DNA of 64,000 bases from Octopus sinensis (GCF_006345805.1 NC_042997.1:103168001-103232000); one strand, 5' to 3'. Shown: positions 1 to 64,000, counted from the first letter of the stretch. Notes: generated by a model not told the origin, from the sequence alone. Made by a program: numbers and translations.

Positions 1-99
1 GATGTTATTGTATAACCCAGATAATTATTGTAAGCATAACCCAGATGATCATCTCAGTCATAAAGAAAATGTTAATACTATGTTATGGTGGTTTCCACT

Positions 100-560
100 G
101 AAAACTTCCATGCCTGCAATGATTCAAGAAAATATATGTAGTTGTTGGGGTCACGATTAAAGACTTTGTGTAAACTATGGTAGATAAAAGCCCCAATATC
201 TCATCATGTAATTTAGAGCCTATTCAGCAACAATGCCATCATTCCAGGGACATTCCTGGTATTAGTCAATTTTATAGCTACCGTTATTTTCATGATTAGT
301 GGATGAATCATCAAGGACTTACTATGGCCTCACAGTTCAAGACATCACTGACATGCTGCCGCTAATTAGCCTTGATTCCATCTTGCTTGTGCAGCAGCGT
401 ATTACCAGTCTTTACTCACAGAGCTGCCACAGGCTGCACACAGCTGATGGTTCTGAAAGAGCAATCAAGCAAATGTTCGAGGTACCCTCTATTGAGTATA
501 AACGATTGGACAGTGAGTGATCTGGTTTGTCAGCGTACTAAACAAAATTCACAGTGTGTA
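100..560 (+). pseudogene. Possible highly degenerate gypsy-type integrase remnant
   Basis: Broken frames give VDKSPNISSCNLEPIQQQ (weakly like SDNGPQF.S..F..F) and SVLPVFTHRAATGCTQLM (weakly like LP..LFAYR...TG.TP..LM). Resemblance is weak and judged by eye. Confidence 0.2.
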
Positions 561-1214
561 ACAGTCATAGAAAGTTGTAAAAGTAAAATACTTTAAACTT
601 CTAATTCAATGATTCTAAACCTGTGTAGCAGCGCCTCCTTGGGCACGTTTCGAGCTCATAAAAGGACAGAGGCACTACTAGGATACTGAGTGTTTAGAGG
701 GGTCATAATATTAGAAATAAACTATTTGAACTAGATACAACACTTAAAATGTGAACACATTAAAAAATTCTTTTGGGGGAATTAGAACATATGTAGGGCA
801 TTGTGTTATCAGTAAACAGAAAACATTACCGATGATGAACCTCGTCTAATATAATTTCTTTGAATAAGTCCTGTAATTTCTATATACATTTAACATGAGG
901 AACACTCGTCCACGCAAACATCTAATTAGGGCATATGCTAAATGATATAATATACGAAAACGTGGATAATAAATCTCTACACAAATTAGTTCCTGTCTGA
1001 TGGAGAAAAAAAATTGCTGTTTGTTTTTTTCAGAAACATGGAGCGGGGGCATTTATAAAACTCCATTCGGTGACTGAGTGACGAAAGATTTGGAACTACT
1101 GGTTTTTGTAGCAGACTATTCTAGGATAGAATAAATGATAGAATTTATATATTTTTTCATGTAACCTTCAGAAATTCCATATATTGTAAATAATGGTTTT
1201 AAGCACAGGCAAAA

Positions 1215-1330
1215 TGTGAACGATATAGTCGATAGCATCAGTCGCAGTACTTGACTGGAATTTTATTTTATTGACCCCAAAAGGATAAAAGACTAAAATT
1301 AACCTCAGTGTAATTTGAACTTAGAAAATA
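1215..1330 (-). mobile_element. Degenerate SINE family B fragment
   Basis: CAGTACTTGACTGG..TTTTATTGACCCCAAAAGGATAAAAG..AACCTCAGTGTAATTTGAACTTAGAA matches the reverse complement of the family-B body seen at 9136-9720. Confidence 0.45.
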
Positions 1331-3009
1331 TGAGCCGGAATATTCTTACAAATAATTGTTATTAATAATAATTGTTACAAATTATATACTCTAGTAAATT
1401 ATAAAATTACCAGTTGTGATGATTTTTGATTCGTAGTAAGAACATTGATTTATATAGGATTATCAATAATTTTTCTAACAATTCAACCAAGTCAGAAATA
1501 TCACAAAAACGTATGCGCATAAGTACCAATTAATGGACGATTTCATTAAAGTGTCTAAGGAAATGCAGATGGCAAAGTTTTTTTCTTTTTATTCCACCCA
1601 CATACTGCCTAAAAAACAGTAAGTCGCTTTTTCTGGCAATCAGCTTATTTATGTACAATATTTTTATCAATTGCTAACAAGATGTTACTTGTGTTCAAAA
1701 CAAAAAATTACTTTAGAAAGGAAAAATAAAATTAAAACCAGATGCTTTTGGGAGCAACGATTTGAACGAAATTCCTCTTACGAATATAGAATTAAAGACA
1801 GTAATAAAGACTGTAATGTGAAAATGACTATTGGAAAGTAGGTTAGGTCGTGCTATGTACCAATTTTGGGTATGTTAAACGCTTCACATACACAGAGACA
1901 AGTAAAAATTGCTTTTAATTTGTAGATATCTTCTAAATTCCATTTAGGTGACAAAATGTCTGGGAAAACCCGATATTTATTTGCTTTGGCTCCTGGTACA
2001 TTTTTTAAACGGTTTTCCTCCTTCGATTATGAAACTACAGTTATCTAAAAGATATTATCCATGCTATTGATGTAATCGCAATCAGTTTGAAGCATTTAAA
2101 AATTTAATGAGCGCATCGTTGCAACCCCTCCATTTTACTTAAAAATCAATTTCCAATAAATAAACCCAAAGTATTTTTAATAAAATATACAGCAACTGTA
2201 GATAAGCTCATAGTTACTCTAAGCTGAAACCTCGATATACTTTCAGTGATTTATTTAATTAGTATTAATCACATTGTGTTGTATTGCAGATCAAATAGAT
2301 AATAAATTAAACGCGACCCTCCGCCCCGCTCAAAAAAACAAAAAGACAGATTGCCATAAATTGTACATATGACGAGTATTCGTGAGTTGGGAGTGTTAAA
2401 ATTCCATTAACTCGATCATGAAATGTTTCTCCTAAAAAGCATTAATTATTCGAATTTCAGCTGATGTCAACGATTCAGTTTATCACATTTGAAAAGTGTG
2501 TAGCATGGCTCAGTTTGTTAATGTGCATGCTATTAAAGCGTATGTAATTTGATCTGTTACTCTGGGCTTACTATGTAGATTGGTATGTAGTTAAATGTGG
2601 TCTAACATGTTTGAGATAGTGACCCAAAAAAACACTGCCTTATCAATATATAGCAGGTCTTACATGACTGAAAGCTATAAAGATTTTTGAGTGAATGAAC
2701 ATTGACGTAGAGGTCAATTGAAAAGAATGACTGGTTACATTATAAGCTTTGCTTTTTTATTCTTTTCAAAGGAAAATGACGCTTGCCTTTAAGCGCACGA
2801 ACAGTTTGATATTTTTACTCAATATTATCACTATTATTTATCTTCCATCAATAAAGATAAAAGGAATTTTAAACAATTCTCTGCATCATAAGGAAATCTA
2901 AGCAATTTTATTTGATGCAAAACTCTGACGTAAGCCATCACTATTATTTAATTAAAACATTGAGCGCCCTCTGATTACGCTGCTGTCTTATACGAGTCTA
3001 ATTCAGTTA

Positions 3010-4626
3010 TCTATCTATGTATATATAAAACTGAGAATGTGTGTGTGTGTCTGTCTGTGTGTTTCCCTAAAACTTGAGAACTACACAACCAATTTCGTTC
3101 AAATTTTACACATGCCTTACTTAGGGTCCATGTAGTTTCATGGGCAAAGAAAATGTTCAACTTCTTGCCTAGAGCGAGCCCATAGCAATATCATATCTTC
3201 TCCACTATTTCAGTATTACGTGTTAAAAGTGAAACAAAAACATTTCTCTATTTAATGTCAGATACTTTCACGTTAACAATAACAATTAGAGATAATAATA
3301 ACAATTGAATTATATGTAGTAAATAATAATTAAAATCAAACTAAAGTATAATATAATAATTAAATCGTAACATAACAATTAAAAGTAAAAATAGCAATTG
3401 GTATAAAATTGCATCAATGACTTGAACTTGAATAAGTGGTTTCACATGAATGGGAATAAATTAAAAATAAAATTAATGCGCAGAAATGGAATAGTCCAGA
3501 TGGAGCTATGCATATATCCTTTACCACAGCTTTTACATTAGATTATCTGCTAATTAGCTAGCATTAAGTATCTATATGAAGTTTGGCTGTATGTAATGTC
3601 TGTTTTCTCGAACAGCCGCTTCTACTGAGTACTGCTGTTGGTTTATTTCTTATACATAAAGGACTATAGCTTCAACTGCATACTGCTTTTTGATTCACCG
3701 TAAGGTTTGTTGTTATTATTATTACTGTTTAACTATTGTTATCACGTTTGTTGGTTCCCCGTAAGGGAAACGTTGTTGTGTTGCATTTGTTAAATAATTG
3801 TAAACTGTAACCCTCCCCCTTTGGGAGAAGGAGCTTCGGTTATTGTTTAAAAGTTGAATTGTGTCCGTTTGGGGAAGTTGACAATATGTTCACCGTTTAT
3901 ACGGAAGCATTTTTGTTAGAATGCCTTCGATAGAAGAAAGTCCAAAAATGAATTTCGCTGCAGTCGTCGGCGGGCGCGAACTCATTAAAATTAAATGGAA
4001 GAAATACAAACCTATTTCGGATTGACAAAGACGGTGAATCTAGGATAACAACACCAAACGAAATAAAAAATAAAATTAAAGAAAAGACTATTGTCTATAA
4101 AGTATTCAATGTAGAGGAAAAAAAAGATTTGAACACCTGGAGGAAAGCACCGTTGAAAAGTGTCTTGGTGCGACTATGAAAGATATCAAGTATCTAACCA
4201 GAGGTGGTAAATTCGCCACAATAGAATCAAGGTTCGCGTCAACGGAGCGTGCTAGGGAGTACTCGACTAGAACCTTGCAAAGTGGAAATATTTTATTTTT
4301 ACCTTTATATCTGGGATGTAGGACGTCTCGGATAAAAATTAAAAACGTCCCCCCAGAAGTAGAAGTAGGCTGGATTGTAGCCACACTTCTATACAAGAGG
4401 GAGGACAAGATACAATTGATCGAAATTGCAAGAGACGGGCCTACAATTCCAGTCTGTTATATATTTTGAGTATTGTTATCACTAGCGATATCAAGATATA
4501 ACTTTGTATTTTGTATTTTATGTGTAGATGTATATATATAGATGTACATGTAATATGTTCACATATATATACACATATATACATGTACTAGCACTATGAC
4601 CCGGCAACACCGGGTCATAATGCTAG
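3010..4626 (+). mobile_element. Non-autonomous Helitron
   Basis: 5' A|TCTATCTATGTATATATAAAACTGAGAATG(TG)n. 3' GC-rich hairpin TATGACCCGG-CAACA-CCGGGTCATA followed by GCTAG|T (CTAG at 4623-4626). A|T target, no TSD. The same 5' end recurs at about 51720. Joining the two ends into one element is an inference. Confidence 0.68.
3921..4445 (+). pseudogene. L1/Tx1-type LINE ORF1 N-terminal fragment, frameshifted, inside the Helitron
   Basis: RFASTERAREYSTRTLQSGNILFLPLYLGCRTSRIKIKNVPPEV aligns with RFTTGKEAKNYSTATLPSEELILIPIYLSRRIFKVRILNISPDI at 18963-19163(-), which lies upstream of an APE endonuclease start. Confidence 0.6.
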
Positions 4627-4715
4627 TATAAAATATAGGCTGAAAACTAATTCTCCCGATTATTACTGTCCCAAACAAGACTTAAACTGAACAAAAGCGA
4701 GATTTGGAGTAAATA

Positions 4716-5134
4716 ATACTTTCTACTATTGGCACAAGGCCTGAAGTTTTGAGGGAGTTGTGTACTCGATTACATCGACCCCAGTACTCAACTAGTACTT
4801 ATTTTATCGACCCCGAAAGGATGACAGGAAAAGTCTTCCCTGGTGGAGTTGGAACTCAGAACGTGAAGACAGACGAAATGCTACTATGTATTTTGTCCGG
4901 CGCATTGATTCTGCCAGCTCAATGCCTTATCTGGATTAAACAATCCTTTCTACTATAGGGACAAGGTCTGAAATTTGGGGGGAAAGAGCTAGTCGGTTAC
5001 ATCGACCTCAGTGCTTATACGATAAAAAACAAAGTCGACCTCGGCGGCATTTGAACTCAGAACGTAAAGTCGGACGAAATGTCGCTAAGCATTTTGCCCT
5101 ACGTACTCTCGATTCTGTTTGCTTGCCGCCTTAT
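4716..5134 (-). mobile_element. Two tandem SINE family B copies flanked by a 13-bp direct repeat
   Basis: Two successive tail-to-head copies (about 4716-4932 and 4945-5134). TTTGGAGTAAATA at 4703-4715 and 5135-5147 is TSD-like. Confidence 0.8.
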
Positions 5135-6309
5135 TTTGGAGTAAATAGTAACTGATAAAACGGTTCCTAATTCATCTACAGAGCATGCTCCATACTTCGA
5201 TAATAGAGTGCCGACTTTACACTTCACAAATCTATACTTAAAGGTAAATTTTTCTTGAATTCACAGTGATATAAAATTATTTTCTTCAGGTGACAGATTA
5301 CAGCACTTCTCCATAAAAATCTGGCAGTTTTCATTTTATTGATAGTGTCTATCAGTGACAAAACAGCAAACAAAAATTGCTTGAAATATTTAGTTACATT
5401 CCTTTACGTTATCATTTACCTCCTACAAAAGTTGGTGGCAAATTAAATTAGATATCATTAAAGACCAGAAGTTGAGTTAATCGGTTACAAATCTACACTC
5501 AAGATTTTGTGGCATTGTGTCAATTACTACAAATTTATAATGTTTTTATTAACTGATAGATTATTTTTGTTTATGTCTGTTTTAAATTTCTCTGTAAAAG
5601 AACAAGTGTTTTATTATTTGTTCATTGTTCTCTTAATCTTTCTTCCGATATCTTTCACTCTAACATCATATTGGTGTTTACACATATAGATGTTTAATAT
5701 ATTTACATTCGCTATATTCGTATAATCTTTAAGATTCTAAGCTTTATCCTATTGCAGATAACAGCCAATATATTCGCCGTTCTTCAAATGCACAATGAAA
5801 GGCGTATATCTCACCTAAATTTTAAATAGTAAATTACTTTTAGCAATGGGTTTCGCGTGTCGAAAGCAAATGCTATCAATCAATTTCTCTTTGGAGTCTT
5901 TCATTCGCCGCCTGTTTTGTATATATTTGTCCGCCACCAAATAAATAAATATATATATATATACACGCACACATGTACGTGTATGTACGCTTCCCATACG
6001 TCCTACCGACACATACACACACACACAAATGCTTTTTCTGTCGATTCTTCTGTATATTTATCTGTATAGTCGCATAACTGTGAAGTTAATTCCTATCAAC
6101 GTACACATACGTCAATGCACATACAGTAGCGGCCATAATATAAGGGTCAGTAAGAACAAGTGTATTGATATATTTATTATAGAAGATTACCAAAACGTTG
6201 AGACTAGATATTTTGCGCATATTCAGATATATTTAATATCTATCTTTCGTGGAAATTTCAAGTGGATGGAATAAATATTTCGTAAGTTGTCAGGAAATAA
6301 TCAAGCCGT

Positions 6310-7041
6310 CTTCCAAATTGCAGCGACCAAAACACGACTTCAGAATCTCCTGCAACTCTTCTGGACGGTCTGATTGTACAAGTTGGTAAATGCTGCCATA
6401 ATCTTTGCCTTCATCTCATCTTTGGTGTTACAAGAAGTTTTGTTGGTCCCTTGCTCAACTGCGCTCCACGCATAATAATTAAGGGGTTGCAGTCTGGGGA
6501 ATTTGGTGGCCAGATATTAGGGCTGATGTGGTCGCAGAAATTGTCTGACAACCATGACTGGGTTCTCTTGCTTGTGTGGCATGGTGCAGAGTCCTGTTGC
6601 TAGGTATAGGGTCTTCCAGTAGGTCACCTTCTTGACCCAGGGTAGCACTACCTCTACCAGGCACTTGATGTAGACCTCTGTGTTGAGTCTGTGACCGTGT
6701 GTGAAGATAAATGGAGGCATAACTTCGCCATCAGTAGAGATCAGTTCAGACACCGTCATGTTTGATTTTTATCACTTTTGGTACATGTTTTGAGGACACG
6801 GCAAGCCAACGGTTGTTCTGTGTGTTCGCCATCTGTTTGTATTGGTGTTTCAGTCGTGAATGCTAAGCAGTACAGCATGTTGTTTCCAAGTTTCTGGCTG
6901 AGGGAATCGCATCGTGGTACTCTCTTACTCACAGATAGTGCCCAACTGAACCTACTGAGTAGTGGACAAAATCAAAAACAAACAATGCGCATGTGCGAAA
7001 TTAAAAGTATAAAAGGGCCACAATTTATCCATTGCATCTTG
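6310..7041 (-). mobile_element. Internally deleted Tc1/mariner element, maT (DD37D)-type
   Basis: Translates to DGEVMPPFIFTHGHRLNTEVYIKCLVEVVLPWV and then, in another frame, QDSAPCHTSKRTQSWLSDNFCDHISPNIWPPNSPDCNPLNYYAW. N-terminal piece PETWKQHAVLLSI. Left end TA|CAAGATGCAATGGATAAATTG at 7041. Right TIR not found. Subfamily assigned from recalled motifs. Confidence 0.75.
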
Positions 7042-7179
7042 TATATGTGTGTGTGCGTGTGTATCAAAACAAAAATAATACGTATATAAGATAGTATAAT
7101 GCAATAAATTATATAATCTAATATATTATAATATACTGTAATAAAATAAAGTAGAATATAAAAAATAGCAAGTCTTGTA

Positions 7180-7480
7180 TACAACACACGTACATGTGTG
7201 TGTGTGTGTGTCCGTATTCATACATACATACATACATACATACATATGAATATACATATTTATACATAGATACGTACATAAATACGTACACACACAGATA
7301 ATACTGCACATATTCACACATACACATACATATCAGTATTGACATGTACATGCATTCATACACACACACGCGCACACACACACGCACACACACTCACTCA
7401 CTCACTCACTCACTCACTCACACACACATACCCACACACACACACATATACATGCACAGACATATACAAATATACAAACG
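7180..7480. repeat. Compound microsatellite (TG/TACA/CA/CACT)
   Basis: Directly visible tandem di- and tetranucleotide repeats. Confidence 0.9.
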
Positions 7481-7754
7481 CAAACTTCATTAGGTAACAC
7501 TGGAATTTAAAACTTTAAAGAAAATAATTTTAAAAATTAGTGACTATTTAAATAATGTGTTCGTGGGTGGTTAATGAGTTGGGTGTGGTGTTGAAGAAGG
7601 AGCAATACCTCCTGAGATATGCATATACACTCATTACCTATTTTTTCTAGCTTCGATCTCATTGTTTAGAAAGACGTATTTGTATACGAAATGTAACTTT
7701 CAGTGTTGGCTATAATTTCTACAGGAAAACTGTATAGATAACTTAAAAGTGATA

Positions 7755-7983
7755 TACTCTTTTACTCTTTTACTCTTTTACTTGTTTCAGTCATTTGACT
7801 GCGGCCATGCTGGAGCACCGCCTTTAGTCGAGCAACTCGACCACGGGACTTATTCTTTGTAAGCCCAGTGCTTATTCTATCGGTCTGTTTTTGCCAAACC
7901 GCTAAGTGACGGGGACATAAACACACCACCATCGGTTGTCAAGCAATGCTAGGGGGACAAACACAGATACACAAACACACACA

Positions 7984-8028
<45 letters not shown>

Positions 8029-8185
8029 GACGGGCTTCTTTCAGTTTCCGTCTACCAAATCCACTCACAAGGCATTGGTCGGCCCGAGGCTATAGCAGAA
8101 GACACTTGCCCAAGATGCCACGCAGTGGGACTGAACCCGGAACCATGTGGTTGGTAACCAAGCTACTTACCACACAGCCACTCCT
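7755..8185 (-). mobile_element. SINE family A, full length (tRNA head, CORE-like CTTGGGCAAGTG box, internal (TA)n, GTAAAAGA tail)
   Basis: Reverse complement begins AGGAGTGGCTGTGTGGT (A box) then GGTTCAGTCCC (B box). Near-identical to copies at 20054, 44626 and 61706. Confidence 0.9.
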
Positions 8186-8376
8186 TAACTATATTAATGT
8201 TTGTTTTTATGTCCAAGTTAAATAAGACAATTTTATATTAAATAGAAGAATTACTCATACTTTCTGTGAAGTACATGTTTCCAGGAATTTGAATGACTGC
8301 GCAGAGGATCTCTTGCGATATAAGTGACACTTATAACCGAACACTAATCTTCGTTTGTGAAAGTGACTTTCTCGAA

Positions 8377-8449
8377 GCTTACTCTCTATAACGTGTACGG
8401 TACGGGCTAGGCAGCTGAACTAATCTGAGTCACTCGGATTTTTTATATA
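8377..8449 (-). promoter_or_regulatory. Candidate TATA/Inr core promoter with short first exon
   Basis: On the minus strand: TATATAAAAAA (8449-8439), AP-1-type TGACTCA (8432-8426), Inr-like TTAGTT (A at 8421, TATA at -28), then a GTAAGC donor-like site at 8382. Lies in non-repetitive sequence. Motif evidence only. Confidence 0.25.
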
Positions 8450-9135
8450 GGGCACTCGACATAATCTGTATGGGCGAAAGTGAAATAAGATAGATTATCT
8501 GTTTGTTAGCAAAGTTACTAGAACCAGTTGATTTTGTTCAAATATCGAAGCCGTTCCGCCAAAGCTTTTCCCCTTCTTGTGCAATGCTCACCAGGTATCA
8601 CGCTAATATAATCTAATTTTAAAACGAAAAATATTCCAAACCGCACACACATACACACACACGCACACACCCCACGCACACACACATACACACACAGTGT
8701 TTTCACTTTTAATAACTTTATAGAAATGACTTCCAACCACTAAATATGTTACTATTTGCTGTTAAGGAGATAAAATGAACACAATACCTTTTTCGTTATC
8801 AGATGTTAAGTGTAACTTGCACTGGGTTTGTTATTCACTCTGCAGAAGTCTTATCAATAGACCACATGTAAAACGCAGAGTGACTAGCATAGATAACAGA
8901 TGAACTTTAGATCCACTGTTATCGTAACATAAGGAAAATAGTTTGAAAGAGTGCGTGTGCCTATTACGTGTGACGACAGCGATAAAAGCGATAAACAATA
9001 ATTAAGGCCGGCCTCCGTTGTTTTAATTTCTAATTGAATCAGTATCTCTTCCCTTAAAGCATGGGTATTAAACAACCTCATGTCACCAGTCTCTAAATAA
9101 AATAGTTTTATATAGATGAATATATTTTCAGAGGT

Positions 9136-9720
9136 AAGGCGGCGAGCTGGCAGAATCGTTAAGCACGCCGGGCGAAATGCTTGCGTAGCCGTATTTCGTC
9201 TGCCGTTACGTTCTGAGTTCAAATTCCGCCGAGGTCGACTTTGCCTTTCATCCTTTCGCGGTCGATAAATTAAGTACCAGTTACGCACTGGGGTCGATGT
9301 AATCGGCTTAATCCCTTTGTCTGTCCTTGTTTGTCCTCTCTGTGTTTAGCCCCTTGTGGGTAGTAAAGAAATAGGTATTTCGTCCGCCGCTGCGTTCTGA
9401 GTTCAAATTCCGTCGAGGTCGACTTTGCCTTTCATCCTTTCGCGGTCGATAAATTAAGTACCAGTTACGCACTGGGGTCGATGTAATCGGCTTAATCCCT
9501 TTGTCTGTCCTTGTTTGTCCACTCTATGTTTAGCCCTTTGTGGATAGTAAAGAAATAGGCATTTCATCCGTCTTTACTTTCTGAGTTCAAATTCCGCCGA
9601 GGTCGACATTGCCCTTCATACTATTCGAGGCGATAAAATAAGTAATTTTTGAGCACTGAGGGCGATGTAATCGACTTACTTCCTCCCCCGAAATTGCTGG
9701 CCTTGTGCCAAAATTGGAAA
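9136..9720 (+). mobile_element. SINE family B head-to-tail trimer
   Basis: One tRNA-like head (GGCGGCGAGCTGGCAGAATCG...GAGTTCAAATTCC) then three roughly 190-bp body units. Units 1-2 end in the CCCCTTGTGG..TAAAGAAATAGG tail and unit 3 in a CTGGCCTTGTGCCAAAA tail. Imperfect flanking repeat ATGAA..TTTTCARAGGTA. Confidence 0.9.
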
Positions 9721-10074
9721 TTATTATGAATTTTCAAAGGTATGTGTACATACATTTGAAAGTGACAATAAAGTACTTTTTATTTAGTTTAGAAACAAAA
9801 ACCAAAAATATTACTCGCTAGGATCATGTCGAGCTTTAACTACGAACCGAGAGCGAAGAGCTAAGGGAAAATATTTCCCTTAAATTAAGGAACTTATCAA
9901 CTAGAAAAAAATATGAGATTCCGATTCTTCAGAAATACTTCGAAATAACTCTGAAAACTTACAGGAACCATATCAAACTACCACTCAGCTTCCAAAGCAA
10001 AAAAAAAAAAGAAAACAAAGAAAACAAACTAAGCGGCATAAAACATTCTAAAGCCTTGAGAAATTTTGATTTCA

Positions 10075-10200
10075 AATTTTGGCACAAGGCTAGCAATTTT
10101 GGGAAAGCGGGTAAGCCCATTACATCGACCCCAGGGCTCGAATAGTACTTATTTTATCGACCCCCGAAATTATGATCGACCTAAGCATTTTGCCGCCTTA
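10075..10200 (-). mobile_element. SINE family B fragment
   Basis: TTTTGGCACAAGGC...TTACATCGACCCCAG...TTATTTTATCGACCCC is the reverse complement of the family-B body and tail. Confidence 0.7.
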
Positions 10201-10399
10201 ACCTTGCGAAATATTATTTAAACTTGATATCCCAAGTATTGAATCGAAAGAATTAACCTTCCGACTAAAAATAGAAGATCGTTAAAAGCGTCCTACTATG
10301 CGTAAACTATATATCACTCTCTATATATATATAGAATCACAGATCTAACTATCCTTAATCTAGTTAATCAAGAGAAGTGCAAGTAATCAGCAAATATAC

Positions 10400-11750
10400 T
10401 CTTGGTGCAATGAGCGTTATCATTAGAAATTCTGGGGCTAACACAATTGAAAGACCCGGACTTTCGGACAAATTCGTCAACGCCGTTCATGGAGAGCTAC
10501 AATAGAATCAAGGTACCTAATCCAGTAGAACTGTATCCAGATGGTCGTTCAACAATCTCAAGCAAAATAAACACTCTTAAATTGATTGAGAAAGAAACTT
10601 TTAGTAAAATTCAAGGAATTCGATTTAGGCATCATCATTAGTACCGCCTTAGAAATAGCACAGGCCACCAGGATGACCTGTATATTGTCTCTCGATTTGG
10701 TAGAAATATCTGCCAAATTATGCGACCAGCTTAAACTAGAGGGATGCAATAAATGCTGGAGTGCATGGTTAGAATGCACATAAATTTCCTCAATCAAAGC
10801 TGACCTCGGGGACGAATAACAAGACAGTAACAATAACAATATACACGTAGCTAACTTGTTAGACCTAAAATTTAACTTGACGCAAAGCGAAAGCAAACGC
10901 TTCATCGACCCAACACTAAACAAGAATAGATATTCACAGGAATCTTAAACATAAGGAATCTTGTAACAAGCTAATGTAGGAAAGCGTGTCATCTATCATT
11001 CGCTCCAATTTCATAGACGCACCAACATGAAGATTTAGCGAGTAATTCGTGTGCAAGGAACTTTCGATATAAAATGTAAAAATCAGGAGGAAGTATTTTA
11101 TGATTAAACTGCTCGACAACAGGAGTATAGTTGCTAATATACTTAAGAATGTTCCATCCTTACAAATACATTTCCCACCTGTAGATTAACACAATAGACT
11201 CCTTTTCAATAACGTTTGGACAATCTTCCATTTTAGATATCCCCCTACAATCTAAAACGGATACTGCACAGCTTAATCTGTCACCAGCTTAATCTGTCTA
11301 CTTAGATGTTCGTATCTTCTTAAAGTGGTGATATACAAATCAACTATAACATTCTCTGATATTATTGAGAAGAAATATAGGGGACGCATTACTAACGTTT
11401 TAAGAGCCACTGTTTACACCATTTGCCAAAAGCATTTCCATTCATTAAGGTTGAGGGAACGATGAATTCCACCTATTTGTCACAATTTCTATAGAAACGC
11501 GGGCTCGGCAGATCTGAACGTTTACTAATTTTATATAAAACATCCAGGACAGATTAGTGGAAACGTAACCATGGAATACAAAATGCAGGCTATGTTACCA
11601 AGAGTCATTCCAGTTTCTACGTCTAACTGCTTTCATTTACAAACTAGTAATTACAACCAACCAACAGTAGCCGTATTATATGCAATACCAACGAAAGGGA
11701 ACACATCTCGATCTAACACTTTTGCGTAAAGACATTTTTTATCTTTAAAA
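10400..11750 (+). pseudogene. Very degenerate coding-like remnant, possibly Penelope-like
   Basis: Broken frames with fragments such as NILKNVPSL, TFSDIIEKK and VIPV...SN..FIYK loosely resemble the PLE region before the RT (TGDL.II.N; VVPADKASNN..F.CK). No catalytic motif is readable. Confidence 0.22.
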
Positions 11751-11911
11751 TCTCTTTTCCTCTACCCCATATGGCTTGATCTAGAAAACATTCGCAAAAC
11801 TGTAACAATAGCCCGAGTCATAAATATATAATATACTGAGTACCGTTTCCTTTCACGTGTTCACAAAACCTATGCACTTAAACACGCACATACATGCATA
11901 CATGCATACAC

Positions 11912-11955
<44 letters not shown>

Positions 11956-12159
11956 GTCTATTTATCTATCTATCTATATAACCCCCCCCTCTCTCTCTCT
12001 TTGCATCGCCAGTTTACACATTAATTCTAAATGAAAAATCACGTAATACTTATGGTTTTAGACATTGGAGAGGCACTTCATTAGACTTGCAGCAAAGGCG
12101 TACTATGACATTATGCGTCCTTCAGACATTATTGTTAGGAAAGTATTGGAAGGGTGTGG

Positions 12160-12500
12160 AAAAGAAAAAAAATTAAGTGTGGTTGTGGTATGAGTAAGTG
12201 AGGTAGATATTATGTGGGTGGGAGGATGTGGAGAACCAAGAAGGTGGAGACGTATATTAATAGGAGGGAGAAAGGGAAGGGGAGGAGGAAAATGATCTGA
12301 AGACGGAAGTAAAGTAGAACGAGAAGGAGAAGAATAAGAGGAAGAATCGGAAGGGGGAGAAGGAAAGGAAGAAGGACAAGAATAAGAAGGAGAAGGAAAA
12401 GAAGAACAAGAATGAGAAGGAGAAGAAGAAGAAGAAGAGGGAGAGTAAAATGAAATGGAAGAAAAAGGAGAAGGAAAAGAAGAAGAGTGGAATATGTTAA
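12160..12500. repeat. Purine-rich (GAA/GGA) low-complexity tract
   Basis: Almost exclusively A/G on the plus strand. Explains the Ser/Pro-rich ORF 12103-12510. Confidence 0.85.
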
Positions 12501-13095
12501 ATAAAATCAAAATTAACTGATCCTCCTGTATTTTCTTTTATCCAAAGCCAAGAACTTTTCAACAACCCCTCGTATATGCTAATTTGATCTTCAACTCTTT
12601 GATAGACTCAGAAGAGCGTCGCCGTAACATAAAGCGCATCTTAGGCACTTTTTCACCTGACGGAACCCGTATTTTTTTCTGGTCTAATTACGACCTATGT
12701 CTTACAGAAAATGAAAGTGGAAGACAGAAAGTTTAAGAGAAGTTTTCTCTCTGTATATGTCTGCGATTTTATTTACTGCCCCTGAAAGATAAAATGCAAA
12801 TGGTGCTATTTAAAATTAGAAGAGTACAGAGATCCGGATGTTTACCTCAAGGCAATATATGCAATCCTCTGGTGCCTTGCCTCATGACCTTGATTATCCG
12901 CATGTGTGTGTGGGTGTGCGTAGATATATGCATTATATATGTATATATACATATGTATATGCATGTATATATACACATGCATTTATATATGCATACACTT
13001 ATGTAAACATCTCTCTCTCTCTTTCTTTCCCTCTCTCTTTCTCTCTCTCTGCATGGAAAACGGACGTTAAGTGATGATGATGATGATATATATAG

Positions 13096-13190
13096 TTAAT
13101 CCGAAATAACGGCGAAAAATACAAGAAAAAACAATAACGCGAGGATGTGGTACATGCAAAGTATTAGTAGACGCTCAAGGAAGGAAATAG
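13096..13190 (-). mobile_element. Fragment of PLE-like terminal repeat
   Basis: Matches the reverse complement of 54530-54610 and the copies at 32005-32110 and 46765-46865. All are embedded in (TA)n. Confidence 0.55.
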
Positions 13191-13226
13191 ATGTATACAT
13201 TATATATGTATATGTATGAATGTATG

Positions 13227-13324
<98 letters not shown>

Positions 13325-13399
13325 ATATATATATATTTTTATATATATATATATATTTTATATATATATATATTATTTTATATATATATATATATATAT

Positions 13400-13487
<88 letters not shown>

Positions 13488-13500
13488 CATACATACATAC
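13190..13500. repeat. (TA)n/(TAGA)n/(TACA)n compound microsatellite
   Basis: Directly visible. Confidence 0.95.
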
Positions 13501-13501
13501 A

Positions 13502-14012
13502 CAGCGTCATCGAAAAGGTTTCCGTGATTTCAGTTGTCAATTGCACTTGCTATAAGCAAGCGATCTGTATGAAATCAACGTGGACTGTATAACAACTGTA
13601 GGAGTTTTGATATTTTCTACTCCGTTGTCCTTGAAATCACTACTTTACTAGCGAACGTCTGGCCAGTCACTCTACGGCAATCGTGACGACTGTACAGCAG
13701 AAAACGCAGTGTGTGTTGTGGCACGCTGAGTTTAAATCATTTGTTTTAGTGCAACGTCATTTTCGGCGTACTTATAAACAAGATCTACCTACAGACAGAA
13801 CCATTGTTCGTTGGTTTAACCAGTTTAAAGAAACTGGAAATGTAAACATTAGGAAATCCCCAGGCTGGCCACGCACGTCGGAAGAGAAGGTGGAGCGTCT
13901 GAGACTGTCATGTTTGCGTAGCCCTAAGAAGTCCATCGCTCGACGCAGTTTGGAACTTCGTATGCCTAAAACAACAATTCAAAACGTGCTGTTTAAGCAC
14001 CTAAGAGTTTAG
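13502..14012 (+). mobile_element. 5' fragment of Tc1/mariner-superfamily transposon (DUF4817-type HTH, rosa/DD41D-like)
   Basis: ORF 13683-14012: QQKTQCVLWHAEFKSFVLVQRHFRRTY...TIVRWFNQFKETGNV...SPGWPRTSEE...RSPKKSIARRSLEL. TIR-like start CAGCGTCATCGAAAAG. The catalytic domain is absent. Confidence 0.7.
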
Positions 14013-14064
14013 ATACTGTTAGAGTTTAGGTACTGTAATATATTTCATCTTTATTCAGGTATAT

Positions 14065-17000
14065 TACTGAAGATCAATAAGTATTGACTCTCGATGGCTG
14101 AAACACCAAGTAGGTGTTTGGACTGTGTGTGACTCTACTGATAGGAGGGGAAACTCGTGCTTATGTAATCTGCTCAGTCGATTTCAGCTGGTAGATAGGT
14201 GCAGACAAGATGTCCCAGACACTCCATTGTGGTCATGGACTAATAGCGATGCGTCATCTAGATCTTATTTAGACAGGATTCTAATTGGAAAAATAGACAA
14301 AAACCTAGTTAGTCGTCCACGATTTCACAATGTCAGCTGCAGTGACCACAAATTTGTGACCTGTAGGCTGGACTTAAATAAGTTATGGAGACAGGGATTC
14401 GGCTACTGCAAACTCAATAAGTCACTTTTGGCTCATGAGAAGTACAGGAGTTGGGTTAAACAGTTAGTGATGAGGACATTGTGTGGTACCATTATTAACA
14501 ACAAATGGTGGTATGTCCTCAAAAGAGCCATAAAATTTGAGTCCATTAGGTATAGCAAAAAGATAGTGGCTAAGAAAAATAGAGTAGAAAGGGCCCTAGA
14601 CGAAACACTGGAATCTGGCACCATGCCCCGAGTTTTAGCTGCGAGAATGGCGCTTAACCATCACCTAGAGGCTAAAAACGAAGGATGCATAGTCAGGGCT
14701 AAGCAACGCGCAATGGGACGGGAATGAATGAAAGCCGAGGGATGGGCTATCCAACGTGGCAATCATGATACCATAAGGTCTTTGATAAATAATAAAGTGA
14801 ACTTGGTAAACGAACCCGAGATGTGTCAGGTCTTTCGGGAGCAATTCGCCCTGCTTTTTCGGGAGGGGCGGCGGGCCGGAATGTAGGAGGTACCTTGCGG
14901 AGTTCCTCACTGGCGTGCTACGTCCCTTGTGGCGAGAAGCGGAGAACTGTAAGGGGCCGATCACAGTTGCGGGGGTGCAGGATGCTTTGTAGGACTGCGG
15001 CGGGAACAAGTCGCCAGGACTAAATGGTCTCGTCTACGAGCTTTTTAAGTCTGCCAGACTTGTTCGGGCACCTACTGGTATGCGTCTTCACCAACCCAGT
15101 TCTGTGAGCCGGGGAGTGGTGACGCTGCTTAGAAAGGACCCAAACAAGGGGGATATTATAGATAATTTCAGACCCATTACTCTGCTTAACACAGAATTGA
15201 AGATTTAGGCCAAGGTGTTAGTAAAAAGGATGGCGCGTGTCATAGGTGGAATCGTCAGGCAGGCACAAACTTATGCTGTTCCTGGTAGATCCATACACGA
15301 CAATCTCCACCTTCTACGCTAAACCTTAGAGAGGGTTAACGGGTCTCCTAGCAAGGGTGGGGTGCTGGTCCATTTAGACCAGCTCAAAGCTTTTGTCTGG
15401 TGTTGTTTCCCGCAGCATTCAGGCTCGGGCCCGTCTTCCGCGGGTGAATCATTGATTTATACAGCAACGGCGAGTGAACGGGTTCTTCTCGAAGCCGTTC
15501 AACATCAAGCGCTCTGTTCTTCAAGGATATCCTCTCTACCTCTTCTGTATATGTTAGCTCAAACCCTTACTGCCGAAGCTGGAGGACTTGAAAGGCTTCC
15601 CACACGATCTAGGTTGCAATAAGATTTCGGCGTACGCGGATGGTATCACCATCATCGTGTCTAATATGCTACACCTACAGAGGGTAGGGAAAGGACTACG
15701 AGGCGGTGGCAGGAGCAAAAGTTAACCGGGATAAGTCAGTCGGCTTGCAACTCGGCACCTGGAGAGGCAAGACGATACCTCCCAACACCGTCATAGGGTG
15801 TTGGGTGGAGGGGCCGGTTAAAATTCTAGGGATTTGGTTTGGTATAGACCTCAGGCTAGAGAAGAATAGGAGCGAGGTGACGAGCAGGGTGACCCACCTA
15901 ACTCAGACCTAGTCTGAGCGGTTGCTATCCCTGAAAGGAAGGGTGGAGGTCACAGGAGTGTTTATCACTTTTGTGATTACCTACCACCTAACCGTCGTGC
16001 CTTGCCCCCGTTCTTGGCTGATCAAGTTGGGGCAGCTGTTCTTCCGGTTTTTGTGAAGGGGTAGAAGTCCTCTTATAAAGCGCTCTGTCTGCTGCCAGCA
16101 TCTGCTAAAGGGTGTGTTAGGGATGCCTTGCTATGGTTATTGATGTGCAGACATGCGCTGAGTCTGAGGCATCTGTGGCTCTACCTGGATGATGAACAGG
16201 TGTGGTCACCGTTCATTCGGTTGTTACTTCTTGAGCTTAATAGTTTGATTGAACTAGAACCTTGGCTCAAATGTAGATCAAAGTTGGGTGCTTGGCAAGC
16301 GGATTGTCGTGAGGCACTTAAGCTTCTCTGTCACACGGACAACGCCAGCGTCGGGGGTTTCACCTCGTCTTTCTATAGAGGGTTGGTAAAGACTCAGTGT
16401 GACGACGGTCTCGGGGAGACTCTAGGTTTCGATGATAGTAAACTAGCTGACCTGAAGGACATTCGAGCCAGGACCCTTGAATAACTTCTAAGGATCCCTG
16501 GCCTGGCAGTGTTACCGAGGAGCCTTACGAGTTTGTGATAAACTCGCATTTAAACATTATCAATTATATCATCAACTACTATAGGCACGACCAACAAAGC
16601 TCTAATAGAATACATACACAACAATACAGACAACGTCACCGCCACCAACTTCGACAAAAACTTAAAAGAGAAGCTAAGTGAAAAGAACAACTATTTCTTT
16701 ATTGCCCACAGTGGACCAAACATAGAGGGGACGATACAAAGGAAGGAGGGGTAGATAAAACGAATAATTTTACAAAAGATGAATAGTTAAAAATTTAAGT
16801 TAAAAATTTATATAAATTAGATGATAACAAACAATGACACATAATGAAGTGGAGGACGGGTTTAGCTTCGATCCTGCAAGCCCCCCCCCCCAACATCGCT
16901 TGACAACCGATGGTGGTGTGTTTACGTCCCCGTAATTTAGCGGTTCGGCAAAATAGACCGATAGAATAAGTATTAGGTTTACAAAGAATAAGTCCTGGGG

Positions 17001-17075
17001 GTCGATTTCCTCGACTAAAGGCGGTGCTCCAGCATGGCCGCAGTCAAATGACTGAAACAAGTAAAAGAGTAAAGA

Positions 17076-17122
<47 letters not shown>

Positions 17123-17872
17123 CTTTCTTTAGAGGAATGGCTCTAAGAAATACAAACAATTCAAACAACTTTAAACAAAAAATGGGCTACAAGAACCCAG
17201 TGCTCTCATACTTGTTGCCTGTCCAATGTTCACCCATGTGCCCAAGATGCGAGCTGGACAGGGGAACCGTTCTGCACAAGATTGTGCAATGCTCCAAAGT
17301 TTCCGAAATGTAGGTTTACGTTGAAGACCTGCTGTCTCGGCTGGAAAGAGTATAACTGTCTTCCGAGGCGATTGTAAAGATTGTTCCTCCTTCCTCTTTT
17401 AACAAAGAAGGCAAGGCTTGTTTCCTCGCGGTGGTCGCTATGGCGAAAGAAGTGGTATGGAAGACCCGCGTGAAAAGAATCATGACAGGTATCTTCATCT
17501 CCAGGTTTGGATTGATTAATTTCCTCATTTATCATCTTAAGAGGGAAATAAGGGTGGAGAGAAAATGCCTGTCTCCTGATGTATATGGAAAAAGATGGAA
17601 GGCTGCAGCGAGTTTGTTGAGAATGAATGAACCCATATAGTATATCCATAAGGTTATACAAAAGGTTATAGTGGTAACACGAGGCTTGCAGGGTCGAAGC
17701 TAAACCCGTCCTCCACTTCATTATGTGTCATTGTTTGTTACCATCTAATTTATATAAATTTTTAACTTAAATTTTTAACTATTCATCTTTTGTAAAATTA
17801 TTCGTTTTATCCACCCTCCTTCATTTGTATCGTCCCCTCTATGTTTGGTCCCCTGTGGGCAATAAAGAAATA
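14065..17872 (+). mobile_element. 5'-truncated L1/Tx1-clade LINE (degenerate ORF2: APE end, RT, C-terminal Zn knuckle, 3' UTR), interrupted at 16552-17231
   Basis: APE motifs SRSYLDRI and SDH. RT motifs KSPGLNGL, NFRPITLLNTELK, GRSIHDNLH, LDQLKAF and AYADG. After the insertion: PMCPRC...LH...QC and AMAKEVVWKTR...RW. The 3' end is GTGGGCAATAAAGAAATAG. Many stops and frameshifts. Confidence 0.9.
16552..17231. other. Three-template local insertion inside the LINE
   Basis: 16552-16630 = reverse complement of 18341-18419; 16631-16882 = reverse complement of 17683-17934; 16881-17231 = direct copy of 20323-20693. Confidence 0.9.
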
Positions 17873-17934
17873 GTTGTTCTTTTTCACTTAGCTTCTCTTT
17901 TAAGTTTTTGTTGAAGTTGGTGGCGGTGACGTTG

Positions 17935-19870
17935 TTTTTGTCTCTACTACCTCTTGTCACGTATATTTCACTGATAGCCACTATATCTACACTTGGTGAC
18001 CTGAGGTCATTGAGTAGATGGCCTTGTTTCCAAGGCGACTCCAGGTCACGTGCATTTATACTACCTATCTTATGCAACGCCATGTTGGACAATGAAATAG
18101 ACGGAAACGAAGACAGAGCTACTTACAGTAGTTTTGTGAGGGGCGGGTAATTGGTGTCCCATCCCTCTAGTTAGATGTGGGCGAATCTACGAGCAGCTCT
18201 TTGTAAATAATTTTGTAAGCGTTTTTTGTAAAATTCCCTTCCCCATAGTATTAAAGTATTATGAGTGTTTTGTGTTACTTGTATAATCTTTATATATGTA
18301 GGCAGGCTGGTTGTCGATATAATGAAATTGCTGAGTGATTTCTGTATTGTTGTGTATGCATTCTATTAGAGCTTTGTTGGTCGTGCCTATAGTAGTTGAT
18401 GATATAATTGATAATGTTTCAATTTTGTTCGTATTGGGATTTATAATCAAACTGCTGTGCATGTGAATTAAGTTGTGCTAGTAGTGGTGGTGGTGTTTGT
18501 GATTGTGGTGGTAGTAGTGGTAGTATTGGGGTGATGTTGACACAGTCAGTTTGCTTGAGGGAGGTGTTTGAGCATTGTCGCTAAAAGGCATCTCCCCCAT
18601 TTGTTCGTATCTTCCAGTTACTTTGTGTTGGTGTACATTTCTCCCTTTCTTCTCTTGGCTTTGGCGACCGTTTGCCAGTTAGGCTCACCACCGTCCCCTT
18701 TATCAAAGGACATATCTGAGTAGTCCGAAGAGGGTAGAGGTACGTCTTGAGCAGGCTTTTGCCGTTTTGTTGAAGTAGCTGTTGTTGTAATTTTGAGTGT
18801 TTCCGATGCTGCTGTTATTGGTGGTGTTGCTACTGTTGTGGATGCTGCAGTAACTCGCTGTTTTGTTGATCAGCCTGCATTAATAACTGCATACCCTGTG
18901 CTAATCAGTTCTGCTTTTGTATTCTTTCTATCTTCAGAATATGCGGAAGAAAACTGCTGCCATCAACAGGCAGATGTTGATATATCTGGTGATATATTTA
19001 GTATTCTTACTTTGAATATCCTTCGGCTAAGATAAATGGGTATGAGGATGAGTTCTTCACTCGGTAAGGTGGCTGTTGAGTAATTTTTGGCCTCCTTCCC
19101 TGTGGTGAACCTTACTTGATAGTTCCATATTTTCCCCTGGCTATATAGGTTTTGCTCTTCCAAATTGCAAAATGTTTTCGTTCTGCTGGTGTGTTTCCTG
19201 CTCTATTCTAGTTTTTATTCCAATTGTTTTATATAAAAAATGTCTACAAATTAGTTTTTCGCTGGACAGATCTTGGGACATTCAGTGCAACATTTCTCCC
19301 ACATTTTCTCAACTTACGTTTTGCACTTTTGAATTCATTTTCATTTATAAAATTTTCTTCATTTACTTGCCGCTGACGCATCACCGAAACAATTAACTGC
19401 AGATTTGTATTGTTCATTTTCATTGTTCTTGATTTCTTCGTTAATGATGCTCGTGGCAAAGTGGCTGGTGGTTGCTTTGCTGTTGCAGCTGGAGATGGCG
19501 GTGAAGGTGGCAGCATTCTCGCTGGTATTGTTGCATTTTGTAGTAATTGATTTCTTTTTTTTTTTTTGTTCCTGCGATGGTGAAGGTAGCGCTGAAAGCA
19601 ACGTAAAGTTACTTTAATAGATTTCACGAGCTGTATTGTTGTTATCGTTATTGCTGCTGATGCCGTCACAGATTTTTACAATTTCGCTGTTCTGTTGTGC
19701 GGAGAACTGGCTGTTTCTTTTTAGAGGACGAACAATCCTCGTCCGCCAGCTTTCTATTTGAAGCAAAAATTGGGGTGTGTATTAGGCTGAACAAATTCCA
19801 AATTGGCCTCTAAGGGCTACAGATGGATAAAATACTAATCAGCTCCCTAAGGTCCTGATTAATTTATCTA
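17935..19870 (-). mobile_element. 5' part of an L1/Tx1-type LINE (ORF1 plus start of APE), 3'-truncated
   Basis: MALHKIGSINARDLES..KQGHLLNDLRSPSVDIVAISE at 18092-17940 is a typical APE N-terminus. Upstream are broken ORF1 frames (18963-19163 and 19244-19669) with Thr/Ala-rich low complexity. Confidence 0.72.
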
Positions 19871-20005
19871 TATAACGATAACAAATGCACAACATGAAAC
19901 TTTGTACTACAATACGAATGACAACAAACCTACGGGAGAGATGTGTAATATGTGGTGATAGACGAAAACAACAACGACAACAACAACAACAGGAATAATA
20001 ATAAC

Positions 20006-20053
<48 letters not shown>

Positions 20054-20054
<1 letters not shown>

Positions 20055-20219
20055 GGCGCAGGAGTGGTTGTGTGGTAAGTAGCTTACTTACCAACCACAT
20101 GGTTCCGGGTTCAGTTCCACTGCGTGGCACCTTGGGCAAGTGCCTTCTACTATAACCTCGGGCCGACTAAAGCCTTGTGAGTGGATTTGGTAGACGGAAA
20201 CTGAAAGAAGCCGAACGTA

Positions 20220-20288
<69 letters not shown>

Positions 20289-20516
20289 ATGTGTGTGTGT
20301 GTGTTTGTGTGTCTGTGTTTGTCCCCCCGCCCAACATCGCTTGACAACCGTTGGTGGTGCGTTTACGTCCCCGTAACTTAGCGGTTCGGCAAAATAGACC
20401 GATAGTATAAGTATTAGGCTTACAAAGAATAAGTCCTGGGGGTCGATTTCCTCGACTAAAGGCGGTGCTCCAGCATGGCCGCAGTCAAATGACTGAAACA
20501 AGTAAAAGAGTAAAGA

Positions 20517-20520
<4 letters not shown>
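20054..20520 (+). mobile_element. SINE family A, full length, flanked on both sides by (AAT)n
   Basis: AGGCGCAGGAGTGGTTGTGTGG head, CCTTGGGCAAGTG box, internal (TA)n(TG)n, and GACTGAAACAAGTAAAAGAG tail. Confidence 0.92.
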
Positions 20521-20557
<37 letters not shown>

Positions 20558-21714
20558 TATAATAATAATAATAATAATGTTAATTTTTCTTTAGAGGAAT
20601 GGCTCTAAGAAATACAAACAATTCAAACAACTTTAAACAAAAAATGGGCTACAAGAACCCAGTGCTCTCATACTTGTTGCCTGTCCAATGTTCTTATATT
20701 TGTTGTCCAATGCTCTCATACTTACTGCCAGTACCGCTGGTCATTCTTACCGTTATTTCTGATTTTGCTCCTTTCGTTGTAGCTTCTAATATATATGATT
20801 CCGGTGCTGTCATAAAATCTTGCAGTATAGGTGCAAACTTTGTTACAACCCACACCGTTGTTACAGATTTAGTTTATCTTACTAAATCTCAATAACTAAT
20901 CTCAATAACTTTAGTTTCTAATACAGTTGGTACTGTTGCAGTTCTTTCTGCTGTTGACATAAATACCGTTTTTACCATTGAAATAATTGCTTCTGATCTG
21001 ATTATAACTACTATCACCCACAGAGTGGGCGCTCCAATTTTTGTAACAGTATCAATAATATAGTTTGTCTTAAATATTTTACCTACTGCTTATCTGCTTC
21101 CATTCGCTTTATCACTTCTACCGGAACAACTCACTTAACAAAGATAACACAGGGCGCCTCTAAGTTTGATTTTTTGGGTGATTACAGATTAAATAAGGTA
21201 ATATAAGATCCACTTTTCCTCACTGTCGATAGATTTCTGACGTCATAAAATCAAATCACTTGTCTGCCATGGCTGTTTGTCTTCAATATGTCAACATGAA
21301 ATTACAACTCAAGGTTTTCTTTATTCTGAGGTATGAGGTATTTTGAATTGACGGAAAGTTTAAAAAAAGCCATAACTGTTACAATAAAGACTTCTAACAC
21401 ATAAACAAAGCTACAACAATTTGTTTTGGGAAAGAGGGTACAGTCAATTCATTCAACCCAGTACTTGACTTATTTTTGTAAAACAGATCGGTATTTATTC
21501 ATGCAGATGCAAAATCTACATTAGAGGAATCTGAAATCAGAACGTTATGGAGAGTAACTAAATAGCGCACATTATTTTTGTTCAGCAGCGCTCTACCGTT
21601 TTTATCAGACAATAACAAGAACAACAAAAACAATAACATTAAAAATATATCTTCCAATATTACCACAGAATCACAATTATTCAGTTAAAGAATAACCAAT
21701 TACACCCCACCCCA

Positions 21715-21735
21715 TATATATATATTATATATATG

Positions 21736-21783
<48 letters not shown>

Positions 21784-21814
21784 GTATATATATATATAAT
21801 ATATATATATATAT

Positions 21815-21850
<36 letters not shown>

Positions 21851-21851
21851 T

Positions 21852-21894
<43 letters not shown>

Positions 21895-21915
21895 TGTATG
21901 TATATACGTGTGTGT

Positions 21916-21950
<35 letters not shown>

Positions 21951-21965
21951 CGTATGTGTGTGTAT
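21715..21965. repeat. (TA)n/(TAGA)n/(TG)n compound microsatellite
   Basis: Directly visible. Confidence 0.95.
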
Positions 21966-22539
21966 AAGCAGATCAGGCTCCCATCAAAACCGAATTGATT
22001 TAATTCTTTTTATGACGCATAGGATGTAGTAGAAGTTACCCTGGATAGATATTTATAAGATATTACTAATAAATAAATAAAAAGCGAGCGCCAGCGGCTT
22101 CAACACACTGGTTAACTTTTCATTTCATAGCTCCACTATAAAATGAACATTACAATGTGTGTTGCCATAGGTAGATGAATTAGTAGTGCCTTTCTGCCCG
22201 CCAGCTATTATTGGTCATTGACATTTCTATGAGTAACTCTTTCACTGTTTGACAGGTTTTATGTTTAACACTGCTACATACCTACACGCTTTTCTCACCT
22301 AGTGAATTAGGAGTGGGGGTTAGTCATCAACATCTTCCCTTCTGACCACTTGATCATAAGACATTTTGCATGGGTTGCATGGCACCAATAGCAGATGTTA
22401 CCGGACAGTACATTTAATAGTTATGAATAAAATATTCTCAACTATAACCTCTTTTCCCGCATCTTTTTTAAAAATAACCCGAGCCCTTTCTCGGGTCATA
22501 CAACTAATAATCATTTATACTGTAGATACAAAGCCTACA

Positions 22540-22875
22540 ATTTTATATAAGTCGATACATCGACTCAGTACTCAACTGGTACTTATGCATCAACTCTGAA
22601 AGGATGAAAGGCAAAGTCTGCCGCGGCGGAATTTGAAGTCTTTATTGTAACAGTTATGCCTTTTTTTAAACTTTCCGTCAATTCAAAATACCTCATACCT
22701 CAGAATAAAGAAAACCTTGAGTTGTAATTTCATGTTGACATATTGAAGACAAACAGCCATGGCAGACAAGTGATTTGATTTTATGACGTCAGAAATCTAT
22801 CGACAGTGAGGAAAAAGTGGATCTTATATTACCTTATTTAATCTGTAAAAACAGACAAAATGCCGCTGAGCATAC
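22540..22875 (-). mobile_element. SINE family B interrupted by a 214-bp inverted local copy
   Basis: SINE sequence runs to GGAATTTGAA (22637) and resumes at GTAAAAACAGACAAAATGCCGCTGAGCAT. 22635-22848 is the reverse complement of 21182-21394. Confidence 0.8.
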
Positions 22876-23384
22876 ATATTTTTACCACATAACCGATTCT
22901 TTTGGTAATCGATAAATTTCCCAGCAGGAAAGCATTTGTTAAGCTTCCAGGATTCTTAACTCTGTTGATTGTACATATATCAGCAATGCGTATTCAGTAA
23001 ATTTATATAATAACTGCAACTATATATTTTACACTATCTCACTTTATTTGACGAATATATATCCTCATAATACCATTATATACATGCGGAAACACTATAA
23101 ATTCCACTTTGAAGCATTTGCAAGGCGCATGCGTAAATGTGTGGCAAGAAGTTTTTCTTCCGAACTACATGGTTCTGGGTTCAGTTCCACTGTTGGCATC
23201 TTGGGCAAGTGTCTTCTACTATAGTGCCGGGCCGACTAAAGCTTTTGGCAGATGGAAACTAAAAAAGAAGCTCGTCGTATATACATATTGAAAGATACAA
23301 ATAAGGAAATGATTTTATTCTCAAACGCTAATAATATATCATGAGCAGGATAAACTATCCATATTTTGCAGAAAAATCTGTCGG

Positions 23385-23457
23385 CGGCCTGCCATGAGAC
23401 TCGAACTCATATCCCTGTGATTACGCGTCAAGTGCTTTACCATTAAGCTAAACTGCC
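23385..23457 (-). pseudogene. tRNA-Thr-like module (left arm of inverted pair)
   Basis: GGCAGTTTAGCTTAATGGTAAAGCACTTGACGCGTAATCACAGGGATATGAGTTCGAGTCTCAT. D arm GCTT/AAGC, perfect T arm ATGAG-TTCGAGT-CTCAT, CGT at the anticodon position. Has G33 and a poor acceptor stem. Confidence 0.6.
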
Positions 23458-23557
23458 TCGAACAATAAATTCTTATGCAAACTTAGGATATATAAATCTA
23501 GCTTTATAAGTCGCTATCGCACGTTAAATTCAACTTACGTTGAAGGTCAACAAATAA

Positions 23558-23628
23558 AGTTTAGCTTAATGGTAAAGCACTTGATGTGTAATCACAGGGA
23601 TGTGAGTTCGAGTCTCATGGCTGGCACC
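23558..23628 (+). pseudogene. tRNA-Thr-like module (right arm of inverted pair)
   Basis: AGTTTAGCTTAATGGTAAAGCACTTGATGTGTAATCACAGGGATGTGAGTTCGAGTCTCATGG. A and B boxes intact, TGT at the anticodon position. Confidence 0.6.
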
Positions 23629-24589
23629 AACAGACTTTTCTTCAAAATATGGATAGTTTATCCTGCGCATGCTATATTATTAGCATTATCTGCATTTGCG
23701 AATAAAATTATTTCCTTATCTGTATCTTTCAATACATCTCAACACTTCTAAAGCAAATTTTGTTGACTTTCAACGTAAGCTGAATTTAACACACACACAC
23801 ACGCACACGCACACGCACACGCGCGTACACACACACACATATGTATTTATGCACGTATATATGTATATAAATGTGTATGTGGCTTTGTTTGTGCTTGATC
23901 CCACCACCGCTTGACAACTGGTTTTTGTTCACGTCTCTGTAACTTTGTGATTCGGCATAAAAAAACCCCATATAAGTACCAGACTTAAAAATAATAAGTA
24001 CTGGAGTGGATTTTCTCAAGTAAACCCCTCAAAGCGGTACCCCTGCATAGCCGCAGTCCAGCGACCGGAAAAAGTAAAAAATAAAGGTTAAAAATTTATT
24101 TGATATCTTCTGGTACCTTAGGAGTACATTTGAACGATTCTAGTCTTCCACAAGTATCTGATACACTCATGCAAACGAAATACATTTAAGATACTTATGC
24201 ACACCAGAAATATCCTGACTATCCAGCTTTATGTCATTACGTTGACTTTCATTTGAGTCCAAGATACCGAACTTAAACTCAGTTCTCAATCGATGATTAC
24301 CATTTCCACATCTAAATTCTTTTGATATTACTTCCACGGCCAGCACTTCCTCCAGTTCCTTTTTCTGCTTCTCATTTAATTTCTGAACAACAGTGGGGCT
24401 TAAAGGAAGTTTTACAATTCCCCTATCAACGATGGAGTCATTGAATTCTCTTGAGACCGAACAGCAGCTATTGACATTAGATAATATTGTTTCTGTCGTT
24501 GCAGTTACATCATAATAACCTTTATCTTTGACTTTACTATCCCCTTCCTTTCAGGGCGGAAGAACCAGTCGTCATTTCCGGAAACATCT

Positions 24590-24935
24590 TTTACCATTTT
24601 ATCTTTTACTTGTTTTAGTCATTCGACAGCGGCCATGCTGGGGCACTGCCTTGAGGATTTTTTGCCGAATGAATCGACTCCTTTTTGTTAAGCCTAGTAC
24701 TTATTCTTTCGGTTTTTTGCCGAACCGCTAAGTTACGGGGACGCAAACGCACCAACACCGGTTGTTAAGCGGTACTGGGGGACAAACACAGACACAAAGA
24801 CACACGCACACACAGACGCACGCACACACACACACACGCACACACACACATACATATATATATAAATATATAGCTATATATATATACGACAGGTTTCTTT
24901 CAGTTTCCGTCTATCAAATCCACTCACAATGCTAT
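24590..24935 (-). mobile_element. SINE family A, head-truncated
   Basis: TTTTACTTGTTTTAGTCATT...GAACCGCTAAGTTACGGGGACG...CTTTCAGTTTCCGTCTATCAAATCCACTCACAA. Confidence 0.85.
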
Positions 24936-25974
24936 GGACGGCTATATCTTTCCCTATTAAAATAAAACCAAAGTCTAGAAAATAAGTTCCAGTGGAATAT
25001 TTCCATACAGTCATTCGATTATAAGCGTCGGCAACAAATGTGCCAATGTACAAAACAGTCGCTAAAAATGTGAAAACTTGCTCTAAAGTATAGCTTTACT
25101 ATTCACTCTTTAGAGGTTGATAAATGTATCAGTGATTAACTGGTGACGATTCTATATACCCGTCTTCTGTAAATACATGATATTCGTTGCAATATGGGAA
25201 AATATAATTAGATGTTAAATGAGTTAGATAAGATAGAGACAAAACATAGTGTGAGCTAAGCTATTGAATTAAGAATAAATTTATCTTTTTTCGTTACACA
25301 AATGAGATATAGAATATCACTTAATCTGTTTTAATGTCATTATAAAGGACAGGAAAGGCTAAAGTTACTCTTAGTACAGATCGTATTGAAAATCAGTAAG
25401 AAAATATATATTATTTCTGTAAGGAAGTAATGAATATAGGGACATAAGTAATCAACAATAATGCACTTCTTTTCGTTGTTCTATGCAAGCTAGTCTAATG
25501 GATAGGAAAAACTAAAGACTATATAGCTGGATCATTGGATTGATCAATTTGTATTTTAAATCGAACAATACTGAATAGAACAATAGTATAAAACAAAATA
25601 GACTACCAAAGCTCTATTCATTTCGCAACAAAAGCGAACAGTAACGATATATTGAATATTTCCAAAACAGGTTTAATGAAGGAAATATCAGTAGATTGCC
25701 TGATACAATTATATATTTTTATATCAGTATCGAAAACAATGGATATCGTTATATGTATTCAAAACTCTAAACGGATTTGGGGGACCAAATTAAAATGGCA
25801 ATAAAATTTTAAGTTCCAATTTTAGCTTTTTAAATTGATTTTAATAAAATTGTTGGTTTTATTTTTCATTTTGAAAACCACATTTGCTCAGAATCTACTG
25901 ATCTCTCTGCCCCCTCTCTCTCTGTATCTCTCTCTGTCTATCTATCTTTCTCTTTTTCCCCTCTCACTTCAGCC

Positions 25975-26225
25975 ACCGTTCGGTGCGATCACCTCCCTTT
26001 TATACTTGAAATCCACTGTGCCGCCGGTATAGACCCTTGCTTGGAGAGTCAGCAGTTGTAAACTACATTTTTGCATAGACAAAAACCTCTAAGAGAGCAG
26101 AGTTGAGACAGCTGGCAATTGTAGGTTTTCCTGCCTGCCCTACAGTTGGTGTTTAACACTGGGATGGTTAGGTTCTTATGGTTCGTTACCAGTAAGGAAC
26201 TGGAGGTATCATCAGTACCATATAT
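25975..26225 (-). pseudogene. Penelope-like GIY-YIG endonuclease remnant
   Basis: Minus strand gives NCRAG...LCSLRGFCLCKNVVYNC then, frameshifted, RVYTGGTVDFK, matching the PLE pattern CNC..CPL.G.CL...VVY.C..Y.G.T..FK.R. Confidence 0.55.
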
Positions 26226-26249
26226 ACATACATACTTACGTACGTACGT

Positions 26250-27278
26250 ATGTATGTATGTATGTATGTATGTATGTATGTATGTATGTATGTATGTATG
26301 TATGTATGTATGTATACATGCATGCATGTATGTATGTATGTCATTATTCAGTTTTATTTCAAGATTTCTTGCCAATAGAGAAAGAATCGGTTTCTAACCT
26401 AGATCCAAGGCTCCTTCATTGGAATTTCAGCATCAACAACAGGGTATTTTTGTATTTATGTATGTATACGTGCATATTTGTATGTCTTCTCATGCATATA
26501 CTTGCATATCTAGACATTCTCATATATACTTAAGTGATAAACTTAAGTTTTATAGATTTTTATAGTTCCTGTGATGGATTGGATCTGTCGACTATCTTCT
26601 TTATAGTTTCGAGAAGCCTAATTTTTCAAGATTGATATTTAGGCAGTTGGTATGTATGTATGTATGTATGTATGTATGTATGTATGTATGTATGTATGTA
26701 TGTGTGTATGTATGTGTGTATGTATGTGTGTATGTATGTGTGTATGTATGTGTGTATGTATGTATGTATGTATGTATGTATGTATGTATGTATGTATGTA
26801 TACATGCATGCATGTATGTATGTATGTCATTATTCAGTTTTATTTCAAGATTTCTTGCCAATAGAGAAAGAATCGATTTCTAACCTAGATCCAAAGCTCC
26901 TTCATTGGAATTTCAGCATCAACAGGGTATTTTTGTATTTATGTATGTATACGTGCATATTTGTATGTCTTCTCATGCATATACTTGCATATCTAGACAT
27001 TCTCATATATACTTAAGTGATAAACTTAAGTTTTATAGATTTTTATAGTTCCTGTGATGGATTGGATCTGTCGACTATCTTCTTTATAGTTTCGAGAAGC
27101 CTAATTTTTCAAGATTGATATTTAGGCAGTTGGTATGTATGTATGTAATGTATGTATGTATGTGTATGTATGTATGTATGTATGTATGTATGTGTGTGTA
27201 TGTATGTGTGTATGTATGTGTGTATGTATGTGTGTATGTATGTGTGTATGTATGTATGTATGTATGTATGTATGTATG

Positions 27279-27310
<32 letters not shown>

Positions 27311-27350
27311 TGTATGTATGTATGTATGTATGTATGTATGTACGTACGTA
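26250..27350. repeat. Tandem duplication with 486-bp period bounded by (GTAT)n tracts
   Basis: TCATTATTCAG starts at 26341 and 26827. The non-microsatellite cores (about 310 bp) differ by two substitutions and a 3-bp indel by eye. Three (GTAT)n blocks. Confidence 0.92.
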
Positions 27351-29439
27351 TAAACATTGCCAAAACTTAATCATAGAAACAACTTTTCATTTTCAGGACT
27401 AGGAAATAATTCAGCTCTGAAATGGTGGTGATTCTCAGCGAAATTGAAATTCATTTTGAATTGGAGAACTCGCAAAGCTATGGTGATGTTGCTAATTCAC
27501 GTTGAAACACCCTTGACTGTATGCTAAACAATGTAATTTGTCTGGTTTCAAATATTATAGAAATTTTTTATTCACTGCATTGACACAAAACCACACATTG
27601 TAAGAGAGAAACAACTCTTGACTTCTGCTTTTATTCACAACAGCGGCAAAGTCAGCTCGGCAGTCTTTGGATTCAGAATATAACTGCATTAATGTTCTCT
27701 GCTGAGTTTTCAATTCACTGTCCTTATAAAATGCTTAATAACAAAATTCTACCGATAGTTGGCTATACATTTAGCTAACATTCCTCTTCCCTGTGCGAAC
27801 TACGAAAAACAGAAATTAACATTAATTAACACTGCGAATTACGCTAACATTAATTAACGTTAAATACCACTATGCAGAAGAGTAATTAAGTATACGCTTT
27901 ATTTGGTGATAAAATTTTGCTGGAGTTGTATGTATTTGATATATACCATGTATTAATTGAAGCTAGAGGAATAAAACTAAAACCGATCCAGGCATGACTT
28001 GAATTTAGATCATTAAGAATAAGACTAAATAATAAGTATTTACTCTGGTAACTTAAATCATCGTTTCTACTTCTTAATATTACCAGACATTTATATAACA
28101 ACTCACTGACTGCAAATTGTAAAATCATAAACATGGTTTATAGAAAGAATAATAAATAGAAATGTAATAAATCTTGCTACAGAAACTACCGTGACAAATA
28201 ATATTATATACTACGTACTATGAAATATATGTTAGATTTCTTTCATATACTTTCTTTCCTATTCCCGAGTATATATAATAATAGCGAAGTCGGTGGCCAA
28301 TCCTAAATATATCTATTACCTGTTGGAGCGACACAAATTGTGAGGTAATGATTAAGAAACGAATGAAAAACGATAAAACTTTAGTATTAAATGTTAGATA
28401 TCCAGTTATCCACCAGAAAAAATTTAGTCTGGCTGTAATTTTGAGAGAGAGAGGGGAAAGAGAAAGAGAGAGGGGAGACAGAGAATGGGAGAGGGGAGAA
28501 AGAGAATATGAAGTTTAAAATCGTACATCCAGTCTAACTAAAGTGGCGACTTAGCAAAGCCTTTAAAGCGTGGTACACACTTCCACACAGTATTCATTCT
28601 GATGCTTAGTTTAAATTGAGTTTAAATCCGAGCTTAACATTTTATCTTTTAAGGGGTTAATAAAAATGGTATCAATCTAGAGCGCTAGAATTGCGGAACA
28701 ATACGAAATTCGAATGTTTTGCGGTATTTGGGTATTTACTCCAGCTCTTTGCGTTCTAAGTACACATTCTCCCATGGTGTCCTTGGCTGGTACGTTTAAT
28801 CTATCAGTCCGTTTAACACCACAATTTGCAACTTTGGGTGTTCGTATCAGAGTTCACTCTGTTATAACTAATTGGAATTGGTCTCGAGTTTGAGGATACC
28901 TTACCCCTTCAATTCTACCAGTCTAGGAGGATTGTTAAAGGCCACAGTCACTGACTTCATTCCTGGTTGAAAAATGAAAAGTAAATATTAAAGACCTTGA
29001 TCTTACTCGCTATATCATGTTTTCGTTGCCCAGATAATATAATCGTACGTAATTATCAGATATTTATTTCTCGCTGACTGCAATTTAACAAAAAATATAT
29101 GATAACGATATGATGTTTCATAATAGGCATAACAAGCAATTCTTTAATTTTTAATGGTTAAGAATACATAAAGGTAATATTACTGCAGAATTACAGAAGC
29201 GGAACAGGATAATAGTTATAACCACGTCATAAATTGATCCCATTAACCGACCGAGCGAAAGATAGTTGCAATATATAGTGACCTCAATCTTTTGTGAATA
29301 AATCGAGCATTTTAAAATTCTATTTACAGCATATTTGTACTGGAAGAAAAGAAAATGCGTTAAAGTATAAAATAACAAATTATAGATAAAAAAAACACCC
29401 CTACGCCATCAGGGTAACAAAGAAAAATGAAAAAGAAGG

Positions 29440-31430
29440 GGCATTAAATAGCAAATGGATACTCCTGGGAAAATGATGTGTTTAACTGTGTATCGCGGAC
29501 ATGATTGCCATCTCTAAGGTCAAGACCTATTGGCACCAGTTGTGACGAGAAAGCAGCCGATTCGAGGCCCCTTCTATTTATGTCATTCAGACTAGCGTGT
29601 CGCGAGGACCAGGCCAGCCCTATGGCTGCAGGATAATGAATGCAGATCAAATTCATCGACTACCGCTCCACGACGACATTTGTGCGGCTCACACATATGG
29701 AGACCAAGGCGCTTGGCCACTCGGATACAAGTACACTCATCATCAAGAAGGGTACTGTTTGAAAAGGAGGGCACGAAATGGATCCCTGCGCCTTCTTGGT
29801 TGTGAAGCAAAACTGAGGAAGGCGACGCTGTGCTGATCTAAGTATGTCTCATTCCGTCTGAATACAAATTTTATTTGATATCGTCCCAATAACATTAGAC
29901 ATCTGTATTCTGGGGAACGGCAAGGCCTTCAACGGTATCATCAGCTTGAGCTGTCTCTGAATCCTGGGCCACATCGAGTTCAGCGACCTCGCGAAGTATC
30001 TCGCCGATGAGGGTGTGGATGAAGGATATTGGGGAAAGATAAACCAGCAGAGCTAGGTCCAATGCGGAACGTAGGCCAATGACACCGGATTTAACTGGTA
30101 GTTTAGTCTGTTGCCAGCCGGTACTGTCAATCCTGACATTGCACATCATTTCAGTTTAGAGAGGACGATATGGCGCACTGCGTAGTGAGAAAAGAATCTT
30201 AGGCAGGGAAAAGCAATTCCTCAAGAGTTTGAGTGCTGGGTGCATGTCAATGAGGTTCAATCTCTCAGTCGTGCCAGACAAGTCCTCAAGCTTGGTCTCT
30301 TGACACTCTGTTATGGCTTTTAAAAGGATTGAGAGCCAAGAATGCTAACAGCGTCCTTTGGTGTCAGCCAAGCCCCCGCCCCAAGAAATTTAGCCTCATC
30401 ATAGCTCATGTCTATATCATCTCTGGCTTGGACGGGTTGATCTCAAGCCCAAGAAGCTTTAGGGCTGGGATGACCTGCTGAAGTTGCCCAAATAGATTCA
30501 GCCAAGCCATCCGGGGTTGCGCCATCCAGATACCAGATACTGAAAGTGGAGGTGGGGGCGGACTGATCGGACTACATCATCGACAGCGAACGCAAAAATG
30601 AAGCGGACCAATAAAGTCACCCAGTTGGATATCTGTGGAAGAAATGATCCTGTTGTCAGTAACCATGTGTGTGCTGGATGTTCCATAGAAGAGGTATGCA
30701 TATGGGTGTAATGAGGGAGCACGTCTTAGATACATCTCCAAGATGTGGTCCCACCTAACATTGTTGAAGGCGTTTTTTTTTATATCCAGCTTCGACAGGG
30801 GTAAGGTGACGATGGAGATGTATGCTGTATGTAGTGTCAGGCCGCATGGACTGAAACTACACTTACACACTTCACTCCAAGCCTCAACTGGATAGGGTTT
30901 AGTGCCTCGATCAAGTCATTCCTCATTGAACTACATGCTATCCTGGATTCAAGTCATCGAAAGGCGTTGTCCACTCCTATTTGAAGGATGCCTTAATCCT
31001 TCTTCTTCAACGCAATCAGAAATGGCAGAAGAAGCTCGCACGAAGAAGACTATCTGTTAGAGCAGTGTTATAGATCGCAGCAAACGTGCTCCCGCCTCGG
31101 AGGAGTGTGAAAAGATGAAATCTCTGAGGTGGCTGTGTTTCAGACAATCTACTCCACCATTGCAACTCACAGGAAGGGACCTCAAGGCAGTAGCCACATC
31201 ATCGCTGAATGCGGTCAAATTTTTGTTACTGTTAGGGCGCCGGTGGGCAGTTTGAGAAAAGCGAGAGTCTAGTTGGTGAGGGGTTTCCGCCCGAAGTTTT
31301 GAGAGGGTGGCAACTCTGGCAGTGACATCGATGCAGGGATTCCAAAGTGTGTCTAGTGAGTTTGACACAAGAGAAGTAGAAGAAATTGGTACAGTTAGAC
31401 CACTTCTTTTCTTCCGCCAATTGTTCGTGG
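29440..31430 (-). mobile_element. Degenerate CRE-clade non-LTR retrotransposon (RT plus Zn finger and start of restriction-like endonuclease)
   Basis: KLDIKKNAFNNVRWD, SSTDIQLGDFIGPLHFC, WQQTKLPVKSGVIGLRSA, RLGLHMCEPHKCRRGAVVDEFDLHSLSC, and RHASLNDINRRGLESA..PIGLDLRDG are CRE-type motifs. Confidence 0.8.
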
Positions 31431-31482
31431 TATAGGTGTGGCATTATTCAGTCTCCTGCTTTGCGAAAGGCTGGGAAGAGGA

Positions 31483-31699
31483 TGTACGTAGAAGATGCTT
31501 GAGCATAACCAGAACAATGTTTATACATACTAACATACATACATACATACATACATACATACATACATACATACATACATACATCACTCGAAGCAACAAA
31601 CCGCATATTTGGCGTGAGAGGCTATTTATCGAAAATATATACTATTAGGGAGTATAACTCCAAACTTACATATTTGCATAATAGTGGTTTTATCTCTAA

Positions 31700-31758
<59 letters not shown>

Positions 31759-31866
31759 GATAGATACATAGATACATATATATATACATACATATATATA
31801 CATATATATACATATATATACATACATACATGTATATATACATGCATATATATACATACATACATG

Positions 31867-31943
<77 letters not shown>

Positions 31944-32100
31944 CATATATACATTCATACATACATACATACATATATATATATATTTATATATACCATG
32001 TATGTATTTGCTATCCCTTCTTTCCTGAGCGTCCAATAATACTTTATTTGTTCCACGTCCTTGCGTTGTTGTTTTTTTGTTTTTGTTTTCTTGTTTGGAT

Positions 32101-32141
<41 letters not shown>

Positions 32142-33293
32142 TCCTCCACGTGAAAAAATGTATTGTTCGGATTTTCTAAATATGGCTTTTCAGTGTGATT
32201 CCCATATTACATTACTATACACAATGATTGATTACTATGTAAATTCACAGCTGATTCCGATAGCGAGTTTACTGTGAAAACTATGATTCTGTGAATCCAT
32301 ATTTTCAACTACTCTTCTACATTTGCATATACGCGTGCGTGCACACACATACTCGCACACATACACATACCTATATGGTTAAGTCCTTTGAATTGCCGTC
32401 CTCTCTACACAGCTGGTGTGCTGCCATGGAAAGTGATAACCTAAAGAAATATTTGCATTTTAGCTCATTTGTTTGTGCTTACTATAAGCACAAATACTCG
32501 AGTCCTTTTTGCATACTGTAAACTATACTATCAAGAATGAAATCTGCACTCATCAACGGTACACGCGTTCGTGGAATACTTAGATAACTCTCACACTAAT
32601 TGAACGAGCAGGTTGTCCACTTGCACGAATTATGTGCCTCTTAAACTTTTGAAAAAAAACAAAAAAACTCATACATATACAGACACACATTCACTGACAC
32701 AAGCACACATACACATACACACACATTAATATGCACTTATGTATGAATGGGTGGACGGTTCGATATGTAAGTGGTAGGATGATGGACGGATGAATGACTA
32801 TGAAAATACGAAAAAAGAGATCCAAAGAAACAGTTGAGACTGTTCTTACTTCTAAATAAATAAACCTTCACGTAAAATTACATGCTCATTATTTATTATT
32901 AGTTTATAGATACATAAATTCTAATCTTTCTCAGTTTTTCGTACCTGAAATTTGCACAATATTTGCATACATACATACATACATACATACATACATACAT
33001 ACATACATACATACATGCTTAGTGGCATTTCGTCTGCCGCTACGTTCTGAGTTCAAATTCTGCCGAGGTCGGCTTTGCCTTTCATCCTTTCTGGGTCGAT
33101 AAATTAAGTACCAGTTATGCACTGGGGTCGATGTAATCGACTTAATCCCTTTGTGTGTCCTTGTTTGTCCCCTCTATGTTTAGCCCCTTGTGGGCAATAA
33201 AGAAATAAGAAACAAAAATATTCCTGTTTTGCATTAATGTTATAGCGTACTATATTTCTCTCCTCTTCTTTTTCAATATATATAAATATATTT

Positions 33294-33324
<31 letters not shown>

Positions 33325-33338
33325 GAGAGAGAGAAAGA

Positions 33339-33386
<48 letters not shown>

Positions 33387-34176
33387 CTATCGCACACATG
33401 CACATTATAATGATTTTAAATTTAGTACATAGCCACCAATTTCGAGGGAGGAAGTCACTCACATAGATTCCAGTGTTCAAATTGCTACTTATTTTAAGGA
33501 ATTGTCTATTTTATCGACCTTGAGTGAGTGAATGGCAAAATCAACCTTGGCGCTAACTGAACTCAGAACGTAAAGACGGACGAAATACCTATTTCTTTAT
33601 TGCCCTCAAGGGGCTAAACAGAGAGGGGACAAACAAGGACAGACAAAGGGATTAAGTCCATTACATCGACTCCAGTGCGTAACTGGTACTTTATTTATCG
33701 ACCCCGAAAGGATGAAAGGTGAAGTCGCCCTCGGCAGAATTTGAACTCAGAACGTAACGGCAGACGAAATACCACTAAGCATTTTGCCCAGCGTGCTAAC
33801 GATTCTGCCTGTTCACGACCTTAAACATACATTATAGTGACTTTTAAAATGAAATATAAAAAAACTATGACCCAACTTTGTAGCAGAAGCAAATTTGTTT
33901 AAAATTTGGTATTTACTAAGGTTTTATATTCTTCAATTAAGGGTCATGGCTTAGTGGTTGCTGGTATTCGGCTCACGATCGTAAAGTCGTGTTTGATTCC
34001 TGGTGGTGCGTTGTGTACGTAGAAGATGCTTGAGCATAACCAGAACAATGTTTATACATACTAACATACATACATACATACATACATACATACATACATA
34101 CATACATACATACATACATACATCACTCGAAGCAACAAACCGCAGATTTGGCGTGAGAGGCTATTTATCGAAAATA
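31483..34176. other. About 155-bp duplication flanking a 2.4-kb two-template inverted insertion
   Basis: 31483-31637 matches 34014-34176. 31642-33014 = reverse complement of about 45845-47169. 33015-34016 = reverse complement of 40167-41141. Confidence 0.92.
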
Positions 34177-36199
34177 CGATGAATGCTATCTCCAACTTTG
34201 GAGATACAACTATCAGTCCTGCTTAATAACTGGTTAATCTTCAGACGAATTAACTGAGGAAATCTTTTATTCAAGATCGTAGTGATTTTCGACTGAAACT
34301 TGACTTTAGAATGGCTGGACATGACATCAACAGCAGAACTGAGGAACAGAACGAAAACAACATCGTAGAAAGTAAACAGATTCTTTCTAGCTTCAGTTAT
34401 GGAAGACCTTCATAATGCTAGATAAACTTGTTTACTGATATATGAAGTAATACATATAGAGGAATGACTGTTGACTCCCTTGGTATTGTTATAAAAGATA
34501 ATATCGTTTTGCCCATGATGTGTCGTGCATGGCCACTAAAAATGCATATGTTGACCCCCCACACCGCCTACAAATGGGTTGTAACATCCCTGTTGGCATA
34601 GATTACTTGAGTTCAGTTAGAAAAGAATGTATGGAACAACTCTCTAGAAAGTATTCCATGTATAATTGGTTAAAGTACAATTTAAGGAAAACAGCTATTA
34701 ATGAATAATTATGATAACCAAAATCATTTTTCTACCTTATATTTCTAGCTAACCTCGGAAAAGCAGAACACATGTAAAAGCTAATAACAACAAATGTTCA
34801 AAAATTGTCAATTGAATCGATCATCGTACTTAACTGACACTTATTTTATTGAAACTGAAAAAAATGAAAGATAAAATCTACCAGCATGGCGAGTTTTTAA
34901 CTCAGAACATAAAGATAAGTCATTAAATGCTTCAATGTTTTGTATTCAATAATTTTATTTTAATCGCCTTGTTCACGTCTTTGTTCAGCAGTGCGACTTC
35001 TCTCCGGTTCACACATTGGGACTGCTTCAAAACAGCTGACATTTGTGGTACACGGCAACCGAATTATGAACGAATGGAGTGGCATATTTAATCTAAGTTC
35101 AGAAAGACGACACTAGTCACGCGTCGCCGTTTAGAATCTCCTTTACTTCATATATCTTATCAGTCTTTAGCACCACTTTGCTTCTCTGTGAGTAATGAGA
35201 GAAGTTCGTGATAACATCCGATCATAAATCTCGTACTCAGCGGGAATGAAAGCGAATAATTATGTGCGGAAAACATATTTTCGCTAATGTTTATAACAGT
35301 TAAGTCAAGAGAACAGGGGTCATTCAGCAAACGACTTTGATTTTTAGAAACGCTCCAAACCACGTTTAGTTTTGCCACTGTTGTCAACGATAGTTGCTCA
35401 CCTCTTTCGTTTTACTGGTGTTGCTACCGTTGCTATTCTTACTTGTGGACTCGACAGAATCAGTCCATTGTTGCTACGGCTTTCGCAATTGCTACTTACC
35501 TGATAGAGACAAAAACTGCTAACCATAATGTTAACCCAATGAGTCTCTTCCACTTAACTCGCTATCTTATCGTTAATGTGTGAACTTTATATTAGTTTTC
35601 TTACTGCTGAGATAATCCAAACTGATGAAAAGTAAAAGAAAAATACACATGGTCTTCCTTATTTTACACTGGACGTGTAAGATAATAATTTATAAGGTAG
35701 GTTCACTCAAAGTAAAGATTACAGATGATTAAATCGATGCAATCATTTTGCTGGTGGAATATAAACTCAGGATATAAAGACAAGTAACTTTTCAAGGAAT
35801 TTTCTTCGGCATTATTCTGCTTGTGCCATTCACCTAAAAGAACCGACAAACAATACTACTATTTATCTATTTAATTGCCAGCTAAGCTAGAAGCCCTTAA
35901 CTATTGGAAGACAGAATCAAAACTCTGACCATCCTTCCTTCCACATACCTTCTTTCTACTTTAATCCCTTGGTGAAACTGAAGTTCTTGTCTAAACTAGA
36001 ATTATTACTCATCCTACTTTTCTGAAAATAGGCTTTATTTGTCACTTCAAGTGGTACTTAAAAACGTTAATGATCAAGGAGAACAAAACTATTTTCAGTA
36101 ACTTTTGGTAACCCTGTAACCACCGAGCGTAAGAGAATTACCTTGCATCTTTGTGAAAGGAAAACGACTTGGTGACATTCACAATGTATAGCAGGTTCT

Positions 36200-37030
36200 G
36201 ACCTACAAGAAGCAAAAGAACAATGGCTTAAATCTGGTTAGATATCGATTAGATCAAGGCTTGTCGGCCAGGATATCTCCGATAATTTGACATAGGCATT
36301 CGTCATCTTCACTACGTATTGTAAACATACCTTCCTCTCAGCCTGTCTCTGCATGAGATTAGCCACATTTCTCAAAAAACTTCTCTGTTTCCTCTGCAAC
36401 CTGAAGTCTGGAAAGAACCAGAGCCCAAGTATTTTACATTACGGTGATAACATAGGGTGGTGATGATTTCTCCTTCGAGAAACCAAGCTCTAATCTTTGT
36501 TCCATGGATATCCTCATATTTCTCTACTTTGATTTTTAATGGTGGTGTCATCCACGTATTCCACTCTCTTGTATTCCACTTCGATCGGAATTCCCTTCCG
36601 TTCATATTGCTTCCGTAGCAAGGACTAAAGATTTATAACGTAGAGAACCGTTGAGAAATCCTAAGCAGATTGAGCGGTCCCAGTAGGGAGCCTCTTAAGA
36701 TCCCCTAGCAGGTGTTGCTATAGAAGCGATCCAATCGCTGAAGTGACAGAAACTGGCTGCGCTTGGGGCAGCTGTTATGTCGTGGTGGTAATCGCTATAC
36801 TGATGCTGTCGAATGCTTTAGATTGATCAGTACACCCCTAAAGATATATCTACGTACACCCCTAAAGATATATCTACGTACACCTCTGTTTACTATATGA
36901 CGTATGAAGTGTAATTGGCAGGCTTAGCACAGGTCTGAGCGGTCACAAAACATAGCCAACCGCTCTGCTAGTGCCATGACTAGAATCTTTAACAACTTAA
37001 GTATCATTATTGGCCGGAAATGATCCCCCA
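36200..37030 (-). pseudogene. Highly degenerate L1/Tx1 reverse transcriptase remnant
   Basis: Minus-strand fragments HFRPIMIL, KILVMALAERLA, AQTCAKP, DQSKAFD, DWIASI and LVLATE occur in the expected order. Contains a 24-bp tandem duplication near 36831-36885. Confidence 0.55.
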
Positions 37031-37899
37031 TATTCTCTTTTTCTGTGTCCTTCTTCAGAAGTGCAGCTCGATATACTGCTACTTACAAATCAAGATGAAC
37101 TAGTTTGATGTGTTTAAATAATGCTCGCCTTCCTTATCAGAAAACAAAAGCCCTTGCACAAACACTCAACATCCCGTAACTAAAATGAAGCTGTTTAAGA
37201 TTTTGCAGTCTACTGCGTCCAGCATTCTCCTCAACAGGTTAGGGTAGAATGTGTTTCATTTTTAACACCTGTTAAAAGCTATTTATTAGTTATGTTGCTG
37301 GATTCATCAAAATTTTCAGTGTCTTCGTGTATTAACACATTATTAGCCTCGCAGATATAGCCAGGGGGTCTTTATAGATGCTAGCACGTAGGTTAATGGG
37401 GTATTTTTTCGTCAAGTATTCTTCTAGTCTACCTAGAAATCCACTCACTAAGTAAATGTTTACTAACACTAGGTATTTACTAAACCTAGACATTCTAATC
37501 TAATTTGTCTATTAACTTCATCCACCACACACTTTTTATGATGGTCCTTGCCGCTTAACATTTCATTAACTCGTTGTTTCAGCTATGGTAAACTTTCCAT
37601 GTTTGAAACAATGCGTTCAGCCTCCAGTATTGTAGCAACTCTGAGTTGACTGTACAGAACACAAACTTGTGGTGTGTGTACCTAAATATCCTCAAATGTC
37701 GGCACCCAATATCTGTTTTCACTACCCTAATAAATATCCAATCTGAATTTGAAATGCATTACTCACTGAAATTATACAAGTTCCCTTCAGTGCATTTGGA
37801 AAATCAATTAAATAGCAGTGAGGTATTTAGAACTGTTTGTGCAGTGTGGGAGGTTTTTACACTTTTCTCTTCTGCTATTGTCACACAAGTCAAGCTCTA

Positions 37900-38520
37900 G
37901 TACAACACAATGTCTTGGGAAATGTGCAGATGCCCAAATATGTCTGGCCGTTCGACCCAGAATATAGTTTAAACTACCACCAACGTTGAAAAATTACCCT
38001 AACAGCTGCTCATGTCGGCAACACATACTTGTATTGTGAATCCAAAAGAGTGTTAATTCGAGATCTAGGCCTTTCTGAAAAATTTTCACTTCACTCGATA
38101 CGAGCCGAATGAACGACTCCCCCAAAACGAGTGCAAATTCTTATTGGAAGCTTCACTCCCATTGATTGCTATCTAAATTCAATGACCTGAAATTAATCAG
38201 AAAGTTATCGTTCTCTCAGACCCTTAGTAAGCTTATCGATATTTCATCACTGCAGAAACCCATTATTGGTGAGGTAGTGAGAGAAAAAATCGCGTACTTG
38301 GTGATTTCGTGGCCACAAAATAGAGTTGGGTTGGTACCTTATCCATGCATAGTACACTCCGACTCACATGCAAAGGAAATAGCCACTTGCCTTCTGGTGG
38401 TTTGTGGTGAAATACTTTTATTCCCTTTCTCATCAGCACAATGCCGTTTGTCTTCTCTTTGATTATCACCTTCGTATTCAACGGAGACATATCCAAATGT
38501 GAGTGATCACGCCTTTGATT
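37900..38520 (-). pseudogene. Possible Ginger/KRBA2-like DDE integrase remnant
   Basis: Frameshifted fragments RRQVAI (like RGQVDL) and HEITKYAI (like DH.TK...L), a degenerate SDNGSEF.NK-encoding stretch, and VKI..RPR occur in the expected order. Confidence 0.35.
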
Positions 38521-39364
38521 GTGTTTGTTGGTACTATATTTTAGCAACACTGAAAGGGTGAAAGGTTAGGCTAATACGATAGGATTTGAACTCGGAAAGT
38601 AAGCAACCGAGGAGAAATGGTGTAAGTTTTTTTTTTTCAGACGCTTTACTGATGCGATCTACTCACCAACCTAGGAATAATAATGCTAATTAAAAATAAA
38701 AATAAAGAACTAAAAGTTTAAAACAATAGTGGAATAAATCGAACATAAAAGCTTCATATACCAAATCCTTTATCATTTATCGGTCTTACGTAATGATTTA
38801 TCAGCATAAGTAATTTAGGTTAGACAAAAATCAATATTACGTCAGGCAATAATATGCCCTTTCTCTTTGACATCTAACGTTTCATACATTTAACAAGGAT
38901 CCTATATTGTTTTCTTTACAGACTTCATGCAAATGCTATTCAGGATAACACTATCTACAAAGCATCTACTGATACTAATTTAAAATCGTTTATCAATAAT
39001 CACAAAAATACATAAGACGATCATCGACCTAGAAAAATATATCAGATGTCCTTTCGCTTCTAAAATTACCTCTGAGCCACGAAGCTCCTTGCCAAAAAAG
39101 TATTTTCTAAAATTTTAGAATCCTTTTACCTGTTATACTTTAGTCAGCATGTCTCTTTATGTAATACAGCATCAGATAAAACGAACCATTATATAGTTTT
39201 AAATTTCACTAAATACCTTCCGAACTCACAAGAATCATAAGCCATATATGCATGTATATATACATATATATACATATATATGTAGGTATGTACATATATG
39301 TATGTATATATGCATATTATTTTAATATATTACTTATATTATTATTATTATTACTATTATTATT

Positions 39365-39760
39365 ATTATTATTTTCTCTCTAGTTTCAGCTCGAACTGCG
39401 GCCATGCTGATGCACCGCCGTTTTGTTACACTGTTATTACTAAGAGCCTCCTCTAATATGTGGCACTTGCTGAAGAATGGAGTTTGATATAGCTACTCTC
39501 ATTTGCACCTCTTGCTGTGAGGCAGGTTCATCTGGGACTCTCGACAGGAAGAGGTCCAGCTTTGATTTAAAAAAACCCTACTTTGTGCAAGTTCCTCAGA
39601 CTCTTTGGGAGAATATTAAAAAGCTGTGGGCCCTTGAAACCCAGGCTGTTGCAGTAACTGGTCCTGAAGCGTGATGGCATTGATGGGACCCTTGGCACTA
39701 TGCAGTGTCGTCCCGTTCTGGCATTGGTGTATCTTTCAATGCCAAAATTTGACACAAATT
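39365..39760 (-). mobile_element. 3' end of CR1-group LINE
   Basis: NARTGRHCIVPRV...NSLGFKGPQLFNILPKSLRNL, then LDLFLSRVPDEP. 3' UTR GGCGGTGCATCAGCATGGCCGCAG..CTGAAACTAG followed by (AAT)n. Confidence 0.75.
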
Positions 39761-39921
39761 AAAATATAATTTTGCTTATGGATAAACGTATAAACAATAG
39801 AGTGTAAATGTCAAGTTTAAAAATCAGTTGCATAGAAACAGTCGATGGCTGCCCGTGACACTTGACCCCATATGATAAAATAAATACAAACAATATTTTG
39901 GTGTTCTAATTGAACAATATA

Positions 39922-40238
39922 ATTGGCACTCCGTCGGTTACGATGACAGGTGTTCCAGTTGATCCGATCAAAAGAACAGCCTGCTAGTGAAATTAACGTG
40001 GAAGTGTATAAGCACTCTACTGACACGCGTAATTTTTAACGTCGTTCTCAGAGAGATTCAACGTGACACAGACTGTTATAAGGCTGGTCCTTTGAAAAAC
40101 AGGTATTATTCATTTTCGCCAGCTGAGTGGACTAGAGAAACATGAAATAACGTGCCTTGTTCAAGCACACAACGCACCACCAGGAATCAAACACGACTTT
40201 ACGATCGTGAACCGAATACCAGTAACCACTAAGCCATG
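39922..40238 (-). mobile_element. SINE family C (tRNA head, CTTGAACAAGGCAC box)
   Basis: Reverse complement starts TGGCTTAGTGGTTACTGGTATTCGG...GATTCCTGG (A and B boxes) and ends CGTAACCGACGGAGTGCC. A fragment of the same body lies at 32560-32640. Confidence 0.7.
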
Positions 40239-40361
40239 ACCCTTAATTGAAGAATATAAAACCCTAGTAAATACCAAATTTTAAACAAATTTGCTTCTGC
40301 TACAAAGTCGGGTCATAGTTTTTTATATATTTCATTTTAAAAGTCACTATAATGTATGTTT

Positions 40362-40770
40362 AAGGTCGTGAACAGGTAGAATCGTTAGCAAGCTGGGCAA
40401 AATGCTTAGTGGTATTTCGTCTGCCGTTACGTTCTGAGTTCAAATTCTGCCGAGGGCGACTTCACCTTTCATCATTTCGGGGTCGATAAATAAAGTACCA
40501 GTTACACACTGGGGTCGATGTAATGGACTTAATCCCTTTGTCTGTCCTTGTTTGACCCCTCTCTGTTTAGCCCCTTGAGGGCAATAAAGAAATAGGTATT
40601 TCGTCCGTCTTTACGTTCTGAGTTCAGTTAGCACCAAGGTTGATTTTGCCATTCACTCACTCGAGGTCGATAAAATAGACAATTCCTTAAAATAAGTAGC
40701 AATTTGATCACTGGAGTCTATGTGAGTGACTTCATCCCTCGAAATTGGTGGCTATGTACTAAATTTTAAA
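40362..40770 (+). mobile_element. SINE family B dimer
   Basis: Head plus unit with the L1-type tail, then a headless unit with the second tail type. Same organisation as 9136-9720. Confidence 0.85.
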
Positions 40771-40795
40771 TCATTATAATGTGCATGTGTGCGAT

Positions 40796-40863
<68 letters not shown>

Positions 40864-40948
40864 AATATATTTATATATATTGAAAAAGAAGAGGAGAGAA
40901 ATATAGTACGCTATAACATTAATGCAAAACAGGAATATTTTTGTTTCT

Positions 40949-41181
40949 TATTTCTTTATTGCCCACAAGGGGCTAAACATAGAGGGGACAAACAAGGACA
41001 CACAAAGGGATTAAGTCGATTACATCGACCCCAGTGCATAACTGGTACTTAATTTATCGACCCCGAAAGGATGAAAGGCAAAGTCGACCTCGGCAGAATT
41101 TGAACTCAGAACGTAGCGGCAGACGAAATGCCACTAAGCATTTCACCCTGCGTGCTAACGTATCTGCCAGTTCGCCACCTT
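40949..41181 (-). mobile_element. SINE family B monomer with 22-bp TSD
   Basis: AAACAGGAATATTTTTGTTTCT at 40927-40948 and 41182-41203. Confidence 0.92.
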
Positions 41182-41214
41182 AAACAGGAATATTTTTGTT
41201 TCTGTGAGAAATTA

Positions 41215-43390
<2,176 letters not shown>

Positions 43391-43394
43391 GTCC

Positions 43395-43900
43395 CAGATT
43401 TTTTCAATCTCCTCTTCCTTTACATCTTTAGAAAACAGCTCACATCTATACCCCACGTATTTCCTTCTCTTTCACTTTACACTCTCGCTTGCTCCCACTT
43501 CCTCCCTTCGACACTAACATTGCACACTATACGGTTGCACATACACCCTCAAACACGCAGCTCTATTATCAAACGCCTCTACACACATATATCCAAAACC
43601 ATATGCACAGCTCTGGCTTATACCTGTCTCAATACACGGCTACAATCTCATAAGCGAACAACCCGTTCTTCATCAATTTTTAACTCCCGCCATAAAACCG
43701 GATTTCCAACTGGCCTCTAAACCACTCGGCTTTTCGTATTTATTTTCGTATACACTGTTCCTTCTCTTTACGTTTATATTTTTCTCCTGAAGAAGGACTT
43801 GCATCCGAAACGTCAAGATCATTTCCCTTGTTTTTCAGGGTTAAGCTGATACAAAACATGTCAGAACTTTTCCTTCCTCTTTTTTATTACTTGCTTTATG
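43395..43900 (+). mobile_element. PLE-like 3'/terminal-repeat fragment
   Basis: Pyrimidine/CA-rich tract ending in a hammerhead-like motif, embedded between microsatellites. The same layout occurs at 54375-54610 and 58560-58790. Confidence 0.45.
43783..43818 (+). ncRNA. Minimal type-I hammerhead ribozyme motif (canonical core)
   Basis: TCTC-CTGAAGA-A-GGA(CTTGCA)TCC-GAAA-CG-TC-AAGA: CUGANGA core, stem II, GAAA, palindromic ACGU stem III, GUC site. Stem I has 3 bp plus a C.A mismatch. Confidence 0.55.
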
Positions 43901-43966
43901 TGCATTGCTTTGAACATTATACATACATACATACATACATGTATACATACACACACACACACACAT

Positions 43967-44003
<37 letters not shown>

Positions 44004-44625
44004 AATGTGTGCGTGTGTGCGTCTGAGTGTGTGCTTGTATGTGTGTGAGTGTGTATATATGTATATATTTGTCTGTGTATTTAGTTCATTAGATACATGA
44101 CTATTTTCAAATTATATCTTTTTTGATGTAGGTCTTAATTTCATTTGGTTTGGAACAACGGAGTTCCCAAATTCACATCCGACATTTAAAGCCATTCACA
44201 TTCTCATTTTCAGGAACTGAATTGAATATATTTGGCGTTTGTGTCATGTCATGTATGATGACTGATTAAAAGCGGGTAGCTACCAGAATCTATAGCACCC
44301 CGAGTAAAATGCTTCGCGGCTTTTCGTACGTCTTTATGTTCAGAGTTTCAATTCTTTGTCTTTCAACCTTTCAAGGTCGTAAAAATATGTACCACTTAAA
44401 CACTGGGGGCGATAGAATCGAATTCTCCTTCCCTTGTGCTTCCTGGTCTTGTACCAAAATTTGAAACCTATATAGTGACTGAATTCATGTAGACTGTTAA
44501 AAGCATTTTGTCTATTTGTATCATGTATCCGCAGCCACATGTTGATCTATGCCGTATTCAAATTTTGATCCTCAGGTTTTACATATTTTATGTAAGTAGT
44601 AAAGAGTTATTTTTTTTTATATATA

Positions 44626-45030
44626 TAGGTGCAGGAGTGGCTGTGTGGTAAGTAGCTTGCTTACCAACCACATGGTTCCGGGTTCAGTCCCACTGCGTGG
44701 CATCTTGGGCAAGTGTCTTCTGCTATAGCCTCGGGCCGACCAATGACTTGTGAGTGGATTTGGTAGACGGAAATTGAAAGAAGCCTGTCGTATATATGTA
44801 TAATATATATGTGTATGTGTGTGTATATGTTTGTGTGTCTGTGTTTGTCCCCCTAGCATTGCTTGACAACCGATGCTGGTGTGTTTACGTCCCCGTCAGT
44901 TAGCGGTTCGGCAAAAAAGACCGATAGAATAAGTACTAGGCTTACAAAGAATAAGTCCCGGGGTCGATTTGCTCGACTAAAGGCGGTGCTCCAGTATGGC
45001 CACAGTCAAATGACTGAAACAAGTAAAAAA
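44626..45030 (+). mobile_element. SINE family A, full length
   Basis: Head, box, internal microsatellite and tail as in the other copies. Confidence 0.92.
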
Positions 45031-45365
45031 AAATATATATATGTTTGTGTTAATTTAGCATTGTATTGCGATAAGAGTCGGGTATCCATTCAATACTATA
45101 TTAAGTGCGTATTTTCCGCTTGTATTTCCCTATCAAATTTTATTTCGTGTATGTGTGTAATGCATCATGTTGCAATTTGTGAGCTTATGTGGGAGTGTTA
45201 TACTAGTCTATCCAATGTAAGAACTTGTAACTTGAAGTTTATATCCTTTAGTTTTACTCATTTATGCTTTATGTAGGTCGATAAAAATTCGTTCTCGGGC
45301 TCACATAGTTGTAGTGTGTTAAAAAATAAACCCAAAGCAAAAGCCCCATAATCAATATAGCATAA

Positions 45366-45411
<46 letters not shown>

Positions 45412-45607
45412 GGCGGAAATCCTTATATTGCTAACTACGAATAACCACATGCTCATTGGATTTTTATCTCTGGATATGGACCGGCAATAGTTTTTCACTT
45501 TGTCCAACAATCAGTTTCAAACGACCAAGCGGTCACACATAAATAGTATTCGATATACACGGACACACGCACACATACACGTATACAAACACACACGAAT
45601 ATATATA

Positions 45608-45644
<37 letters not shown>

Positions 45645-45679
45645 GTATGAATGTGTCTATATATGTATGTGTATGTATG

Positions 45680-45815
45680 TATGTCATTATTCAGTTTATT
45701 TCAAGATTTCATTATAAAGTGTCCTAGCTACAACATCATGTATGTAGAACCGGTTTCTAACCTAGATCCAAAGCTCTTTCATTGGAATTTCAACATCAAC
45801 ATCAGGGTATTTTTG
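45680..45815. repeat. Short dispersed repeat embedded in (GTAT)n
   Basis: TCATTATTCAGTTT..TTTCAAGATTTC...GGTTTCTAACCTAGATCCAA.GCTC.TTCATTGGAATTTCA...CAGGGTATTTTTG also occurs at 26341-26455 and 26827-26935. Possibly a PLE terminus. Confidence 0.7.
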
Positions 45816-46707
45816 TATGTATGTATGTATGTATGTATGTATGTATGTATGTATGTATGTATGTATGTATGTATGTATGTATGTATGTATGTATTGTGCA
45901 AATTTCAGGTACGAAAAACTGAGAAAGATTAGAATTTATGTCTCTATAACCTAATAATAATAATGACATGTAATTTTACGTGAAGGTTTATTTTTTTAGA
46001 AGTAAGAACAGTCTCAACTGTTTCTTTGGATCTCTTTTTTCGTATTTTCATAGTCATTCATCCGTCCATCATCCTACCACTTACATATCGAACCGTCCAC
46101 CCATTCATACATAAATGCATATTAATGTGTGTGTATGTGTATGTGTGCTTGTGTCAGTGAATGTGTGTCTGTGTATATGTATGAGCTTTTTTTTTTTTTT
46201 CAAAAGTTTAAGAGGCACATAATTCGTGCAAGTGGTCAACCTGCTCGTTCAATTAGTGTGAGAGTTATCTAAGTATTCCACGAACGCGTGTACCGTTGAT
46301 GAGTGCAGATTTCATTCTTGATAGTATAGTTTACAGTATGCAAAAAGGACTCGAGTATTTGTGCTTATAGTAAGCACAAACAAATGAGCTAAAATGCAAA
46401 TATTTCTTTAGGTTATCACTTTCCATGGCAGCACACCAGCTGTGTAGAGAGGACGGCAATTCAAAGGACTTAACCATATAGGTATGTGTATGTGTGCGAG
46501 TATGTGTGTGCACGCGCGCGTATATGCAAATGTAGAAGAGTAGTTGAAAATATGGATTCACAGAATCATAGTTTTCACAGTAAACTCGCTATCGGAATCA
46601 GCTGTGAATTTACATAGTAATCAATCATTGTGTATAGTAATGTAATATGGGAATCACACTGAAAAGCCATATTTAGAAAATCCGAACAATACATTTTTTC
46701 ACTGGAG

Positions 46708-46773
<66 letters not shown>

Positions 46774-46916
46774 ATCCAAACAAGAAAACAAAAGCAAAAA
46801 ACAACAACGCAAGGACGCGGAGCAAATAAAGTATTATTGGACGCTCAGGAAAGAAGGATTGCATATACATACATGGTATATATAAATATATATATATGTA
46901 TGTATGTATGTATGTA

Positions 46917-46958
<42 letters not shown>

Positions 46959-47529
46959 CATGTATGTATGTATGTATATATATGTATGTATGTATATATA
47001 TGTATGTATATATACATGTATGTATGTATATATATGTATATATATGTATCTATGTATCTATCTGTGTGTGTATATATATATATTATTATATATAATATAT
47101 ATAAAATATAAATTAGAGATAAAACCACTATTATGCAAATATGTAAGTTTGGAGTTATACTCCCTAATATTATATATATGTGTGTGTGTGTCTACATATA
47201 TATATGATTAAAAATATATGCGAAACGAGTGAACAAATAATGCCTTGTGGAATCGGCTCCAAATGAGTAGGAGAGATGGTCCCATGAATCAAAACATCTG
47301 TTGAACTGGCTGACATTAAGGAAAAAAAATGTCTGTTTGAAAAAGAAACAGGACAGCTATGTAGATGTATTTCTGGATCGCAGCATCATCCGTACAACAC
47401 TTGTTTTACTTTGACATTAGCAGATGAAATGCACAGACTTTTTATCTAGTCAGTAAAATGAAAATGCGCAAGGAAGATGATTAAAATAATATCAAATGGC
47501 ATGCAAGATGGGTTCTTCGATTTCGATGC

Positions 47530-47895
47530 AATTAGTTAGTTAGTTAGTTAGTTAGTTAATTTGGCTCAAAAGCAAATAACAAGGCCATGTAGGGGGACAT
47601 GGAGTTAAGTACAGGGTGGTGTTCATGTAAAGAGTTCAGGCCACTTGAGGTCCAGGGAGGCTTTGAACAAAGCGGTCGTCTGCATCTTCACCATCTCGTC
47701 TGGCAGCTTGTTCCACGGATCCGCAACCCGGACCGAGAAAGCTCCTCTCCTTCGATTGAGATGAAATCGTCGCAGGTAGAGCTTTTCGGAATGACTCCGC
47801 AGCCGACGCTCCGGAGCAGGAGTGAAGAACAGCTCTTTCGAGAGGTTACACTTCCCGCTTATGATGTTGTGGGCGAGAATGAGAATTACCACTAG
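47530..47895 (-). mobile_element. 3' end of CR1 LINE with (CTAA)n tail
   Basis: RRLRSHSEKLYLRRFHLNRRRGAFSVRVADPWNKLPDEMV...LFKASLD. Short tandem-repeat tail typical of CR1. Confidence 0.85.
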
Positions 47896-48189
47896 GCATT
47901 TGCGTAATATTTTCTGGAAAGGCCTAGAATTAAATTTGTATTGTATTTGATATGACTTTAACCACCATAATAATATATACGCATACATAATTACACACAC
48001 ACATACACACACGCACGCATGCAAGCACGCGCGCGCGTGAGTGCATAGAAAAACATGCACACACATTATAAGTTCGTTGATATGTATAAATCTATGTATG
48101 TGTATCTTTGTGTTTGCGTTGCGTTTGGGCGTTTGGTCACCCTCATCGCTTGACAATCAGTGTTGACTTATTTATAATATTATTATAAT

Positions 48190-48390
48190 ATTGCAGCGTG
48201 GAAGGTGTTTATAAGCCATTTAAGAAACACACAAAAACCGTTAGATTCATTTCAACATTTAAATTTAATTTGTCAAAATATTTTCGTCGCTTTGAGACCG
48301 CGACCTGTTCACTGACAAAATTCCGAGCTGCACGGATCTCAGCACACGATCTCAGATCAGGTCACTTGCTATGCAAGTACATCTCCGCAA
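48190..48390 (-). mobile_element. Solo PLE-like terminal fragment inserted in a SINE A tail
   Basis: Interrupts a SINE-A tail (48095-48545), is bounded by inverted ATTATAATATTGC/GCAATATTATAAT, and carries a hammerhead motif. Confidence 0.55.
48269..48319 (-). ncRNA. Minimal hammerhead ribozyme motif with G3:C8 swapped core
   Basis: Minus strand TTTGTCA-GTGAACA-G-GTCGC(GGTCTCAAA)GCGAC-GAAA-ATAT-TT-TGACAAA: 7-bp stem I, 5-bp stem II, palindromic AATATT stem III. Confidence 0.6.
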
Positions 48391-49062
48391 TATTATAATA
48401 TTATTCTCGTAATATTAGCGGTTCGCCAAAAGAGACCGATAAAATAAGTGCCAGAATTTTAAAACAAAACAAAAGGTACTGGGGTAGTTTTATTCGACTA
48501 AACCCTTCAAATTGGAGATCTACCATAGCCGTAGTCGAATAAATTATAAACGAAAGGCTAGGAAAGTTATTTCACACTCTTGTGCAACAAATAAAAACTT
48601 CTAATGACCCATTATGCAAAAGGAGTTTCTCTCTTGTAATTTAAGTGGAATTCAATGTTTGAATTTAGCTGAATTTGAAATACTAAAAATCTCTAAGCGG
48701 ATGTAAAAACTACATTGAATACTCAGCAAAGAGGAAACTGTATACAGTATAAACGTAGGAATATAGTCATCTGGTGAGTCGGCAAGCACACCGCACCTAA
48801 AGAAAATGTGTCAGTTAAAATGTATGAAGTGTCTAAAAGGATTTTGGATAACAAAGCGGAATCTTTCCAATCTTTCGTAATCTTTCATGAAACGTCATTC
48901 TTCAAAACTTTGTTTATAAGAGCCCATTTCATTTACATTTGCTGTGCTAGATTACAAATATGCGGCGCACTCCTCAAAGAAAAAATAAACATTGATCTAG
49001 TTTTTGACTTGCCACAAAATTTAAGAGTTTCAGAAGTGGGAATTTTATGTGTTTATTATTGA

Positions 49063-49433
49063 CTAGCAGTATCGCCCGGCGTTGCTCAGGTTTGTAAGGG
49101 AAATAACTATAAAGCATTTTTAGAGAGTTATAACCAAAAAATGGAAAAAAATGATGGTAAATTTTTTTTTAGTTAAAAAAGGTGGAGTTGCGTCCCCTAG
49201 ACAGTCTGTGGTTTGTGTTTCTGATTCTCGACCCCATGTCGAATTTATCGATTTCTTTCAGAACTGGGGGAACTTTTCAAACTTTTCGCTGCGTTAGTTT
49301 TGAATTATGACATTGGGCTATGTGTGTGTCAAGTTTCATCAGAATCGGTTGAAAGCCGTGGTCAGGGTGAGGGTACAAGCAAACAGACACACAGAAACAC
49401 GCACAGACAAACTGCCGTTTATATAGAGAGAGA
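49063..49433 (-). mobile_element. Complete 371-bp non-autonomous Helitron
   Basis: Minus strand A|TCTCTCTCTATATAAACGGCAG... to ...CCTGAGCAACGCCGGGCGATACTGCTAG|T: 5' TC, subterminal hairpin, 3' CTAG, A|T target. Confidence 0.85.
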
Positions 49434-49528
49434 TATCGATACACATCGACGAAAGATATATACACCCACATACGTACGTACACATACATACATACACATA
49501 CATACATATGTACACACACACACATACA

Positions 49529-49566
<38 letters not shown>

Positions 49567-50082
49567 AGCGTGGCTGTGTGGTAAGCAGCTTGCTTCCAAA
49601 CCATATGCTTCCGGGTTCAGTTCTACTGCGTGGGACTTTGGGCAAGTCTCTTCCACGGAGCGACCAAACCCCTGTTGTGATTGTGCCTAGTAGATGGAAA
49701 ATGAAGGAAGCTGATGGTTGTGTGTGTAAATATGTACACATACAAACACACATCCCCACACGCACGCACACATTCTTGTCTAACCGCTAAGTTACTGGGA
49801 CGTGAACTCGCCAACACCGGTTTCTGCCGGTAGTGGAGAGAAAATCACACACACACACACACACCACACATCTATGTGTGTTTGTATGTGTATCATTGTG
49901 TCTGTGTCCCTCCACCACCTCTTGACAACCGGTATTGGTTGTGTTTACGTACCAGTAACTTAGCGGTTCGGAAAAAGTGGCCGATAGAATAAGTACCAGG
50001 ATTGCAAAAATAAGTATTAGGGTCACGTCGTTCGACTAAGAGGAACTATTTAAGGCAGAATCATTTAAGACAGATAGATATG

Positions 50083-50184
<102 letters not shown>

Positions 50185-51066
50185 TGTTTCTTTATTAGCC
50201 ACACAGGGCTGCACACAGACAGGACAGGTTACAAAGTAGAGCTTTTCTTTTTGAGGGAGAAAAAAAAAGGTGGGTTAGGTTTTCGATCAAAAGGGACCGT
50301 AAAAGGGAAAGAAGAAAATAAAAAAATGGGGAGTGGAAACGATCAATAGGGATCGTGTATCACAGTGTCATGATGTAAAGTGTAAAGGAGGAAGCAGATA
50401 AGGTTTATCCGTGGGAAGAAAAGCCTACGGAAAATACCACGGTAACCTCGGTCAATGGTGTTACATGTTACCACATTTGTTTGCAAGTAGGTAACCCTCT
50501 GTTTTAAATTTTCCGGGTTCATAGGATTATGCTCAAGGTGGCTTCGTCATTCATACGTGCCATCCTTGCTACATTCACCCATCTTTTTCTGAAACATTCG
50601 CTAGACAGAACTTGCCTCTCTACTCTCACTTTCCTTTTCAAGTGATACTTGAAGAAGTTGATGAGAGATTGACCAGAGAGGAAAGTGTTTGTCTCCAATC
50701 CTTTCAGACGCGTCCACCAGATACATTCTTTCGCCATAGCCACAAGGATGATGAAAATAGCTCTTCCTTCCCGTTTGAAGGAAGGGGGCGTGATATTATT
50801 GACGATAGACTTGGCTGATAAACCGACTCGTCCCACACGTGACAGCGGTCGTTCGACATAAGCCCACAAGTCGGAGATTGTTGGTCCCTGCACGAGTGCG
50901 TGCAGCACGGTTTCATCGCTCCGATCGCATCTCGGGCAGGTCGGCCCCGTGTTTCTCGAGCCGTGTTTGTAGAGCTTATCCCGAACGGTAGCACTGCCAG
51001 GCCAGGGATCTCTGGAAGTTGTCCATGGGCCCTGGCCCGAAAGTCGTCCTGAAGAGGCGGGTCAGG
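50185..51066 (-). mobile_element. 5'-truncated L1/Tx1-clade LINE 3' end within a (GATA)n tract
   Basis: FQRSLAWQC, RDKLYKHG..TCPRC..ETVLHALVQ, AMAKECIWWTRLKG and KRWVNVARM. Tail GCCCTGTGTGGCTAATAAAGAAAC, with (TATC)n on both sides. Confidence 0.87.
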
Positions 51067-51719
51067 ATAGATAGATAGATAGATACATAGATAGATATTA
51101 GTTAGGCAGATAGACAGATAGTCAAACAGATAGACAGATAGATAGATACAAATACACACACAAACACCAACATATAGACACACACGTACACACACACACA
51201 CCAACATACACATACACACACATACACACCAACACACACCAACATACACATACACACACATACACACACACACATATATGCGTGTATATATATATATTAT
51301 ATACGACGGGCTTCTTCCAGTTTCCGTCTATCAAATTCACTCACAAGGCTTTGGTCGGCAAGTAGAAGACACTTGCCCAAGGTGCCACGCAGTGGGACTG
51401 AACCCGGATCAAGCTACGTACCACACAGCCACTCCTACGCCTATATATATATATTCATATCGTATGTATGTATGTATGTATGTATGTATGTATGTATGTA
51501 TGTATTATATATGTATATATATATATATATACATATGTGTGTGCCTGTATATGCCCCCCACCACTTCTTGATAACCGGTGTTGGTGTGTTTACGGTCTTG
51601 TAAAAAACGATAGAATAAGTATCAGGCTTTAAAAAAAAGAAATAAGAATTCTTCAAGTCAGTGCCTCGGCATTGCCGCTGTCTAATGCCCGAAACAAGTA
51701 AAAGATAATATATGTATCT

Positions 51720-51774
51720 CTCTCTATATATATATATAACTGAGAATGTGTGTGTGTGTGTGTGTGTGTGTGTG

Positions 51775-51807
<33 letters not shown>

Positions 51808-52070
51808 TATCACTTAAAGTCGAGAACCACATTTCCGCTTTTATTTGAATTTTACAAATGTCATGCTGTGTCATGGGCCCCCCAAATTTTTCAACTTCTT
51901 ACCTAATATGAGCCCAGAGAAATCTCTTATGTCTTACAGTATTTCAGTGTAATGCGTCAAAAGTGAAGCTGCAACATCTCTATTGTATTGTGAGCTAATA
52001 CTCTCACTTTTCATAGGTTTCACTATTAATACTTTCACTTTGTATATGTATATTACTTTCATTTCTATTA
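51720..52070 (+). mobile_element. Helitron 5' fragment related to 3010-3300
   Basis: TCTATATATATATATAACTGAGAATG(TG)n start and a shared AAAAGTGAA..CATCTCTATT..ACTTTCAC block, which is repeated at 53490-53610. No 3' hairpin/CTAG found. Confidence 0.5.
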
Positions 52071-52091
52071 GGTTCACTATGTATTTATATA

Positions 52092-52163
<72 letters not shown>

Positions 52164-52439
52164 TATGGTGGATTCTCTCGAAGACGATGAATGAGGGATC
52201 AGTAAAAAAACCTTCAACAATTCCTAAGCCTTGTGACACCGTATGTGTACCTTCAATCCAGCAGATGTCTTGCACACTTTCTCGCAAATGGTACACCTGC
52301 ATGTATTCGTTGGTTCAAAATGTCTTCTCGAGTGGACAGCTAACCCAGCTTTGTTTCGTGCTTTAAACCCACAGTGACACACAGTCATTGTTTGGTGGAT
52401 TTTGGTGATGATGCATTGCTTTCAAATTTGCACGAAATA

Positions 52440-52472
52440 CATATATACATATATATATATATGTATACACAT

Positions 52473-52507
<35 letters not shown>

Positions 52508-52515
52508 ACACATCT

Positions 52516-52553
<38 letters not shown>

Positions 52554-53070
52554 AAATTAAAAAAGGAAAATATGTATATATATATATATTATATATATAT
52601 ATATTATATATATATAATATATATAAGAAATTAAAAAAGGAAAATACGCACTTACATAGTTTCAATATAATTTTTAAAAATTATATTAAAACTATGTAAG
52701 TGAGTATTTTCTTTTTTAATTTCTTATATACATTACAACTCACCACGTGGAATAATCGAAATTATATATATATAGTAGTAATAACAGAAAAGAGGAATTT
52801 TGATTATTCCCACGTGGTGAGTTGTAATGTATATAAGAAATTTAAAAAGGAAAATACGCACTTACATAGTTTTAATATAATTTTTAAAAATTATATTAAA
52901 ACTATGTAAGTGCGTATTTTCCTTTTTTAATTTCGTATGTATATATATATATATATGTAAGATGTGTATACATATGATTTTGATTTTGATTTTTCCAGTT
53001 TCAGCTAATGAGCTGTGGCCATGCTGGGCCATATATATATATATATATATGTGTAAGATGTGTATACATA
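52440..53070. repeat. Nested quasi-palindrome
   Basis: Two roughly 110-bp spacerless palindromes (52620-52730 and 52830-52940) on either side of an inverted repeat (52731-52763/52797-52829). Outer inverted blocks TGTATACACATCTTACAT/ATGTAAGATGTGTATACA. Confidence 0.88.
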
Positions 53071-54374
53071 TATATATGTATATATATATATATGTATATA
53101 TATATGCATATATTTGTATATATATGTATATGTATGCATATATGTGTATATATATATGCATATATAATTTATATGTATATGTCTATAAATATGTGTGTAT
53201 GTGTATATATATATATATAAATATATGCATATATAATGTATATGTATATGTATATATATGTATATGTGCGTACGTATATGTATAGATATCTGTGTGTATA
53301 TGTATATATAGATGCATATATATATATGTATATGTATAGATATCTGTGTGTATATGTATATATAGATGCATATATATATGTATGTATATATATATTTATA
53401 TACGTATATGCGCAGGCATAGCTGGTTCCGGGTTCTGTCACACTACGTGGCACCTGGGCAAATGTTGTCTACTATAGCCTTCGACCGACCAAATCTATTT
53501 CAGTATTACACCATTGCAGTATTACGCTTCAAAAGTGAAATAACATCTCTATTTTAATGTGAGATAATAGTTTCACTTTTAATAGATTTCACTATTAATA
53601 CTTTCACACCGACCAGGCTATCAGATGCTGCTACACATCGCTGGTCACAATGCGCTTCAAATGACGCCACCCCGCTGGCTAAGCGAGCAGGCCAACAGAA
53701 GAAAGAGTGAGAGAAAGTTGTGGGGAAAGAGTACAGCAGGGATCGCCACCACCCTCTGCTGGAGCCGCGTGGAGTTTTATATACACGCATATACATCCAT
53801 ATACGCTTACACACACACATACAAACGCACACACAACTACACGCACATACATACACACACACATCAATGAACCCACACATACATCCCATACACACGGCAC
53901 ACAATTATACATACACGCACACACTTATACATACATATATATACACACACACGCACGTACAAGCACACACGCACACATACACTAAGTTAAGCACAGTTAC
54001 TCGCCACACACCCAAACTCTACGCATACACACACGAACACACACATACACACACACACACTACAAACAAAGCACACACACGATACATATACATACACGCA
54101 CACACACATACCTCTTTGCTTTGACCTGTGGCTGGACACAAAAAACACCACTCCTTATTCTTACTACTGGCCAGCTACTAGCCAGTTGTTCGCCCTACAC
54201 ACATAGACACACACGCACACACACACGTGTCATCATTGAACACATACACACACACGCGCACACGCAGACGTACGCGAACACACACATCCACACACATTCC
54301 CCCTCTCACTTTCCTTGTCTTTGACATACTACCTACTGTCTTTGAAAACTCTCCTTTCTTTAAAAAACATTATT

Positions 54375-54610
54375 CATCCACCTTTCTACTTCCGGTCTTT
54401 CAATATGTGACCGCGTGAGTACCGCTGGCGATTTTTTTCCTCTGTTTTCCCTTCTCGGGATCTTTCCTTCTCCTATTTTTCGGACGAAGAGCTCCGCTCG
54501 AAACGTTAAACCCTCCTTCTCCCCTTCTTTCCTGAGCGTCCAATAATACTTTATTTGTTCTACGTCCTCGCGTTGTTGTGTTTTTTTGTGTTTTCTGTTT
54601 GGATTAACTT
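54375..54610 (+). mobile_element. PLE-like terminal repeat with degenerate hammerhead (54478-54510)
   Basis: TTT-CGGACGA-A-GAGC(TCC)GCTC-GAAA-CG-TT-AAA. The downstream part is shared with 13096, 32005 and 46765. Confidence 0.6.
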
Positions 54611-54683
<73 letters not shown>

Positions 54684-54771
54684 GTGCGTGTGGTTTGTGT
54701 TTGTGTGTATGTGTTCGCTTCGTAAGTTGTATCTATCCATGCTCTTTATATAGATTAGTTTATTTTATTTA

Positions 54772-55997
54772 CGAGGGGCGTTCAATAAGTAATGCCCCTG
54801 ATCCACTTGAAGTTGTTTGATCTAGCTGAAATTTTGCATGTGCAATTACTTATATCTCTATAGATTAAGTGGCAAATTACAGCTCTGAACTAATTGTGGT
54901 TTCTGATTTACAGGTGTTTGAACTGAGTCAAGTGTGAAATGGAGTCTGTTGAATGTCGAGCAGTGATCCGGTTTTTGTATTTGACAGGACGCACACTACG
55001 GGAGACTTTTGATGATATGAAAGTAACTTATTGTGATAATGCCCCATCATATGACCTTGTAAAACGCTGGCATCGTGAATTCAAACATGGTTGGAACTCT
55101 GTGGAAACAGCTCCCAGATCTGGTCGCCCCCTTCTGCCATTGATGAGGCATCTGTCCGTCAAGTTGAGGCTGCCATTTTGGAAGTTCAACGCATAACTAT
55201 TCGCGAAATAGCCCATGAGGTCAAGATTAGTACCGGGTCTGTGGAAACTATCATTCATGACCATTTGCACATGCAAAAGGTGCCTGCCAGATGGATTCCC
55301 AGGTTGCTCACATCTTTCCAGAAGCAAGAACGCGTCGATTGCTCGAGGATGAATTTGGAGATGTGCCAAGAAGATGAGTCAACATTTTTCAAAAGACTGA
55401 TTACACAGGATGAAACCTGGGTCCATCACTATGATCCAGAGACCAAAGCCCAGTCAATGCAGTGGAAGCACCGTGACTCCCCTCCTCCAAAGAAGGCAAG
55501 GGTGCAGCCCTCTGCTAGCAAGATCATGCTCACAGTCTTCTGGGACCAGGACGGAGTAGTGATGACAGATTTCCTGGCAAATGGTGCCACAATTACAGGA
55601 GCCTATTATGCTTCACTTTTGAGGAAATTAAGAGAAGCTATCAAACTCGCGTGTCGCCAGATCAGAAGCACAGGCGTGCGGCTATGAAATCCTCCCCCAT
55701 CCCCCTACTCTTCTGACCTTGCACCTTCTGATTTCCACCTCTTCCCAGCCATGAAGTTGTTTTTGAAAGGAAAGCGTTTCCCAGATGATGCAGCCTTGAT
55801 TTCTGAAGTCATGTCGTGGCTGGAGGACCAAGCTGGTGTCTTCTACAGAAACGGTCTTCAGAGCTGCATCAAACGATGGGAGAAATGCGTAACTCTTGGT
55901 GGTTCCTATGTAGAAAAAGACTAATAACTGTGCCAAGTTTCGTTGCTCTACTGCTATGGGAAGTGAGTCAGGGGCATTACTTATTGAACGCCCCTCG
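54772..55997 (+). mobile_element. Near-full-length mariner (DD34D-type) transposon
   Basis: Perfect 30-bp TIRs CGAGGGGCGTTCAATAAGTAATGCCCCTGA (54772-54801 and 55968-55997). TA on both sides. Confidence 0.97.
54939..55924 (+). pseudogene. Mariner transposase pseudogene
   Basis: MESVECRAVIRF...RSGRP, a frameshift, then WIPRLL, ITQDETW and HPPYSSDLAPSDFHLF. The LL.DNA.H segment carrying the second catalytic Asp is deleted between REAIK and RVARSEAQ. Confidence 0.93.
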
Positions 55998-56299
55998 TAT
56001 CTCTATATTTTTTATTTCTTCCAGGTATGTGACAAATATATTTATATATTTGTTTAATTATCTATTTATATATCTATTTTATATATTTATTAATATTTCA
56101 TACACCTATCTATATTTCTTATGAGTATCTCAGGTAAGTGCATATATGCCTGTTGTGTGTGTATTTCCCTGTATGTTTTTGTGTATCATTTACGATTCCT
56201 TTTGATTTTTTTTTTGCTTTTGTTTATTTTTTGTTTTCTTCCTCTCACTTCTCATCCCTTCTGTCTTTAGTCATTTGGTGTGGTGCGGTGTGGTGGTAG

Positions 56300-57900
56300 G
56301 TGTTACTGTTACAATTGTATTGAGCCTCGCTCTGTCTACTGCTATGTGTGTAGCCTCTGTAATCTGTCTAAGTGTCGTGTCACTTCTATGTTTCCATAGT
56401 ACTTTAACCGCTATGCAATTAATCGAGCCTCCAAGTTATGCCTGAACATGTTGGTAGAGCACTGACGAGATTTTCCTTTCTTTGACCTGTAGCCAATGTT
56501 ATCTAAACTCTCTTCTATGCTGCGTACAGTCTCTCCAATATAGGTAGCTGTCAATGTTTCTGCACCGTCCCACAGTACATCGAAAGCTACACACTACATT
56601 CCAAGCCTTACTGTTAACCCGTGGATTCATCCTACATCCAACACAATTATTCTCCGTACAGGGTGACTTATCAATGAGATAGGTATTGCAGATTAGGGAT
56701 TTTAATGGGGTACCCGGCCTCTCTGCTACTTTAATTCGTAGATTAGCCTTACTTAAATCTTTTCTAAAAAATATGCTAGTTCGCCGCCAGGCGAACATAA
56801 CACGCTAGTATTTTTTCTTATCATACCAAGTGTTGGCCTTATTTATCTTATTACTGGTCCATTCTGTGCTATTCCAGGATTTACTCCTGTATAGCGGTCA
56901 GATTCCCTTAGCAATACTCCCTATGATGGCTTTGTATTTAGTCCTGGCTCCTTTGCACACTCTAATACTTCCCCTTTGGTTATAGCTAGAGAACTGCATG
57001 CGATGGATGAAGTGTTGTATGTGTCTTTCCAATTCGATAGGGTCCCACATGCGAGACACATTCCTCATCACTCTCACTAAATCAGCTGTAAGACTGTTTA
57101 ACTTGGCGTTGTCCGCAATCGCTGCTTTCTTGAGAACAAAGTATTTAGAGGCAATGGGTTTGGCATAATGAGACTGAAAGATCTGGACCTTAGTGTTCTT
57201 CATTTCTAGCTAGAGTTTAGTGTCTAAAACGGGTAATCTATAGATAGAATGCTTACTAGGGTAGTCTATCATTATTTCTATACTCTGGTGGATGGAGTTA
57301 GATATTTGCTGGATGCTCTTCATAGGGTTACTTCTAGATCATTAACATTGTCTTGTACGGGTGTTTTGGCCATTATGTTGATACTATCCACGTAGCGGGA
57401 GTTCATGGTTAGGTTTATGGAGTTCTCTGCTAATTTCACTTTCAGTTGCCTGTCCCACCATACCATAAATAGGTTAGCCACATCACCGGTGATACTGACA
57501 CTGATGGCTGCACCTTTCTCGTGGGTGTATATCTTGTTATTAAACTTAAATATATGGCCCTTGAGTGTGATCTTGGTACTCGCATCCACCGCATGTGTGA
57601 CTAACTTTTTAACTTGATCTTTATTTTCGGAGGCCCGTATAGCTCTGGTCACCCGTTCCATCTCTGTTTAGTGGGTCTTCTTGGCCATAGATATTATAGT
57701 GGGGGTGTCTACCTCTTATTGATCTAGTGGGGCAGAAACAACTAAGGTCATGTTTATCTAAGTAGTCATTGTCGCATGTCAGTCTCAGAATGAAGCCCAT
57801 TTCTTCGGTGTCAACCCGACAGAACTCGACATCGCTCTCGCTGATCACCTCCAGCTCTCGACATCGCTCTCGCTAATCACAGTTCTACACAGCTTAGCAG
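56300..57900 (-). mobile_element. Degenerate Penelope-like element (RT plus Cys-rich linker plus GIY-YIG), Neptune-like
   Basis: RT: HEKGAAISVSITGDVANLFM, SRYVD and HYAKPIAS..KLNSLTADLVRVMRN. EN: CVGC..NVV..F.C, YIGETVR and LRQITEA..I....LN. Confidence 0.85.
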
Positions 57901-58447
57901 CGGTGACAACGATAGCAACAACAACAACAACAACTACGATGGCAACACAGTGGGCGAACATACATACATAGAAGAATACAGGAACTGTACCATTTTTTCG
58001 GGACAGCAGCAGCACAATGAGGTGAGAGAATGGGGCTGCCGAGGGAAAGGCCACACAGCTGCTAAAAACTATGATACATAAGCATAAACACACAGGTATA
58101 CACGCATGCTCGTACGAACACAAACACACGTGCGCACGCGAACAAACAAGGACAAAAACGCTTGCGCACATAAGGACACACACCTTTGAAGAACAGAATG
58201 GAGTAAGTGGAGCAAGAACACACACGAAAACGAAAAGTGTCGCTGAGGAGTTCATAGATGTGTGATGAAAGATTTCCAGACAATGGACATGAGTTAAAAA
58301 ATAATGAAATAAGAAAAGTAATAAACGAGTGCAGAAAAAATATATCGTGCGTGTGTTTATTTGGCAAAAAAATGACCATCCCGATATACACAATATCGGT
58401 TTCAACAAACGATTTCACATCATGAATCTTGCAACACAAATTGATAA

Positions 58448-58498
<51 letters not shown>

Positions 58499-58500
58499 CA

Positions 58501-58559
<59 letters not shown>

Positions 58560-58562
<3 letters not shown>

Positions 58563-58790
58563 TACTTTTAAAAAATAGAAAAGAACGGGGTAAAAAAGAA
58601 ATAGGAATACAAACGTGAGGACAAGCAAAGTATTAAATTGACGCCCAGGAAAGGAAAAAATAGTTTTACGCTTCGAGCATAGCTCTTCTTCGGAAACAGG
58701 AAAGGAAAAACGGGCAAGTCCAGGAGGAAAAAAGGAAGTTGCCAATAATCCACGTGCGATTACATTTTTGAAGTGACCGGAAGTAGGATG
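58560..58790 (-). mobile_element. PLE-like terminal repeat with mutated hammerhead (58663-58697)
   Basis: Minus strand GTTT-CCGAAGA-A-GAGC(TAT)GCTC-GAAG-CG-TA-AAAC. Flanks resemble 54375-54610. Confidence 0.55.
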
Positions 58791-59059
58791 ACAAAGAGAA
58801 AGTGCTTCCTGGGACAGGAGAGCATGAACATGGTGAGTATGTATGTGTGCATGTTTGTGTGGCGTTTCTGTATGTGTGTGTGGTGGCGTGTGTATGGTAG
58901 CGTGTGTATATATGGTAGTGTGTGTGTGCGTGGTAGCGTGTGTTCGTGTGGTGGTAACTGTGTATGTGTGTTCGTGTGGTGGCGTGTATGTGTGGTATGC
59001 ATAAACATGCATATATATTAAAAACAAAGAATGAACATGCAAAATATATTATCAATTTA

Positions 59060-60030
59060 GAGCATTGCTTTTCTTTGTAAAGCATTTGCTCGTTACAAGG
59101 TCCTTAGACCACTGAAAACATAAGAGCTACTAGAATAAAATGGATGCCAGACAGAAATCATTCGGTGACGATGTACATTAGACTTAAAAGACTGGAGGTC
59201 ATATTTAAGAGGAAAACAAGACCGCAGAAAGGAATTCTAAAGTTCAGAAGTGCAATGGGAAGAAACTGGTACTGTAAAGTGTTTTATAACACTTAGGAGG
59301 TGGCACAGTATACTGATGAGAGCTGGATGCAAGTTTAGTTGATCGCTGATAAGTTCTTAAAGGAGGAAACAGAAATGAGAGCGCAGTTGAACAATGTCCA
59401 TGAAAATACTTATAGACAAGAGAAAGGGAAGCCACACGACGACGATGAGAGAGTGAATCCAATTTAGAAGATAGATCAGGACCAACAGCATTACAAATAC
59501 GGCGTTGAATGCGGTCTAACAGGGTTAAACAATCCGCAGGAGCACTTGCCCATGTGACAACAGTACTCAATGCAAAGGCGAATGGTGGACTTATAAAGAT
59601 AATGAATAGTGTCAGGAGTGAGCCTACTTTCAATGCAGCCAATTTCACAATAGATCCAATGTAAGTCCTCCAATAAAAATCATTACAGAAAGTCACTCCT
59701 TGGAGACGAAGAGAACGATTGGCAAGAAAGGATGTCTGAAGCGATTAATTGAAAAAAGTTTAGTTGACAATGGATTGAACGTTACAAGTCATATCCTACC
59801 CCACTCAACAATAGATCGAAGGTAGTTCTCAAGGTTAACTGTGATCTCAACCTTATCAGACAAGTCGTCAGATTTGTCCAAACAAGAGTGAAGAGTAGAG
59901 TCATATTTTTAACATAGTGCGGAGCTGTTTCTAGAATAGCTAAGCACCTGAATCTTATATTATTGAGCACAGATTTCCATGTCGGCTAGGTTTTCACAGA
60001 GGGATCAGTTTATAACATTGAGGATGTATG
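59060..60030 (-). mobile_element. CR1/L2-group LINE 3' fragment (RT end and C-terminus)
   Basis: YDSTLHSCLD..SIVEWG..LVTFNP; YLYKSTIR.C.EYCCH; LLDRIQRR..LDSLSHRRRVASLSL.YKY; SFFP. Confidence 0.75.
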
Positions 60031-60584
60031 TTGTTTCAGGTATGGTCAGCGTGTTCATGATCTCAGTGTTGAGAAATAAGGAATATTCTTAATATCCATG
60101 ATATTAGTTGTCAGTTTATTGAGAAATTAAGAAATTAAGAAGTATCCAAAATTGAGGATGTTGATAGCATTCTTTCCTCTAAGTAAACTCCTGAATGAAG
60201 CAAATTATGGATACAAGGTGTATGGAAAAAACAATTAACCCTCTTCTCTATATGAATGACTGTATGTGAAAATGATCAACAACTGCAAGCACTCATACAC
60301 TCATACACATTATCTTCCCTAGACCATTTTTCATCCATCTTTTTTGGTTATTTGATGATGAGCATGGATGGCCGTCTGTCGGAATATTTCGGTTGTGGAG
60401 TACTTGCAGCTCCTGTGTTTCGGGAAGATTTGAACCAGTAGCTGATTTCTCGCATAGAACTTGGCTCATCATTCAACTACGTGATCCTTGGTGTTCCGGG
60501 TGACGACAAATTCGGTTTGTGTTTTGAGGCATGACGAGCTTGGACATTAACATTAGGGAACGGATCTATCTGTTTAGGGTTCAT

Positions 60585-60636
60585 TTTTTGAGACAACACC
60601 GCCTCCGAGTTCTCGGAGGCGGTGTTGTCTCAAAAA
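60585..60636. repeat. Perfect 25-bp-arm hairpin with 2-nt loop
   Basis: TTTTTGAGACAACACCGCCTCCGAG-TT-CTCGGAGGCGGTGTTGTCTCAAAAA. Confidence 0.97.
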
Positions 60637-60845
60637 CTTGTCTTAAGGCTAACAGATCTGTATTTGCCTGTATTTTTTTGTATTGATAGATTTATCTCCG
60701 TGCATAGTGTTTTTGATGTTTTTTAAACTTATGAATTGTTCACTCCGTGTTAGTTCGAAAAATAAAAAAAATTGGGGTTTTTTGTCTTTGCTTCGTTTGT
60801 AGCACGTGATTTCAAAAGCGTGTATTTGTGTCCTGTAAATATTGC

Positions 60846-60915
<70 letters not shown>

Positions 60916-61184
60916 GTTGTTGTTGTTGTTGTTATCATCATCATCACTTTCATTATCATTTTCTTTCAATTCTGTTTCCTTTTCTTGCCGAATGCCATCC
61001 TGACACCTAGGGCAGAGACACGCACTGTATACATTTGTATTCCATTAAAATAATTACGCCAAATTGTTCATTTACAAACTCATGTGATAGAAAAAAAAGA
61101 GAGTAGTAAAGACAGAGAGAAAAAGAAAAAATATAAAATATAAAAGTAAACAAAGAAAATAAAGAGCAAAGAAGGAAAGAAAAT

Positions 61185-61320
61185 TCACAGCGACAATACT
61201 CTTCTCAATACGTGGGAAGTTCCAGTTAATACAATCTTTTGCGCTTCGTGCATGAATGGTAATCCAGGGATTATTCTCAAATAATTTATAATTCTTTTAC
61301 TGATCATTTCAAATGCTCCT
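61185..61320 (-). mobile_element. R4/Dong-type LINE C-terminal fragment
   Basis: IPVIAGAFEMI...YLRIIPG...AQKIVLTGTSHVLRRVLS, homologous to 63561-63860. Confidence 0.55.
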
Positions 61321-61705
61321 GCAATCACTGGTATTGCAACCAGACTTGAAATGCTATATTTGCTCCAACTAATGTGTGGTGTTATTAAATATTGTTTAGT
61401 TTTGACTTTTGTCACGTCTTGAGATAATCATGAATATGTGAAGGTTGGAGTAGATTGCAGGAGAAAGTGAAGCAGTTTGGTGAATAAGCCAAATTCCGCA
61501 GGTCTCTAAATAGGTTCGGCAGATGGTGAGAAGGAGATCAGCAATGGGGCTTCGCATCCCAGTCCGATCAGGGCACAAAAGAAGCGTTATACCCTTGCGG
61601 TCAGCAGAAGTCAAATGTGTTTTACTACTACCTGCGATCAGTGAGTGTGCTGAACTTGGCCTTGGAAAGAACCAATTTACTTTGCTCTGTTTTTAATTAC
61701 TGATA

Positions 61706-61925
61706 TACTCTTACTCTCTTTTTACTCTTTTACTTGTTTCAGTCATTTGACTGCGGCCATGCTGGAGCACCGCCTTTAGTCGAGCAAATCGACCTCGGGA
61801 ATTATTCTTTGTAAACCCAGTACTTATTCTATCGGTCTCTTTTGCCGAACCGCTAAGTGACGGGGACGTAAACACACCAGCATCGGTTGTCAAGCAATTC
61901 TAGGGGGACAAACACAGACACACAA

Positions 61926-61956
<31 letters not shown>

Positions 61957-62133
61957 CATATATACGACAGGCTTCTTTCAGTTTCCGTCTACCAAATCCA
62001 TATCCACTCACAAGGCATTGGTCGGCCCGGGGCTATAGCAGAAGACACTTGCCCAAGATGCCACGCAGTGGGACTGAACCCGGAACTATGTGGTTGGTAA
62101 GTAAGCTACTTACCACACAGCCACACCTGCGCC

Positions 62134-62135
<2 letters not shown>
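61706..62135 (-). mobile_element. SINE family A, full length
   Basis: Near-identical to 7755-8185. Confidence 0.92.
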
Positions 62136-62186
<51 letters not shown>

Positions 62187-62187
<1 letters not shown>

Positions 62188-62565
62188 GACATGATTGAAA
62201 CAGTGGACCACCTAATCTCTGGATGTAAAGTCTTAGCACCAGTGGAGTATAAATTAAGACATGACAGAGTTGGCCAATATCTACACTGGCTAATAAGTCG
62301 GCATTACAACATCAAAACTGCCGACAAGTGGTATAATCACCACCCTGAAGCTGTAACTGAAGGAGAAAATGTAACGATTCTGTGGGACTTTCCAGTACAT
62401 ACAGACCGAACCATCAAAGCCAATAAACCGGATATTGTTGTGAAAGACCAAAACAATAAAGTTTGCTTATTGATCGACATGAGCATCCCCTGTGATCATA
62501 ATATCTCGGCGAAAGAATTTGACAAGCTCAGAAAATATAAAGACCTGCTCATTGAAATTGAGAAA
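62187..62565 (+). mobile_element. R4/Dong-type LINE fragment (Zn knuckle plus restriction-like endonuclease) starting in (TAA)n
   Basis: ETVDHLISGC..Y..RHD..V..HW..ILWDFPVHTDRTIKANKPDIVV..LLIDMSIP..KL.KYKDL.IEI. Confidence 0.85.
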
Positions 62566-62633
62566 ATTTTCTAAAGATGATCGTATGTATGTCCGGCCAG
62601 AGAAAATTGTAGTGTTCTTGCAACAAAAGAGGG

Positions 62634-62688
<55 letters not shown>

Positions 62689-62728
62689 TATTATTATTAT
62701 TATTATTATTATTATCATTATTATTATT

Positions 62729-62763
<35 letters not shown>

Positions 62764-62769
62764 TAGCAA

Positions 62770-62960
62770 TATTTCGTCTCTTTGTACGTTCTGAGTTAAA
62801 ATTCCGTCGAGGACGACTTTGCCTTTTATCCTTTCGGGGTCAATAAATTAATTACCAGTTGCGTACTGGGGTCGATGTCACCGACTTCTCTCCTCCAAAA
62901 TTTCGGGCCTTGTACCTAGAGTAGAAAAGATTATTATTATTATTATTAGTAGTAGTAGTG

Positions 62961-62997
<37 letters not shown>

Positions 62998-62998
62998 C

Positions 62999-63050
<52 letters not shown>

Positions 63051-63355
63051 ATGGTAGTAGTAGTAATGGTAGTAGTAGTAGTAGTAGTAGTAGTAATGGT
63101 AGTAGTAGTAATGGTAGTAGTAGTAGTAGGCGAAGAGGGGAAGGAAGGCCATTAGCTAGCAAAACCGTTAACACTCTGGATAAAATGCTTAGCGGCATTT
63201 CATCTGTCTGTACGTTTGGAGTTCAAATTCCGCCCAGATCGACTTTGCCTTTCATTCTTTCGGGGCCGATAAATTAAGTACCAGTGAAACACTGGGGTCG
63301 ATGTAATCGACTAGTCCCTCCCCCAAAATTGCTGCCCTTGTGGCAAAATTTGATA
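62770..63355 (+). mobile_element. Two SINE family B copies separated by a (TAG)n tract
   Basis: Family-B bodies at about 62770-62935 and 63140-63355. (TAG)n at 62940-63130. Confidence 0.75.
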
Positions 63356-63384
63356 CTATTATTATTATTGTTATTATTATTATA

Positions 63385-64000
63385 TGTTTGACTTTTGCTT
63401 TATATTTGTACAAGTTGGCTCCAAGTCTCACCCAGAGACCTCAGGAGACAACAGGTTGGAAGTTCACGTTGTTGTTATGCCTAGTGTGCCATATATTTGG
63501 TTGTTTTTTGTGTTGTACTGGTGGATGTCTAAAAAAAAATGTTTATTTTTAACCTTGAGATTACATAGAAAGTATTTTGCGTAGGATATGAGCAGTTCCC
63601 ATGAGCACTATCTTTTGAATTTCTGCCATTTTTGGGTTTCCTGGTATCTGAGTTAGGTAGCTATCAGCCTCTTTTGCTATCATTCCCAGGCCACCTATGA
63701 CAACAGGTATTGTTTTAGTCTTCAGGTTCCACATTTTGCTGATTTCTATTTCAAGATCTTTATATTTGCTCAGTTTTTGGTAGGTCTTGACAGATACGTT
63801 TATATCGATTGGGACAGTCATATCAATGAGGAGGCATGTTCTTTGTTTGAAGTCTTTCAATATGATGTCTGGCCTATTTGCATCTATCTTTCTGTCAGTT
63901 TGATGTTAGTGTTTTATACATAGTTGTTAAGCAGGTTATGGGTCTAGTTTTTTGGTTCATTTGTTTCTTCACTTTTTGGAAGCAGGAATGTTAACCCATT
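63385..64000 (-). mobile_element. R4/Dong-type LINE 3' end, running off the window
   Basis: CLLIDMTVPIDINVSVKTYQKLSKYKDLEIEISKMW..TIPVVIGGLG..IQKIVLMGTAHILRKILS. The 3' UTR ends in (TAA)n. Confidence 0.87.

Follow-up and report, generated by a model that had tools for sequence, protein, structure and literature searches.

Complex rearrangements ascribed to FoSTeS were reportedly described by Lee, Carvalho and Lupski in 2007. Human structural-variant catalogues list dispersed and inverted dispersed duplications (the dDUP classes), which are descriptions of outcomes and not of mechanisms. For MMBIR, as set out by Hastings, Ira and Lupski in 2009, the hallmarks are complexity with discontinuous templates, inverted segments and 2-5 bp of microhomology, and a return of synthesis behind its point of departure yields a duplication (PMC2621351). 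Iterative template switching has also been held responsible for complex insertions in which copy number changes slightly at the target (Gu et al. 2016, PMC5120786). The templated inserts reported for polymerase theta are 2-35 bp long, commonly 5-15 bp (PMC7454005; PMC11724301).

Here we analysed a stretch of 64,000 nucleotides from Octopus sinensis (GCF_006345805.1, NC_042997.1:103168001-103232000), hereafter the window, in which positions 31483-34176 hold an inverted, two-piece copy of neighbouring DNA set between two copies of a 155-bp block. The locus resembles FoSTeS/MMBIR rearrangements in its discontinuous inverted segments, in microhomology of 2-5 bp at every junction, in templates lying nearby in cis and in a duplication of the return-behind type. 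It differs from the human cases, which usually extend over tens of kb to Mb and are recent or de novo, in being 2.4 kb long, old (about 1.6% diverged) and carried by an invertebrate; furthermore, no low-copy-repeat architecture is evident, and it is microsatellites and an inverted SINE pair that are found at or near the switch points. As in the dDUP classes, the copy of a nearby segment has been inserted in inverted orientation, to which the octopus case adds an internal skip and junctions defined at the level of single bases. With the iterative-switch insertions of Gu et al. (PMC5120786) it shares a duplicated segment at a non-adjacent locus, junction microhomology and a slight gain of copies where the insertion took place, but those are large clinical events, often interchromosomal, whereas the octopus event is intrachromosomal, confined to 16 kb and of kilobase scale. 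Polymerase theta-mediated end joining (TMEJ) likewise copies a nearby template and starts and ends at microhomology; the octopus tracts are, however, 30-100 times longer than 2-35 bp, and the target was duplicated rather than deleted. Finally, in the multi-fragment capture and large templated insertions of yeast (PMC11724301), several genomic pieces are likewise found at one site with short microhomology, but the octopus pieces are collinear, share one orientation, derive from one neighbouring region and are accompanied by a 155-bp duplication.

Architecture of the insert and its sources

Self-BLAST of the window reproduced the arrangement put forward in the original prediction, a two-piece inverted insert inside a 155-bp duplication, almost base for base, with one correction: the upper end of the first source segment lies at 47177 and not at 47169. 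The duplicated target site, block D, is present on the + strand as D1 (31483-31637), which contains (ATAC)15 at 31523-31584, and again in direct orientation as D2 (34014-34176). The two copies differ by one mismatch (T at position 31606 of D1, G in D2) and by 8 bp in the length of the (ATAC)n tract, D2 having two extra ATAC units. Between them lies about 2.4 kb of non-coding DNA, consisting of the reverse complement of 47177→45837 joined to the reverse complement of 41141→40167. The first of these pieces, A′ (31635-33016, minus strand), was recovered as two overlapping matches, 31635-31940 with the reverse complement of 47177-46876 (88%, in a TA-rich microsatellite) and 31776-33016 with that of 47102-45837 (93.5%, gaps included), and ends in (CATA)12.8 at 32966-33016. 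The second, B′ (33015-34016, minus strand), starts inside a truncated SINE and matches the reverse complement of 41141-40167 at 95.3%. The tracts measure 1,379 bp for A′ and 997 bp for B′; both are inverted and collinear, and their templates lie 6-15.5 kb away on the same molecule.

Source segments A (45837-47177, + strand) and B (40167-41141, + strand) are both intact, and each continues into unique flanks, B running without a break into the sequence below 40167. The lower end of A falls in (TGTA)20 at 45814-45894, and within this repeat the exact exit point and the upper edge of the skipped source are ambiguous. The skipped stretch, 41142-45836 (about 4.7 kb), has left no remnant in the copy. 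It comprises the remainder of a SINE, a (TA)n tract of 2.2 kb and 2.4 kb of DNA that is for the most part unique and carries one interspersed repeat of about 420 bp (44607-45028). The (TA)n tract itself (41213-43388) is 2,176 bp long, with about 1,135 units and a G+C content down to 12%, and is likely to be a fragile, cruciform-forming site.

Given the repeat content of the region, which is full of SINEs and other repeats, and the ability of some transposons to capture host fragments, we considered whether the insert could be the product of a mobile element, whether by transduplication of the Helitron or Pack type, as a composite DNA transposon or through retroposition. Outside SINEs and microsatellites, however, the A and B sequences are present exactly twice in the 64-kb window, with the source copies running into unique flanks, and A, B and both target flanks have no further match there. 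The insert also contains microsatellites and cuts a SINE. Its ends, which read TATAC... and ...TTGTGT, carry no terminal inverted repeats and no poly(A) and are not the 5'-TC...CTRR-3' termini of Helitrons, and the flanking repeat is 155 bp rather than a short target-site duplication of fixed length. An origin by mobile-element activity is thus extremely unlikely. Inversion at a staggered break was rejected on geometry, D1 and D2 being direct and not inverted repeats.

A truncated SINE identifies the template

The direction of copying can be read from a SINE in source segment B. In the source, the element is complete (40949-41181, minus strand) and has on either side the same 22-bp target-site duplication, without a mismatch between its two copies (40927-40948 and 41182-41203); with these it spans 40927-41203, and on the reverse strand the duplicated 22-mer reads AGAAACAAAAATATTCCTGTTT. 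In the copy, the SINE starts abruptly at 33015, the equivalent of 41141, and only the truncated element (33015-33207) is present, together with a single 22-mer, the downstream one, at 33208-33229; the first 40 bp of the SINE (41142-41181) and the 5' duplication are missing. Because what the copy lacks starts within the SINE, a later insertion into the source cannot account for it. The SINE, intact with its duplications in the source and truncated in the copy, therefore points to the 40-47 kb region as the template, and on this evidence that locus is ancestral and 31638-34013 is the derived copy. The same argument from the whole and the cut SINE had been made at the outset, and the exact pair of duplications set against the single 22-mer bears it out.

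The SINE is one of an inverted pair (40357-40594 and 40949-41186), formed by two copies of the same 233-bp element 354 bp apart. Folding of the pair as single-stranded DNA is predicted to give a stem some 240 bp long (dG -269 kcal/mol, z = -34). The pair was carried into the copy, where it lies at 33015-33207 and 33590-33782, with the second SINE copy covering 33590-33827, and is the only real inverted repeat within the insert.

Divergence between copy and source

In full pairwise alignments, which include the microsatellites, segment A differs from its copy by 34 substitutions in 1,313 bases (2.6%), 21 of them transitions, and segment B by 19 in 974 bases (2.0%), 12 of them transitions; the lengths of the microsatellite tracts also differ between copy and source. 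Once microsatellites were masked, the values were 10/835 (1.2%) for A, 18/899 (2.0%) for B and 1/93 (1.1%) for D, with a pooled divergence of 1.6%. These values correct the initial estimate by eye, which had put copy and source about 2-3% apart. By Fisher's test, A and B do not differ (p = 0.25), nor does D differ from A and B pooled (p = 1.0). The statistically indistinguishable divergence of A, B and D fits a single age and a single event, so that all three may have arisen together in one old, inherited event. Two nested insertions of different age, one for A and one for B, were considered and rejected, the age difference not being significant (p = 0.25). The pooled value of 1.6% implies a long history of inheritance for the structure, and from this divergence since the event we infer that the arrangement passed through the germline. 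Substitutions within 120 bp of a junction numbered 8 in 365 bp, compared with 20 in 1,369 bp elsewhere; this gives no significant enrichment of the kind that error-prone MMBIR synthesis might be expected to leave (p = 0.22), which counts somewhat against that mechanism, although later neutral divergence would mask any original signal.

The same alignments bear on the question of whether the structure was created by the assembly, as a chimeric contig or by misplacement of a second haplotype of the 40-47 kb region. In some marine invertebrates, alleles can differ by as much as the 1-2% seen here. An artefact would, however, need three chimeric joins, each of them at microhomology, and a 155-bp direct duplication with a substitution and a microsatellite length of its own, in a window with zero Ns. 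Moreover, uncollapsed haplotigs would not be inverted and split in two, as the copy is, and the substitutions are mostly transitions and not homopolymer errors. Transition-biased substitution together with microsatellite drift looks like evolution rather than sequencing or consensus error. The argument originally drawn from the divergence of copy and source against an assembly echo consequently holds, and the sequence makes an artefact very unlikely.

Microhomology at the three junctions

Each of the three novel junctions shows short microhomology when read directly, as the original prediction had stated. At the left junction, which reads CGAAAATA, TATAC and TATTAGGG in succession, the trinucleotide ATA (31635-31637) is common to D and source A and can be assigned to either parent. 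At the middle junction, (CATA)n...CAT is followed by GCTTAGTGG, and AT (33015-33016) is common to A and B. At the right junction, GCGTTGTGT is followed by ACGTAG, and TGT (34014-34016) is common to source B and D (31483-31485). No filler bases are present at any of the three. Among 200,000 random joins drawn from the 64-kb window, 18% had microhomology of at least 2 bp and 6.6% of at least 3 bp, and the joint chance of 3, 2 and 3 bp under random joining in this window is about 8e-4. It should be noted that the left junction lies in AT-rich sequence of low complexity, where 3-bp matches are cheap, which weakens that junction somewhat. Non-allelic homologous recombination was rejected, as the junctions share just 2-3 bp. 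A search for tRNA or Rfam identity at the right junction (40167-40240) gave no credible match.

The exit from A falls within (CATA)n, and the landing point in B, 41141, lies in one arm of the 240-bp inverted SINE pair and 72 bp from the 2.2-kb (TA)n tract, although the window is too rich in microsatellites for a claim of enrichment.

Microhomology of 2-3 bp is also compatible with the ligation by NHEJ or alt-EJ of two free fragments from 40-47 kb into a staggered break at D, with the duplication of D resulting from fill-in of 155-nt overhangs, and the joining of several pieces of DNA at a single break, with microhomologies of 0-20 nt, is on record (PMC11724301). Under such capture, however, both fragments would have to share orientation and source order, for which the chance is about 1 in 4 if capture is random, and both would have to come from one nearby 7-kb stretch. 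Nor would one expect all three junctions to have at least 2 bp of microhomology and no filler, and the stagger of 155 nt that the 155-bp duplication flanking the insert would demand is unusual. The source segments are still present, so the event was copy-based and not a cut-and-paste capture. We therefore regard end-joining capture as improbable.

Polymerase theta had been named in the original prediction, next to FoSTeS/MMBIR, as a possible author of such junctions. It is a hallmark of this polymerase that its templated inserts have microhomology at both ends, as is the case here, and the templates used in TMEJ may be many kb away (PMC7454005). The length of the tracts speaks against it: 1,379 and 997 bp call for processive, BIR-like synthesis, and since reported templated inserts are just 2-35 bp, polymerase theta fits poorly, and TMEJ with templated insertions is highly improbable as the source of the structure.

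The middle junction allows a further course of events, in two steps. An inverted copy of 40167-47177 (about 7 kb) would have arisen together with the duplication of D and would later have lost 4.7 kb through a deletion joined at AT, running from the (CATA)n tract to the SINE and promoted by the unstable, cruciform-prone (TA)n tract. After interior loss from a single 7-kb copy, the middle junction would look identical, and from the sequence a deletion and a template switch are indistinguishable; 2 bp of microhomology is typical of end-joining deletions as well. The missing stretch holds the (TA)n tract, just 72 bp from one end of the supposed deletion, and the adjacent inverted SINE pair forms a very stable hairpin. 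The other deletion end, however, is 2.4 kb from the tract, no remnant of the 4.7 kb is found in the copy, two independent rare events would be required at one locus, and discontinuous templates are a stated hallmark of MMBIR (PMC2621351). A and B are also without a difference in age, though the two-step course predicts none either. The (TA)n tract and the SINE-pair hairpin could each plausibly have set off a deletion, and a template switch just as well. Because discontinuity is a hallmark of MMBIR and a deletion would be a second rare event, we give a single multi-switch event more weight than copying followed by deletion, which is unlikely on the present evidence, although it is the main rival.

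Replication-type template switching as the preferred explanation

The structure is best explained by one microhomology-primed event of the MMBIR/FoSTeS type, with three template switches and a return 155 bp behind the point of departure, a reading to which we assign a probability of roughly 0.6. The mechanism class favoured in the original prediction is borne out insofar as inverted discontinuous segments, microhomology of 2-3 bp and the duplication correspond to published features (PMC2621351); its claims of a fixed arrangement and of several switches within one event go further than the sequence allows. The templated segments are inverted and discontinuous, forming two pieces with a 4.7-kb skip, although a deletion at a later date could produce the same skip; microhomology of about 2-5 bp without long homology is present at every novel junction; the templates were retained, with the source SINE complete and flanked by its target-site duplications; and the 155-bp block D surrounds the insert in direct repeat, as a return behind the departure point would leave it.

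The path of switches was read from the sequence, and we infer the enzymes. A growing 3' end that was extending the + strand through the target site would have departed from its template once it had passed 31637. Pairing by ATA, it would have annealed again to the + strand at 47177, which lies 15.5 kb downstream, and from there it would have copied backwards over 1.34 kb. Synthesis would then have come off inside the (CATA)n microsatellite at about 45837 and re-annealed through AT at 41141, skipping 4.7 kb that includes the 2.2-kb (TA)n tract. After a further 0.97 kb had been copied, down to 40167, TGT would have brought the end back onto the original template at 31483, which is 155 bp short of its exit; block D would be duplicated because of this return behind the departure point. 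In such a scheme, the nascent + strand would have exchanged its minus-strand template for the + strand lying ahead, which for a rightward-moving fork would be the lagging-strand template. The product would then have been inherited and have diverged by about 1.6% from its templates, with additional changes in microsatellite length.

Genomic setting

The window has a G+C content of 36% and contains many microsatellites, SINE-like repeats and fragments of LINE and mariner elements. Its SINE families match a 36-kb locus of Octopus bimaculoides 69 times at 77-87% identity. No protein-coding host gene was found at or near the insert, and the insert itself contains just short ORFs, most of them translations of microsatellites. 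Ten ORFs of the window, including all those that span junctions, are absent from the protein collection, and 25-mers from D and segment A are absent from the metagenome contigs. Immediately upstream of D1, a 103-aa ORF on the minus strand (31057-31368) resembles by eye a motif of the N-terminal region of LINE reverse transcriptases; this non-repeat ORF beside the insert had no Pfam match, and an exact look-up in the protein collection returned nothing. By eye, the sequence just upstream of D1 looks like a decayed minus-strand LINE reverse-transcriptase ORF, and if 31057-31368 is indeed a LINE remnant, the insert landed in old transposon sequence. A LINE-like ORF in the window had just two distant matches.

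A mariner-like element occupies 54770-55999, and its ORF (55091-55687) matches the Pfam family Transposase_1 as well as sequences from many marine invertebrates. Over about 1.2 kb it is 88-90% identical at the DNA level to a locus of the mantis shrimp Oratosquilla oratoria, which matches the window just at this element, and its identity with the mariner copy of the Octopus bimaculoides locus is just 73%. Horizontal transfer of the transposon between cephalopod and stomatopod lineages may account for this pattern.

Several other repeats were observed in the window. Inverted repeats at 21182-21397/22632-22848 (98.6% identical, enclosing 1.2 kb) and 16630-16882/17683-17935 (96.9% identical, enclosing 0.8 kb) may represent young foldback elements or DNA elements with long terminal inverted repeats; no target-site duplications of either pair were obvious by eye. 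The (GTAT)n-rich stretch 26244-27305 is duplicated in tandem (period about 486 bp, 96.8% identity). A palindromic region some 690 bp long occupies 52443-53131; it has 82% self-complementarity, its centre near 52790 and arms rich in TA and GTAT. The repeat of about 420 bp found in the skipped stretch belongs to a family with at least five copies in the window at 88-93% (7750-8194, 16886-17231, 20049-20693, 44607-45028 and 61701-62156), and it is present also in the 36-kb Octopus bimaculoides locus (8796-9024 and 31303-31680, about 85-87%). Two weak matches to the tRNA model, at 23386-23457 (minus strand, 31.4 bits) and 23562-23618 (+ strand, 29.4 bits), lie just above the Rfam gathering score and within an inverted repeat (23286-23454/23558-23734), where ARAGORN found no tRNA; they are probably the tRNA-derived heads of SINEs.

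Implications

The event is of a known kind and its mechanism class is well established, so that the value of the locus is that of a worked example and not of a discovery. It provides a base-resolved, multi-junction templated insertion in the germline of a non-model invertebrate, with the ancestral templates still next door. The insert, which is non-coding and repeat-rich, implies no function, and no gene is affected as far as seen. It did leave behind a pair of 2.4-kb inverted repeats 6-13 kb apart, which could later mediate an inversion. A narrower and rather doubtful proposal is that expulsion of the growing end from (CATA)n and its re-priming beyond the (TA)n tract and the SINE hairpin constitute a natural record of switching triggered by microsatellites or hairpins; if this were true, such switching could systematically create small inverted segmental duplications in the microsatellite- and SINE-rich genomes of cephalopods, and the resulting duplications could serve as substrates for inversions or hairpin RNAs. 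Collectively, these observations suggest that the replication-type rearrangement signature of human disease and cancer also shapes genomes such as that of the octopus.
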